A stretch of DNA of 64,000 nt. Source: Escherichia coli (GTDB lineage Bacteria; Pseudomonadota; Gammaproteobacteria; Enterobacterales; Enterobacteriaceae). Where the stretch lies: the NCBI RefSeq assembly GCF_003334785.1, contig NZ_QOWV01000007.1. One strand, given 5' to 3'. Both the position numbers and the translations under genes were made by a program. This document shows, one piece after another, positions 1 to 64,000 of this stretch. Numbering within the stretch: the stretch's first letter is position 1; the number at the start of each line of letters is the position of its first letter. The notes below the pieces were generated by a model, which saw only the letters and a program-made list of their open reading frames with translations, did not search any database and had not been told where the DNA came from.

Positions 1-1291
1 CTAAAATCGTAATTACCTGTTGCTCAGCAATCAGTAATTTAAGACGCGTAATTAACGCAGTTTTATCAGCAAAATGTTCGCCAACGCCGCTGGCGGTGCT
101 GATAGCATGGCTTTGTTTACCCACGCTTAACACGCGGTCAATACCAGCAGCTTTTGCCGCCTCGCCCACCTGTACATGGCAGGCTTCGCTTTCAGCGCCC
201 AGTTCCGCCATATCGCCCACCACCAGCACGCGGTAGCCCGGCATTTCAGCCAGTACCTGGACTGCTGCAGTCATTGAACCGACATTGGCGTTGTAGGAGT
301 CGTCGAGCAGCAACTGGTTTTCTGCCAGTTGGATGGGGAACAGACGGCCTGGAACAGCTTTCAGATTTGCCAGCCCCGCTTTGATAGCATCAAGCGTTGC
401 GCCCACGGACATGGAGAGCGCAGCGGCTGCCAGCGCATTCGCAATATTGTGACGCCCCGGCAACGGCAGCAGAACATCGACGCTACCGGTTGGGGTTTGT
501 AGGGTAAATTCCGTACCGTGCGAGGTCACATGGATATTGGTGGCGGTGAAATCGCTGTTGGCGGCATTGGGTGAGAAACGCCACACTTTGCGTGAGCCAA
601 TTACGCTCTGCCAGTTCAGCCAGTCGTTGTTGTCGGCGTTCATAATGGCGATACCGTTTTCCGGCAGGCCGCTAAAGATTTCACCTTTCGCTTTCGCGAC
701 ACCCGCAAGCGAGCCAAAACCTTCCAGATGCGCCGCTGCCAGGTTGTTGACCAGCGCAGCTTCCGGGCGAGTCAGACTCACAGTCCAGGCTATTTCGCCC
801 TGATGGTTCGCGCCAAGTTCAATAACTGCGTAATCGTATTCCGGCGTTAAGCGCAACAGCGTCATCGGTACACCGATGTCGTTGTTGAGATTGCCTGCCG
901 TATAAAGCGTGTTGCCGCACTGGCTTAAAATCGCCGCCGTCATCTCTTTAACGGAGGTTTTGCCGGAGGACCCCGTCAGAGCAACCACGCGCGCCGGAAC
1001 TTGCTGGCGAACCCATGCAGCCAGTTCACCAAACGCCAGACGCGTATCCTTGACGATTAACTGCGGCAGGTCGATGTCCAGCGGACGGCTAACCAGTAGT
1101 GCGCCTGCGCCGCCAGCTTTCGCCTGGTCGGCAAAATCGTGGGCATCAAAACGTTCGCCTTTCAGGGCAACAAACAGGCAGCCCGGCGTCAGTTTTCGGG
1201 TATCAGTGGTTACAGCATCAAGGGTGATATCTGCACCTTGCAGTTCACCGTTGAGAATGTCGGTAAGTTGGCTAAGGGTTACGCTAATCAT
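1..1291 (-). CDS. murF: UDP-MurNAc-tripeptide--D-Ala-D-Ala ligase MurF, 3' end cut by window edge (about 430 of 452 codons present)
   Basis: Minus-strand frame open from 1291 to window start; reverse complement of 1261-1291 reads [10 protein letters not shown]; codons near window start read ...[29 protein letters not shown]; ATG at 1291 overlaps murE stop (ATGA). Absent from ORF track because no stop lies inside the window. Confidence 0.9.
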
Positions 1292-2775
1292 GCAATCACC
1301 CCCAGCAGACGCGCCACCGTGACGCGATCGGAGTAGTCCAGACGCTGATTGCCAACAATCTGGTAATCTTCATGGCCTTTGCCCGCGACCAGTACCACAT
1401 CATTCTCTTTAGCCTGCATAACGGCGCAAGTCACCGCTTCAGCACGGCCTTCCATCACTTTGGCATGTCCGGCATCTAACATTCCCGCCAGAATATCGTT
1501 GATGATGGCACGCGGTTCTTCGGTACGCGGGTTATCGTCCGTCACCACCGCCACGTCAGCAAACTCTTCGGCAATTGCGCCCATCAGTGGACGCTTACCT
1601 TTATCGCGATCGCCACCACAGCCAAAGACACACCACAGCTTGCCCGCACAGTGCAGACGCGCCGCCTGTAAGGCTTTTTCCAGTGCATCCGGCGTATGCG
1701 CGTAATCCACCACCACCGTCGGTTTGCCTGGCGCAGTGAACACTTCCATACGTCCGCAAACCGGTTGCAGACGCGCGGCGGTTTTCAGCAGATCAGCCAG
1801 TGGATAGCCGAGTGCCAACAGTGTCGCCAGCGCGAGCAGCAGGTTGCTGACGTTAAAAGCGCCCATCAGATGGCTTTCAATTTCGCCATCGCCCCAACTT
1901 GAGCTAAAGCGAATCGTCGCACCGCTGTCGTGATAGTTCACTTCGGTCGCTTTCAACCAGCGTCCGTGACAGTTCGGATTAATATGATCTTCCATTGATA
2001 CCGCAACCGCGTCCGGCAGTTTTGCCAGCCAGCGGCGGCCCACTTCATCGTCGGCGTTAATAATCGCCTGACCGCAATGATGCTCAGAATAAAGCAGCCA
2101 TTTCGCGGCTTCGTAGTGTTCCATATCACCATGATAATCAAGGTGATCGCGGCTTAAGTTGGTAAAGACCGACGCCGCAAATTTCAATGCCGCCACACGG
2201 TGCTGTACCAGCCCGTGGGAGGAAACTTCCATTGCGCAAAACGTCGCGCCCTGATCCACCAGCCCCGCCAGCTCATGCTGAACATCGACTGCCGAACCGG
2301 TTGTATTTTCTGTCGGGATCACTTTCCCCAGCAGGCCGTTACCAACGGTGCCCATTACCGCGCTGGTTTCGCCAAGCAGTTGGCTCCACTGCGCCAACAG
2401 CTGGGTAGTCGTGGTTTTGCCGTTGGTGCCCGTTACGCCCACGAGACGTAAATTGTCAGAGGGTTCATGGTAAAAGCGGCCCGCCAGTGCAGATAAACGC
2501 TCGTTGAGCTGGCTGAGATAGATGACCGGTACGCCGTGCATTTCACGGATTTCACCATCGGTCGCCTCATCTTTCGCCTCTGCAATAATGGCAGCCACAC
2601 CTTGCGCTATCGCCTGCGGGATATATCGACGCCCGTCCGCCTGATGACCTACTACAGCTACAAAGAGATCGCCCGCCGCAGCCACACGGCTGTCGAGTGT
2701 CATCTCTCGCAGTGCTCGCGAAGGTGCGTCTGGCACCCACGGAGCAAGAAGGTCGCGCAAATTACGATCTGCCAC
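1288..2775 (-). CDS. murE: UDP-MurNAc-L-Ala-D-Glu--meso-diaminopimelate ligase MurE
   Basis: 495-aa ORF; Mur ligase P-loop GTNGKTT; stop overlaps murF start. Confidence 0.96.
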
Positions 2776-4528
2776 CTGTCCCCTCGCCTTGATTAATCAC
2801 AAATTCATTTTTATCGCCCGTTGTCAGCGCATCCGGCTCGATGTTCATGGTACGCAATACGCCGCCCATGATGGCACCAAAGACCGGCGCGGAAACGGCG
2901 CCGCCGTAGTATTTACCCGCCTGCGGATCGTTGATAACAACAACCAGCGCGAAGCGCGGCTGACTCGCAGGCGCAACGCCTGCGGTATAAGCAATATATT
3001 TATTGATGTAGCGACCGTCCGGCCCGACCTTTTTCGCGGTACCGGTTTTAATGGCGATACGATAGCCTTTAATCGCCGCCTTCACGCCGCCGCCGCCTGG
3101 TAGCGCCACGCTTTCCATCATATGCACCACAGTGCGGACAATGGATTCCGGGAAGACACGTTCACCGGGAACCGGGGGGTCAACTTTGGTAATCGACAGT
3201 GGGCGATAAATGCCGTAGCTGCCGATAGTTGCGTAGACTCGCGCTAACTGTAATGGTGTTACCATTAGCCCGTAGCCGAAAGAGAAGGTGGCCCTCTCTA
3301 TGTCAGACCACCGTTGTTTTTGAGGATATAAGCCACTGCGTTCTCCGACCAACCCCAAATTGGTCGCTTTTCCCAGTCCAAAACGTGAGTAAGTATCTAC
3401 TAACGCTGAGGACGGCATCGCTAACGCCAGCTTGGAAACACCGACGTTACTCGACTTCTGTAATACCCCGGTCAGGGTTAATTCGCTGTAGCGTGCCACG
3501 TCTTTGATTTCGTGGCCGTTAATTCGATAAGGAATGGTATTGAGTACCGAGTTTTCCCGCACCACGCCACGTTGCAACGCGGTCATTACCACCATCGGTT
3601 TAACCGTTGAGCCCGGTTCAAACACGTCGGTGATGGTACGGTTACGCATCGCCTCTTTCGGCGTGCCGCTCAGATTGTTAGGGTTGTATGACGGGCTGTT
3701 AGCCATCGCCAGCACTTCACCGGTGTTGACATCCACCAGCACGGCGCTACCAGATTCAGCCTTGTTAAAGGCCACCGCGTTGTTCAGTTCGCGATAAACC
3801 AGCGCCTGCAGGCGTTCATCAATACTCAGCGCCAGGTTGTGCGCTGCCTGGCTGTCAGTAGAAGAAATATCTTCAATTACGCGACCATAGCGGTCTTTAC
3901 GCACAATGCGCTCACCCGGCTGCCCGGTAAGCCATTTATCGAAACTCTTCTCAACGCCCTCAATCCCTTGACTATCGACGTTAGTAAAGCCGATGAGGTG
4001 AGCAGTCACTTCGCCGGACGGATAGTAACGGCGAGACTCTTCACGCAGATGAATCCCCGGCAGTTTCAGTTTTTTGATGTAGTCCGCCATGTCAGGGTTC
4101 ACCTGACGCGCCAGATAAATAAAGCGCCCTTTCGGGTTGGCGTTAATGCGGGCTGAAAGCTGATCCAGCGGAATATTGAGCGCGTTAGCCAGCGCCTTCC
4201 AGCGGTCACCGACGCTGATACCGCCAGCGTCATGCACTTCTTTCGGGTCAGCCCAAATCGCTTTTACCGGCACGCTCACCGCTAACGGGCGACCAGAACG
4301 GTCAGTAATCATGCCGCGGGAGGTGGAAACTTGCTGAACGCGAAGAGAACGCATGTCGCCCTCTTTCACCAGCATATCCGGGGAGATAACTTGTAACCAC
4401 GCTACGCGTCCGAGCAGAAAAGCCAGCGCCAGGAGAATACAGCCGCATAACAACGCAAAACGCCAACTGATAAAGTTGGCATGTTCTTCCTGACGTTTTG
4501 GTTTCTGCGTTTTCGCCGCTGCTTTCAT
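2762..4528 (-). CDS. ftsI: Septal peptidoglycan transpeptidase FtsI (PBP3)
   Basis: 588-aa ORF; N-terminal membrane anchor; class B PBP motifs STVK, SSN, KTGT; 14-bp overlap with murE start. Confidence 0.96.
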
Positions 4529-4543
4529 GCGTCGCGTTTATCC

Positions 4544-4909
4544 TTATTTTTGCACTACGATATTTTCTTGTGACGGATCAACATGCTGCATTTGCAGCTT
4601 TTCCGTGGCGATCCTTTCCACCCGGCTATGGTCGCCGAGCGCATTCTCTTCAAGGATCAGGTTGCGCCATTCAATGTCTAAAGCATCTCGCTCCAGCACC
4701 AGTTGTTCGCGCTGAGCGGTCAGTAAACGGGTATGGTGCGCCGTGGTTACCACAGTCACCGCCGTCAAAATAATGCAAATGAACAGGCAGAGTGGCAGCT
4801 TCCCAAATCGCAAAAGATCGTCACCGATAACACCAGGCAATGCATGGCGCTCGTGGCTTCCCATCGATCCTTTAACTTTGCTTAGAGCTTCTGTCACTCT
4901 GCTGATCAT
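4544..4909 (-). CDS. ftsL: Cell division protein FtsL
   Basis: 121-aa ORF with single TM segment; 4-bp overlap with rsmH stop; position between rsmH and ftsI. Confidence 0.93.
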
Positions 4910-5847
4910 GCATTCGTCCTCTCTGCAATACGCAGAACTGAACTACGGGCACGAGGGTTCTCAGCCACCTCTTCTTCGCCCGGCATTAACTTGCCTAGTG
5001 CTCGCAGCTGACGGCCACCCAGTTTTTTGAGCTGCTCTTCAGTCATCGGTAACCCTGCCGGAACTTGCGGACCGCGGCTGTTTTCACGCATAAAACGTTT
5101 CACAATACGGTCTTCCAGCGAGTGGAAGCTGATGATCGAAAGCCGCCCACCCGGGGCCAGCACGTTGAGCGAGCTTTTTAGCGCCTGCTCTATCTCCTCC
5201 AGTTCACTGTTTACCCAAATGCGCACCGCCTGGAAGGTACGGGTCGCGGGATGTTTAAACTTATCTTTCACCGGCGTTGCAGCAGCCACGACTTCCGCCA
5301 GTTCTTTGGTGCGGGTCATCGGCTGTTCGCGGTTACGCTCGACAATGGCGCGGGCAATGCGTTTGGCAAAACGCTCTTCACCATAGGTTTTCAATACCCA
5401 GGCGATATCGGCTTCTTCTGCGGTTTGTAGCCATTCAGCGGCTGACTGCCCACGGGTTGGGTCCATACGCATGTCCAGCGGACCATCGCGCATAAAGGAA
5501 AAGCCACGTTCAGCATCATCAAGTTGCGGTGAAGAGACGCCAAGATCGAGGAGAATGCCGTCGATCTTGCCGATAAGATCGCGCTCGGCAACGTATTCGC
5601 CCAGCGCGGAGAAAGGTCCGTGGATGATGGAGAAGCGCGGATCATCAATAGTCTTCGCAACGGCGATAGCCTGCGGGTCGCGATCGATCGCCAGCAAACG
5701 CCCCTCTTCGCCAAGCTGCGAGAGGATCAGACGTGAGTGACCACCGCGACCAAAAGTCCCATCAATGTAGATGCCATCAGGACGGATATTGAGGCCATTA
5801 ACGGCTTCATCCAGCAGCACCGTAGTATGTTTATAGTTTTCCATCAT
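4906..5847 (-). CDS. rsmH: 16S rRNA m4C1402 methyltransferase RsmH (MraW)
   Basis: Track ORF 4906..5976 is an upstream extension; conserved N-terminus [16 protein letters not shown] begins at internal ATG 5847 (313 codons); SAM-binding [10 protein letters not shown]. Confidence 0.94.
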
Positions 5848-5848
5848 T

Positions 5849-6307
5849 TTATAGAGACAAGTCCTGCAGTCGCTCCGATAAGTCTCCGGTAGCCAACTGC
5901 TCTGCGTCGATATCTTCCTTGACCTGTTGATGCCAGGTTGTTTCATCCCACAGCTCAAACTTGTTGAACTGTCCAACCAGCATCACTTCTTTTGTCAGCC
6001 CGGCATGTTGCCGCAGTACTGGCGCGATTAACAATCGACCTGCGCCATCCATCTGACATTCGCTGGCATGACCTAACAGTAGGCGCTGCACACGGCGCTC
6101 AACCGGGTTCATGCTCGACAGACGCGATAATTTTTGCTCGATAATTTCCCATTCAGGCAGGGGGTAAAGCAGCAGGCACGGGTGATAAATGTCAATGGTG
6201 CAAACCATTTGACCGGCAGCGTTCTCAAGCAGCTGTTCCCGATAACGGGTAGGCACTGATAAGCGCCCTTTGCTGTCGAGATTGACTAACGTTGCTCCCC
6301 GGAACAT
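5849..6307 (-). CDS. mraZ: Transcriptional regulator MraZ
   Basis: N-terminus [19 protein letters not shown] at ATG 6307 (track ORF starts at upstream TTG 6343); 152 codons; first gene of dcw cluster. Confidence 0.93.
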
Positions 6308-6325
6308 GCCAGCCTCACCCCTTAT

Positions 6326-6350
6326 TCCCACTTTGCCCCACAATTTCCCA
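6326..6350 (-). promoter_or_regulatory. Three direct TGGGN repeats at 10-bp period (MraZ operator) in mraZ 5' leader
   Basis: Plus strand shows tccca/cccca/tccca at 6326-6330, 6336-6340, 6346-6350; on the coding strand TGGGA-N5-TGGGG-N5-TGGGA, 19-43 nt upstream of the mraZ ATG. Confidence 0.75.
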
Positions 6351-6354
6351 CTGA

Positions 6355-6390
6355 AAGGAGTTTACGGAGCTGAGGAAAAGCTTGTCAAGC
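6355..6390 (-). promoter_or_regulatory. Candidate Pmra promoter (-35 TTGACA)
   Basis: Minus-strand TTGACA (plus tgtcaa about 6383-6388) followed about 17 bp later by gtaaac-like -10; position fits the dcw cluster promoter. Confidence 0.5.
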
Positions 6391-6861
6391 CAGTCACAAG
6401 GCATACCGAGGTAAAAAACCCGATGTTTACGGCTAATATCAGCGTTGTTTATTTTACGTCCAACGTGCGAAGCAAATTAACGTTATGAATAGCTGTAAGA
6501 AAAAATCCCTCATCGTCATCACCGTTTTAAAATGACTCACTATTTTCCACAGCAAATATAAAGTGTCAGTTTGCGACGCGAGCGGCATTTTAGGACATAT
6601 CTTCCCCGGTTAACAGTCCTTGTTACGTCTGTGTGGCGCTTGATGCCAGCGGGTTTGCGCAAAAGCAAAGAAAAGTGTTTGTTAAATCGGCAATTCATCG
6701 CCGCATGTAACAAAATAATGCAAAAACGCGCTGTCGATATCACTTAATTATTGTGAATTTCAGCTGGTGAGTTAATTAACGGGCGGGTTTAAAAGCATTT
6801 ATCAATAATAGTCAGGAATAGTCTTATTTACTTTAAGCATATTGATGTCCAGTCCCGTACT

Positions 6862-6899
6862 CTACGCGCCAGAGGGAAATTCACCTGGCGCGTATTTTT
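6862..6899. terminator. Hairpin with T-run just 3' of cra stop
   Basis: acgcgccag ... ctggcgcgt inverted repeat at about 6864-6893 followed by attttt on plus strand; lies 10-45 nt downstream of cra stop. Confidence 0.5.
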
Positions 6900-6908
6900 G
6901 TTCGCGGC

Positions 6909-7913
6909 TTAGCTACGGCTGAGCACGCCGCGGCGATAGAGATTACGTTTAATGCGCGTTAAACCAGGTTTTGGCTTACGCGGTTCGTCCAGGCTTGCCA
7001 GGACAATCTCCAGCACACGCTCTGCGACATCGCGGTGACGTTGAGCCACTGCCAGCACCGGACACTGTAAGAAGTCGAGCAGTTCGTTATCGCCAAAGGT
7101 GGCAATTGCCAGGTCAGAAGGCAGTTTGCCGTCGCGACGCAGCGTGACATCCATCACTCCTTGCAACAACGCAAACGACGTTGTGAACAGCGCCTGCGGC
7201 ATCGGATGCGTTTCCAGCCATTTTTCGAATAACTGGGCAGCCGCCTCCCGCTCATAGCTGTTGGCATACAGGAAATGCACTTCGCGCGGATCATCTTTCC
7301 AGGCAGTACGGAAACCTTGTTCACGCAGGAAGCTGACAGAAAGCTCCGGTAGCGCACCAAGATAAAGCACCGTCTCGGCGGGAAACTTACGTAACTCTTC
7401 CGCCAGCATTTCGGCATCATCCTGATCGGCACCAACCACGCTGGTGAAGTGTTCACGATCGAGGGCGCGGTCCAGCGCGACAATCGGGAACGGGTCGTTA
7501 GCCCAGCGTTGATAAAAAGGATGCTCAGGAGGCAACGACGTCGAAACAATAATGGCATCAACCTGACGCTGTAAAAGGTGCTCAATGCACCGCATTTCGT
7601 TGTCTGGCTGATCTTCTGAGCAGGCAATCAGCAGTTGATAACCCCGTTGCCGCGCCTGGCGTTCAAGATAGTTAGCGATGCGGGTATAGCTGGTGTTCTC
7701 CAGATCGGGGATCACAAGACCAATAGAACGTGTGCGTCCAGCACGAAGCCCAGCTGCCACGGCGTTCGGGTGGTAATTGTGCTCACGCACCACAGCCATG
7801 ACTTTTTCAACGGTTTTGTCGCTCACACGGTATTGCTTCGCTTTGCCGTTAATAACATAGCTTGCAGTGGTCCGCGACACTCCCGCCAGCCGAGCGATTT
7901 CATCCAGTTTCAC
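6909..7913 (-). CDS. cra: Catabolite repressor/activator Cra (FruR), LacI family
   Basis: 334-aa ORF, GTG start; N-terminal [23 protein letters not shown]; periplasmic-binding-like effector domain. Confidence 0.95.
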
Positions 7914-8037
7914 AATTGCCCCTTGCGTAAAATGTAAAAACCATAGCCATTGTACTGGTATGGGTTAAATTCATTAACATCTAAGCGCAGAAAATTAACT
8001 GCGGCAACTGCTTTTATTCCAGGTTCCCACTGATTTC

Positions 8038-8068
8038 GCAAAAAAAGCCCAACGTGACATGTTGGGCT
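8038..8068 (-). terminator. Intrinsic terminator after ilvIH
   Basis: Minus strand: GC-rich stem (plus gcccaacgtgacatgttgggc, about 8047-8067) followed by U-run (plus A-run 8040-8046), about 25 nt after ilvH stop. Confidence 0.7.
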
Positions 8069-8092
8069 GTAAATTGCGCATTGAGATCATTC

Positions 8093-8584
8093 TCAACGCA
8101 TTATTTTATCGCCGCGCGAAAGTCCGACCACACCAGAGCGAGCAACCTCCACAATTTTCGCCACATCGCGAATCGATGCTAAAAATGCATCAAGCTTACC
8201 GCTGGTGCCTGCTAATTGAACGGTATAAAGCGAGGGTGTGACATCGATAATTTGCCCACGGAATATTTCCGTATTACGTTTCACTTCGTCACGCCCGTAA
8301 CCGCTGGCCTGAATTTTCACCAGCATGATTTCCCGCTCAACATGCGCGCCCTGCCCCAACTCACTCACGCGCAAGACATCGACCAGTTTGTGTAATTGCT
8401 TTTCGATCTGCTCAAGTACTTTTTCATCGCCCACGGTCTGGATGGTCATACGCGATAATGTCGGATCGTCGGTTGGCGCAACGGTCAGGCTTTCAATGTT
8501 GTAGCCACGCTGGGAAAAAAGGCCAATCACGCGGGATAACGCGCCTGATTCATTTTCGAGTAAGACTGATAATATCCGGCGCAT
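8093..8584 (-). CDS. ilvH: Acetolactate synthase III small (regulatory) subunit IlvH
   Basis: N-terminus [19 protein letters not shown] at 8584 (track ORF extended upstream); ACT-domain protein; 2-bp spacer after ilvI. Confidence 0.94.
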
Positions 8585-8586
8585 AA

Positions 8587-10311
8587 TCAGGTTCTCTCCG
8601 TTTTGCTTAACCACATTTCATCCATTCCGCCCCCGCGAATCTGCATCGGGTAGACGTGCTCGCTGCCATCGACGGTAACATCAACAAACACCAGGCGATT
8701 ATTGCGCACCTGTTCCAGCGCCTCGCTAAGTTTGCTTTCCAGCTCATGCGGATGAGAAATCTGGATCCCGACATGCCCATAGGCTTCCGCCAGACGGACG
8801 AAATCGGGTAGCGATTGCATATAAGATTGTGAATGACGGCCGGAATAGATCATGTCCTGCCACTGCTTCACCATCCCCAGATAGCGGTTATTGAGATTCA
8901 CCACCAGTACGGGCAACTCGTATTGCAACGCGGTAGACAGTTCCTGGATGTTCATCTGAATACTGCCGTCGCCAGTGACGCAAACCACGGTTTCTTCTGG
9001 CAACGCCATTTTGACGCCCAGTGCCGCAGGTAAACCAAAACCCATCGTGCCGAGGCCACCGGAATTGATCCAGCGACGCGGTTTGTCGAATGGATAATAA
9101 AGTGCAGCAAACATCTGGTGCTGCCCGACATCGGACGTCACGTAAGCGTCTCCCTTCGTCAACCGCCAAAGAGTCTCGATCACCGCCTGCGGTTTAATCT
9201 TTTCACTGTGAGTGTCATATTTCAGGCACTGACGAGCGCGCCACTGTTCAATTTGCTGCCACCAGTCGCGGATCTCATCCAGTGGTTGATGGGCGGATTC
9301 TTGCGACAAGAGTTCAAGCATTTGTTCGAGGACCTGGCGAGCATCCCCCACAATCGGGATATCCGCAGTCACGGTTTTAGAAATGGAAGTAGGATCAATA
9401 TCGATATGCAGAACAGTGGCATTTGGGCAGTACTTTGCCAGATTGTTCGTCGTTCGGTCATCAAATCGTACCCCGACGGCGAAAATCACATCCGCGTTAT
9501 GCATCGTCATATTGGCTTCGTAGGTACCGTGCATTCCCAGCATGCCCAGTGCCTGACGATGCGTTGCCGGAAACGCCCCCAGCCCCATCAATGAGCAAAC
9601 AACGGGCAGATTCAACGCCTCCACCGTTTCTTTCAACTGCTGATGGCAGCCCGCCGTGATTGCCCCACCGCCTACGTAGACAACCGGTTTTTTTGCCGCT
9701 ACCAGCGTTTGCAGAGCACGCTTAATTTGCCCTTTATGTCCGGTAGTAGTGGGATTGTAAGAACGCATACTGACCGACTCCGGCCAGACATAGGGTAATT
9801 TGTTCGCCGGATTAAGAATATCTTTCGGTAAATCAACGACTACTGGTCCTGGGCGACCACTTGCCGCCAGCCAGAAAGCCTTTTTCAGCACCTGCGGAAT
9901 GTCTTCCGTTTGCTTAACCAGAAAACTGTGTTTAACCACCGGTCGCGAAATCCCCACCATGTCGCACTCCTGAAAGGCATCGTAACCTATCAACGAGGTC
10001 GCTACCTGCCCGGAAAGGACAACTAATGGAATGGAATCCATATAAGCGGTGGCGATGCCAGTAATCGCATTGGTCGCCCCTGGACCCGACGTTACCAGCA
10101 CGACGCCGACTTCCCCGGTCGCGCGCGCCAGGCCATCGGCCATATGCACCGCCGCCTGCTCATGACGAACTAATACATGATCAATACCACCCACGGTATG
10201 CAATGCATCATAAATATCAAGGACTGCGCCTCCGGGATAACCGAATACTTGTTTAACGCCCTGATCGATAAGCGATCGGACGACCATCTCGGCTCCAGAC
10301 AACATCTCCAT
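8587..10311 (-). CDS. ilvI: Acetolactate synthase III large subunit IlvI
   Basis: Start [11 protein letters not shown] at 10311 (track ORF 8587..10401 extended upstream); 574 codons; TPP-binding region [12 protein letters not shown]. Confidence 0.95.
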
Positions 10312-10576
10312 GGCCTGCCTCACTGTTTGACGGAAAAAATGTGTAAAACACATTAACCGTCCGATCTTGCTTAAGCAATTGGCAGCCAGAGACATAAACA
10401 CGGGGTAATAAGAATAAACAGGAGGAAAGGTGAAAAGAAACGATAAAATCCTCCATTACAGAGGATTAAATTGATAATAAATCGGCTGAATCCCACAACT
10501 TACAGCAATTTCTCTATTTTTTTAATTAATCCTAAAATAGAGAGCCCACACATTCAGAATAAAATTCTACATTCAA

Positions 10577-10622
10577 TAAAAAATGCAGAATAAACCAGAC
10601 ATTCATGTCTGACCTATTCTGC
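10577..10622 (-). terminator. Intrinsic terminator after leuO
   Basis: Minus strand: long hairpin (plus gcagaataaaccagacattcatgtctgacctattctgc, about 10585-10622) followed by U-run; starts 7 nt after leuO stop. Confidence 0.7.
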
Positions 10623-10628
10623 AATCAG

Positions 10629-11573
10629 TTAGCGTTTGCAAATTGAGACTAATTGCTCTTCCATCCACTGATGGCCTTTATCGCGCCCGGCAGCTTCATG
10701 CCAGGAGAGATAACAGGTTCTGCTGTTTTGTTTTAACGGCAGCGGTAATACCTGTAATTCTAAGGATTCAGCGAACTCTTCAGCCAGCCAACGCGGCGCA
10801 ATAGCGACCAAATGCGTTTGCGACACCACGCTAAGTACGCTCATCATTGCCATGCCCTGATACGCGATACTGGCTTGCTTATCTACCGTGTCATACCAAG
10901 GTTGACTAAATGACGCGAAACGATCGAGCGAAACCGCCGCATGTTGTTCGTTATAAACATCATGTTTCAGTAACGGGCCCTTAATTGTTGGATGATTTTT
11001 GCTGGCTACCAGCACCATTTCATCTTTAAATAATGGTACGCTGGTAAATTCAGGACGATGGAAGTCTTCATAACTAATCACAAACTCCGTTTCCTGATAA
11101 CGCAGCTGATGTTCAGTGTTCTGATTTAATGAAGACTTGAACATAACATGTATATTTGGCGCAATCTGCTCAATGTGATTATAAATCTGCGAGGTCAGAA
11201 TGCTGTCTAACGGGCTGCAAACACAAAGATGAAATACACGTTCACTGCTCGCGGGTTCAAAACCTGAACCAGGCAATTCATTTTGTACTAGTTGCAATGC
11301 CTGACGAACTGAACCAAAAAGTTGAAATGCGCGAGCAGTCGGTTGAATACCACGGCCATAACGAACAAAAAGCTCGTCATTAAACATCACCTTCAGGCGT
11401 GCAACAGCGTTACTGACCGCAGGTTGCGACATTCCCAGAACATGAGCGGCACGAGTAATGTTTTGCTCCTGCATCACGGCATCGAAAACGGTTAATAAGT
11501 TGAGATCGACCATGCGTAGCTGTGGTTTGCTTAACTCCGCCGTCTCTGGATGATCTGTTTGTACCTCTGGCAT
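10629..11573 (-). CDS. leuO: LysR-family transcriptional regulator LeuO
   Basis: Start [14 protein letters not shown] at 11573 (track ORF extended upstream into AT-rich DNA); [26 protein letters not shown]; 314 codons. Confidence 0.94.
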
Positions 11574-12231
11574 ACTTAACTCCACTGTCACACTTAACTC
11601 CCTTTCCCTTATTGGAATGCAGAGAAATAATCCTGAAGAATATGATTTATCATGCATATAAAATAAGAAAAAGCAAAATGAGTAAAATTCGGAAAACATA
11701 AAGATACGGGTTCTGATAAAAACAGAATCCATTGCCGTGGAATGAGTCATTTACCACAGCATAATAATCCATAATGTTTTTGTTGCGAAAACAATCTAAT
11801 CATAACTACCGCGAATACTCAATCATCTACAAAATGGATTAAATGTGCTTATTTAATAATTAATTTATATATTTAATGCATTAATTCTTAACATTAATTG
11901 ATCAATAATATTCACCAAATCAATATCAAAAAAATCGCAAAAGATATAATTCAATACAAATCATCAGGATAGGTTTTGCAACGCGTGCATTTTGTCCCCT
12001 TTTTCCTCGTTGATTAGATGCAAAAATTTATGCTGAAATATGTCAACCGATGAAAAGCGTCGGTAGTTAAGCAGAAATTAATATCGCTTACTTTAACCAC
12101 CGCAGCACAATTAGCTAATTTTACGGATGCAGAACTCACGCTGGCGGGACGTTTTTATTGCGTCAGGGTTGACATCCGTTTTTGTATCCAGTAACTCTAA
12201 AAGCATATCGCATTCATCTGGAGCTGATTTA
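11574..12231. promoter_or_regulatory. AT-rich divergent leuO / leuLABCD control region
   Basis: 658 bp, strongly AT-rich (runs such as aataattaatttatatatttaatgcattaattcttaacattaattg); candidate leu promoter -35 TTGACA at about 12169-12174, about 58 nt upstream of leuL ATG. Confidence 0.7.
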
Positions 12232-12318
12232 ATGACTCACATCGTTCGCTTTATCGGTCTACTACTACTAAACGCATCTTCTTTGCGCGGTAGACGAGTG
12301 AGCGGCATCCAGCATTAA
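12232..12318 (+). CDS. leuL: leu operon leader peptide LeuL
   Basis: 28-codon [31 protein letters not shown] with four consecutive Leu codons, immediately followed by terminator hairpin. Confidence 0.92.
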
Positions 12319-12337
12319 GCCAGCACGCAGTCAAACA

Positions 12338-12368
12338 AAAAACCCGCGCCATTGCGCGGGTTTTTTTA
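12338..12368 (+). terminator. leu attenuator (rho-independent terminator)
   Basis: cccgcgcc-attg-cgcggg stem (about 12343-12360) followed by T7 run (12361-12367), 43 nt upstream of leuA ATG. Confidence 0.9.
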
Positions 12369-12410
12369 TGCCCGAAGCGAGGCGCTCTAAAAGAGACAAG
12401 GACCCAAACC

Positions 12411-15073
<2,663 letters not shown>

Positions 15074-15075
15074 TC

Positions 15076-17092
<2,017 letters not shown>

Positions 17093-17097
17093 TCCCC

Positions 17098-17123
17098 TTG
17101 CCCGGTCAAATGACCGGGCTTTC
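17098..17123. terminator. Hairpin between convergent leuD and setA
   Basis: gcccggtca-aa-tgaccgggc (about 17100-17119) followed by ttt; sits between the two convergent stop codons. Confidence 0.65.
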
Positions 17124-17140
17124 CGCTATCGTCCACGTCA

Positions 17141-18319
17141 TCAAACGTCTTTAACCTTTGCGGTTAAAAATAATGCGACAACAGAAATAACCGCAATTAC
17201 CCAGTAGACAGCAAAGTGCCCCCAACTTTGTGCAATTGCTCCCTGAATAACGCCAGCCAGAATTACCCCGGTAGAAATACTGTTAGTAAATAAGGTGGTA
17301 GCTGCCCCCGCTCTTCCAGGCATTAAATCCTGAAACCATAGCATCCCAATACCCGCAACAATGCCGATAAATACAGCGTTAAAAAGTTGCAGCGTCATCA
17401 ACGCCATACGGCTATTAAAGAAAATCAATCCGGTGTAAAACAGTACTCCTGCCGCCACTGCTATGACCATCATTCGCCGCTTACCATAACGTTTGACATA
17501 GTAGCCAGCCAGAATCATTGCTGGTATTTCCAGTCCAGCTGCCGTCCCCATCAGGAAACCCGCCAGTTTGTCTGGCAATCCTAACTCGCTACTGATCCAC
17601 AACGGCATATCAATAATGTACATGGTGTTGCAGGTCCACATTAACGTCGAGGCGACAAATAACATCCGTACGTTACTATCCTGCCAGCCACCTTGCATTG
17701 ATAAAGCATTTTCCGACGGCAGTTCTACCCGCGCCACAGACGGAAGCATAAATGCAATCAATACCAGACTGAGTGTGAATATCCCGGCGGCAATCGAAAA
17801 CATCACCGTAAAGCCGTAATTCAACGCCAGCATAAAGGCCAACGGTGGACCGATAACCCATGCCAGAGAAAGCTGCGCACGCATCACCGAGCTAAACATC
17901 ACCACTTCTCGCGCCGAGTTATCCGCATATTCCCGCGCCAGAGCAAATAACTGTGGCATTGCCGTATTGGCCAGAGATGCCAGAAGCACACCACAGGTGA
18001 TAAGCGTCAGATAATGACGATTAAATGCAAACAATAGCGCATTGCCGATAGCCATCAAACAGCAAAATATAATCAGTTTTCGCCGATCGCCCTGACTGTC
18101 AGAACGTTTTGCCAACCAGAGGCTTACGCCGATCCCAGCAATAGCATTCACCGTATAAAAGAGGCCGATCCAGAAAGGTTGCGCGCCAACCTCACGACTC
18201 AGAAATAAGCTCAATGTAGGAGCCTGTAGCGCCCCGGCCACCCCCATCATAAAAGCGACCAGCATAAATGCCGCGTAAACACCGTTCATACGGCGAGCCA
18301 TCGTCATTATCCAGATCAT
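17141..18319 (-). CDS. setA: MFS sugar efflux transporter SetA
   Basis: 392-aa ORF, 12 hydrophobic segments; immediately downstream of sgrS. Confidence 0.93.
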   Translation of the reverse strand: MIWIMTMARRMNGVYAAFMLVAFMMGVAGALQAPTLSLFLSREVGAQPFWIGLFYTVNAIAGIGVSLWLAKRSDSQGDRRKLIIFCCLMAIGNALLFAFNRHYLTLITCGVLLASLANTAMPQLFALAREYADNSAREVVMFSSVMRAQLSLAWVIGPPLAFMLALNYGFTVMFSIAAGIFTLSLVLIAFMLPSVARVELPSENALSMQGGWQDSNVRMLFVASTLMWTCNTMYIIDMPLWISSELGLPDKLAGFLMGTAAGLEIPAMILAGYYVKRYGKRRMMVIAVAAGVLFYTGLIFFNSRMALMTLQLFNAVFIGIVAGIGMLWFQDLMPGRAGAATTLFTNSISTGVILAGVIQGAIAQSWGHFAVYWVIAVISVVALFLTAKVKDV

Positions 18320-18346
18320 ACGTTCCCTTTTTAGCGCGGCGAGAAT

Positions 18347-18573
18347 AAAAAAAACCAGCAGGTATAATCTGCTGGCGGGTGATTTTACACCAATACTCAG
18401 TCACACATGATGCAGGCAAGTCAACTTTCAGAATTGCGGTCATCCCACTGCATCAGTCCTTCAAGCATGGTTAATCGTTGTGGGACGCTTAACCAACGCA
18501 ACCAGCACAACTTCGCTGTCGCGGTAAAATAGTGCTGGTAAAACTGACGCATGGGGCACCCCCTTGCTTCATC
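18347..18573 (-). ncRNA. sgrS: Small RNA SgrS (glucose-phosphate stress), about 227 nt
   Basis: 5' end GATGAAGCAAGGGGGTGCCCCATG (plus-strand complement at about 18550-18573); 3' end is hairpin ccagcaggtataatctgctgg plus U8 (plus A-run 18347-18354); contains sgrT ORF; divergent from sgrR. Confidence 0.9.
18421..18552 (-). CDS. sgrT: SgrT, 43-aa peptide encoded within SgrS
   Basis: ORF MRQFYQHYFTATAKLCWLRWLSVPQRLTMLEGLMQWDDRNSES, ATG at 18552 preceded by GGGGG; track ORF 18421..18720 is an upstream extension. Confidence 0.85.
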   Translation of the reverse strand: MRQFYQHYFTATAKLCWLRWLSVPQRLTMLEGLMQWDDRNSES

Positions 18574-18640
18574 GTTAGGAATTATTGACTTAATATAGGG
18601 AAAATAAAATTGCTGTCTTTTGCACAGGAGTTCCCCTTTT

Positions 18641-20296
18641 ATGCCATCTGCTCGTCTGCAACAACAGTTCATCCGCCTGTGGCAATGCTGCGAGGGTAAA
18701 TCGCAGGACACAACGCTCAACGAACTGGCAGCGTTATTGAGCTGCTCGCGTCGTCATATGCGCACCCTGCTCAACACCATGCAGGATCGCGGCTGGCTGA
18801 CGTGGGAAGCGGAAGTCGGGCGCGGTAAACGCTCGCGTCTGACATTCCTCTATACCGGGCTGGCGCTTCAGCAACAGCGGGCGGAAGACCTGCTAGAGCA
18901 GGATCGTATCGATCAACTGGTGCAGTTGGTTGGCGACAAAGCGACTGTGCGGCAAATGCTGGTTTCTCATCTGGGCCGCAGCTTCCGCCAGGGGCGGCAC
19001 ATCCTGCGCGTGCTCTACTATCGTCCGTTGCGTAATCTGCTACCTGGCAGCGCATTGCGCCGTTCCGAAACCCATATCGCCCGGCAAATCTTCAGTTCGC
19101 TAACGCGCATAAATGAGGAAAATGGGGAACTGGAAGCAGACATCGCCCACCACTGGCAGCAAATTTCACCGCTTCACTGGCGTTTCTTTTTGCGTCCAGG
19201 AGTCCATTTTCACCATGGTCGTGAACTGGAAATGGACGATGTGATCGCCTCTTTAAAACGAATCAATACGCTGCCGCTCTATTCGCATATTGCTGACATT
19301 GTGTCGCCGACGCCCTGGACGCTGGATATCCATCTCACGCAACCGGACCGCTGGTTACCGTTACTGCTGGGGCAAGTTCCGGCGATGATCCTGCCGCGCG
19401 AATGGGAAACCCTCAGTAACTTTGCCAGCCATCCCATCGGCACCGGTCCGTATGCGGTGATTCGCAACAGCACCAATCAACTGAAAATTCAGGCATTCGA
19501 TGACTTCTTCGGTTACCGGGCATTAATCGACGAAGTTAACGTCTGGGTTCTGCCGGAAATTGCCGACGAGCCAGCCGGAGGGCTGATGCTAAAAGGTCCA
19601 CAGGGCGAGGAAAAAGAGATTGAAAGCCGCCTGGAGGAAGGTTGCTACTATTTACTGTTCGACAGCCGCACCCATCGCGGGGCGAATCAGCAAGTCAGGG
19701 ACTGGGTAAGCTATGTGCTTTCTCCAACTAATCTGGTCTATTTCGCTGAGGAACAGTACCAGCAACTGTGGTTCCCGGCTTATGGACTGCTCCCCCGTTG
19801 GCACCATGCCCGCACCATAAAGAGCGAAAAACCGGCTGGCCTGGAAAGCCTCACCCTAACCTTTTATCAGGATCACAGTGAGCATCGGGTGATTGCCGGG
19901 ATCATGCAGCAGATTCTGGCAAGTCACCAGGTCACGCTGAAAATCAAAGAGATCGACTACGATCAGTGGCATACAGGAGAGATCGAAAGTGATATCTGGC
20001 TAAACAGCGCCAACTTTACCCTGCCGCTGGACTTCTCTGTTTTCGCACATTTATGCGAAGTGCCACTGCTACAACATTGCATTCCCATTGACTGGCAAGC
20101 CGACGCTGCTCGCTGGCGCAATGGCGAGATGAATCTGGCGAACTGGTGCCAGCAACTGGTCGCCAGCAAAGCGATGGTGCCATTATTGCACCACTGGCTG
20201 ATCATTCAGGGGCAACGCAGTATGCGCGGCCTGCGCATGAATACCCTCGGCTGGTTCGATTTTAAATCAGCGTGGTTTGCGCCACCGGATCCATGA
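18641..20296 (+). CDS. sgrR: Transcriptional regulator SgrR
   Basis: Start [15 protein letters not shown] at 18641 (track ORF begins 21 nt upstream); 551 codons; N-terminal DNA-binding plus solute-binding-protein-like domain. Confidence 0.93.
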
Positions 20297-20329
20297 TTGC
20301 TGGTTGATAACAAAATCACTACACTAACG

Positions 20330-20450
20330 CCGTTCTCAACGGGGTGCCACGCGTACGCGTGCGCTGAGAAAATACCCGTCGAACCTGATCCGGATAACGC
20401 CGGCGAAGGGATTTGAGGCTCCTTCTCAAGTCCTTTGCCACTCTTTTTTG
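20330..20450 (+). ncRNA. sroA: TPP riboswitch (THI element; SroA region) in thiBPQ leader
   Basis: THI-box core ctgagaaaatacccgtcgaacctgatccggataacgccggcgaaggga at about 20364-20410, directly upstream of thiB start. Confidence 0.88.
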
Positions 20451-20459
20451 AGGTGCAAA

Positions 20460-21443
20460 GTGTTAAAAAAATGTCTGCCCCTGCTGTTGCTGTGCACAGC
20501 GCCCGTTTTCGCTAAACCCGTTCTGACTGTTTATACCTACGATTCCTTCGCCGCCGACTGGGGGCCTGGTCCGGTGGTTAAAAAAGCCTTTGAAGCCGAC
20601 TGTAATTGCGAACTGAAACTGGTGGCGCTGGAAGATGGCGTTTCGCTTCTCAACCGTCTACGGATGGAAGGCAAAAACAGTAAAGCCGATGTGGTGCTGG
20701 GGCTGGATAACAACCTGTTAGACGCCGCCAGTAAAACCGGACTGTTTGCCAAAAGCGGTGTGGCAGCGGATGCCGTTAACGTTCCCGGCGGCTGGAATAA
20801 TGACACTTTCGTACCGTTTGATTATGGCTACTTCGCCTTCGTTTATGACAAGAACAAACTGAAAAACCCGCCACAAAGCCTGAAAGAACTGGTTGAGAGC
20901 GATCAAAACTGGCGGGTGATTTATCAGGATCCGCGCACCAGTACACCGGGGCTGGGTCTGTTGCTATGGATGCAAAAAGTCTATGGCGATGACGCCCCAC
21001 AAGCCTGGCAGAAACTGGCGAAGAAAACGGTCACGGTCACCAAAGGCTGGAGCGAAGCCTACGGCCTGTTTTTAAAAGGTGAAAGCGATCTGGTACTGAG
21101 TTACACCACCTCTCCGGCTTATCACATTCTCGAAGAGAAGAAAGATAACTACGCCGCCGCGAACTTCAGCGAAGGTCACTATCTGCAAGTGGAAGTCGCC
21201 GCCCGCACCGCTGCCAGCAAGCAGCCGGAGCTGGCGCAAAAATTCCTCCAGTTTATGGTTTCTCCGGCTTTCCAGAATGCGATCCCAACCGGCAACTGGA
21301 TGTATCCGGTGGCAAACATCACGCTGCCTGCCGGTTTTGAAAAATTGACCAAACCCGCAACCACGTTGGAGTTCACGCCAGCCGAAGTGGCGGCACAACG
21401 TCAGGCATGGATTAGCGAATGGCAACGCGCCGTCAGCCGTTAA
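20460..21443 (+). CDS. thiB: Thiamine ABC transporter periplasmic binding protein ThiB (TbpA)
   Basis: GTG at 20460 gives 327 codons with signal peptide LKKCLPLLLLCTAPVFA (track ORF starts at upstream TTG 20448). Confidence 0.93.
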   Translation: MLKKCLPLLLLCTAPVFAKPVLTVYTYDSFAADWGPGPVVKKAFEADCNCELKLVALEDGVSLLNRLRMEGKNSKADVVLGLDNNLLDAASKTGLFAKSGVAADAVNVPGGWNNDTFVPFDYGYFAFVYDKNKLKNPPQSLKELVESDQNWRVIYQDPRTSTPGLGLLLWMQKVYGDDAPQAWQKLAKKTVTVTKGWSEAYGLFLKGESDLVLSYTTSPAYHILEEKKDNYAAANFSEGHYLQVEVAARTAASKQPELAQKFLQFMVSPAFQNAIPTGNWMYPVANITLPAGFEKLTKPATTLEFTPAEVAAQRQAWISEWQRAVSR

Positions 21444-23029
21444 TTCCCGGCTGGTTAATTCCAGGTGTAAGCGCCACCACGCTGGTGGTAGCGGTTGCGC
21501 TGGCGGCGTTTCTCGCCCTGTGGTGGAACGCGCCGCAGGATGACTGGGTGGCAGTCTGGCAGGACAGCTATCTGTGGCATGTGGTGCGCTTCTCCTTCTG
21601 GCAGGCGTTTCTCTCGGCACTGCTCTCTGTCATACCCGCGATATTCCTCGCCCGCGCGCTCTATCGCAGGCGCTTTCCGGGTCGGCTGGCGCTGTTGCGT
21701 CTGTGTGCAATGACCTTGATCCTCCCGGTGTTGGTCGCTGTTTTCGGCATTCTTAGCGTCTATGGTCGCCAGGGCTGGCTGGCAACACTCTGCCAATCGC
21801 TCGGTCTGGAGTGGACCTTTTCGCCCTACGGCCTGCAAGGTATTTTGCTGGCCCATGTGTTTTTTAATCTGCCGATGGCGAGCCGCTTATTACTCCAGGC
21901 ACTGGAAAACATCCCCGGCGAACAGCGTCAACTTGCCGCCCAGCTTGGGATGCGTAGCTGGCATTTTTTCCGCTTCGTCGAATGGCCGTGGTTACGGCGA
22001 CAAATCCCGCCGGTTGCTGCGCTTATCTTTATGCTCTGTTTCGCCAGCTTCGCCACCGTGCTATCGCTGGGGGGCGGTCCGCAGGCGACCACTATCGAGC
22101 TGGCAATCTATCAGGCGCTGAGTTACGACTACGATCCTGCCCGCGCGGCAATGCTGGCGCTGCTCCAGATGGTGTGCTGCCTCGGGCTGGTGCTGTTGAG
22201 TCAGCGATTGAGTAAGGCCATTGCGCCCGGCACCACGCTGCTGCAAGGCTGGCGCGACCCGGACGATCGTCTGCATAGCCGCATTTGCGACACGGTGTTA
22301 ATTGTGCTGGCGCTGCTGCTGTTGCTGCCACCGTTACTGGCGGTGATCGTCGATGGGGTAAATCGCCAGTTGCCGGAAGTGCTGGCACAACCGGTGCTGT
22401 GGCAGGCGCTGTGGACCTCGTTGCGTATTGCGCTGGCGGCAGGTGTATTGTGCGTAGTGCTGACCATGATGCTGCTATGGAGCAGTCGCGAACTGCGGGC
22501 GCGGCAGAAAATGCTGGCGGGTCAGGTGCTGGAGATGAGCGGCATGTTGATCCTCGCCATGCCGGGGATTGTGCTGGCTACCGGCTTCTTTTTACTGCTC
22601 AACAACACTATCGGCCTGCCACAATCTGCTGACGGCATTGTGATTTTCACCAATGCGTTAATGGCGATCCCTTATGCGCTGAAAGTGCTGGAAAACCCGA
22701 TGCGCGATATCACCGCCCGCTACAGCATGTTATGTCAGTCGCTGGGGATTGAAGGCTGGTCACGCTTAAAAGTGGTGGAGCTGCGCGCCCTGAAACGTCC
22801 ACTGGCGCAGGCGCTGGCCTTTGCATGCGTGCTGTCGATTGGTGATTTTGGCGTGGTGGCGTTGTTCGGTAACGATGATTTCCGCACCCTGCCGTTTTAT
22901 CTCTACCAGCAAATTGGCTCCTATCGCAGCCAGGACGGTGCGGTCACCGCGTTAATTCTGCTGCTGCTCTGTTTTCTGCTGTTTACCGTGATTGAAAAAC
23001 TACCGGGGCGAAATGTTAAAACTGACTGA
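21419..23029 (+). CDS. thiP: Thiamine ABC transporter permease ThiP
   Basis: 536-aa polytopic membrane ORF with internally duplicated permease halves; overlaps thiB by 25 bp. Confidence 0.94.
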
Positions 23030-23711
23030 TATCACCTGGCTTTACCACCATTTGCCGATGCGTTTTAGCTTAACGGTGGAACGCGGCGAGCAGGTGGCGA
23101 TCCTCGGGCCAAGCGGCGCGGGTAAAAGTACCCTGCTGAATTTGATCGCCGGTTTTCTGACGCCAGCCAGCGGTTCGCTGACTATCGATGGCGTAGATCA
23201 CACAACTATGCCGCCGTCACGCCGTCCGGTGTCGATGCTGTTTCAGGAGAACAACCTGTTCAGCCACCTGACGGTCGCACAGAACATCGGGCTGGGGCTA
23301 AATCCGGGATTGAAACTGAACGCGGTACAGCAGGGGAAAATGCACGCTATCGCCCGCCAGATGGGGATTGATAATTTAATGGCGCGGTTACCGGGCGAGC
23401 TTTCCGGCGGTCAGCGACAGCGAGTGGCGTTAGCGCGTTGTCTGGTACGCGAACAGCCGATTTTATTGCTCGATGAACCGTTCTCTGCGCTCGATCCGGC
23501 GTTACGTCAGGAGATGTTGACGCTGGTGAGCACGAGCTGCCAGCAGCAAAAAATGACGCTATTGATGGTGTCGCACAGCGTGGAAGATGCGGCGCGGATC
23601 GCCACGCGCTCGGTAGTAGTCGCCGACGGGCGCATCGCCTGGCAGGGTATGACCAATGAGTTGTTGAGCGGTAAGGCGAGTGCTTCGGCACTATTGGGGA
23701 TTACGGGTTAG
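23013..23711 (+). CDS. thiQ: Thiamine ABC transporter ATPase ThiQ
   Basis: Start [14 protein letters not shown] at 23013; Walker [10 protein letters not shown], signature [13 protein letters not shown], Walker [12 protein letters not shown]; overlaps thiP by 17 bp. Confidence 0.95.
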
Positions 23712-23718
23712 TATGCAC

Positions 23719-23804
<86 letters not shown>

Positions 23805-23824
23805 AACCCGCACAAGACTATCTC

Positions 23825-24589
23825 CTAAACCCCAACCACTTTACGCAAAATATCGATATACACCGGCATCAACGGGTGGCGAATTAACACCACCAGCGCC
23901 ACCACGCCGATGGCAGAAATCAACGGCGTCAGCCACAACAAACGACCGCGGGACAAATAATGACTCAAACGGTCAGTCGCTTTACCGCTGCGCCATAACC
24001 GCCAGCACAGCCAGCCACCAACCCACAAAAACACCGCTGTTGCCAGCAGCAACCATTTAAACTCACCGCTCTGCATTCCGGCAGGAATATCGATCGCCGC
24101 GCCCGCCAGAATCCCTGGCAGGAAGTAAAACGGCGGCCACAGCAGGCAGCCGATAATATTCGGCGTAATAAATTTAGCCACCGGCAGATCCAGCATTCCC
24201 GCCACCATTGGCACCAGCGGACGCGTCGGGCCAACAAAACGACCGACCAGAATGGTGAACATGCTGTGTTGATGCAACGCATGTTCAGTTTTATCAAGTA
24301 GTGCTTTGTTTTTCTTCAGAAATGACCAGCGATGCAACGGCTTTTTAAAACGCCAACCCAACCAGAAAGAAATCCAGTCGCCCATCAAGCAGCCAATAAT
24401 CCCTGCCAGCCAGGCGTGCCAGAAACTTAACTCGCCGCTGCCAATCAGCGCTCCCAGCCCCGCCATCAGCACCGTACCGGGTAGAATCAAACCGACCAGC
24501 GCCAGCGACTCCAGAAAGGCCACCAACACCACCGCCATCAATGAATACACGGTGGATTGGGTAATAAAGTGTTCCAGCAATGCTTGCAT
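23825..24589 (-). CDS. yabI: DedA-family inner membrane protein YabI
   Basis: 254-aa hydrophobic ORF with DedA/SNARE-associated signature region. Confidence 0.9.
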   Translation of the reverse strand: MQALLEHFITQSTVYSLMAVVLVAFLESLALVGLILPGTVLMAGLGALIGSGELSFWHAWLAGIIGCLMGDWISFWLGWRFKKPLHRWSFLKKNKALLDKTEHALHQHSMFTILVGRFVGPTRPLVPMVAGMLDLPVAKFITPNIIGCLLWPPFYFLPGILAGAAIDIPAGMQSGEFKWLLLATAVFLWVGGWLCWRLWRSGKATDRLSHYLSRGRLLWLTPLISAIGVVALVVLIRHPLMPVYIDILRKVVGV

Positions 24590-24674
24590 AATGTGCCTGT
24601 CAAATGGACGAAGCAGGGATTCTGCAAACCCTATGCTACTCCGTCAAGCCGTCAATTGTCTGATTCGTTACCAA

Positions 24675-25553
24675 TTATGACAACTTGACGGCTACATCAT
24701 TCACTTTTTCTTCACAACCGGCACGAAACTCGCTCGGGCTGGCCCCGGTGCATTTTTTAAATACTCGCGAGAAATAGAGTTGATCGTCAAAACCAACATT
24801 GCGACCGACGGTGGCGATAGGCATCCGGGTAGTGCTCAAAAGCAGCTTCGCCTGACTAATGCGTTGGTCCTCGCGCCAGCTTAAGACGCTAATCCCTAAC
24901 TGCTGGCGGAAAAGATGTGACAGACGCGACGGCGACAAGCAAACATGCTGTGCGACGCTGGCGATATCAAAATTGCTGTCTGCCAGGTGATCGCTGATGT
25001 ACTGACAAGCCTCGCGTACCCGATTATCCATCGGTGGATGGAGCGACTCGTTAATCGCTTCCATGCGCCGCAGTAACAATTGCTCAAGCAGATTTATCGC
25101 CAGCAGCTCCGAATAGCGCCCTTCCCCTTGCCCGGCGTTAATGATTTGCCCAAACAGGTCGCTGAAATGCGGCTGGTGCGCTTCATCCGGGCGAAAGAAA
25201 CCCGTATTGGCAAATATTGACGGCCAGTTAAGCCATTCATGCCAGTAGGCGCGCGGACGAAAGTAAACCCACTGGTGATACCATTCGCGAGCCTCCGGAT
25301 GACGACCGTAGTGATGAATCTCTCCTGGCGGGAACAGCAAAATATCACCCGGTCGGCAGACAAATTCTCGTCCCTGATTTTTCACCACCCCCTGACCGCG
25401 AATGGTGAGATTGAGAATATAACCTTTCATTCCCAGCGGTCGGTCGATAAAAAAATCGAGATAACCGTTGGCCTCAATCGGCGTTAAACCCGCCACCAGA
25501 TGGGCGTTAAACGAGTATCCCGGCAGCAGGGGATCATTTTGCGCTTCAGCCAT
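24675..25553 (-). CDS. araC: Arabinose operon regulator AraC
   Basis: Start [15 protein letters not shown] at 25553 (track ORF extended upstream); 292 codons; C-terminal AraC/XylS HTH. Confidence 0.96.
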
Positions 25554-27592
<2,039 letters not shown>

Positions 27593-27602
27593 GGACACGA
27601 TA

Positions 27603-29105
27603 ATGACGATTTTTGATAATTATGAAGTGTGGTTTGTCATTGGCAGCCAGCATCTGTATGGCCCGGAAACCCTGCGTCAGGTCACCCAACATGCCGAGCA
27701 CGTCGTTAATGCGCTGAATACGGAAGCGAAACTGCCCTGCAAACTGGTGTTGAAACCGCTGGGCACCACGCCGGATGAAATCACCGCTATTTGCCGCGAC
27801 GCGAATTACGACGATCGTTGCGCTGGTCTGGTGGTGTGGCTGCACACCTTCTCCCCGGCCAAAATGTGGATCAACGGCCTGACCATGCTCAACAAACCGT
27901 TGCTGCAATTCCACACCCAGTTCAACGCGGCGCTGCCGTGGGACAGTATCGATATGGACTTTATGAACCTGAACCAGACTGCACATGGCGGTCGCGAGTT
28001 CGGCTTCATTGGCGCGCGTATGCGTCAGCAACATGCCGTGGTTACCGGTCACTGGCAGGATAAACAAGCCCATGAGCGTATCGGCTCCTGGATGCGTCAG
28101 GCGGTCTCTAAACAGGATACCCGTCATCTGAAAGTCTGCCGATTTGGCGATAACATGCGTGAAGTGGCGGTCACCGATGGCGATAAAGTTGCCGCACAGA
28201 TCAAGTTCGGTTTCTCCGTCAATACCTGGGCGGTTGGCGATCTGGTGCAGGTGGTGAACTCCATCAGCGACGGCGATGTTAACGCGCTGGTCGATGAGTA
28301 CGAAAGCTGCTACACCATGACGCCTGCCACACAAATCCACGGCAAAAAACGACAGAACGTGCTGGAAGCGGCGCGTATTGAGCTGGGGATGAAGCGTTTC
28401 CTGGAACAAGGTGGCTTCCACGCGTTCACCACCACCTTTGAAGATTTGCACGGTCTGAAACAGCTTCCTGGTCTGGCCGTACAGCGTCTGATGCAGCAGG
28501 GTTACGGCTTTGCGGGCGAAGGCGACTGGAAAACTGCCGCCCTGCTTCGCATCATGAAGGTGATGTCAACCGGTCTGCAGGGCGGCACCTCCTTTATGGA
28601 GGACTACACCTATCACTTCGAGAAAGGTAATGACCTGGTGCTCGGCTCCCATATGCTGGAAGTCTGCCCGTCGATCGCCGCAGAAGAGAAACCGATCCTC
28701 GACGTTCAGCATCTCGGTATTGGTGGTAAGGACGATCCTGCCCGCCTGATCTTCAATACCCAAACCGGCCCAGCGATTGTCGCCAGCTTGATTGATCTCG
28801 GCGATCGTTACCGTCTACTGGTTAACTGCATCGACACGGTGAAAACACCGCACTCCCTGCCGAAACTGCCGGTGGCGAATGCGCTGTGGAAAGCGCAACC
28901 GGATCTGCCAACTGCTTCCGAAGCGTGGATCCTCGCTGGTGGCGCGCACCATACCGTCTTCAGCCATGCACTGAACCTCAACGATATGCGCCAATTCGCC
29001 GAGATGCACGACATTGAAATCACGGTGATTGATAACGACACACGCCTGCCAGCGTTTAAAGACGCGCTGCGCTGGAACGAAGTGTATTACGGGTTTCGTC
29101 GCTAA
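27603..29105 (+). CDS. araA: L-arabinose isomerase AraA
   Basis: Start [20 protein letters not shown] at 27603 (track ORF begins 24 nt upstream); 500 codons. Confidence 0.96.
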
Positions 29106-29110
29106 GTAGC

Positions 29111-29545
29111 CGCATCCGGTATGTAACGCCTGATGCGACGCTGACGCGTCTTATCTGGCCTACACGCTGCGATTTTGTAGGCCGGATAAGCAAAGCGCAT
29201 CCGGCATTCAACGCCTGATGCGACGCTGGCGCGTCTTATCAGGCCTACGCGCTGCGATTTTGTAGGCCGGATAAGCAAAGCGCATCCGGCATTCAACGCC
29301 TGATGCGACGCTGGCGCGTCTTATCAGGCCTACGCGCTGCGATTTTGTAGGCCGGATAAGCAAAGCGCATCCGGCATTCAACGCCTGATGCGACGCTGGC
29401 GCGTCTTATCAGGCCTACGCGCTGCGATTTTGTAGGCCGGATAAGCAAAGCGCATCCGGCATTCAACGCCTGATGCGACGCTGGCGCGTCTTATCAGGCC
29501 TACACGCTGCGATTTTGTAGGCCGGATAAGCAAAGCGCATCCGGC
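29111..29545. repeat. Tandem array of five 85-bp BIME units (each two inverted REPs) plus a partial sixth
   Basis: Unit cgcatccggcattcaacgcctgatgcgacgctggcgcgtcttatcaggcctacgcgctgcgattttgtaggccggataagcaaag recurs at 29111, 29196, 29281, 29366, 29451 (exact 85-bp period), partial copy at 29536; units 2-4 identical, units 1 and 5 differ by a few bases. Confidence 0.9.
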
Positions 29546-29559
29546 ACGAAGGAGTCAAC

Positions 29560-44902: not shown

Positions 44903-45745
44903 ATGGCGACATACCTTATTGGCGACGTTCATGGTTGTTACGATGAACTGATCGCATTGCTGCATAAAGTAGAATTTACCCCTGGGAAAGATACCCTCTG
45001 GCTGACGGGCGATCTGGTCGCGCGCGGGCCGGGTTCGCTGGATGTTCTGCGCTATGTGAAATCCTTAGGCGACAGCGTACGTCTGGTGCTGGGCAATCAC
45101 GATCTGCATCTTCTGGCGGTATTTGCCGGGATCAGCCGCAATAAACCGAAAGATCGCCTGACACCGCTGCTGGAAGCGCCGGATGCCGACGAGCTGCTTA
45201 ACTGGCTGCGGCGCCAGCCTCTGCTGCAAATCGACGAAGAGAAAAAGCTGGTGATGGCCCACGCAGGGATCACGCCGCAGTGGGATCTGCAGACCGCCAA
45301 AGAGTGCGCACGCGATGTAGAAGCGGTGCTATCGAGTGACTCCTATCCCTTCTTTCTTGATGCCATGTACGGCGATATGCCAAATAACTGGTCACCGGAA
45401 TTGCGGGGGCTGGGAAGACTGCGTTTTATCACCAACGCTTTTACCCGTATGCGTTTTTGCTTCCCGAACGGTCAACTGGATATGTACAGCAAAGAATCGC
45501 CGGAAGAGGCCCCTGCCCCACTGAAACCGTGGTTTGCGATTCCTGGCCCTGTCGCTGAAGAATACAGCATCGCCTTTGGTCACTGGGCATCGCTGGAGGG
45601 CAAAGGTACGCCGGAAGGTATATACGCGCTGGATACCGGCTGCTGCTGGGGTGGTACATTAACCTGCCTGCGCTGGGAAGATAAACAGTATTTTGTCCAG
45701 CCGTCGAACCGGCATAAGGATTTGGGCGAAGCGGCGGCGTCTTAA
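44903..45745 (+). CDS. apaH: Bis(5'-nucleosyl)-tetraphosphatase (symmetrical) ApaH
   Basis: 280-aa ORF; metallophosphatase motifs GDVHG, GDLVARG, GNHD. Confidence 0.95.
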
Positions 45746-45763
45746 ACACAGCCTGATATAGGA

Positions 45764-45800
45764 AGGCCGGATAAGACGCGACCGGCGTCGCATCCGGCGC
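45764..45800. repeat. Single REP element between convergent apaH and folA
   Basis: aggccggataagacgcgaccggcgtcgcatccggcgc palindrome. Confidence 0.8.
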
Positions 45801-45822
45801 TAGCCGTAAATTCTATACAAAA

Positions 45823-48348
<2,526 letters not shown>

Positions 48349-48356
<8 letters not shown>

Positions 48357-48879
48357 GATGGGCCTCCTGCCATTCCAGCAGACGTTGCTTATAGTGACGC
48401 GCCTGCCCTTCGAGGGTTTCGTCGTCACAAATAAAGGTGCAGTGCATGGCAAACGGTGGCAGCCAGTTCAGCCCGCAGTAGATTGCCGTCGCCTGTAGCG
48501 GCTGCGACAGCACATCAAAGCCCGGATGCGCACCAATTTCAAAATGGCTTTCCCCGCCGCCGGTCGTCACCGCCCACAGCAAATGTTTGCCATGCAGCGC
48601 CGTGCCGCCATGACCGTAAGCCCAGCCGTGGGAGAAAACTTTATCGATCCAAAGTTTGAGGAGCGGAGGAATGCTGTACCACTGCATCGGATGCTGCCAG
48701 ACGATCAGATCGGCGCGAGACAGCGCCTCCTGCTCGGCGGCAATATCGATATTGAAGTCAGGATAGAGTTGATAAAGAGAGCGAATTTCGACGCCTTCCA
48801 GCGTCCTTGCCTGTTCAAGCATCCGTTTATTCGCATGGGAATGATGCGGATACGGATGCGCATAAATTATAAGAATCAT
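48349..48879 (-). CDS. kefF: KefC ancillary protein KefF (flavodoxin-like quinone oxidoreductase)
   Basis: 176-aa ORF, translationally coupled to kefC. Confidence 0.93.
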
Positions 48880-48986
48880 AGGTAGCCCGCGTGATTACGC
48901 CTTTGTTTTCCCACAAAGTGTAGTCATATATTCACGCGGCTTATAGTCAATAATATTGATTCAGAAAAGAGAGAAATCTGAACAAT

Positions 48987-50318
48987 TTACCCCATTCTCT
49001 GCCCGCGGATCGTCATATTGCTGGTCTGCGCCAGTGACATCCCTCGAGTCTCCGGGGCAAACGCTACGGAAATCAACAAGCCAAACAGCGAGATACCCGC
49101 CCCCATTAGCATCGTGTTACTGATACAGTAATTATTGATAAAGATCGGTAGTGCCCAGGTCGAAACAATGGTGCCAATACGACTTAAGGACATAATCACG
49201 CCCACGGCAGAGGCGCGGATATCTGTCGGGAAGAGTTCATTAGGATAGAGCCACTGCAAATTACCCGGCCCGCCAGAGAAAAAGGCATACACCGCAAAGG
49301 CCATCACTACCAGCCAGATCCCCATATCCGGGATTAGCCCCAAAACCGCCAGCGCCAGCGTCATCATGGCAAAGCTGCCAATCAACAATGGACGCCGTCC
49401 GGCAGTGTTTAACCACAGCATCGGCGGAATACAGCCGAGCATAAAGAACAGGCTAATCACCACATTCCCTAGTGCCGCGTTTTTGCCAACCCCCAATCCC
49501 AACAAACCAACGATTTGCGGGCCAAAGGTGTAAATGGCGAACATTGGGATCACCTGGCAGGTCCAGATGGCGGCAACAAACAGAACAAAAGGAAAATGGC
49601 GGCGATTAAACAGATCGCGAAAACGGGTTTGCTGCGGCTGCTCTTCATCGAAAGCCACCGGTTCGCCAAACAGTTTGATCATCATCTCTTCGCACTCTTT
49701 TACTCGCCCTTTGCGTAATAACCAGCGGGGAGATTCAGGCAGTTCGAATCGACCAATCAAAATCAACAAACAGGGGATCGCCGCGCTACCCAGCATCCAG
49801 CGCCAGCCGCCTTCCACATCATAAAGCCAGTAGCCGACCAGATCGGCACAGGTCGCGCCGACATACCACATCGCGGCAATAAAGCTGATGGAAAACGCCC
49901 GCTGACGGGTACTGGAGAACTCGGTGATCATTGAGGTGGCGATGGGATAATCTGCACCGATGACAATGCCGATAAGTACCCGCATCACCAACAGTTCGAC
50001 GGGGGATGAAACAAACATCGTCGCCACCGATATCACGCCGATGGCGATGATATCAATGAGGAACATTTTGCGCCGTCCGACTTTATCGGAAATATAACCA
50101 AACAGCGATGTGCCAACGAACAGCCCGGCGAGCGTTCCCGCGCCCAGCAAGCCAATCCAGTCAGCGTCCAGTTTCAGCGCCGGCGTCAGTTGCTCCAGCG
50201 CCACGCCAATCATTACCAGTACATAACCATCCAGAAACGGACCACCGCTTCCCCACAGCAAAATGCGGCGGTGAATAGAGGAGAATTTGAGATCGTCAAA
50301 GTTTCTGGACGGTTGCAT
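48987..50318 (-). CDS. yaaU: MFS transporter YaaU
   Basis: Start MQPSRNFDDLKFSS at 50318 (track ORF begins 21 nt upstream); 443 codons; sugar-porter-like MFS topology. Confidence 0.88.
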   Translation of the reverse strand: MQPSRNFDDLKFSSIHRRILLWGSGGPFLDGYVLVMIGVALEQLTPALKLDADWIGLLGAGTLAGLFVGTSLFGYISDKVGRRKMFLIDIIAIGVISVATMFVSSPVELLVMRVLIGIVIGADYPIATSMITEFSSTRQRAFSISFIAAMWYVGATCADLVGYWLYDVEGGWRWMLGSAAIPCLLILIGRFELPESPRWLLRKGRVKECEEMMIKLFGEPVAFDEEQPQQTRFRDLFNRRHFPFVLFVAAIWTCQVIPMFAIYTFGPQIVGLLGLGVGKNAALGNVVISLFFMLGCIPPMLWLNTAGRRPLLIGSFAMMTLALAVLGLIPDMGIWLVVMAFAVYAFFSGGPGNLQWLYPNELFPTDIRASAVGVIMSLSRIGTIVSTWALPIFINNYCISNTMLMGAGISLFGLLISVAFAPETRGMSLAQTSNMTIRGQRMG

Positions 50319-50374
50319 GGTTATTCCTGTTTTTTGCAATGAGAGTCAGTGCGGCGTTACGTATCAAACCAACA

Positions 50375-50662
50375 TCAGCCGTAACGGAACTCCACACCAA
50401 AGGTGCCGCGCGGGTATTCCCACTGTTCCAGCGCCGACCCCAGCCCCAGAATGCGACAGGTGCCGCACTCCAGACATCCGGCGTAATCGAAGCGCACACT
50501 GCCGTCATCCTGCTTCTTGTACAGACCTGCGGGGCACGCTTTCACCAGCAGCTCCAGCGCCTGTTTATCAGCATCGGCCTTCACAACAATGTGCGGATGC
50601 TCTTCATCGACATTGAATTTATTGACGCCCAGTTTGACGTCCACATTGACGGGAGAAGTCAT
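50375..50662 (-). CDS. fixX: Ferredoxin-like protein FixX
   Basis: 95-aa ORF with Cys cluster (CPAGLY...CLECGTC); 4-bp overlap with fixC. Confidence 0.93.
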   Translation of the reverse strand: MTSPVNVDVKLGVNKFNVDEEHPHIVVKADADKQALELLVKACPAGLYKKQDDGSVRFDYAGCLECGTCRILGLGSALEQWEYPRGTFGVEFRYG

Positions 50663-51945
50663 AAAACGGTCACTCCTTTCATGCCATCCTTGATTAGATT
50701 GATGAAGCCCACTTTCTTGCCGTGGCGGAGGATTTTCTTGCGCATCAGTTCCGGCGCGCTGCCATCAATGGTGAACAGGTCACGCGCCACACCCACCGCC
50801 AGCTCCGGGTAGCCGCTAAACATGCGTGGGTTATCAAGGAACGCCGGTAGTTTCTGGTACATACGCATATCGCGCAGCGGACCACTCTCAAGATGCTGAC
50901 GATATTCCGCCAGTTTTTGCTTACTGAAATCGTCGCTTTTCATCGCTGAAAGCACGGTTTTTGCTGCGGCTTCCCCGGCGGCAATCGCCAGATCCATACC
51001 GCGAATGGTAAAACCGAGGTTCATACACATTCCGGCGGCATCACCGGCAATCAATACGCCGTCACCAACCAACTCCGGCAGCATGTTGATGCCTGCTTCC
51101 GGCACTACGTGAGCGGAATATTCCACCAGCTTGCCGCCCGCGATCAGCGGTGCAACGGCCGGATGCTGTTTGAAATCTTCCAGCATTTGCGGCACCGATT
51201 TTTTCGCGTCATGCAGATGATGCAAACCACAAACCAGCCCCAGCGACAGGGTGTTTTCATTGGTATAAAGGAAGCCGCCGCCCATCAGGCCATCGGTGGG
51301 TGATCCCGCAAACAGGCAAGCCGCCCCCTGATTACCCTGCAACTGAAAACGGTCTTCAATAACCGACTTCGGTAACTCGATCAGTTCCTTCACGCCAACC
51401 GCCACATCCGTCGGTTTGACGCGTTTTGCCATCCCCAATTTTTCGGCAAGGATGGAGTTCACCCCATCAGCAAGGATCACCGTTTTCGCTTCAATCACAT
51501 CGCCATCGGCTTCTACACCGACGACTTTGCCATCGTGCTGTACGAGGTTATCGACGCGGATCCCGGTAATTAACTGCGCGCCCGCTTCTTCGGCCTGCTC
51601 CATCAGCCAGGCATCAAATTTACTGCGCAAAACGGAGTAAGAACGCTGGGATGGCGAGGTTTCGTCACCATTGCAGTAGTCCATAGTCATCGCTGACTTT
51701 TCCGTCATAAACGCGAGTTTTTCATGGGTGATCAGGCGTTCTACGGGGGCGGAGTCGGCGAAACCAGGAATAATGTGTTCCAGACTGTGGGCATAGAGAC
51801 GCCCGCCGGTGACGTTCTTGGCACCTGCGGAATTGCCACGCTCGATAACTAACACTTGCGCACCTTCGCGGGCGAGCACCAGTGCGGCAACCGAACCGGC
51901 AAGCCCTGCACCGACGATGATGGCGTCAAAGATATCTTCGGACAT
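50659..51945 (-). CDS. fixC: ETF-quinone oxidoreductase-like flavoprotein FixC
   Basis: 428-aa ORF; N-terminal FAD-binding GAGLAGS. Confidence 0.94.
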   Translation of the reverse strand: MSEDIFDAIIVGAGLAGSVAALVLAREGAQVLVIERGNSAGAKNVTGGRLYAHSLEHIIPGFADSAPVERLITHEKLAFMTEKSAMTMDYCNGDETSPSQRSYSVLRSKFDAWLMEQAEEAGAQLITGIRVDNLVQHDGKVVGVEADGDVIEAKTVILADGVNSILAEKLGMAKRVKPTDVAVGVKELIELPKSVIEDRFQLQGNQGAACLFAGSPTDGLMGGGFLYTNENTLSLGLVCGLHHLHDAKKSVPQMLEDFKQHPAVAPLIAGGKLVEYSAHVVPEAGINMLPELVGDGVLIAGDAAGMCMNLGFTIRGMDLAIAAGEAAAKTVLSAMKSDDFSKQKLAEYRQHLESGPLRDMRMYQKLPAFLDNPRMFSGYPELAVGVARDLFTIDGSAPELMRKKILRHGKKVGFINLIKDGMKGVTVL

Positions 51946-51995
51946 AAGAGCTCCCTGTCAGCGGCAGGGCCAAAATGCAGCCCTGCCAGAGTGGA

Positions 51996-52937
51996 TCAAC
52001 GCGCTAAAGCTGCGGTCAGCGCCGGAAGGATCTTCACGGCGTCGCCAACAATGCCGTAATCCGCGTACTGGAAGATCGGCGCATTTTTATCTTTATTGAT
52101 GGCGAAAATGGTTTGCGACGCGTTAGCGCCAACCATGTGCTGGATCTGCCCGGAGATCCCCACCGCCAAGTACAGTTCAGGTTTCAGCATCAGGTTGGAG
52201 ATACCGACATAGCGTTCGTGCTCCATCCATTTTTCGTTTTCCGCCACCGGACGAGAACAGGCCAACTCCGCACCTATCGCCTTGCAAAGCTGTTCTGCCA
52301 GCGCAATGTTCTCTTTGCTGCCAATACCGCGACCGACGCTGACCACCAGACGGGCTTTGTCGAGATCGACGCTGTTGCTCTGGCGCGCCTGGGTTGCCGT
52401 GCGGGTAATCGCCACAGCCGGAGCCTGCCACTCCACGGTGTGCGTTTCGCCAGTGCGTGACGCGTCTGGCTGAGCCGCATCGAACGTGCCGCTGCTGATG
52501 GTCAGTACCGCATACGGCGTGGCAATGCGTTCTTCGCCAATCGCCAGACCACCGTAAACCATGTGTTTCACTGTCGCTTTACCGTCCTGTACGCTGACGG
52601 TGCTGGCATCGTTAGACACCGCCGCTTTAAGGCGATAACCCAGTTTTGCCGCCAGTAATTTGCCGCGACGGGTGTTTGGCAGCAGCACCAGGCCGTCTGC
52701 GCCGTGCTGGCGAATAGTGTCAGCCATGACACCGGCGTAATCTTCGATCATCCGATCGTCCGGTTTGCCGTTTAATTTCCAGACATGATTAGCGCCGAGC
52801 TGGATTGCCTGTGCGCCGTCGGCATCATTGAGGACAAAGGTGTTGATTTGATTAGCTAAAGCCTGCGCACCGTTCATCAGTTCCGGCAGACGAGAAGGGG
52901 TATCGCTGAATACCCAGACTTGAGAAAACGTGTTCAT
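51996..52937 (-). CDS. fixB: Electron transfer flavoprotein alpha subunit FixB
   Basis: 313-aa ETF-alpha-like ORF. Confidence 0.94.
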
Positions 52938-52951
52938 AGCATCCCCTGTAA

Positions 52952-53722
52952 TTAAATGACTTTGCGAAGATTTTCAGCAAATGCGGCGATCTGTTCTTCG
53001 CCGTCGCCTTCAATCACGATGCGCTGACGTTCGCGCTGTTTCGGCGCGGCAACCTGTTGTTCTGACCAGGCTGCCTCTGCGTTAAAACCAATATCCGCCG
53101 CCGACCATACCTGGACGGGCTTTTTCGCCGCGCCGAGAATGGCTTTCATCGAAGGAATTTGTGGGGAATTGATATCAGTGGAAACAGCAACAACCGCAGG
53201 CAGCGGAATGCTTAAGGTTTCGGTTTCATCTTCCAGTTCGCGCTCAACGGTGAGGGTATCTGCAGTCAGGGAGATAATTTTGCTGACGCCGTTAACTGCC
53301 GGAATATTGAGGATTTCGCCTACCAGCAAACCAACCTGCTGGGCATAAAGGTCGGAAGAACCATCGCCACAGAGGATCAAATCAAAGCCTGCTTTCTGGG
53401 CGGCTGCAGCCAGTGCGCTCGCCGTTTGTTGCGGCAGTGCCTGCTCGAACTGGTCATCAATTACCACAATCAGTTCATCCGGGCCGCGCGATAACACATC
53501 TTTACGCCCTTTGGCGTTGGTCAGGGCTTTACCGCCCACACTTAAGGCTGTCACCTGCGCCTCTGCTGCCTGTTGCTTTAGCTGGCAAGCCGCTTCAATA
53601 GCGTTGAGATCGTATTGGCTTATTTTGGCATCGGCTTTGCTGAAGTCTAATGAACCATCAGCATTATTGACCGCAATATCCTGTTCATCAGGCACGCACT
53701 TATAGCAAGTAATAATCTTCAT
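52952..53722 (-). CDS. fixA: Electron transfer flavoprotein beta subunit FixA
   Basis: Start [15 protein letters not shown] at 53722 (track ORF extended upstream); 256 codons. Confidence 0.94.
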
Positions 53723-53814
53723 TGCATCTCCAGAAATCATGAAGGAAACGTCGTTCATATCGGTGGTGTTAATTACAGATATCACGCCCTTTAATTTGGA
53801 AATAAAACTTTAAT

Positions 53815-53944
53815 CACCAATATTGAAAATGTCACACGCAGATAAATCCAACTTTCAATATTGTTAAGTTCCTCACCAATATTGAAAACACGGCGTAGCA
53901 AAAAGAAATTTTCAATATTGTTTTATGGATCACCAATATTGAAA
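53815..53944. promoter_or_regulatory. Five copies of a CAATATTG-centred motif in the fix/cai divergent promoter region (likely CaiF operator half-sites)
   Basis: caccaatattgaaa at about 53815, 53874, 53931 and tttcaatattg at about 53853, 53910; two inverted pairs at about 21-bp centre spacing plus one lone copy. Confidence 0.7.
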
Positions 53945-54191
53945 GTCAGATGTTATTTTTTTACTCAAAATAGAGCATAACAAACTGATTATTAATCAAA
54001 ATTAACGAAAAAACGCCCTCTATTCACCCGAAACAAAAATGTGATACCAATCACAGAATACAGCTTATTGAATACCCATTATGAGTTAGCCATTAACGCG
54101 TCCACGAGGTTAATAATAATTATATTAAATGTTAACAAAAATAAAACAAACGGGAACGCAAAATAAATATTCGTTTTCACAGTGGAATTAA

Positions 54192-55709
<1,518 letters not shown>

Positions 55710-55739
55710 TTAACCCCCAAAATATCAAGAGGTTGAAAG

Positions 55740-56882
55740 ATGGATTTTAATTTAAATGATGAGCAGGAACTGTTTGTCGCCGGTATCCGCGAACTGATGG
55801 CCAGCGAAAACTGGGAGGCCTATTTTGCCGAGTGCGACCGTGACAGCGTCTACCCGGAACGTTTTGTCAAAGCACTGGCGGATATGGGTATCGACAGTCT
55901 GCTGATCCCTGAAGAGCACGGTGGTCTGGACGCGGGGTTTGTTACTCTCGCCGCCGTGTGGATGGAGCTGGGACGTCTGGGGGCACCAACCTATGTACTG
56001 TACCAGTTGCCGGGCGGGTTCAATACCTTCCTGCGCGAAGGCACACAAGAGCAGATCGACAAGATTATGGCTTTCCGCGGCACCGGTAAGCAGATGTGGA
56101 ACTCAGCGATTACCGAACCGGGCGCGGGCTCCGACGTGGGTAGCCTGAAAACGACTTATACCCGTAGAAATGGTAAGATTTATCTTAATGGTAGTAAGTG
56201 TTTTATTACCAGTAGCGCCTACACCCCGTACATCGTGGTGATGGCGCGCGACGGGGCTTCTCCGGACAAACCTGTCTACACCGAATGGTTTGTTGATATG
56301 AGCAAACCGGGCATCAAAGTGACCAAACTTGAGAAGCTCGGTCTGCGTATGGATAGCTGCTGTGAAATCACCTTTGACGATGTGGAACTGGACGAGAAAG
56401 ACATGTTCGGTCGGGAAGGTAACGGCTTTAACCGCGTCAAAGAAGAGTTCGACCATGAACGTTTCCTGGTAGCCCTGACCAACTACGGTACGGCGATGTG
56501 CGCCTTTGAAGATGCGGCGCGCTACGCCAACCAGCGCGTGCAGTTTGGCGAGGCTATTGGTCGTTTCCAGTTGATTCAGGAAAAATTCGCCCACATGGCG
56601 ATCAAATTAAACTCCATGAAAAACATGCTGTATGAAGCAGCGTGGAAAGCAGACAACGGCACCATCACCTCTGGCGATGCAGCGATGTGCAAATACTTCT
56701 GCGCCAATGCGGCATTTGAAGTGGTGGATAGCGCAATGCAGGTGCTGGGCGGTGTCGGGATTGCGGGCAACCACCGCATCAGCCGCTTCTGGCGTGACCT
56801 GCGTGTAGACCGCGTTTCCGGAGGATCTGACGAAATGCAGATCCTGACGCTGGGTCGTGCGGTGCTGAAGCAATACCGCTAA
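55740..56882 (+). CDS. caiA: Crotonobetainyl-CoA dehydrogenase CaiA
   Basis: 380-aa acyl-CoA dehydrogenase-fold ORF. Confidence 0.95.
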
Positions 56883-56893
56883 GTCCGTGCGCT

Positions 56894-56975
<82 letters not shown>

Positions 56976-56992
56976 AGTCATGCGCTACATAA

Positions 56993-58228
<1,236 letters not shown>

Positions 58229-58301
58229 ACGCGTGGCGTCAGTCGGCTTGCCTGACTAGCGCCCGCCCAATAACAAACGAACAAAAATGGATAGAGGTGC
58301 A

Positions 58302-59855
58302 ATGGATATCATTGGCGGACAACATCTACGTCAAATGTGGGACGATCTTGCGGACGTTTACGGTCATAAAACGGCGCTGATTTGTGAATCCAGCGGCGGA
58401 GTCGTTAACCGGTATAGTTATCTTGAGTTAAATCAGGAGATTAACCGCACGGCAAACCTGTTTTATACGCTGGGGATTCGCAAAGGCGACAAGGTTGCAC
58501 TACATCTCGACAACTGCCCGGAATTTATCTTTTGCTGGTTCGGGCTGGCAAAAATTGGCGCGATTATGGTGCCGATTAACGCCCGCCTGTTACGCGAGGA
58601 AAGCGCGTGGATCCTGCAAAATAGCCAGGCGTGCCTGCTGGTAACCAGTGCGCAATTCTATCCTATGTATCAACAGATTCAGCAGGAAGATGCCACTCAA
58701 TTGCGGCACATTTGCCTGACAGATGTGGCACTTCCCGCTGATGATGGCGTGAGTTCGTTTACTCAACTGAAAAATCAACAACCTGCCACCTTGTGCTATG
58801 CACCGCCGCTATCGACTGACGATACGGCGGAAATTCTCTTCACCTCCGGCACCACCTCCCGACCGAAAGGTGTGGTGATTACCCATTACAACCTGCGCTT
58901 CGCTGGATATTACTCCGCCTGGCAGTGTGCACTGCGTGACGATGACGTCTACCTGACGGTAATGCCTGCGTTTCATATCGATTGCCAGTGTACTGCGGCG
59001 ATGGCGGCGTTTTCTGCCGGGGCCACCTTTGTGCTGGTCGAGAAATACAGCGCCCGCGCCTTCTGGGGACAGGTACAGAAGTACCGCGCCACCGTTACCG
59101 AATGTATTCCGATGATGATCCGTACCTTGATGGTGCAGCCGCCTTCAGCGAACGATCGGCAACACCGCCTGCGGGAAGTGATGTTTTATCTCAACTTGTC
59201 GGAGCAGGAAAAAGATGCGTTTTGTGAACGCTTCGGCGTTCGCTTGCTGACGTCTTATGGGATGACGGAAACCATTGTGGGCATTATCGGCGATCGCCCT
59301 GGCGATAAACGACGCTGGCCGTCGATTGGTCGAGCGGGGTTTTGCTACGAAGCGGAGATCCGCGACGATCACAATTGCCCGCTCCCGGCAGGTGAGATCG
59401 GTGAAATCTGTATTAAAGGCGTACCAGGGAAAACCATCTTCAAAGAGTATTTTCTCAACCCGAAAGCCACTGCGAAAGTGCTGGAAGCTGATGGCTGGCT
59501 GCATACCGGCGATACCGGATACCGCGACGAAGAAGGCTTTTTTTATTTCGTCGATCGCCGCTGCAATATGATCAAACGCGGTGGCGAGAATGTCTCCTGC
59601 GTGGAGCTGGAAAATATCATCGCCACCCATCCGAAAATTCAGGACATCGTGGTTGTGGGTATTAAAGATTCGATTCGCGATGAAGCCATCAAAGCATTTG
59701 TGGTGCTGAATGAAGGTGAAACATTGAGCGAAGAGGAATTTTTTCGCTTCTGCGAACAAAATATGGCGAAATTTAAAGTGCCCTCTTATCTGGAGATCAG
59801 AAAAGATCTGCCACGTAATTGCTCGGGGAAAATAATTAGAAAGAATCTGAAATAA
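58302..59855 (+). CDS. caiC: Carnitine/crotonobetaine--CoA ligase CaiC
   Basis: Start [15 protein letters not shown] at 58302; 517 codons; AMP-binding motif [10 protein letters not shown]. Confidence 0.94.
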
Positions 59856-59963
59856 ATGAAACGGCAGGGAACTACCCTGCCAGCTAATAATCACGCTCTA
59901 AAACAATATGCATTTTTTGCAGGAATGTTGTCGTCCCTGAAAAAGCAAAAATGGAGAAAAGGA

Positions 59964-60749
59964 ATGAGTGAATCATTACATCTGACCCGCAATGGATCAA
60001 TTCTGGAAATTACCCTTGATCGCCCAAAAGCGAATGCTATTGATGCAAAAACCAGCTTTGAAATGGGCGAAGTATTTCTAAATTTCCGTGACGATCCGCA
60101 ATTACGTGTCGCCATTATTACCGGTGCCGGAGAGAAATTCTTTTCCGCGGGCTGGGATTTAAAAGCGGCAGCAGAAGGCGAAGCACCGGATGCTGACTTT
60201 GGCCCGGGTGGTTTTGCGGGATTAACCGAAATTTTCAATCTCGACAAACCAGTTATCGCAGCTGTGAACGGCTACGCCTTTGGCGGCGGTTTCGAACTGG
60301 CGCTGGCGGCAGATTTTATTGTTTGTGCCGATAACGCCAGCTTCGCCCTGCCGGAAGCCAAACTGGGCATCGTTCCTGACAGCGGCGGTGTGCTGCGTCT
60401 GCCGAAGATCCTGCCGCCTGCCATCGTCAATGAAATGGTGATGACCGGCAGACGAATGGGCGCAGAAGAGGCGCTGCGTTGGGGGATAGTCAACCGCGTG
60501 GTTAGCCAGGCGGAACTGATGGATAACGCCCGCGAACTGGCGCAGCAGCTGGTTAACAGCGCTCCGCTGGCGATTGCGGCGCTGAAAGAGATCTACCGCA
60601 CCACCAGCGAAATGCCGGTAGAAGAAGCGTATCGCTATATTCGCAGCGGCGTGTTGAAACACTATCCGTCGGTTCTGCATTCGGAGGATGCCATTGAAGG
60701 GCCGCTGGCGTTTGCCGAGAAGCGCGATCCGGTGTGGAAAGGACGTTAA
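59964..60749 (+). CDS. caiD: Carnitinyl-CoA dehydratase CaiD (crotonase family)
   Basis: Start [18 protein letters not shown] at 59964 (track ORF extended 108 nt upstream); 261 codons. Confidence 0.92.
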
Positions 60750-60754
60750 CAACC

Positions 60755-61345
60755 GTGAGCTATTACGCCTTTGAGGGGTTAATTCCGGTGGTTCACCCGA
60801 CGGCGTTTGTCCATCCCAGTGCCGTCTTGATTGGCGATGTGATTGTGGGAGCCGGTGTCTACATCGGCCCACTCGCCTCACTGCGTGGTGACTACGGGCG
60901 GTTGATCGTGCAAGCGGGAGCCAATATTCAGGATGGCTGCATTATGCATGGCTACTGCGACACTGACACCATTGTTGGGGAAAACGGCCATATCGGGCAC
61001 GGAGCGATCCTGCATGGTTGTGTGATTGGTCGCGATGCATTGGTCGGGATGAACAGCGTGATTATGGATGGCGCGGTCATTGGCGAAGAGAGCATTGTTG
61101 CCGCCATGAGCTTTGTCAAAGCGGGCTTTAGCGGCGAGAAACGCCAGTTGTTGATGGGTACGCCAGCCCGCGCTGTACGCAGTGTTAGTGACGACGAGTT
61201 ACACTGGAAACGGTTGAATACCAAAGAGTATCAGGATCTTGTCGGGCGCTATCATGCATCGTTACATGAAACGCAGCCGTTGAGGCAAATGGAGGAAAAT
61301 CGCCCCCGTTTGCAGGGGACAACGGATGTGACGCCTAAACGGTGA
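60755..61345 (+). CDS. caiE: Hexapeptide-repeat protein CaiE
   Basis: GTG at 60755 gives 196 codons; left-handed beta-helix repeats; start assignment tentative (track ORF starts at 60734). Confidence 0.88.
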
Positions 61346-61348
61346 TCT

Positions 61349-61528
61349 TGCCGGATGCGGCGTAAACGCCTTATCCAACTCTGCTGGAGAGCAACCGTAG
61401 GCCGGATAAGATGCGCCAGCATCGCATCCGGCGATAGCTGTCGGATGCGGCATAAACGCCTTATCCAACCCGGCTGGAGAGCAACCGTAAGCCGGATAAG
61501 ATGCGCCAGCATCGCATCCGGCGACCAG
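61349..61528. repeat. Two tandem ~90-bp BIME units (four REPs) between caiE and caiF
   Basis: ggatgcggc(g/a)taaacgccttatccaac ... gccggataagatgcgccagcatcgcatccggc repeated at about 61353 and 61443. Confidence 0.85.
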
Positions 61529-61553
61529 GTCGCACGGTATCATCGAAATGACA

Positions 61554-61949
61554 TTAACGACGCATACTCTTTGACAACATCATCTGCCACTTCTGCTCGC
61601 GGTTAAGTTCCGTGAGCGGAACGGCAGGAATACGCGGTGTCTTTCTTACGCCGACTAATTTTTCCCGACTGTTATTGCGCAGGCGCGCGTAAATTTGTTC
61701 ATCGATATCGACCACTTTAACCAGTCGCTGACACTGGCATCCCCGCCCTTCCAGCTTATTAGGGATCATCTTAACTTCGCAGCTTATTTCTGTGACTTCC
61801 GACAGAATATAAGTCAGGGTATTAACCGCCTTGCTGTGTTCAATATCGAAATGAATAGAGATCTCTCTTGCTATCACCCACCGATTTTCAGCCATCATCC
61901 ATTCGGCGATTAACAAGTAGAGTGGTTTTTCAACATATCCTTCACACAT
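61554..61949 (-). CDS. caiF: cai/fix operon transcriptional activator CaiF
   Basis: Start MCEGYVEKPLYLLIAEW at 61949; 131 codons; sits between the cai operon and carB. Confidence 0.88.
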   Translation of the reverse strand: MCEGYVEKPLYLLIAEWMMAENRWVIAREISIHFDIEHSKAVNTLTYILSEVTEISCEVKMIPNKLEGRGCQCQRLVKVVDIDEQIYARLRNNSREKLVGVRKTPRIPAVPLTELNREQKWQMMLSKSMRR

Positions 61950-62210
61950 ACGAACTCCAGTTTCACAAATTAAAAGTCTGGCTATGACTCGTTTTGAAGC
62001 AATTAAACAAGGCCATATTAAAATTGTGGATATATCGATAGTATGCAACTTCACCGTCGATAAGTGTGAGCTAAATCCTGCTTATGTCATCAAAAATATC
62101 GATTCCCCAAAAGATTTACTTAATGGGCAAAAAAAAACGGTCCTCATCAGAGAACCGTATTAGTTATTCGATCAAATTAGCGGATGAAAAATATCTGCCA
62201 TGACACGCTA

Positions 62211-64000: not shown

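Follow-up and report, generated by a model that had tools for sequence, protein, structure and literature searches.

In Escherichia coli, MraZ binds to a sequence repeat located downstream of the −10 box of Pmra and represses the first 11 genes, from mraZ to murC (Eraso et al., 2014, as summarised in PMC7761207 and PMC8475190). With the R15A exchange, overproduced MraZ is no longer lethal for E. coli; for repression in Bacillus subtilis, both DXXXR motifs of the protein are required as well as the repeats, whereby the triple of MBRs is unique in the B. subtilis genome (bioRxiv 10.1101/2022.02.09.479790). In Mycoplasma genitalium, four MraZ subunits of an opened ring occupy one box each by means of a beta-sheet cradle and in a cooperative manner, and the transcription start site (TSS) lies inside box 1 (PMC12957436). 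Repeat-dependent repression has been demonstrated directly in B. subtilis (bioRxiv 10.1101/2022.02.09.479790) and in M. genitalium (PMC12957436). Loss of mraZ in E. coli causes no obvious phenotype (PMC8475190), and for this reason the physiological weight of the operator is regarded as modest.

Here, we analyzed a stretch of E. coli DNA of 64,000 nucleotides (contig NZ_QOWV01000007.1, hereafter the window), in which a sequence-only reading had pointed to phased repeats in the mraZ leader as an MraZ autoregulatory operator. The definition of the MraZ operator family was taken from PMC12957436 and from the B. subtilis study (bioRxiv 10.1101/2022.02.09.479790). For comparison, species-representative genomes were scanned and the 80 closest mraZ loci were collected, all of them from Enterobacteriaceae and with MraZ proteins that are 88–95% identical; these yielded 76 distinct leaders of 140 nt. 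We are confident that the site is the MraZ autoregulatory operator at Pmra (mraZ1p), which heads the E. coli dcw cluster. This operator is already described in E. coli (Eraso et al., 2014) and no new biology is added to it here; what is gained is a refined description with a GTGG core, a strict 10-bp phase, and a transcription start on box 1.

Gene context and promoter

The 1.1 kb around the operator are 100% identical to E. coli K-12 MG1655, and therefore the locus is the published MraZ operator at Pmra/mraZ1p. With window positions 5800–6900 as query, the 1.1-kb mraZ promoter region was found in 5,424 of the 5,426 complete E. coli genomes from RefSeq. Three of the approximately 5,424 matches are located on records typed as plasmids and not on chromosomes. 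The RefSeq names at the locus are “division/cell wall cluster transcriptional repressor MraZ” for mraZ, and rsmH:

5849–6307, minus strand: mraZ coding sequence, 152 aa, the repressor acting on the boxes (TIGR00242, RefSeq annotation)
4906–5847, minus strand: rsmH (mraW), the first co-transcribed downstream gene, within the repressed operon (TIGR00006 with 452 bits, RefSeq)

The mraZ ORF encodes a full-length MraZ (TIGR00242, 227 bits versus a cut-off of 98). The protein encoded immediately downstream of the boxes is a cognate MraZ with two DXXXR motifs, DSKGR at residues 11–15 and DGAGR at residues 87–91, and with the base-contacting Lys/Arg residues, whereby K13, R15, and R91 align with the DNA-contacting residues K13, R15, and R86 of M. 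genitalium MraZ (PDB chains). On the minus strand, mraZ is followed by rsmH, ftsL, and ftsI, so that the position at the head of the division/cell-wall cluster, which had been assigned from the sequence, is confirmed. Pmra drives the promoter-proximal half of this cluster, and it is already established that the operator helps to set the levels of FtsL, FtsI, and the Mur enzymes in E. coli.

The promoter and the transcription start were located as follows:

6383–6388, minus strand: −35 hexamer TTGACA of Pmra (mraZ1p), from a consensus scan, invariant in 76 of 76 leaders
6359–6364, minus strand: −10 hexamer TAAACT of Pmra, from a consensus scan, invariant in 76 of 76 leaders
6351, minus strand: transcription start (G), giving a 44-nt leader, from the Cappable-seq TSS at MG1655 89590 (+) with a score of 27.2

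TTGACA-18-TAAACT matches 10 of the 12 consensus positions and was the sole strong sigma-70-like match near mraZ in the consensus scan, and the spacer of 18 nt between the −35 and −10 hexamers is kept in all 76 leaders. The MG1655 gene coordinates were used to map genome positions onto the window (window position = 95941 − genome coordinate), and this mapping reproduced six gene ends of cra, mraZ, and rsmH. The site at MG1655 89590 is the only Cappable-seq TSS listed between 89360 and 89783. It corresponds to the first G of box 1, which places the −10 hexamer at −13 to −8 and the boxes at +1 to +6, +11 to +16, and +21 to +26. A 5′ UTR of 38 nt has been given for mraZ1p in a secondary quotation (PMC5089854); this value, which differs by 6 nt from the 44-nt leader of the Cappable-seq data, leads to a start at 6345 with the boxes at −6 to +20. 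A start at 6345 would leave 13 nt from the −10 hexamer to +1, which is unusually far, and the Cappable-seq start at 6351 fits the invariant TAAACT much better. With either value, the array is inside the region that RNA polymerase must occupy. The boxes hence overlap the TSS of the promoter that directly precedes mraZ and heads the dcw cluster, and transcription starts at 6351 (Cappable-seq) or 6345 (older value) and not far upstream, where a start would have spoken against a promoter-proximal operator according to the sequence-only reading. The TTGACA element that this reading had recognized is present as well; however, the boxes are not located just downstream of it but start 32 nt further on, just past the −10 hexamer.

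Two weaker Cappable-seq starts on the same strand, MG1655 89360 (score 9.4) and 89237 (score 2.1), correspond to window positions 6581 and 6704 (minus strand), which are located in the 600-nt cra–mraZ spacer upstream of Pmra. Promoter-like matches from the consensus scan at 6569..6542 and 6775..6747 coincide with neither of them.

Operator anatomy and conservation

Read on the minus strand, TTGACA (6388..6383) is followed by the 18-nt spacer, TAAACT (6364..6359), CCTTTCA, and then box 1; from there on the order is GTGGGA, AATT, GTGGGG, CAAA, GTGGGA, ATAAGGGGTGAGGCTGGC, and the ATG at 6307. The elements of the array are:

6346–6351, minus strand: MraZ box 1, GTGGGA (includes the previously noted TGGGA at 6350..6346), GTGG invariant in 76 of 76 leaders
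6336–6341, minus strand: MraZ box 2, GTGGGG (includes the previously noted TGGGG at 6340..6336), 10 bp from box 1 in 76 of 76 leaders
6326–6331, minus strand: MraZ box 3, GTGGGA (includes the previously noted TGGGA at 6330..6326), 10 bp from box 2 in 76 of 76 leaders
6313–6321, minus strand: GGGGTGAGG, likely the mraZ ribosome-binding region, from the sequence, well conserved with a mean entropy of 0.42

The motif TGGGA-N5-TGGGG-N5-TGGGA, which had been reported for plus-strand positions 6326–6350, 19–43 nt upstream of the mraZ ATG, is exact on both counts when read on the minus strand. The family definition asks for at least three direct repeats built on GTG(G/T); here three of them start at 6351, 6341, and 6331, and the period of 10 bp (4-nt core plus six spacer nucleotides) puts them on one face of the helix. 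The segment GGGGTGAGG is likely a Shine-Dalgarno sequence, as judged from its position; the GGGG within it is in phase with the boxes, yet it is no GTGG box. A fourth in-phase box, as known from Mycoplasma and Burkholderia, was looked for at this place, but 6321..6318 reads GGGG and not GTG[GT] and was rejected as a canonical box. Likewise, none of the 76 Enterobacteriaceae leaders has a fourth GTG[GT] in phase.

Within the 64-kb window, TGGG-N6-TGGG-N6-TGGG occurs a single time on both strands, and the phased TGGG triple was found in 0 of 100 dinucleotide-preserving shuffles of the window. The frequencies per position and strand in the window are 0.0031 for TGGG and 0.0046 for GTGG, from which approximately 0.004–0.012 triples per window and, by calculation, approximately 0.3–0.9 triples per 4.6-Mb genome are expected. 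The triple pattern alone would not be significant genome-wide; the operator gains its significance from being within 50 nt of the mraZ start and from being conserved, rather than from the pattern alone. Further MraZ sites in the window were searched for and rejected, since the other GTGG-N6-GTGG occurrences, at 28340 and 14150, are two-box pairs only and their number is at chance level (two seen outside the operator versus approximately 2.7 expected for the whole window).

The comparison of the 76 leaders shifts the repeat unit by one base. GTGG-N6-GTGG-N6-GTGG is present in 76 of 76 leaders, whereas three copies of TGGG are found in the E. coli window only. All 12 columns of the GTGG cores are invariant, and of the 51 columns that separate the −10 hexamer from the ATG, only 19 are invariant in total; for 12 columns chosen in advance to be all among these 19, the calculated chance is approximately 3e-7 if the 76 related leaders are treated as independent. 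The fifth base is G in 75 of 76 leaders for boxes 1 and 2, while for box 3 it is T (52 leaders), C (13), or A (10), and G in E. coli alone. An invariant TT precedes box 2 and an invariant AAA precedes box 3, and the bases that directly precede box 1 and those that follow boxes 2 and 3 vary freely. Thus, of the phased TGGGN repeats that had been proposed, the phasing is retained (10 bp from box to box in 76 of 76 leaders) but the unit is not: GTGG, which begins one base further left than TGGGN, is the conserved recognition core. The original E. coli MraZ paper reportedly gave the repeat unit as TGGGN. GTG(G/T) boxes are also described in the cryoEM work of 2026 (PMC12957436), in agreement with the GTGG core.

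The distance from the −10 hexamer to box 1 varies from 6 to 8 nt across the 76 leaders, and that from box 3 to the ATG is 17–19 or 26–28 nt. Such a rigid phase inside the array, with insertions and deletions allowed on both sides, is what is predicted for a protein that reads successive helix turns on one face. The comparison covers one family, so that the footprint is shallow and the block from −35 to +26 is strongly conserved throughout; it is the periodic pattern and the fixed phase, and not conservation as such, that separate the operator from the promoter.

In 20 leaders, from Buttiauxella, Cedecea, Kosakonia, and others (L052, L054, L056, L058, L063–L071, L073–L075, and L077–L080), there is an insertion of approximately 10 nt, i.e., one repeat period, between box 3 and the ribosome-binding site, for example GAAAGGGGAATTTAAGGGTGAGG. 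Their in-phase fourth position reads GGGG and not GTGG, like 6321..6318 in K-12. The insertion may go back to the duplication of one unit or represent a degenerate fourth box. One of the collected records (L021, CACSKA010000010.1) is titled Chryseobacterium sp. 18061, although its MraZ is 92% identical to that of E. coli and its leader is enterobacterial. This assembly probably carries a wrong label or is contaminated; a sister record of that project is Citrobacter.

Within E. coli, 1,309 of 5,424 genomes match K-12 exactly over 6318–6392. The aligned representatives commonly differ from K-12 at 6371 in the promoter spacer, where they have C and K-12 has A; C is also found in 65 of the 76 leaders from other genera, and this position may be a small polymorphism in promoter strength. 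The boxes are identical in 5 of the 6 E. coli strains aligned. The fifth base of box 3 (6327, minus strand) is G in 6 of 6 strains; each of the remaining 75 distinct leaders, E. albertii included, has T, C, or A at this place. Strain WS3294A (L084, NZ_CP035819.1), the only genome in the 90–95% identity band, has a 5-nt deletion, CAGTG, at the equivalent of window positions 6349–6353, which takes away the core of box 1 together with the mapped transcription start and is unique among the 5,424 complete genomes. Either a natural mutation of the operator or an error in the assembly could account for this deletion. The box-3 G, the K-12 spacer allele, and the strain without box 1 are natural variants that could serve as tests of box function.

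Mode of action and alternative readings

The reading of the arrangement as an MraZ autoregulatory operator is supported by the MraZ ORF, by the 100% identity to MG1655, and by the binding published for K-12 (Eraso et al., 2014, as summarised in PMC7761207 and PMC8475190). The analysis shows how the array is built, where it is located with respect to promoter and start, that core and phase are conserved, and that a cognate repressor with the contact residues is encoded next to it; the mode of action best supported is negative autoregulation by occlusion. Since the three direct GTGG-core boxes follow each other at one helical turn (10 bp), they would present one face of the DNA from +1 to +26, on which adjacent subunits of an MraZ oligomer may each insert a beta-sheet cradle (K13, R15, R91) into the major groove of one box. 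The resulting cooperative complex would cover the start site and the initially transcribed region and would block RNA polymerase from binding, from opening the DNA, or from clearing the promoter. This would lower the transcription of mraZ and of the promoter-proximal dcw genes and so establish a negative feedback. By analogy to the Mycoplasma structure, E. coli MraZ would presumably use the same subunit-per-box, open-ring geometry, and the exact initiation step at which it acts is likewise presumptive.

The G-runs of the array also allow for another reading, in which they chiefly form a G-quadruplex that modulates mraZ transcription or translation independently of MraZ. On the minus strand, which is the non-template strand, GGG-N7-GGGG-N6-GGG-N5-GGGG is located in the 5′ UTR at 6349..6318 (GGGAAATTGTGGGGCAAAGTGGGAATAAGGGG), i.e., four G-runs of at least three with loops of 1–7 nt, and it is one of only two canonical G3+N1-7 motifs in the 64-kb window. 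For the S. aureus mraZ promoter it has been reported that a G-quadruplex folds in vitro and mediates repression by the ligand NMM, and conserved G-quadruplex-forming motifs were reported in mraZ promoters of Gram-negative bacteria with E. coli strains in the set (PMC11796246). Within the Enterobacteriaceae, however, only 1 of the 76 leaders has the canonical motif, since the third G of the run in box 3 (6327) occurs in E. coli alone, and a G-quadruplex was therefore rejected as the feature selected in the family. What is conserved instead, GTGG and the 10-bp phase, is not needed by a G-quadruplex, and no quadruplex was predicted in the minimum-energy fold of the leader RNA with G-quadruplex energies enabled. 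We consider it very improbable that the G-runs act chiefly in this way; most likely, the motif arises in the Enterobacteriaceae as a side effect of protein-binding boxes that are rich in G. A narrower version concerns the E. coli lineage alone, where, among the 76 leaders, box 3 changed from GTGGT/C/A to GTGGG (6327) and thereby completed the four-run motif. That E. coli gained in this way a second, MraZ-independent and structure-based control on Pmra or on mraZ translation, on top of the ordinary operator, is very unlikely; if true, the motif would be a species-specific target for G-quadruplex ligands. The other canonical motif of the window (GGGGAGTTGGGGGAATAAGGGCGGAGGG, 42872–42899, minus strand) is located antisense within the ORF 42709..43698 (+).

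The MraZ operator also has to be weighed against readings in which the repeats work as RNA or do not work as repeats at all. A start at 6351 places all three boxes in the transcribed 44-nt leader, and elaborate dcw leaders exist in some bacteria, such as UpsM in Rhodobacter (PMC5089854), so that a structured 5′ leader (riboswitch-like, an sRNA target, or a translational-control element for mraZ) could be imagined. In the predicted fold of this leader the boxes are wholly unpaired, though, and the folding energy is no better than that of shuffled sequences (z = +0.17 and −0.13 for the two candidate starts); moreover, strict 10-bp direct repeats are a signature of the DNA helix and not of RNA pairing. 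The search of the leader against Rfam gave no match at E ≤ 1. Inside the mraZ coding sequence there is a weak Rfam hit to osmY, with 19.9 bits compared to a gathering score of 46.9. With no Rfam match in the leader and a fold like that of shuffled sequence, the RNA element was rejected, and we regard it as having next to no chance of being correct. The conservation could, alternatively, reflect a constraint on the promoter and the initially transcribed sequence, or the site of another DNA-binding protein, with the repeats being incidental. In favor of this are the high conservation of the −35 to +26 block as a whole and a chance expectation of approximately 0.3–0.9 4-mer triples per genome. 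Against it, the invariant columns track the 10-bp repeat exactly, with variable positions in between, and GTGG or GTG(G/T) arrays of the same period precede mraZ in Firmicutes and Mollicutes despite unrelated promoters (bioRxiv 10.1101/2022.02.09.479790, PMC12957436), and so does, in Burkholderia, a GTG motif repeated every 10 bp (PMC7761207). In addition, box-dependent MraZ binding is published for E. coli, as summarised in PMC8475190 and PMC7761207. Incidental repeats are hence about as implausible as the RNA element.

Comparison with known systems

The operator of the window is the same sequence as the Pmra operator of E. coli K-12, without any difference, with three direct repeats that lie between the −10 box of Pmra and mraZ (Eraso et al., 2014, J Bacteriol 196:2053, as summarised in PMC7761207 and PMC8475190). 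Compared to that description, the core is now GTGG and not TGGGN, and the start is placed on box 1 by Cappable-seq.

Among the more distant systems, the MBRs of B. subtilis are similar in that three GTGG[A/T]G repeats with 4-nt spacers and a 10-bp period are located in the mra promoter (bioRxiv 10.1101/2022.02.09.479790). The two differ at box positions 5 and 6, where B. subtilis has GTGG[A/T]G and E. coli GTGGG[A/G]. In B. subtilis, the operon is shorter and the physiological target is a different one (ftsL), and co-expressed MraW rescues E. coli, but not B. subtilis, from the lethality of MraZ (bioRxiv 10.1101/2022.02.09.479790).

The Mollicutes consensus AAAGTG[T/G] (quoted in PMC8475190) is matched by box 3 of E. 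coli, AAAGTGG. However, Mollicutes, including the M. genitalium cryoEM complex, have four boxes compared to three in E. coli, and the identity between Mollicutes and E. coli MraZ is only approximately 28%. Free MraZ is an octamer or nonamer in Mycoplasma, whereas a dodecamer has been proposed for E. coli (PMC12957436).

At PmraBc of Burkholderia cenocepacia, the repeats are located downstream of the −10 box, overlap the TSS, and are bound by MraZ in EMSAs, but there are four repeats of 7 nt with 3-nt spacers in a leader of 100 nt (PMC7761207). Finally, PmraZ of S. aureus resembles the E. coli locus in that its promoter contains G-rich tracts compatible with a quadruplex motif (PMC11796246); in S. 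aureus the folding was shown in vitro, whereas the E. coli motif is predicted from its sequence and is not conserved in Enterobacteriaceae, being present in 1 of 76 leaders.

Follow-up and report, generated by a model that had tools for sequence, protein, structure and literature searches.

The AT-rich leuO-leuLABCD divergent spacer of Escherichia coli: a conserved region consistent with H-NS silencing and promoter-relay control

The 658-bp interval that separates the divergent genes leuO and leuL, in the window analyzed here (the whole stretch of 64,000 nucleotides of E. coli DNA), is in all likelihood the native leuO-leuLABCD divergent control region of this species, silenced by H-NS, and opened by anti-silencers and DNA supercoiling. 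The interval is an ancestral, AT-rich, and curved spacer, conserved in both its length and its composition, with the leu promoter at its right end and the leader/attenuator lying beyond it. The region represents a textbook case in which H-NS silencing is combined with DNA supercoiling and with the anti-silencing action of LeuO, BglJ-RcsB, and SlyA, and the product that it controls, LeuO, is a master regulator of CRISPR-Cas, drug efflux, and virulence genes.

This spacer is already known, and its preliminary description was correct, which means that the confirmation of this description adds no new biology. The additions provided here are small, and consist of a map of coordinates, the finding that length and AT content are conserved throughout the family, and one conserved motif that is phased with the leu promoter. 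These comparative results could guide mutagenesis.

The locus and its gene neighborhood

The limits of the 658-bp spacer in the preliminary description are exact, given that the CAT corresponding to the minus-strand ATG of leuO occupies positions 11571-11573, and the ATG of leuL, positions 12232-12234. The identities proposed for LeuO, the leuL leader peptide, leuA, and ilvI are also right. The window is oriented in the direction opposite to that of the K-12 map of the E. coli chromosome, and contains the following features at this locus:

ilvI, minus strand, ending at about 10401
10629-11573, minus strand, leuO, encoding a LysR-type regulator of 314 aa, annotated start at 11573
11574-12231, no strand assigned, leuO-leuL divergent intergenic spacer, 658 bp, 67.0% AT
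12218-12367, plus strand, Leu leader/attenuator RNA, Rfam RF00512 (Leu_leader), full-length match, 145.8 bits, E = 1.7e-33
12232-12318, plus strand, leuL leader peptide gene, 28 aa, with four Leu codons in a row
leuA, plus strand, from 12411, downstream of leuL

The genes follow the order ilvIH, leuO, leuLABCD, with leuO being divergent from leu and co-directional with ilvIH, and this order is kept in 79 species. The score of the Leu_leader match (145.8 bits) compares with an Rfam gathering score of 50.

In K-12 MG1655, the counterpart of the spacer is 659 bp long (NC_000913.3 83,709-84,367) and has no annotated feature inside it, and nothing is annotated between leuO and leuL in the RefSeq annotation of a strain that is 99.8% identical. 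The spacer and its K-12 counterpart are identical at 656 of the 658 positions, the two differences being a SNP at 11943 and, at 11927, a run of seven A here, as against eight in K-12. Neither of these changes implies a difference in function. The polymorphism in the length of the A-run directly adjoins the LeuO-type palindrome found at 11908-11926. The spacer is present in nearly all complete E. coli genomes (5400 of 5426). On the other side of leuO, the leuO-ilvI spacer of K-12 contains the annotated 14-aa gene yabR (b4726), which corresponds to approximately 10430-10474 of the window (plus strand), and this position is occupied by a 45-bp hypothetical CDS in other strains, and by a pseudogene labelled “too short” in ST131.

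Base composition, curvature, and reading frames

The strongly AT-rich character attributed to the spacer is borne out by its AT content of 67.0%, in comparison with a window average of 47.1%. Among all the 658-bp stretches of the 64 kb, the spacer is the AT maximum, and only windows shifted by a few bases have an equal score. The runner-up peak, at 53675-54332, has 66.7% AT and an ORF-free core at 53786-54194, and may represent a further divergent spacer of the H-NS type. Within the leuO-leuL spacer, the AT content is highest in a central core:

11840-11960, no strand assigned, AT-rich core, 83.5% AT, 18 TpA steps

The preliminary description had also supposed that this DNA is curved, and a wedge model predicts a mean curvature of 8.98 degrees per turn in the spacer, against a window mean of 6.21. 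This value is reached by only 0.5% of the 658-bp windows and by 0.3% of the dinucleotide-preserving shuffles of the spacer and, given how rarely the shuffles reach it, the predicted bending is not a mere by-product of composition. A/T tracts of four or more bases occur 20 times in the spacer (window mean 6.1; top 0.3%), and TpA steps, 59 times (window mean 26.8; top 0.2%). The AT skew plot, which had been suggested as a further check, revealed nothing distinctive in the spacer.

In the sense of annotation, the spacer is ORF-free, as had been claimed, with no annotated gene inside it, and the mechanical list of reading frames places six ORFs of 22-41 aa within its limits. By this same list, only one or two gaps of the window that are similarly poor in ORFs compare with the spacer in length, which ranks it in the top two or three. 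The leuO frame is open upstream as far as an ATG at 11750, which produces a mechanical ORF of 373 aa, while the leuL frame is open upstream to 12127, and both of these extensions lie in the AT-rich DNA that precedes the annotated starts.

Conservation across the Enterobacteriaceae

A scan for LeuO, with one genome per species, recovered 80 loci from about 25 enterobacterial genera, 78 of which were usable. In these 78 loci, the length of the spacer ranges from 549 to 753 bp, with a median of 632 bp and a coefficient of variation (CV) of only 3.9%, in comparison with a CV of 13.3% for the leuO-ilvI spacer of the same loci. The AT content of the spacer has a median of 65.6% (range 56-69%), as against 43-51% in the flanks, and this excess of approximately 18-20 points is kept in every genus. 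The sequence itself, by contrast, is only about 49% conserved across the family. Given that length and AT content are conserved family-wide, while the sequence is not, the spacer represents ancestral core-genome DNA, rather than foreign material, and appears to be held by selection on its length and composition. Within this poorly conserved background, the conserved blocks are located at both promoter ends of the spacer, with an additional block in the AT core:

11574-11605, conserved block, leuO ribosome-binding region
11684-11700, conserved block, TTTTCCGAA on the leuO strand
11888-11908, conserved block, TTAACA…TATCA, inside the AT core
12166-12175, conserved block, GGGTTGACAT, in nearly all of the 79 spacers
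12185-12213, conserved block, TATCCAGTA…CTAAAAGCATAT

A raised divergence of the spacer within the species was considered as well, and was rejected, given that the spacer identity of 95.0% in the ST131 allele is close to the values of 96.3-97.5% found in the flanking core genes.

One of the loci recovered by the scan, L078 (CACSKA010000010.1), belongs to an assembly titled “Chryseobacterium sp. 18061”. The leuO-leuL locus in question is of the usual enterobacterial type, and is almost the same as that of L079 (“Citrobacter sp. 18056”), and the assembly is probably either mislabelled or contaminated.

The leu promoter and an upstream 16-mer

A candidate -35 element of the leu promoter, TTGACA, had been placed at about 12169-12174, and this hexamer is present there on the plus strand, and is conserved in almost every one of the 79 enterobacterial spacers, as would fit a -35. 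The distance from TTGACA to the ATG of leuL is fixed at 62-64 bp in most of the 79 spacers. The assignment of TTGACA as the putative -35 hexamer of leuLABCD is well supported by this conservation and spacing. The region in which the -10 would be expected follows at a short distance:

12185-12213, plus strand, -10/start region of the leu promoter, TATCCAGTAACTCTAAAAGCATAT, conservation 66-82%, candidate -10 position

The sequence TAACTC is located 17 bp after the TTGACA. The known leu promoter was left uncalled by a consensus promoter scan, which is attributable to its weak -10. The leuLABCD unit comprises a sigma-70 -35 upstream of a leader with four Leu codons and of the full-length RF00512.

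Farther upstream, the spacer contains a near-invariant element:

12103-12118, no strand assigned, near-invariant 16-mer, CAGCACAATTAGCTAA

This 16-mer is at least 95% conserved at 12104-12111, and 100% conserved at 12115-12116, in surroundings that are only 30-45% conserved. It lies 65-67 bp from the -35 in 63 spacers, and 54-57 bp from it in a further 10, a class that is about one helical turn shorter, and helical phasing between the 16-mer and the leu -35 is observed in 75 of the 79 species.

The 16-mer has two mismatches with the SELEX consensus of Lrp, and the spacer contains four of the 11 Lrp-like sites with at most two mismatches to this consensus in the window, although the AT richness of the spacer inflates such matches. 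One of the three closest matches in the window, at 10555-10569, has a single mismatch, and is located in the leuO-ilvI spacer. Lrp sites are known upstream of ilvIH, and this match is taken here to be a positive control for the consensus. In the literature, leuO is reported to be a direct target of Lrp in both SELEX and ChIP-seq, with no position being given for the site. A text search of the literature for the 16-mer returned only irrelevant matches, with no published operator among them, and the 16-mer may well be known already in literature beyond that searched.

If the 16-mer were an operator, its most likely binder would be Lrp or another architectural protein. In this case, the 16-mer could mark the limit that separates the active leu promoter from the silenced leuO side or, alternatively, could couple the initiation of leuLABCD to the leucine status of the cell. 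A broader proposal would be that the tight length of the spacer (CV 3.9%) provides a topological “ruler” for H-NS bridging or the supercoil relay, instead of merely reflecting the retention of sites, and that the 16-mer is a functional, uncharacterised operator, although this combination is tentative, and rather unlikely.

leuO promoters and regulator sites

The promoter starts, footprints, and nucleation site of the E. coli leuO are reportedly defined in Stratmann 2012 and Chen 2001-2005. The positions of the published elements on the window (P1, P2, LeuO site I, the BglJ-RcsB box, and the nucleation zone) were inferred here, and the corresponding features are as follows:

11634-11673, minus strand, best-conserved block of the leuO side, …TATATGCATGATAAATCATAT… on the leuO strand
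11689-11696, minus strand, candidate BglJ-RcsB box, TTTTCCGA, which fits the core wwTTCykA
11761-11789, minus strand, promoter-like TTCGCA-N17-TATTAT directed toward leuO, the only sigma-70-like match in the scan
11865-11884, no strand assigned, two overlapping predicted SlyA sites, TTAAATATATAA and TTAATGCATTAA, from PMC5797941
11908-11926, no strand assigned, LeuO-type 7-N5-7 palindrome, ATATTCAccaaaTCAATAT, that is, ATATTCA-N5-TCAATAT

The leuO gene has at least two promoters, and the distal one, P1, reaches its full activity only in hns stpA mutants (PMC5025477, PMC3950696, PMC6698644). The proximal P2 is activated by BglJ-RcsB approximately 57 bp upstream of its start (PMC3950696), an activation that is inhibited by LeuO, which, in addition, weakly activates its own gene (PMC5025477, PMC3950696, PMC6698644).

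The core motif of BglJ-RcsB is wwTTCykA (PMC3950696), and the match to it on the leuO strand, TTTTCCGA, persists in other genera in the form TTCCGA or TTCCTA. This sequence may represent the BglJ-RcsB box, although the core motif is short and contains little information. The addition of 57 bp to this candidate box would place the start of P2 near 11630-11645. The block at 11634-11673, with 73-81% identity to the bases of the window across the non-Escherichia genera, in comparison with 49% for the spacer overall, is the probable region of the proximal P2 and its start, with P2 being placed near 11630-11675.

The consensus promoter scan recovered a single weak site in the spacer, on the minus strand, which is fewer than in the shuffles, and the scan cannot place P1 or P2. 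This site, at 11761-11789, is not conserved outside Escherichia, and is a candidate for the distal promoter of leuO, possibly the published P1.

The palindrome ATATTCAccaaaTCAATAT, of the 7-N5-7 type of Fragel et al. 2019, matches the perfect ATATTCA-N5-TGAATAT of the K-12 cas3-casA spacer (ATATTCAtactgTGAATAT), taken as the core of Pcas site IIa, at 15 of 19 positions overall, and at 13 of the 14 positions of the half-sites. An almost identical 7-N5-7 palindrome is found in LeuO site I at leuO (PMC6698644), so the palindrome at 11908-11926 is very probably the core of this site. In the case of SlyA, binding has been observed in an EMSA fragment that corresponds to positions 11574-11917 of the window (PMC5797941).

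Natural IS1 insertions at the locus

Insertions of IS1 are found at this locus in two E. coli strains. In the natural isolate tcmA_3 (L003 1548-2315), a 768-bp IS1 is flanked by a 9-bp target duplication, TTGGAATGC, with the target being equivalent to positions 11612-11620 of the window. The site lies 39-47 bp upstream of the leuO ATG, and is probably inside the 5' untranslated region of leuO, in which case the insertion would separate the gene from its native promoters. In FDAARGOS_943 (L005 2233-3000), by contrast with this duplicated target, an IS1 without target duplication replaces approximately 10407-12070 of the window. This strain has lost leuO, yabR, and 497 bp of the spacer, and thus represents a natural deletion of leuO, in which the leu promoter and the 16-mer are intact.

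H-NS silencing and the promoter relay

The high-affinity H-NS motif, TCGATAAATT (10 bp), is reportedly that of Lang et al. 2007, and is not obligatory for the binding of H-NS. In the spacer, this motif has two matches, each with two mismatches, at 11862 and 11896, which does not constitute an enrichment. Matches with at most one mismatch are found in 15 of the 79 spacers, in comparison with 9.1 +/- 3.1 in the shuffles, an excess that is not significant. The spacer had been described as a typical nucleation zone of H-NS, and this claim is supported by the AT richness, the curvature, and the literature, with the caveat of a poor match to the high-affinity motif. Given this poor match, nucleation in E. 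coli rests on the AT-rich, TpA-rich, and curved character of the DNA, together with the published experiments. The candidate nucleation zone is the AT core (11840-11960), which may be the positional counterpart of the AT4 silencer (AT7+AT8) of Salmonella.

The silencing of leuO by H-NS through the spacer, which had been proposed at the outset, is published for E. coli, where it involves StpA as well (PMC5025477, PMC3950696), and leuO is silent in the laboratory due to repression by H-NS and StpA (PMC5025477, PMC3950696, PMC6698644). The comparison with H-NS ChIP data that the preliminary description had called for is also favorable, given that leuO is associated with H-NS in all three of the genome-wide E. 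coli data sets (Grainger, Kahramanoglou, and Oshima) compiled in a secondary table (PMC5797941 Table 2). In Salmonella, leuO has been used as a known bound locus in H-NS ChIP-seq (PMC10981669).

The control of leuO by a promoter relay had been anticipated too, and a relay from ilvIH to leuO to leuABCD, by transcription-coupled supercoiling, has been published, with the same gene order being found here. This relay, and the blocking by LeuO of the spread of H-NS, were described for Salmonella, and later also for E. coli (PMC4770239). In the Salmonella literature, transcription upstream relieves the silencing of leuO more than 10-fold through supercoiling. The relay signal for the activation of leuO originates on the side of ilvIH, and the spacer is a platform for the silencer and the anti-silencers.

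In the published mechanism of this region, H-NS, together with StpA, binds to the AT-rich DNA, and a nucleoprotein filament extends from there over P1 and P2, which leaves leuO silent in the laboratory. This silencing is relieved by the negative supercoiling that arises from neighboring transcription, in the relay from ilvIH to leuO and the leu promoter, or by site-specific anti-silencers acting inside the spacer, which include LeuO (with its dual autoregulation), BglJ-RcsB at P2, and SlyA. LeuO also forms a barrier against the spreading of the filament, and Lrp targets leuO directly as well.

Alternative explanations

In many cases, the AT-rich DNA to which H-NS binds is foreign, and IS1 does insert at this locus in some strains, so the stretch might be horizontally acquired DNA or the remnant of a mobile element, bound by H-NS for that reason only. 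A spacer of the same length and the same AT content nevertheless occupies this position in 78 species, from about 25 genera, the window is without IS1, and there was no sign of repeats, transposase remnants, or tRNA. Within the species, the spacer (95.0% identity) has also diverged to nearly the same extent as the core genes on either side of it (96.3-97.5%). A foreign origin is largely refuted by this conservation, and is extremely improbable. An equally slim chance may be attributed to a hidden gene, missed by the annotation, for a small protein or a small RNA, which would explain the length of the spacer. The six inner ORFs (22-41 aa) might be cited in its favor, as might the recently annotated 14-aa yabR of the adjacent leuO-ilvI spacer, but each of these ORFs is retained intact in only 0-3 of the 75 genomes outside Escherichia, and the DNA beneath them makes up the least conserved parts of the spacer (18-35% identity). 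The Rfam search of 10300-12700 (E <= 1) recovered only the Leu leader and noise, with no RNA family in the spacer, and the matches within 11574-12217 were limited to miRNAs at the level of noise.

It is also highly unlikely that the spacer is passive, with its AT richness resulting from relaxed selection and mutational bias, and its function being limited to the promoters at the two ends. Conservation between genera is absent from about half of the sequence, and the H-NS motif is not enriched, as might be expected of a passive spacer, but the length is far tighter than that of the leuO-ilvI spacer (CV 3.9% vs. 13.3%), and the AT excess of approximately 18-20 points is present in every genus. 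Passive DNA would account poorly for the internal conserved blocks at 11888-11908 and 12103-12118, or for a curvature above that of composition-matched shuffles, and the experimental literature describes silencing and the binding of several regulators inside the spacer. A native control region, silenced by H-NS, is the interpretation that is preferred here.

Comparison with known systems

The closest known system is the leuL-leuO region of K-12 MG1655, with its leuLp, P1/P2, LeuO sites, BglJ-RcsB box, and SlyA sites, which is the same locus, with the same flanking gene order. The relay of Salmonella Typhimurium has the same gene order too, and the same logic, in which the H-NS filament is opposed by the LeuO barrier and supercoiling. 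In the two subspecies of S. enterica sampled, the spacers are 655 and 645 bp long, with 66-67% AT. The 72-bp AT4 silencer of Salmonella is composed of AT8, for H-NS nucleation and repression, and AT7, for LeuO binding and derepression, and functional equivalents of AT4 with low sequence similarity have been reported in E. coli (PMC6463858). The AT core is poorly conserved between the two, with an identity of approximately 50%, and the LeuO palindrome found at 11908-11926 in E. coli is not conserved in Salmonella, where the core contains an H-NS motif with a single mismatch (AATTTATCAA) at the position at which E. coli has one with two mismatches. The control by BglJ-RcsB has been described only for E. 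coli.

The leader on the other side of the spacer belongs to a distinct type of control. A full-length member of Leu_leader (RF00512) adjoins the spacer, overlapping it only at 12218-12231, and controls leuLABCD by attenuation, independently of H-NS.

The bgl, yjjQ-bglJ, and Pcas loci likewise have AT-rich control regions, on which the silencing by H-NS/StpA is countered by LeuO and/or BglJ-RcsB, and Pcas shares the LeuO 7-N5-7 palindrome with the leuO spacer. These loci, however, are accessory or cryptic genes, whereas the leuO spacer is core-genome DNA located beside a housekeeping biosynthetic operon. The leuO spacer also differs from them in bringing together silenced and active promoters in a single spacer, given that the leu operon's own promoter is active.

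Follow-up and report, generated by a model that had tools for sequence, protein, structure and literature searches.

Together with the small protein SgrT that it encodes, SgrS is a textbook dual-function bacterial small RNA (sRNA). In published descriptions, the RNA is 227 nt long, with the sgrT gene at nt 22–153, a base-pairing region at nt 167–187, and a 3′ Hfq-binding terminator (PMC12310071; PMC4021124). SgrR-dependent induction has been published for K-12 (PMC4021124), as has Hfq binding to K-12 SgrS, for which the tail of eight U residues must sit at the 3′ end (PMC4509938). The SgrT of K-12, when expressed, is active and binds PtsG (PMC12310071; PMC2760806). Approximately half the polymerases pass the sgrS terminator in plasmid constructs under normal growth; transcripts extending into setA, as seen by Northern blotting, also came from chromosomal sgrS, and such extended RNAs fail to bind Hfq (PMC4509938). 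The criteria of Horler and Vanderpool (2009; PMC2760817) were (i) a promoter of its own, divergent from an sgrR homologue, (ii) a small 5′ ORF with SgrT identity, and (iii) complementarity to ptsG, together with a terminator. Other RNAs that unite a base-pairing RNA and a small-protein mRNA in one molecule are RNAIII/Hld of S. aureus, SR1/SR1P of B. subtilis, and Spot 42/SpfP and AzuCR/AzuC of E. coli (PMC12310071), but none of them is related to SgrS/SgrT in sequence, structure, targets, or peptide, and the analogy is one of principle only.

Here, we describe the sgrS locus in a 64,000-nt stretch of Escherichia coli DNA (assembly GCF_003334785.1, contig NZ_QOWV01000007.1), hereafter called the window. 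Its closest described counterpart is that of K-12 MG1655 (RF00534, formerly RyaA), which shares with it 226 of 227 nt, the SgrT protein, the GGGGGTGCCCC hairpin, the seed, the terminator, the U8 tail, a divergent sgrR, and a setA gene 27 nt downstream, and differs by one synonymous change. The SgrS RNAs of Salmonella, Citrobacter, and Enterobacter have the same four-part architecture and the same synteny (sgrR divergent from sgrS, followed by setA), share the SgrT core motif, and have an identical seed where the retrieval pattern fixed it, although their 5′ two-thirds are only about 65–77% identical to the window. In Enterobacter, Leclercia, Klebsiella, and many other genera, SgrT carries about 5–9 extra N-terminal residues. 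The K-12 hairpin is missing from homologues of the Salmonella/Citrobacter/Enterobacter type, and SgrT production is higher in Salmonella.

Identification of sgrS in the window

A first-pass annotation of the window had proposed that a 227-nt transcript at 18347–18573 is the known RNA SgrS and had named a covariance-model search as the check. When the whole window was scanned with Rfam, the SgrS model returned exactly this interval, on the minus strand, which the annotation had left unspecified:

18573 to 18347, minus strand: SgrS small RNA, 227 nt, start at G18573 and 3′ end at 18347 (Rfam RF00534)

The match was full length and untruncated (model positions 1–232 of 232), with posterior probabilities near 1, and scored 227.1 bits (E = 8.9e-64) against a gathering score of 37 bits for the family. 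The published nt 22–153, nt 167–187, and 3′ module map to window positions 18552–18421, 18407–18387, and 18376–18347, respectively. The sequence is 99.6% identical to that of K-12 MG1655 (226/227 nt), which bears out the designation as a known element. The sole difference, U to C at SgrS nt 36 (window 18538), is synonymous (Tyr5, TAT to TAC), and in the predicted fold it turns a U–G pair with G72 into a C–G pair, so that the pair is kept. The minimum free energy of the RNA was −81.8 kcal/mol, with a z-score of −3.95 relative to shuffled sequences. Among 5426 complete E. coli genomes, 5400 contained a match to the 227 nt, in a single copy in each, but the exact window sequence was rare, with 100% identity in only 4 of these 5400. 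The RefSeq gene order is the same as that in the window (thiB, TPP riboswitch, sgrR, sgrT, setA, and leuD), and the RefSeq records that show the sgrT coding sequence (CDS) at the locus contain no SgrS RNA feature.

The homologues used for comparison were collected by scanning one genome per species with the pattern ATGTGNNNCTGAGTATTGGTG, which gave 100 loci. Approximately 95 of these were from Enterobacteriaceae with sgrR upstream; E. fergusonii was absent from the set. Pattern matches with neither SgrR nor SetA nearby were disregarded, and five were regarded as chance matches: Veillonella, Phormidium, a Woesearchaeota MAG, Candidatus Pantoea formicae, and Yokenella (setA not in range).

The identity of the element, its sequence parts, and their conservation are direct observations, and the interval is almost certainly E. 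coli sgrS, encoding the dual-function sugar-stress sRNA SgrS and SgrT. None of the observations speaks against this identification. It is an already known, ordinary SgrS/SgrT locus and not a new element. Because the sequence differs from K-12 by one base and its exact form is rare, we also considered a decayed sgrS pseudogene or a chance Rfam match, for which no supporting evidence was found. The full-length match, the single copy per genome within a conserved sgrR–sgrS–setA–leuD context, the synonymous nature of the only difference, which replaces a G–U with a G–C pair, and the intact promoter, seed, and terminator all argue against decay or chance, and we consider either to be extremely improbable.

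Promoter region and the divergent sgrR gene

The region upstream of SgrS contains a series of blocks that were invariant or at least 85% conserved in an alignment of 19 genera:

18574–18643, minus strand: upstream blocks as a whole (alignment of 19 genera)
18643–18627, minus strand: block at −70 to −54, overlapping the sgrR start codon and ribosome-binding site
18615–18607, minus strand: block at −42 to −34, conserved in 19 genera
18601–18591, minus strand: block at −28 to −18, conserved in 19 genera
18587–18581, minus strand: −10 element CAATAAT at −14 to −8, conserved in 19 genera
18641–20296, plus strand: sgrR, the activator of sgrS (ORF and RefSeq annotation)

The first-pass annotation spoke of a recognizable 5′ end, and the RNA does begin with GATGAAG at 18573. 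The conservation of both this motif and the CAATAAT element in 19 genera supports 18573 as the start of SgrS. Conservation of the −10 element and of the sequences required for SgrR activation has been described by Horler and Vanderpool (PMC2760817), and the conserved blocks in the window are presumably SgrR binding sites. The best candidate in a promoter scan, AAGACA-16-TATATT (18619–18592), stops 19 nt short of the SgrS 5′ end; given the conserved CAATAAT, it was discarded as a promoter for sgrS.

As had also been proposed, sgrS is transcribed divergently from sgrR: the sgrR ATG at 18641 on the plus strand and the first nucleotide of SgrS, at 18573 on the minus strand, are separated by 67 nt. 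RefSeq places a 1656-nt gene, annotated as "DNA-binding transcriptional regulator SgrR", at the same position relative to SgrS, and about 90 enterobacterial loci share this divergent layout. In terms of criterion (i), the RNA thus appears to be transcribed from a dedicated promoter that faces away from an sgrR homologue. With sgrR adjacent and the putative operator and promoter blocks conserved, transcription of the window sgrS would be induced by SgrR when sugar phosphates accumulate.

The sgrT reading frame and its upstream extension

Two overlapping ORFs end at the same stop codon within the SgrS interval:

18552–18421, minus strand: sgrT CDS, 43 codons plus stop, SgrS nt 22–153 (Pfam and RefSeq)
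18421–18720, minus strand: 99-codon ORF with a TTG start, an artefact (mechanical ORF list)

The 43-codon ORF that had been assigned to sgrT was recovered. Its ATG at 18552 is preceded by AAGGGGGTG, the stop codon ends at 18421, and the 43-residue product, MRQFYQHYFTATAKLCWLRWLSVPQRLTMLEGLMQWDDRNSES, matches the Pfam SgrT family (PF15894) over residues 3–37 with E = 3.5e-13. RefSeq annotates the identical 132-nt CDS as "glucose uptake inhibitor SgrT" (WP_001248770.1), and the protein is identical to K-12 SgrT. An NCBIfam scan of SgrT matched no family model, which means that RefSeq must have assigned the name by a different rule. At an 80% consensus, the SgrT core reads.QF...YF.AT...SWLA......RL..L..LMQW; the window protein retains the QF, YF, AT, WL, RL, L, and LMQW elements and reads C-W-L-R at the consensus S-W-L-A. 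Both the PF15894 match and the core motif place it in the SgrT family, and the locus therefore contains the small 5′ ORF with SgrT identity of criterion (ii).

The coding character of the ORF was examined in 70 homologous loci plus the window (71 sequences, 66 of them distinct) over an ungapped 35-codon SgrT core. The frames in this set are stop-free by construction, which carries no evidence. Among the 66 distinct sequences, the column entropies summed to 24.3, 22.0, and 35.8 at codon positions 1, 2, and 3, respectively. This bias of substitutions to the third codon position is a coding pattern, observed directly, and it supports past selection on the ORF. Translation of SgrT in the window strain and its inhibition of PtsG would be expected from the identity with the K-12 protein.

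The longer ORF had been dismissed in the first-pass annotation as a misleading upstream extension, and the coordinates agree: its TTG falls within sgrR, on the opposite strand, 147 nt before the point where transcription begins. The first 56 of its codons lie upstream of the sgrT ATG, 49 of these upstream of the transcription start, and the extension runs through promoter DNA, antisense to sgrR codons 1–27. One could nevertheless suppose that it is a real gene of which sgrT forms only the C-terminal part, as the frame is uninterrupted in the window and about 9 of 96 homologous loci, spread over several genera, have a comparable long open frame, "MNCCCRRPEGIKGEL...". Elsewhere, in most homologous loci, the frame closes upstream of sgrT and the ORFs are 40–54 aa long; moreover, both the transcription start and the −10 element downstream of the TTG are conserved, RefSeq annotates only the 132-nt CDS and not the 99-codon ORF, and the Pfam match is confined to residues 3–37 of the 43-residue peptide. 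The extended "peptide" appears conserved because the promoter and the 5′ end of sgrR are conserved, and there is next to no chance that it is a gene. The 43-codon frame is retained as sgrT.

An inverted repeat over the sgrT ribosome-binding site

Immediately upstream of sgrT, the RNA contains an element that has drawn attention in K-12:

18563–18553, minus strand: inverted repeat GGGGGTGCCCC, SgrS nt 11–21, overlapping the sgrT Shine–Dalgarno sequence (read from the sequence)

The G-rich ribosome-binding stretch reported in the first-pass annotation is present where it was placed, but the description falls short, as the stretch forms part of a K-12-type inverted repeat that has been published as translation-inhibitory. 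Wadler and Vanderpool described this same inverted repeat in K-12, where weakening the hairpin raises the output of SgrT, and where a pairing-deficient sgrS allele rescues growth only with the hairpin weakened; they left open whether the hairpin is a regulatory feature rather than a defect (PMC2760806). Horler and Vanderpool found the inverted repeat in 3 of 15 strains (PMC2760817).

The window and K-12 both read GGGGGTGCCCC, and four other E. coli strains read GGAGGTGCCCC. When the two variants were counted with SNP-centred 40-mers across the 5426 complete E. coli genomes, the G variant was found in 1426 (26%) and GGAGG in 3856 (71%). The G variant is predicted to form a local hairpin of −6.0 kcal/mol, whereas the GGAGG (A) variant forms none. 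In a 60-nt nascent context, the predicted accessibility of the Shine–Dalgarno sequence was 0.44 for G and 0.57 for A, but in the full-length ensemble there was little difference (0.31 and 0.33, respectively). Because full-length folding is nearly equal for the two variants, the predictions lend modest support to the proposition that the ribosome-binding site is sequestered, which rests on the published genetics (PMC2760806).

Given the K-12-type hairpin in the window, low SgrT output from the native RNA is to be expected; the coding function of the native window allele is probably weak, and riboregulation is probably its dominant function. A more radical view is that the window SgrS is in practice a riboregulator only, with the hairpin-limited sgrT contributing little and possibly being lost. 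The window carries precisely the repeat for which inhibition of sgrT translation has been reported (PMC2760806), with a local hairpin that the GGAGG variant lacks, and sgrT is evidently dispensable in nature, with ATG changed to ATT in O157:H7, a frameshift in one strain, and no ORF in Yersinia. However, the sgrT ORF of the window is intact and encodes the same protein as K-12 (WP_001248770.1), which is active and binds PtsG once it is expressed; the substitutions across genera follow the coding-type pattern; Shine–Dalgarno accessibility in the full-length ensemble is almost equal between the variants; and the hairpin may itself be regulatory, a point its discoverers left open (PMC2760806). 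We consider a riboregulator-only SgrS rather unlikely, and regard the window RNA as a dual-function molecule in which the riboregulatory arm probably predominates.

The base-pairing region

Downstream of sgrT lies the region published as pairing with target mRNAs:

18407–18387, minus strand: conserved pairing region, SgrS nt 167–187 (homologue alignment and published region)
18400–18387, minus strand: pairing core CUGAGUAUUGGUGU (homologue alignment)

The pairing core was invariant in 55 homologues, a figure to be read with the fact that nt 166–186 were fixed by the retrieval pattern. In the predicted ensemble, nt 174–181 had a mean unpaired probability of 0.87. In an ungapped test, SgrS nt 174–187 formed 13 of 14 possible pairs (12 Watson–Crick and one G–U) with positions −28 to −15 of ptsG; these positions lie shortly before the ptsG Shine–Dalgarno sequence and coincide with the published site. 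This is the ptsG complementarity of criterion (iii), but 88 of 977 random 130-nt window tiles (9%) also reached 13 of 14 pairs, so the pairing is consistent with the mechanism and not significant alone. With RNAduplex, the pairing of the seed with the ptsG leader was modestly better than that with shuffled sequences (2 of 300) and window tiles (20 of 984). RNAduplex applied to the full-length SgrS and the ptsG leader gave an unphysical, loop-filled duplex of 190 nt and was replaced by the ungapped test.

Terminator, Hfq-binding module, and setA

The 3′ end of the RNA and the gene that follows it are composed of the following elements:

18347–18376, minus strand: intrinsic terminator and putative Hfq-binding module (terminator scan)
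18376–18354, minus strand: terminator stem–loop GCCAGCAG-ATTATAC-CTGCTGGT, with the 3′ arm CTGCTGG(T) (terminator scan)
18354–18347, minus strand: U8 tail, eight T (read from the sequence)
17141–18319, minus strand: setA, sugar efflux transporter, 392 aa (ORF and RefSeq annotation)

The hairpin and U8 terminator that had been noted at the 3′ end were recovered as an 8-bp stem, five of the pairs being G–C, with a 7-nt loop and a predicted energy of −12.6 kcal/mol, followed by the T-run, in agreement with the remaining criterion of Horler and Vanderpool. When the helices were scored explicitly in 46 homologues, the terminator helix was paired in 99.7% of cases. The top pair changed from G–C to A–U in nine homologues and one pair changed from G–C to U–G in two, but most pairs were invariant and the covariation support is thin; the loop varied freely. 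A small candidate hairpin, GGUG/CACC, was 62% paired in an alignment that has register shifts. The 3′ end of the window RNA is identical to that of K-12 SgrS, for which Hfq binding has been demonstrated (PMC4509938), and with both hairpin and U8 present, the module would be expected to bind Hfq.

The setA ATG lies 27 nt past the SgrS 3′ end, across the gap at 18346–18320. This spacing equals the published one, in which setA initiates 27 bp after the sgrS terminator (PMC9765468).

Two sgrS haplotypes in E. coli

Among the 5400 E. coli genomes with a match, identity to the window SgrS was bimodal: 3242 genomes were at least 90% identical and 2158 were 80–90% identical. The setA gene was present in 3241 E. 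coli genomes. In the divergent class, sgrT was followed directly by leuD, with no setA, in all three genomes sampled. The identity of 88% between the K-12 and CFT073/O157 alleles, as well as their synteny, was published in 2009, and the ATG-to-ATT change in the O157 sgrT is also already in the literature.

The two classes were 97–100% identical across sgrR, the promoter, and SgrS nt 1–131. At the left junction, identity dropped to 60–80% from approximately nt 132 (window approximately 18442, sgrT codon 37), with the seed and the terminator stem exempt from this drop. The SgrT tails accordingly read QWDDRNSES in the window class and QWEGSHSDY in the setA-less class. The right junction lies at the last codon of leuD (window approximately 17092), which ends in ...AFMN-stop in the window and ...FMR-stop in the setA-less Escherichia, Salmonella, and C. 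koseri. SgrS of the CFT073/O157:H7 type matches the window in the promoter, the 5′ end, SgrT residues 1–36, the seed core, and the terminator stem, and is 97–98% identical over nt 1–131, but it falls to 60–80% from approximately nt 132 outside the seed, has the QWEGSHSDY tail and a GGAGG ribosome-binding site without the hairpin, and lacks setA, with leuD directly next; in O157:H7, ATT replaces the sgrT ATG. Judged from these sequences, E. coli has two sgrS haplotypes, in which the 3′ third of the RNA and the setA status of the locus are co-inherited.

The wider distribution bears on how these haplotypes arose. Within Escherichia, setA was absent from E. albertii, E. whittamii, Escherichia sp. 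E1V33, and another Escherichia representative, and in all other genera among the pattern-matched loci, sgrS was followed by setA. SgrS nt 1–131 follow the species tree. Window nt 187–227, however, were 93–95% identical to Citrobacter and Salmonella but 83–85% identical to the setA-less Escherichia. Escherichia sp. MOD1-EC7003 had an identical 3′ end and a SetA that was 99% identical, but its SgrR was only 95% identical, a pattern which suggests that the setA block has been exchanged among Escherichia lineages. About 40% of E. coli carry the setA-less block, as do the other sampled Escherichia species with the exception of MOD1-EC7003.

We offer, tentatively and as a possibility short of a favoured conclusion, the reading that the window sgrS is an evolutionary mosaic, and that E. 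coli keeps two long-separated haplotypes whose block is exchanged by homologous recombination. According to this reading, sequence native to Escherichia would run from the promoter through the 5′ end to residue 36 of SgrT; a single block would take in the seven remaining SgrT codons, the spacer, the Hfq module, and setA; and exchange would have its junctions at codon 37 of sgrT and at the final leuD codon. The setA block itself may have been imported or may represent an old polymorphism. Our literature search, which was incomplete for setA, found no paper describing the sgrS–setA linkage or the breakpoints.

Proposed mechanism

The regulation of the window sgrS, its dependence on Hfq, the repression of its targets, and the activity of its SgrT are expected by identity with K-12, and the first four steps below are drawn from published work on K-12, whose sequence is one base away from that of the window. 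Under glucose-phosphate stress, when sugar phosphates accumulate, SgrR would activate the sgrS promoter. The resulting 227-nt RNA would end in the hairpin and U8 tail that constitute the Hfq-binding module. With Hfq, the single-stranded nt 167–187 would then pair with the translation-initiation region of ptsG, and also target manXYZ, yigL, and others; the block to translation and RNase E-dependent decay would leave fewer glucose transporters. The same RNA would serve as an mRNA for the 43-residue SgrT (nt 22–153), which would bind the PtsG permease and block transport directly. Polymerases reading through the terminator would produce an sgrS–setA mRNA that does not bind Hfq and expresses the SetA efflux pump. 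Finally, the GGGGGTGCCCC hairpin over the sgrT ribosome-binding site would keep native SgrT low, leaving riboregulation dominant.

Significance

The SgrS locus is useful as a calibration point for genome scans and not as a discovery. It contains a functional 43-codon gene inside an "RNA gene", which an ORF-length filter drops, and a longest-ORF rule replaces sgrT with a spurious 99-codon protein whose start lies in promoter DNA. RefSeq/PGAP annotation alone misses SgrS, showing the sgrT CDS but not the regulatory RNA. The allele carried by an E. coli strain changes the biology to be expected from the locus, as the ribosome-binding site may have a hairpin that lowers SgrT, and setA may lie behind the terminator or be absent. 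If the mosaic reading is true and the two blocks differ functionally, with terminator read-through, the binding of Hfq, and the SgrT tail as candidate differences, the locus would represent the natural modular swapping of an sRNA 3′ domain together with its downstream gene.

Two sgrS haplotypes in E. coli

The sgrS gene occurs in E. coli as two haplotypes, and which of them a genome carries tracks the presence or absence of setA, the gene downstream of SgrS. Among complete E. coli genomes, 3,242 carried the K-12-type allele and 2,158 the divergent one, and setA was present in 3,241 genomes. One haplotype junction lies at codon 37 of sgrT and the other at the final codon of leuD. The observation concerns eight loci from other genomes (L003, L004, L005, L009, L031, L059, L065, and L093) and the following block in the window:

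17092-18442, haplotype block comprising the 3' third of sgrS, setA, and the end of leuD

This 3' block of the window was closer to the Citrobacter and Salmonella sequences than to the setA-less Escherichia allele. The setA and leuD stop codons are convergent and lie 48 nt apart. Within this spacer (17093-17140) is an inverted repeat rich in G+C, which reads CCCGGTCAtttgaCCGGG on the minus strand and is likely to act as a terminator in both directions. The spacer forms part of the setA-linked block and is missing from the setA-less haplotype.

Sequence variation in SgrS and sgrT

The SgrS of the window differed from that of K-12 only at position 18538 (SgrS nt 36), a synonymous change in sgrT codon 5 (TAT to TAC) that strengthens a predicted stem pair from U-G to C-G, and this exact 227-nt SgrS was found in only 4 of 5,400 genomes. 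The ribosome-binding site of sgrT was polymorphic at position 18561 (SgrS nt 13, within 18553-18563), reading GGGGG in the window and K-12 (1,426 of 5,426 complete genomes) versus GGAGG (3,856 of 5,426). The G form completes the hairpin GGGGGTGCCCC, which has been published as translation-inhibitory (PMC2760806).

Defects of sgrT itself were found in other E. coli. The ATG is replaced by ATT in O157:H7 strain TT12B (L003:1522-1653), and strain HS-02 (L004:1522-1652) carries a frameshift. SgrT is regarded in the literature as not made in O157:H7; RefSeq nonetheless lists O157:H7 sgrT as intact, under a protein accession (WP_001248768.1) shared with an ATG-bearing strain.

Upstream of sgrT, its reading frame has a spurious extension (18574-18720, minus strand; MNCCCRRPEGIKGEL...), which was open in about nine loci from several genera (L009, L010, L019, L031, L040, L055, L059, L065, and L077). 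Coding was rejected as the source of its apparent conservation, which arises because the 5' end of sgrR is conserved and the promoter is shared.

Annotation of SgrS and other RNA elements

The PGAP-annotated RefSeq records (L001:3001-3227 and L002:3001-3227, corresponding to 18347-18573 of the window) annotate sgrT as a CDS and include the TPP riboswitch close by, but contain no ncRNA feature for SgrS, so that the regulatory RNA is hidden if annotation alone is used. Other RNA elements and repeats in the window were as follows:

12218-12367, plus strand, leucine operon leader upstream of the leu genes (Rfam RF00512, 145.8 bits)
20330-20429, plus strand, TPP riboswitch (RF00059, 65.9 bits)
29180-29500, plus strand, four tandem naRNA4/REP-type matches (identical scores, 60.2 bits each)
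61400-61470, minus strand, fifth naRNA4/REP-type match (70.7 bits)

The riboswitch lies directly past the sgrR end (20296) and immediately 5' of thiB (ORF end 21443). The tandem matches have a period of exactly 85 nt, and the naRNA4/REP-type matches look like REP/BIME repeat arrays.

Differences across genera

In 13 Klebsiella and Raoultella loci (L038, L044, L061, L064, L069, L079, L087, L089, L095, L097, L103, L104, and L106), no T-run was found within about 75 nt past the conserved ptsG-pairing seed, and setA started 150-220 nt downstream instead of at about 90 nt. The 3' end of SgrS in these loci appears, from the sequences, to be longer or otherwise organised. At the other end of the RNA, a 19-genus alignment showed that Escherichia sgrS has about 15 nt fewer between the Shine-Dalgarno sequence and the SgrT core than many other genera (at 18553-18556 of the window); consequently, the N-terminus of Escherichia SgrT is MRQFY, whereas that in Enterobacter, Klebsiella, and others is M(K/M)RSTxRQFY.

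Follow-up and report, generated by a model that had tools for sequence, protein, structure and literature searches.

The araA-araD spacer and its repeat array

We analysed a 64,000-nucleotide stretch of Escherichia coli DNA (hereafter the window) that carries araB, araA and araD, followed by polB, all on the plus strand and all assigned by NCBIfam equivalog models (Table 1). Tandem Repeats Finder places a single array in the spacer between araA and araD, at 29111-29546, with a period of 85 bp, 5.1 copies, 98% matches, no indels and a score of 823. A first-pass annotation of this DNA had described the spacer as 454 bp long and almost entirely made up of 85-bp tandem units, five in number, with units 2 to 4 identical. 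The gene boundaries and the Tandem Repeats Finder output bear out the first part of this description, and an in-register comparison of the units bears out the second. The partial sixth unit that it also described does exist, but amounts to only 11 nt which complete the last Z2 palindrome. The remnant of an inverted Z2 palindrome that follows the araA stop codon had been missed; it is common to every allele that we examined.

Table 1. Genes and repeat features around the araA-araD spacer (positions are those of the window)
Feature	Position	Strand	Description and basis
araB	25892-27592	+	NCBIfam equivalog, far above cut-off
araA, L-arabinose isomerase	27603-29105	+	NCBIfam NF002795 equivalog, 897.9 bits against a cut-off of 622; matching RefSeq records annotate araA
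araA stop codon, TAA	29103-29105	+	
araA-araD spacer	29106-29559		454 bp; from the araA end (29105) and the araD start (29560)
Inverted Z2 remnant, GTAGC-CGCATCCGGT	29106-29120	+	Internal deletion; direct reading, inverted repeat I18
Unit U1	29111-29195	+	85 bp; six differences from the consensus unit, in-register comparison
Units U2, U3, U4	29196-29450	+	Three identical 85-bp consensus units, in-register comparison
Unit U5	29451-29535	+	85 bp; one difference from the consensus, A for G at unit position 54 (G54A)
Terminal 11 nt	29536-29546	+	Finishes the last Z2 palindrome
Y palindromic unit 1, GCCTGATGCG...GGCCTAC	29128-29163	+	Consensus regular expression; inverted repeats I6-I9
Other Y units	29213-29248, 29298-29333, 29383-29418, 29468-29503	+	Consensus regular expression
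Inverted Z2 palindromic unit 1, GTAGGCCGGATAAGCAAAGCGCATCCGGC	29177-29205	+	Consensus regular expression
Other inverted Z2 units	29262-29290, 29347-29375, 29432-29460, 29517-29545	+	Consensus regular expression
araD Shine-Dalgarno, AAGGAG	29549-29554	+	Direct reading; 3 nt past the last Z2 hairpin, ATG at 29560
araD, L-ribulose-5-phosphate 4-epimerase	29560-30255	+	NCBIfam TIGR00760 equivalog, 449 bits against a cut-off of 389.1
polB	30330-32681	+	NCBIfam equivalog, far above cut-off

Each 85-bp unit consists of a Y unit (GCCTGATGCGACGCTGGCGCGTCTTATCAGGCCTAC, 36 nt), a 13-nt linker, an inverted Z2 unit (GTAGGCCGGATAAGCAAAGCGCATCCGGC, 29 nt) and a 7-nt linker, in agreement with the earlier reading of the array as a BIME with two inverted REP palindromes per unit. 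The 13-nt linker (GCGCTGCGATTTT) joins the tail of Y to the tail of Z2, and the 7-nt linker (ATTCAAC) joins the head of Z2 to the head of Y. Five Y and five Z2 palindromes give 10 full palindromes in the array of the window, plus the one remnant. Folded as RNA, the Y hairpin of a consensus unit (29213-29248) has a free energy of -21.4 kcal/mol and the Z2 hairpin (29262-29290) one of -12.9 kcal/mol, while the whole spacer RNA in araBAD sense reaches -231.8 kcal/mol (z = -8.5 against dinucleotide shuffles).

Pairing between the CGCATCCGG stretch of the Z2 remnant and the head of the first Y unit (29129-29137) could form a hairpin that begins 6 nt past the araA stop codon, and this hairpin-forming feature (29103-29137) is unchanged in every allele. 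Terminating ribosomes can reportedly be stalled by REP structures lying no more than about 15 nt from the stop codon (Liang et al. 2015).

The element in the spacer is a BIME-2, in which Y and inverted Z2 REP palindromes alternate along a tandem array that has the orientation of araBAD. We assign it to this class because the presence of Y and Z2 units, a short linker and multiple tandem copies match the published definition, in which z2 plus y units with a short linker occur in several tandem copies (PMC3333891, Ton-Hoang et al. 2012). The family was described in work by Gilson, Bachellier and Hofnung, as summarised in PMC3333891. The Y-type consensus GCC[G/T]GATGCG...CTTATC.GGCCTAC has five matches, with arms I6-I9, and the inverted 29-nt units, also five, are of the Z2 and not the Z1 type (Table 1). 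The 13-nt linker is of the short S type and has essentially no room for a full IHF site, in contrast to BIME-1, which has a long, IHF-binding L linker (PMC3333891). The units stand in tandem (5.1 copies at 98% identity, with alleles of one to five units across genomes), and the array lies wholly between the araA stop at 29105 and the araD start at 29560. Every unit carries the GTAG/CTAC motif needed by TnpA-REP, whose substrates require a GTAG tetranucleotide and CT cleavage sites (PMC3333891). BIME-2 elements are also bound and cleaved in vivo by DNA gyrase (Espeli and Boccard 1997, as cited in PMC3333891).

Neither the locus nor the kind of variation is new. The araD-araA BIME of MG1655 has served as a TnpA-REP test substrate, and variation in BIME-2 copy number between strains is explicit in PMC3333891, where Bachellier et al. 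1997 is cited for it. A literature search for REP elements with araBAD, or for araA-araD as a named locus, returned nothing specific, and it likewise found no use of the locus as a typing marker.

Spacer alleles in E. coli and other enterobacteria

In the MG1655 reference (NC_000913.3), araD (65855-66550) and araA (66835-68337) are separated by 284 bp, the length that the first-pass annotation had given for K-12 (about 284 bp, or three units). The spacers of MG1655, W3110 and DH1 are all 284 bp long with the composition U1-U2-U5, so that the reference is a three-unit and not a five-unit array. The window has the composition U1-U2-U2-U2-U5 and exceeds MG1655 by exactly 170 bp, as expected from the two additional units that had been proposed. 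The central unit is present three times in the window and once in K-12, and the extra copies may be any two of U2-U4. Both arrays are extragenic, lie between co-oriented genes, and share the tandem alternation of Y and inverted Z2, the short tail-to-tail linker and identical unit sequences; they differ in copy number alone (five against three), with the central unit triplicated in the window.

We compared the spacer across the 5,426 complete E. coli genomes in RefSeq, all of which had a match to the query. Alleles were counted in two systematic samples taken down the ranked match lists and in the top-ranked list; the forced top match and off-locus rows were removed, leaving 96 sampled loci. 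The extracted spacers form an allelic series in a single register of 114 bp (one unit; BY63), 199 bp (two units; EL361 and O157:H7 H6437), 284 bp (three units; MG1655 and UTI89), 369 bp (four units; GM4792, JX21CE35, XL1-Blue and FACU 2024) and 454 bp (five units; the window, Stbl4, XL10-Gold and a record labelled 'TOP10'), plus a 168-bp form in which one unit is followed by a G+C-rich boxC-like palindrome (H5 and TUM13936). The junction with the araD Shine-Dalgarno is identical across the one- to five-unit alleles. BY63 has as its only unit a hybrid of U1 and U5, which indicates that units are also lost.

Three units were found at 35 of the 96 sampled loci, one unit plus the boxC-like element at 29, two units at 20 and one unit at 11; one locus was rearranged. 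No four- or five-unit allele occurred among the 96 loci of the two systematic samples. Among the best 60 matches, three records contain the five-unit span and four contain a four-unit span, and every record at ranks 8-60 has three; the identity band of 99% or better comprises about 1,050 records. Alleles of more than three units are thus rare, with seven or more records and a share of less than about 3% of genomes, and the five-unit allele is already present in public genome records. The allele classes are phylogenetically structured, with two units in O157, for example, and three in UTI89 and Nissle. What we observe in the window is a rare length allele of an already known, naturally variable element, and is ordinary in kind.

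The 168-bp spacer, found in about 30% of the sampled E. coli, carries one BIME unit and then the palindrome CCCCTCGCCCC...GGGGAGAGGG...GGGGTGAGGGG, a putative boxC. In H5 and TUM13936, this form has an altered araD ribosome-binding region (CAGGAG). Elements similar to the boxC-like palindrome are present in the same spacer in Klebsiella, Kluyvera and one Enterobacter species.

In about 60 other enterobacterial species in which it could be measured, the araA-araD spacer is 47 to 232 bp long. We read and folded 14 of these spacers, and all 14 contain one stable G+C-rich hairpin, REP pair or boxC-like element. The 47-bp spacer of Enterobacter cloacae holds a minimal hairpin, those of Citrobacter and Salmonella (about 95-100 bp) hold a species-specific REP pair, those of Klebsiella and Kluyvera hold CCCTCTCCC/GGGAGAGGG-type elements, and E. 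albertii has the one-unit spacer of 114 bp. Among the species examined, E. coli alone had multi-unit arrays. Each spacer that was read holds one element, so that a structure of some kind is conserved at this position, whereas its identity and number are not.

The array also resembles the bacterial VNTR or minisatellite loci used in MLVA typing. As at those loci, the repeat is in register, single units are gained and lost, alleles of the same size recur in unrelated lineages, and changes occur within decades in laboratory lineages. Unlike an anonymous repeat, the ara unit is a structured palindrome that is recognised by a transposase.

Origin of the five-unit allele

Units 2-4 form an exact repeat of 255 bp, which is beyond typical short reads, and no complete RefSeq genome matches window positions 17000-41999 in one piece, and these two points speak for a miscount of the repeats. 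It is nevertheless very unlikely that the five-unit count is an assembly artefact and that the strain really has three or four units. Three other records carry the identical 454-bp allele, four carry the 369-bp intermediate, and the four-unit records, which include GM4792 and the non-K-12 FACU 2024, come from unrelated accession series. Mis-assembly of repeats usually collapses copies and seldom adds exact, in-register ones. The four cloning-strain assemblies behind the laboratory series (CP080620 and CP081007-9) have adjacent accession numbers, probably belong to one project, and are perhaps not fully independent of each other.

We considered whether the window comes from a K-12 cloning strain and rejected this, as it differs from MG1655, Stbl4, W3110 and DH1 at SNPs that those four share. 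The same identity is ruled out by the yabP indel and by the divergent cai region: the window is almost identical to MG1655 near ara, falls to 98.2% identity in the cai region, and retains 15 bp in yabP that are absent from K-12. The nearest complete genome, LR-64-2 (from human faeces), has three units.

Within the K-12 laboratory strains, a marker SNP at window position 36142 and the rluA allele WP_000525169.1 link DH1, XL1-Blue, XL10-Gold, Stbl4 and the 'TOP10' record. Along this lineage the array has the composition U1-U2-U5 in DH1, U1-U2-U2-U5 in XL1-Blue, and U1-U2-U2-U2-U5 in XL10-Gold and Stbl4. We take the DH1/XL1-Blue/XL10-Gold/Stbl4 lineage to be recA1, and the series from three to four to five units to have arisen within a few decades in the laboratory. 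A four-unit array is also present in a further background, that of the sewage isolate FACU 2024, whose thiBQ and araB alleles are divergent.

The five-unit allele could in principle have been produced by a single slip of two units (170 bp). We rejected this route, as the U5/U1 hybrid that it would create has A at position 54 but the three middle units all have G there, and as a four-unit intermediate exists. The five-unit allele was therefore reached one unit at a time. This happened on two or more separate occasions, since the window does not belong to K-12 and must have acquired its allele separately from the K-12 laboratory strains. The window allele descends from the common three-unit allele U1-U2-U5 through two successive one-unit duplications of the central unit.

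Such gains are VNTR-like, in-register events between 85-bp direct repeats, with replication slippage or unequal sister-strand exchange as the most likely route. Both processes act between direct repeats independently of RecA. The extra units might instead have been added by TnpA-REP, the REP-associated tyrosine transposase (yafM in K-12), through cutting of single-stranded BIME DNA and strand transfer. Oligonucleotides of the MG1655 araD-A BIME (B315/B316) are cleaved in vitro by TnpA-REP at iREP plus linker sites, the recombination products of this BIME carry an additional REP, and model B of Ton-Hoang et al. adds one BIME unit per event (PMC3333891), which the one-unit steps in recA1 strains would fit. 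The support for this route comes from in vitro work, however, and RecA-independent slippage would yield the very same products from 85-bp direct repeats lying so close together. The contractions (the one- and two-unit alleles and the U1/U5 hybrid of BY63) are likewise expected from slippage, and a mobilome study found no circular BIME intermediates (10.1101/2024.07.17.603846). A contribution of TnpA-REP is possible but doubtful, and we favour replication slippage as the most likely default.

In the 'TOP10' record (NZ_CP080620.1), the araC-araBAD-polB-rapA region is intact and rluA is the allele of the DH1 lineage. DH10B (NC_010473.1), by contrast, lacks araBAD and has a rapA'-'cra fusion (the ara-leu deletion). 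The Sanger-sequenced DH10B genome was considered as independent support for the five-unit allele of the 'TOP10' record, and this failed as DH10B has no araBAD. The 'TOP10' record is probably mislabelled or not a DH10B-type strain.

Other parts of the window also differ from K-12. The caiE-caiF intergenic region (61350-61525) contains two tandem REP pairs of about 89 bp and an Rfam naRNA4 match on the minus strand (61400-61470, 70.7 bits), where MG1655 has only a short, degenerate remnant (34696-34780); this is a second BIME presence or copy-number polymorphism in the window. In the yabP region (36971-37072), stretches of 15 bp and 1 bp are absent from K-12 strains, which fits the known yabP/yabQ split of K-12 as a K-12-specific lesion. 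Divergence from MG1655 is 1-2% across the fix/cai region (52000-64000) as against about one SNP per 5 kb around ara, which suggests that a recombination boundary between K-12-like and non-K-12 ancestry lies inside the window. The RNA elements expected of the K-12 region were found at their gathering scores and are ordinary: SgrS (18347-18573, minus strand), the leu operon leader (12218-12367, plus strand) and the thiB TPP riboswitch (20330-20429, plus strand).

Possible role of the array in the araBAD transcript

The array is on the same strand as araBAD. We found no promoter-like site or intrinsic terminator in or beside it, and the sole terminator-like site lies past araD, near 30300, on the minus strand. 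Because the array is co-oriented with the operon and lacks such sites, its sequence context fits a position within the araBAD transcript. No Rho-loading signature (a C-rich, G-poor stretch) was found in the spacer, in which C/G is 1.0 throughout. If transcribed, the array would form a row of stable hairpins that would block 3'-to-5' decay of the araBA segment of the mRNA and partly attenuate transcription into araD.

Intercistronic REP elements in malE-malF and hisJ-hisQ were reportedly identified as mRNA stabilisers by Newbury, Higgins and colleagues in 1987. In these systems, REP hairpins in a polycistronic mRNA guard the upstream segment from 3'-exonucleases and give unequal expression of the cistrons, as could be the case here; they differ in consisting of one or two palindromes, whereas the ara array has ten and varies in length between strains.

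The best experimental parallel is REP325 (naRNA4), which is similar in size and is also a REP-pair array between co-transcribed genes (Qian et al. 2015, PMC4550694; Harris et al. 2026, 10.64898/2026.03.23.713779). The order of the palindromes and their orientation relative to the mRNA are the same, and REP325 has 12 hairpins where the ara array has 10. REP325 differs in being built of Y and Z1 with a 100-bp period and about 75% identity to the ara array; it has the 34-nt Z1 form and gives no match to the Z2 pattern. Its effect on expression has been measured. When REP325, which lies between yjdM and yjdN, is deleted, the yjdM/yjdN RNA ratio of about 35 falls to about 1, and the array gives a hairpin-spaced ladder of transcripts, stabilising the upstream mRNA and acting as a partial terminator (10.64898/2026.03.23.713779). 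Partial Rho-dependence was seen only with the full 12-hairpin array, and not with fragments of 2-4 hairpins (10.64898/2026.03.23.713779). Genome-wide, adjacent same-strand gene pairs that are split by REP elements show upstream-biased expression. REP effects depend on context, a point stressed in 10.64898/2026.03.23.713779.

Taken together, the conservation of a structure in this spacer, the behaviour of REP325 and the genome-wide REP bias suggest that the array is probably a decay barrier for araBA and a partial attenuator before araD. By analogy with REP325, a tuning of the araA:araD ratio by copy number is plausible. Unit number is probably close to neutral, and any quantitative effect on araD should be modest at most. 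A strong effect is disfavoured by the identical junctions of the one- to five-unit alleles, by the lack of a C-rich, G-poor tract in the array, and by the clustering of expansions in laboratory strains.

A stronger proposal is that copy number is an adaptive dial, in which more units give stronger attenuation and less AraD relative to AraB and AraA, and lineages have been selected for particular settings. The Rho-dependent termination of REP325 only as a full array, the upstream-biased expression of REP-separated same-strand gene pairs across the genome, and the phylogenetic structure of the unit-number classes (two in O157, three in UTI89 and Nissle) all point in this direction. Neutrality with a low mutation rate would, however, produce such phylogenetic structure just as well, and the expansions to four and five units are concentrated in laboratory cloning strains never selected on arabinose, a pattern that resembles drift. 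All one- to five-unit alleles have the same junctions with the araA stop codon and with the araD ribosome-binding site, and a reduction in AraD is expected to be harmful on arabinose, as established knowledge of araD mutants holds L-ribulose-5-phosphate to be toxic. We therefore regard selection for particular copy numbers as unlikely. Quite unlikely, too, is the more specific possibility that the araA-araD BIME-2 is a fast-mutating, RecA-independent length switch that changes within decades even in recA1 laboratory strains, in which unit number would set how much transcription reaches araD, toxicity of L-ribulose-5-phosphate would hold natural strains at three units or fewer, and strains unexposed to arabinose would drift upward.

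The array could also be read as a source of RNAs like naRNA4, a processed nucleoid-associated RNA of about 77 nt that is held to bind HU and, with it, to condense the nucleoid. Rfam RF02564 (naRNA4) has four sense-strand matches, one at each Z2-Y junction, which pass marginally at 60.2 bits against a gathering score of 59.5. This family is in effect a REP-pair model derived from another REP array, and the ara array scores only at its threshold. According to 10.64898/2026.03.23.713779, deletion or overexpression of REP325/naRNA4 left nucleoid volume unchanged and REP-REP contacts were not seen. Transcription of araBAD takes place only when arabinose is present. With matches at threshold only, and with the function disputed in that preprint, we rejected the nucleoid reading as extremely unlikely.

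Overall, we consider it likely that the spacer holds an expanded BIME-2 allele that arose by slippage-type gains, that by analogy would act in the mRNA as a row of hairpins, and whose number of units is nearly neutral. On its own, the five-unit allele is of little consequence: it adds one more length variant to a repeat family known since the 1990s to be polymorphic in copy number, at a locus that has already served in experiments. The progression from DH1 to XL1-Blue to XL10-Gold and Stbl4 indicates that, in recA1 strains, BIME arrays can grow fast enough for the gain of units to be seen over laboratory time. This DH1-lineage series offers a natural calibration point and makes the locus a convenient one for the study of BIME instability and of the proposed role of TnpA-REP. 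The natural one- to five-unit alleles, with their identical junctions, are a ready set for studying how the number of hairpins affects attenuation and mRNA stability, a question raised by the work on REP325. If the array did prove to be a length switch, BIME copy number would be a heritable, reversible regulator of stoichiometry within an operon.

Follow-up and report, generated by a model that had tools for sequence, protein, structure and literature searches.

A two-unit BIME-2-type REP array between the convergent caiE and caiF genes of Escherichia coli, a probably old and common allele of a polymorphic locus

The short gap between the convergent genes caiE and caiF holds an array of REP palindromes of BIME-2 type, consisting of two tandem Y-linker-Z2 units placed in the 3' space that is common to the caiTABCDE operon and caiF. 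It was found in a window of 64,000 nucleotides of Escherichia coli DNA (contig NZ_QOWV01000007.1 of the NCBI RefSeq assembly GCF_003334785.1), the window being the whole stretch of DNA analysed here. The caiE-caiF spacer is a polymorphic BIME locus with three common alleles of 85, 118/119, and 208 bp, and the window carries the longest of them. Taking class, age, and function together, we consider it very probable that this is a BIME-2-type array representing an old, common allele of the locus and serving the general role of REP sequences. Differences in BIME-2 copy number between E. coli strains have been documented before, and hundreds of public genomes already contain the two-unit allele; the locus in itself is of little weight, being a textbook case of BIME copy-number polymorphism. 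It also illustrates that K-12 cannot be taken as a neutral baseline for the REP content of intergenic regions, and that "longer than K-12" does not mean "expanded". In addition, the natural allelic series of 85, 118, and 208 bp, located between two convergent, inducible, and well-studied units, is a resource for testing the terminator-stabiliser model of REP function.

Anatomy and class of the array

The gene caiE is the last gene of the caiTABCDE operon and ends with the stop codon TGA at positions 61343-61345 of the + strand. The product of the converging gene caiF is a transcriptional activator of carnitine metabolism, and its reading frame ends with TAA (TTA on the + strand, 61554-61556). 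Both cai and caiF are induced when cells grow anaerobically in the presence of carnitine. The array lies between these two stop codons and is wholly extragenic. The CaiF translation is 100% identical to that of K-12, and in the window caiD-caiE occupy the + strand and caiF-carB the - strand, the reverse of the K-12 orientation. A 608-bp stretch around the spacer is found with 100% identity in E. coli ECCHD184 and KN13-4; in NZ_CP033250.1, which carries the identical 608-bp stretch, the flanking genes are annotated as caiE and caiF and are convergent. The features of the locus are collected in Table 1.

Table 1. Features of the caiE-caiF locus, in coordinates of the window
Feature	Coordinates	Strand	Basis
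caiE coding sequence	60755..61345	+	Open reading frame list; identical sequence annotated as caiE, 591 nt, in NZ_CP033250.1 and NZ_CP047461.1
caiE-caiF intergenic spacer, 208 bp: two-unit BIME allele flanked by 4 nt (5') and 31 nt (3')	61346..61553	.	Sequence, open reading frame list, repeat search
Repeat unit 1, 86 nt: Y-type REP, 17-nt linker, GTAG, inverted Z2-type REP	61349..61434	+	Repeat search
Unit 1 Y-type REP palindrome	61350..61379	+	Sequence; partial match to first hairpin of Rfam RF02564, 33.4 bits; hairpin in centroid fold
Unit 1 Z2-type REP, arms 61401-61414 and 61419-61432	61397..61432	-	Inverted-repeat search; second hairpin of RF02564, compensatory changes
Tail-to-tail REP pair (unit 2 Y and unit 1 Z2), caiF-sense strand	61400..61470	-	Rfam naRNA4 (RF02564), 70.7 bits (gathering score 59.5)
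Tail-to-tail junction linker GATAGCT between units 1 and 2; only in two-unit alleles	61433..61439	.	Sequence, allele alignment
Repeat unit 2, 86 nt; differs from unit 1 by substitution at 61441 (T in unit 2), 61452 (A in unit 2), 61470, 61472, 61490	61439..61524	+	Repeat search, 94%
Unit 2 Y-type REP palindrome	61440..61469	+	Sequence, RF02564 alignment, fold
Unit 2 Z2-type REP, arms 61491-61504 and 61509-61522	61487..61522	-	Inverted-repeat search; RF02564 positions 45-76, 29.8 bits
caiF coding sequence, 131 aa, convergent with caiE	61554..61949	-	Open reading frame list, annotation

A search for direct repeats returned a single family in the spacer, made up of the two units of the table. They are direct copies with a period of 90 bp, identical at 81 of 86 positions, and the five substitutions correspond to a divergence of 5.8%. 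The spacer contains four palindromes in total, two of Y type and two of inverted Z2 type; the first Y-type REP begins 4 nt past the caiE stop codon, and the Z2-type REP of unit 2 ends 31 nt short of that of caiF. An earlier note on the window, made from its letters alone, had described two near-identical units of about 90 bp with four REP palindromes and a handful of substitutions between the copies in a 208-bp spacer, and this description is borne out by the repeat search and the Rfam alignment. Each strand of the spacer folds far better than expected, with -95.4 kcal/mol (z -5.8) for the + strand and -108 kcal/mol (z -5.3) for the - strand, and none of 200 shuffled sequences folded as well. 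Chance origin of the array is excluded, because an 86-nt tandem repeat at 94% identity is combined with a fold far beyond that of the shuffles and with 774 genomes that share the same arrangement.

All of the REP/BIME and BIME-2 features that we looked for were found in the array, with the exception of the GTAG/CTAC foot. Rfam RF02564 comprises a Y and a Z2 hairpin, to which all four palindromes align, and both stems of the Z2-type hairpin contain compensatory changes. The outer arms of the latter read CCGGAT/ATCCGG, whereas the Z2 consensus has CCTGAT/ATCAGG, and the inner arms read GATGC/GCATC; both differences are compensated. BIME-2 elements are defined as combinations of Y and Z2 in several tandem copies that are joined by short linkers (Ton-Hoang et al., PMC3333891), and the linkers here are short as expected, with 17 nt plus GTAG within a unit and 7 nt at the junction. 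The family is dispersed in the genome: a BLAST query finds a median of 6 places per E. coli genome, with unit-length matches (~84 nt) at ~87% identity at unrelated loci, and the 64-kb window has 11 strict matches to the REP motif. On the other side, the outer stems of the Y-type palindromes are degenerate, with CCAAC in place of CCGGC, and two mismatches weaken the first Y REP. Both Y units lack CTAC; an intact GTAG foot is present in unit 1 (61397-61400), but unit 2 reads GTAA (61487-61490), which leaves the GTAG/CTAC foot intact in one of four palindromes. Because of the weakened outer stems, the absence of CTAC, and the single intact GTAG, some of the hairpins may be weak, as may any present-day transposase activity on the array. 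"Atypical BIME" is a possible label for such an array, whose class is set by its Y/Z2 units and linker lengths and not by the canonical S, s, l, and r motifs.

The Rfam family naRNA4 (RF02564) is a covariance model built on the Y/Z2 pairs of REP325, and the tail-to-tail pair that spans the junction on the caiF-sense strand scores above its gathering threshold. Among the alleles compared, scores above the threshold were restricted to those with two units (L005, 70.7 bits; L006, 63.6 bits; L016, 73.9 bits), one-unit alleles reached 34-40 bits, and searching the K-12 spacer with the model gave no match. Such a distribution would suit a nucleoid-associated small RNA of the naRNA4 kind that is created by the two-unit allele and that would act with HU in bridging REP cruciforms and organising the chromosome. 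However, the Rfam family in effect models a Y/Z2 REP pair and any BIME-2 junction scores with it, and four more matches occur in the araA-araD array of the same window. A pattern scan found no promoter-like site in or adjoining the spacer, and REP325/naRNA4 has been reported to be without measurable nucleoid compaction, with REP-REP contacts that are not HU-dependent (bioRxiv 10.64898/2026.03.23.713779). An RNA of this kind is thus very unlikely here, and we rejected a small RNA gene; the match is real but is read as that of a generic REP pair, which the ara array and every two-unit allele produce as well.

Alleles of the spacer in E. coli

The allele frequencies were obtained with three BLAST queries of differing specificity against 5426 complete E. 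coli genomes. The K-12-type allele of 85 bp, detected with a query spanning the K-12 deletion junction, occurs in 1896 genomes (34.9%). The two-unit allele of 208 bp, detected with a query that runs from the end of caiE through the inter-unit junction, occurs in 774 (14.3%). The remainder, about 2725 genomes (50.2%; 3499 with both flanks at a coverage of at least 80%, minus the 774), carries mostly a single unit in a spacer of 118/119 bp, together with rare variants, and 31 genomes (0.6%) stay unaccounted for by difference. All nine of the junction-query rows that were sampled at full coverage (H41-H49) lie at the caiE end. Spot checks gave 208 bp in E. coli C, JSWP006, ZF34, and strain 98197, and 118 bp in ERL06-2442 and F11, with two O157:H7 rows (H50 and H52) showing the coverage expected of a single unit; for the 85-bp allele they comprised TSW4848-W1 and a row of the O111 strain 11128 (H37), whose 485-bp span is as expected. 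No allele of three or more units was present among 16 sampled two-unit rows. BLAST sometimes joins overlapping pieces, and the rows H47 and H49 are ordinary 208-bp alleles.

In K-12 MG1655 the caiE-caiF spacer measures 85 bp (34696-34780); the earlier note had put it at about 85 bp, which is exact. When the alleles are aligned, the K-12 spacer corresponds to the lone unit minus 33 internal bp that comprise most of the Y REP and the linker, and its residual Z2-type REP has further substitutions. The difference of 123 bp between the spacers of K-12 and the window is composed of 90 bp for the extra unit and 33 bp missing from K-12. This alignment indicates that the K-12 allele is a derived 33-bp deletion rather than the unexpanded state. 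It still folds into one long hairpin of -38.8 kcal/mol on the caiE-sense strand. The K-12 RefSeq record lists no REP features, not even at araD-araA, and since the record is unannotated even there, we rejected the missing feature at caiE-caiF as evidence.

One of the rare variants is a 205-bp allele in E. coli CNREC_004-43 (NZ_CM195844.1, locus 501-705), which has a lone unit whose Z2-type REP is interrupted. The insert is a 98-nt fragment with 100% identity to IS1397, an IS3-family element that inserts into BIMEs, and the sequence of this fragment is present in 1720 of the 5426 genomes.

Age and origin of the second unit

At least three flank haplotypes carry the two-unit form, that of E. coli C included. 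Unit 1 of the window and of E. coli C is identical to the lone unit of the 118-bp allele in ERL06-2442, the unit 1 of JSWP006 is typical of the background seen in GPEC1035 and CNREC_004-43, and nearly the same unit 2 follows in all three of the window, E. coli C, and JSWP006. A wider scan took a single representative genome from each GTDB species that has CaiF. One unit is present in Escherichia whittamii and strain E69, and another Escherichia species (L013) has a spacer of 84 bp by way of an independent deletion. Two units in 208 bp are found in strain SCPM-O-B-8794 (L016; NZ_JAATUR010000005.1, locus 1897-2104), which is labelled as E. coli and serves as a separate species representative; its array repeats with the 90-bp period seen here, and the junctions resemble each other (GATCACTGTCGG vs GATAGCTGTCGG). 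The caiE gene of this strain is 95.9% identical to that of the window, compared with 97.2-98.3% for K-12, F11, and JSWP006, and the strain therefore falls outside of the sampled E. coli diversity. The better CCGAC stem is retained in both of its Y units and CCTAC in one of them, and its naRNA4 score is the highest that we have seen.

These comparisons suggest that the two-unit form is an old and widespread allele and not a recent strain-specific expansion, because it is found on several flank haplotypes and in a divergent Escherichia genome, and because its copies have diverged by 5.8%. The earlier note had supposed "an expansion here", that is, a recent expansion of the REP pair in this strain relative to the norm of the species. 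Such a view can point to the 85 bp of the K-12 reference and to the two-unit form being a minority allele (14%). It is contradicted by the 774 complete genomes, which come from chicken, human, goose, sediment, river water, and other sources, as well as by the haplotypes and the divergent strain above. Five differences in 86 nt are more than a recent event would leave, the allele of the window is 100% identical over 608 bp in unrelated isolates, and K-12 itself lost 33 bp. The allele census in effect rules this view out, and we regard it as extremely improbable. As for what the earlier note had named as speaking against expansion, namely the same two-unit arrangement in the reference and in other strains, it holds for the other strains and does not hold for the reference. 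Still less probable, to the point of being negligible, is that the duplication is an artefact of assembly or sequencing. Some assemblers are prone to errors in tandem arrays of palindromes, but the same 208-bp arrangement, with the same five differences between the units or close variants of them, recurs in hundreds of independently finished genomes.

The units differ from each other at 5-6 positions within a genome and at 7-11 positions across lineages, and these distances would fit one old duplication followed by gene conversion as well as recurrent duplication at the same spot. The junction GATAGCT is an exact copy of neither flank, and for this reason the mechanism of duplication is not readable from the sequence. 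The second unit would be the product of an old 90-bp tandem duplication, arising either through unequal recombination or slippage or through the REP-associated tyrosine transposase, and it may since have been spread or maintained by recombination. It has been demonstrated in vitro that recombination by TnpA-REP can add BIME units (PMC3333891).

Likely role and related systems

The array contains no intrinsic terminator of the classical type. A pattern scan of 61346-61553 found no hairpin followed by a T run on either strand, and a Rho-independent terminator was rejected on this ground. At the same position in other genera, among the spacers compared (L017-L065), there is a GC hairpin with an accompanying T run, resembling a classical terminator, in Proteus, Yokenella, and Atlantibacter; in Yokenella the hairpin is flanked by an A run and, on the opposite side, a T run. 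In Citrobacter and Pseudocitrobacter the caiE stop codon is followed within a few bases by a lone REP-like palindrome, and the REP of Citrobacter has CCTAC. A hairpin at the 3' end would thus appear to be a conserved feature of the caiE-caiF gap, because distant genera hold either a terminator-like hairpin or a single REP there. Some genera, including Salmonella, Edwardsiella, and Hafnia, have no caiE in the 1.5 kb downstream of caiF.

It is likely that the array plays the general role of REP sequences, as a 3'-end stabiliser and a partial, probably Rho-dependent terminator for both transcripts. In a transcript entering the spacer from either side, the four REPs would form stable hairpins lacking a U tract. 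Such structures would block 3'-to-5' exonucleases and so stabilise the upstream message, and they would also lead to partial, largely Rho-dependent termination with less read-through into the antisense of the other gene. Two units would present twice the barriers of one and might have a modestly stronger effect. The computed fold energy grows with the allele, from about -35 kcal/mol for 85 bp and -50 kcal/mol for 118 bp to -95 kcal/mol for 208 bp. Recent work describes REP325 as a terminator that depends in part on Rho and as an mRNA stabiliser, associates REPs between convergent genes with higher expression of both, and finds REP in ~30% of the convergent pairs of K-12, with ~40% of those REPs coinciding with predicted bidirectional terminators (bioRxiv 10.64898/2026.03.23.713779). 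The same study also finds that REPs vary widely among themselves and do not affect half-life in a uniform way, and caiE and caiF appear in it only in the differential-expression tables (bioRxiv 10.64898/2026.03.23.713779). A full-text literature search for caiF and caiE together with REP returned only irrelevant papers. The "bidirectional transcriptional insulator" proposed in the earlier note seems a fair description of this general terminator and stabiliser model and would also be in line with the terminator-like hairpins that other genera have here, and nothing indicates a function that is specific to the locus or the strain.

A more specific proposal would be that the allele series of 85, 118, and 208 bp, which amounts to about half, one, and two units of REP hairpins, forms a natural dial setting the levels of CaiF and of the enzymes of the carnitine pathway. 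The allele would then change both the 3'-end protection of, and the read-through between, the converging caiF and caiTABCDE transcripts. We consider such a dial unlikely; if it were true, the allele type would contribute to heritable differences between strains in anaerobic carnitine metabolism.

Two further roles have been weighed, and both could exist alongside the terminator and stabiliser role. At the level of DNA, the array may be a putative site for gyrase, possibly also for HU or Pol I, that removes positive supercoils between the converging units, and more units would then mean more gyrase sites. The position between convergent genes and the BIME-2-type composition agree with this, and BIME-2 elements reportedly bind DNA gyrase. 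The K-12 allele, with barely one REP, nevertheless serves 35% of strains; a strong requirement for gyrase sites is unlikely because these strains manage with it, and a gyrase role seems improbable on the whole, although compatible with a role at the RNA level. Control of supercoiling by REPs has been named as a role that is not excluded (bioRxiv 10.64898/2026.03.23.713779).

At the level of translation, the first REP might lower the synthesis of CaiE, with terminating ribosomes stalling near the stop codon and being removed by tmRNA-mediated rescue. Only 4 nt lie between the TGA and the REP stem at 61350, and an effect of this sort has been reported where a REP lies within 15 nt of a stop codon. 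However, it would be equal for one-unit and two-unit alleles and therefore leaves the duplication unexplained, and the outer stem of this first Y REP is weakened by its two mismatches. Down-tuning of CaiE is a doubtful explanation in our view, and it would again be compatible with the terminator and stabiliser role.

A second REP array is found elsewhere in the window, between araA and araD at about 29100-29550. It has about five nearly identical tandem units and ends 10 nt before the start codon of araD (ATG at 29560), and it is presumably the "ara case" to which the earlier note had alluded. Being a tandem REP-pair array with repeated naRNA4 matches (four, at 60.2 bits each against the gathering score of 59.5), it is of the same general kind as the caiE-caiF array, but it differs in its 85-bp period, its linkers, and its position between co-directional genes of one operon. 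The araA-araD locus has been used as a substrate of TnpA-REP (PMC3333891). The window also has the Rfam matches expected for the region, namely SgrS, the leu operon leader, and the TPP riboswitch, at 18347-18573 (-), 12218-12367 (+), and 20330-20429 (+), respectively.

Among known systems, the REPIN/RAYT (TnpA-REP) system resembles the array in that each caiE-caiF unit is an inverted REP doublet and one GTAG foot is intact. It differs in that no tnpA-REP gene adjoins the array and the second GTAG is mutated to GTAA; the GTAG foot is needed for the binding of TnpA-REP (PMC3333891). The REPs that act as terminators and stabilisers of convergent genes share the position of the array between converging 3' ends; the array itself lacks a hairpin-plus-T-run signature. 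With REP325 (yjdM-yjdN), which is composed of alternating Z2 and Y (bioRxiv 10.64898/2026.03.23.713779), there are differences in size, two units against six pairs, and in setting, REP325 being inside an operon and the present array between convergent genes. The two are alike in their alternating and opposed Y/Z2 units, short linkers, extragenic location in 3' UTR space, and strain-variable number of tandem units, and the caiE-caiF array matches the Rfam model derived from REP325 above its threshold.
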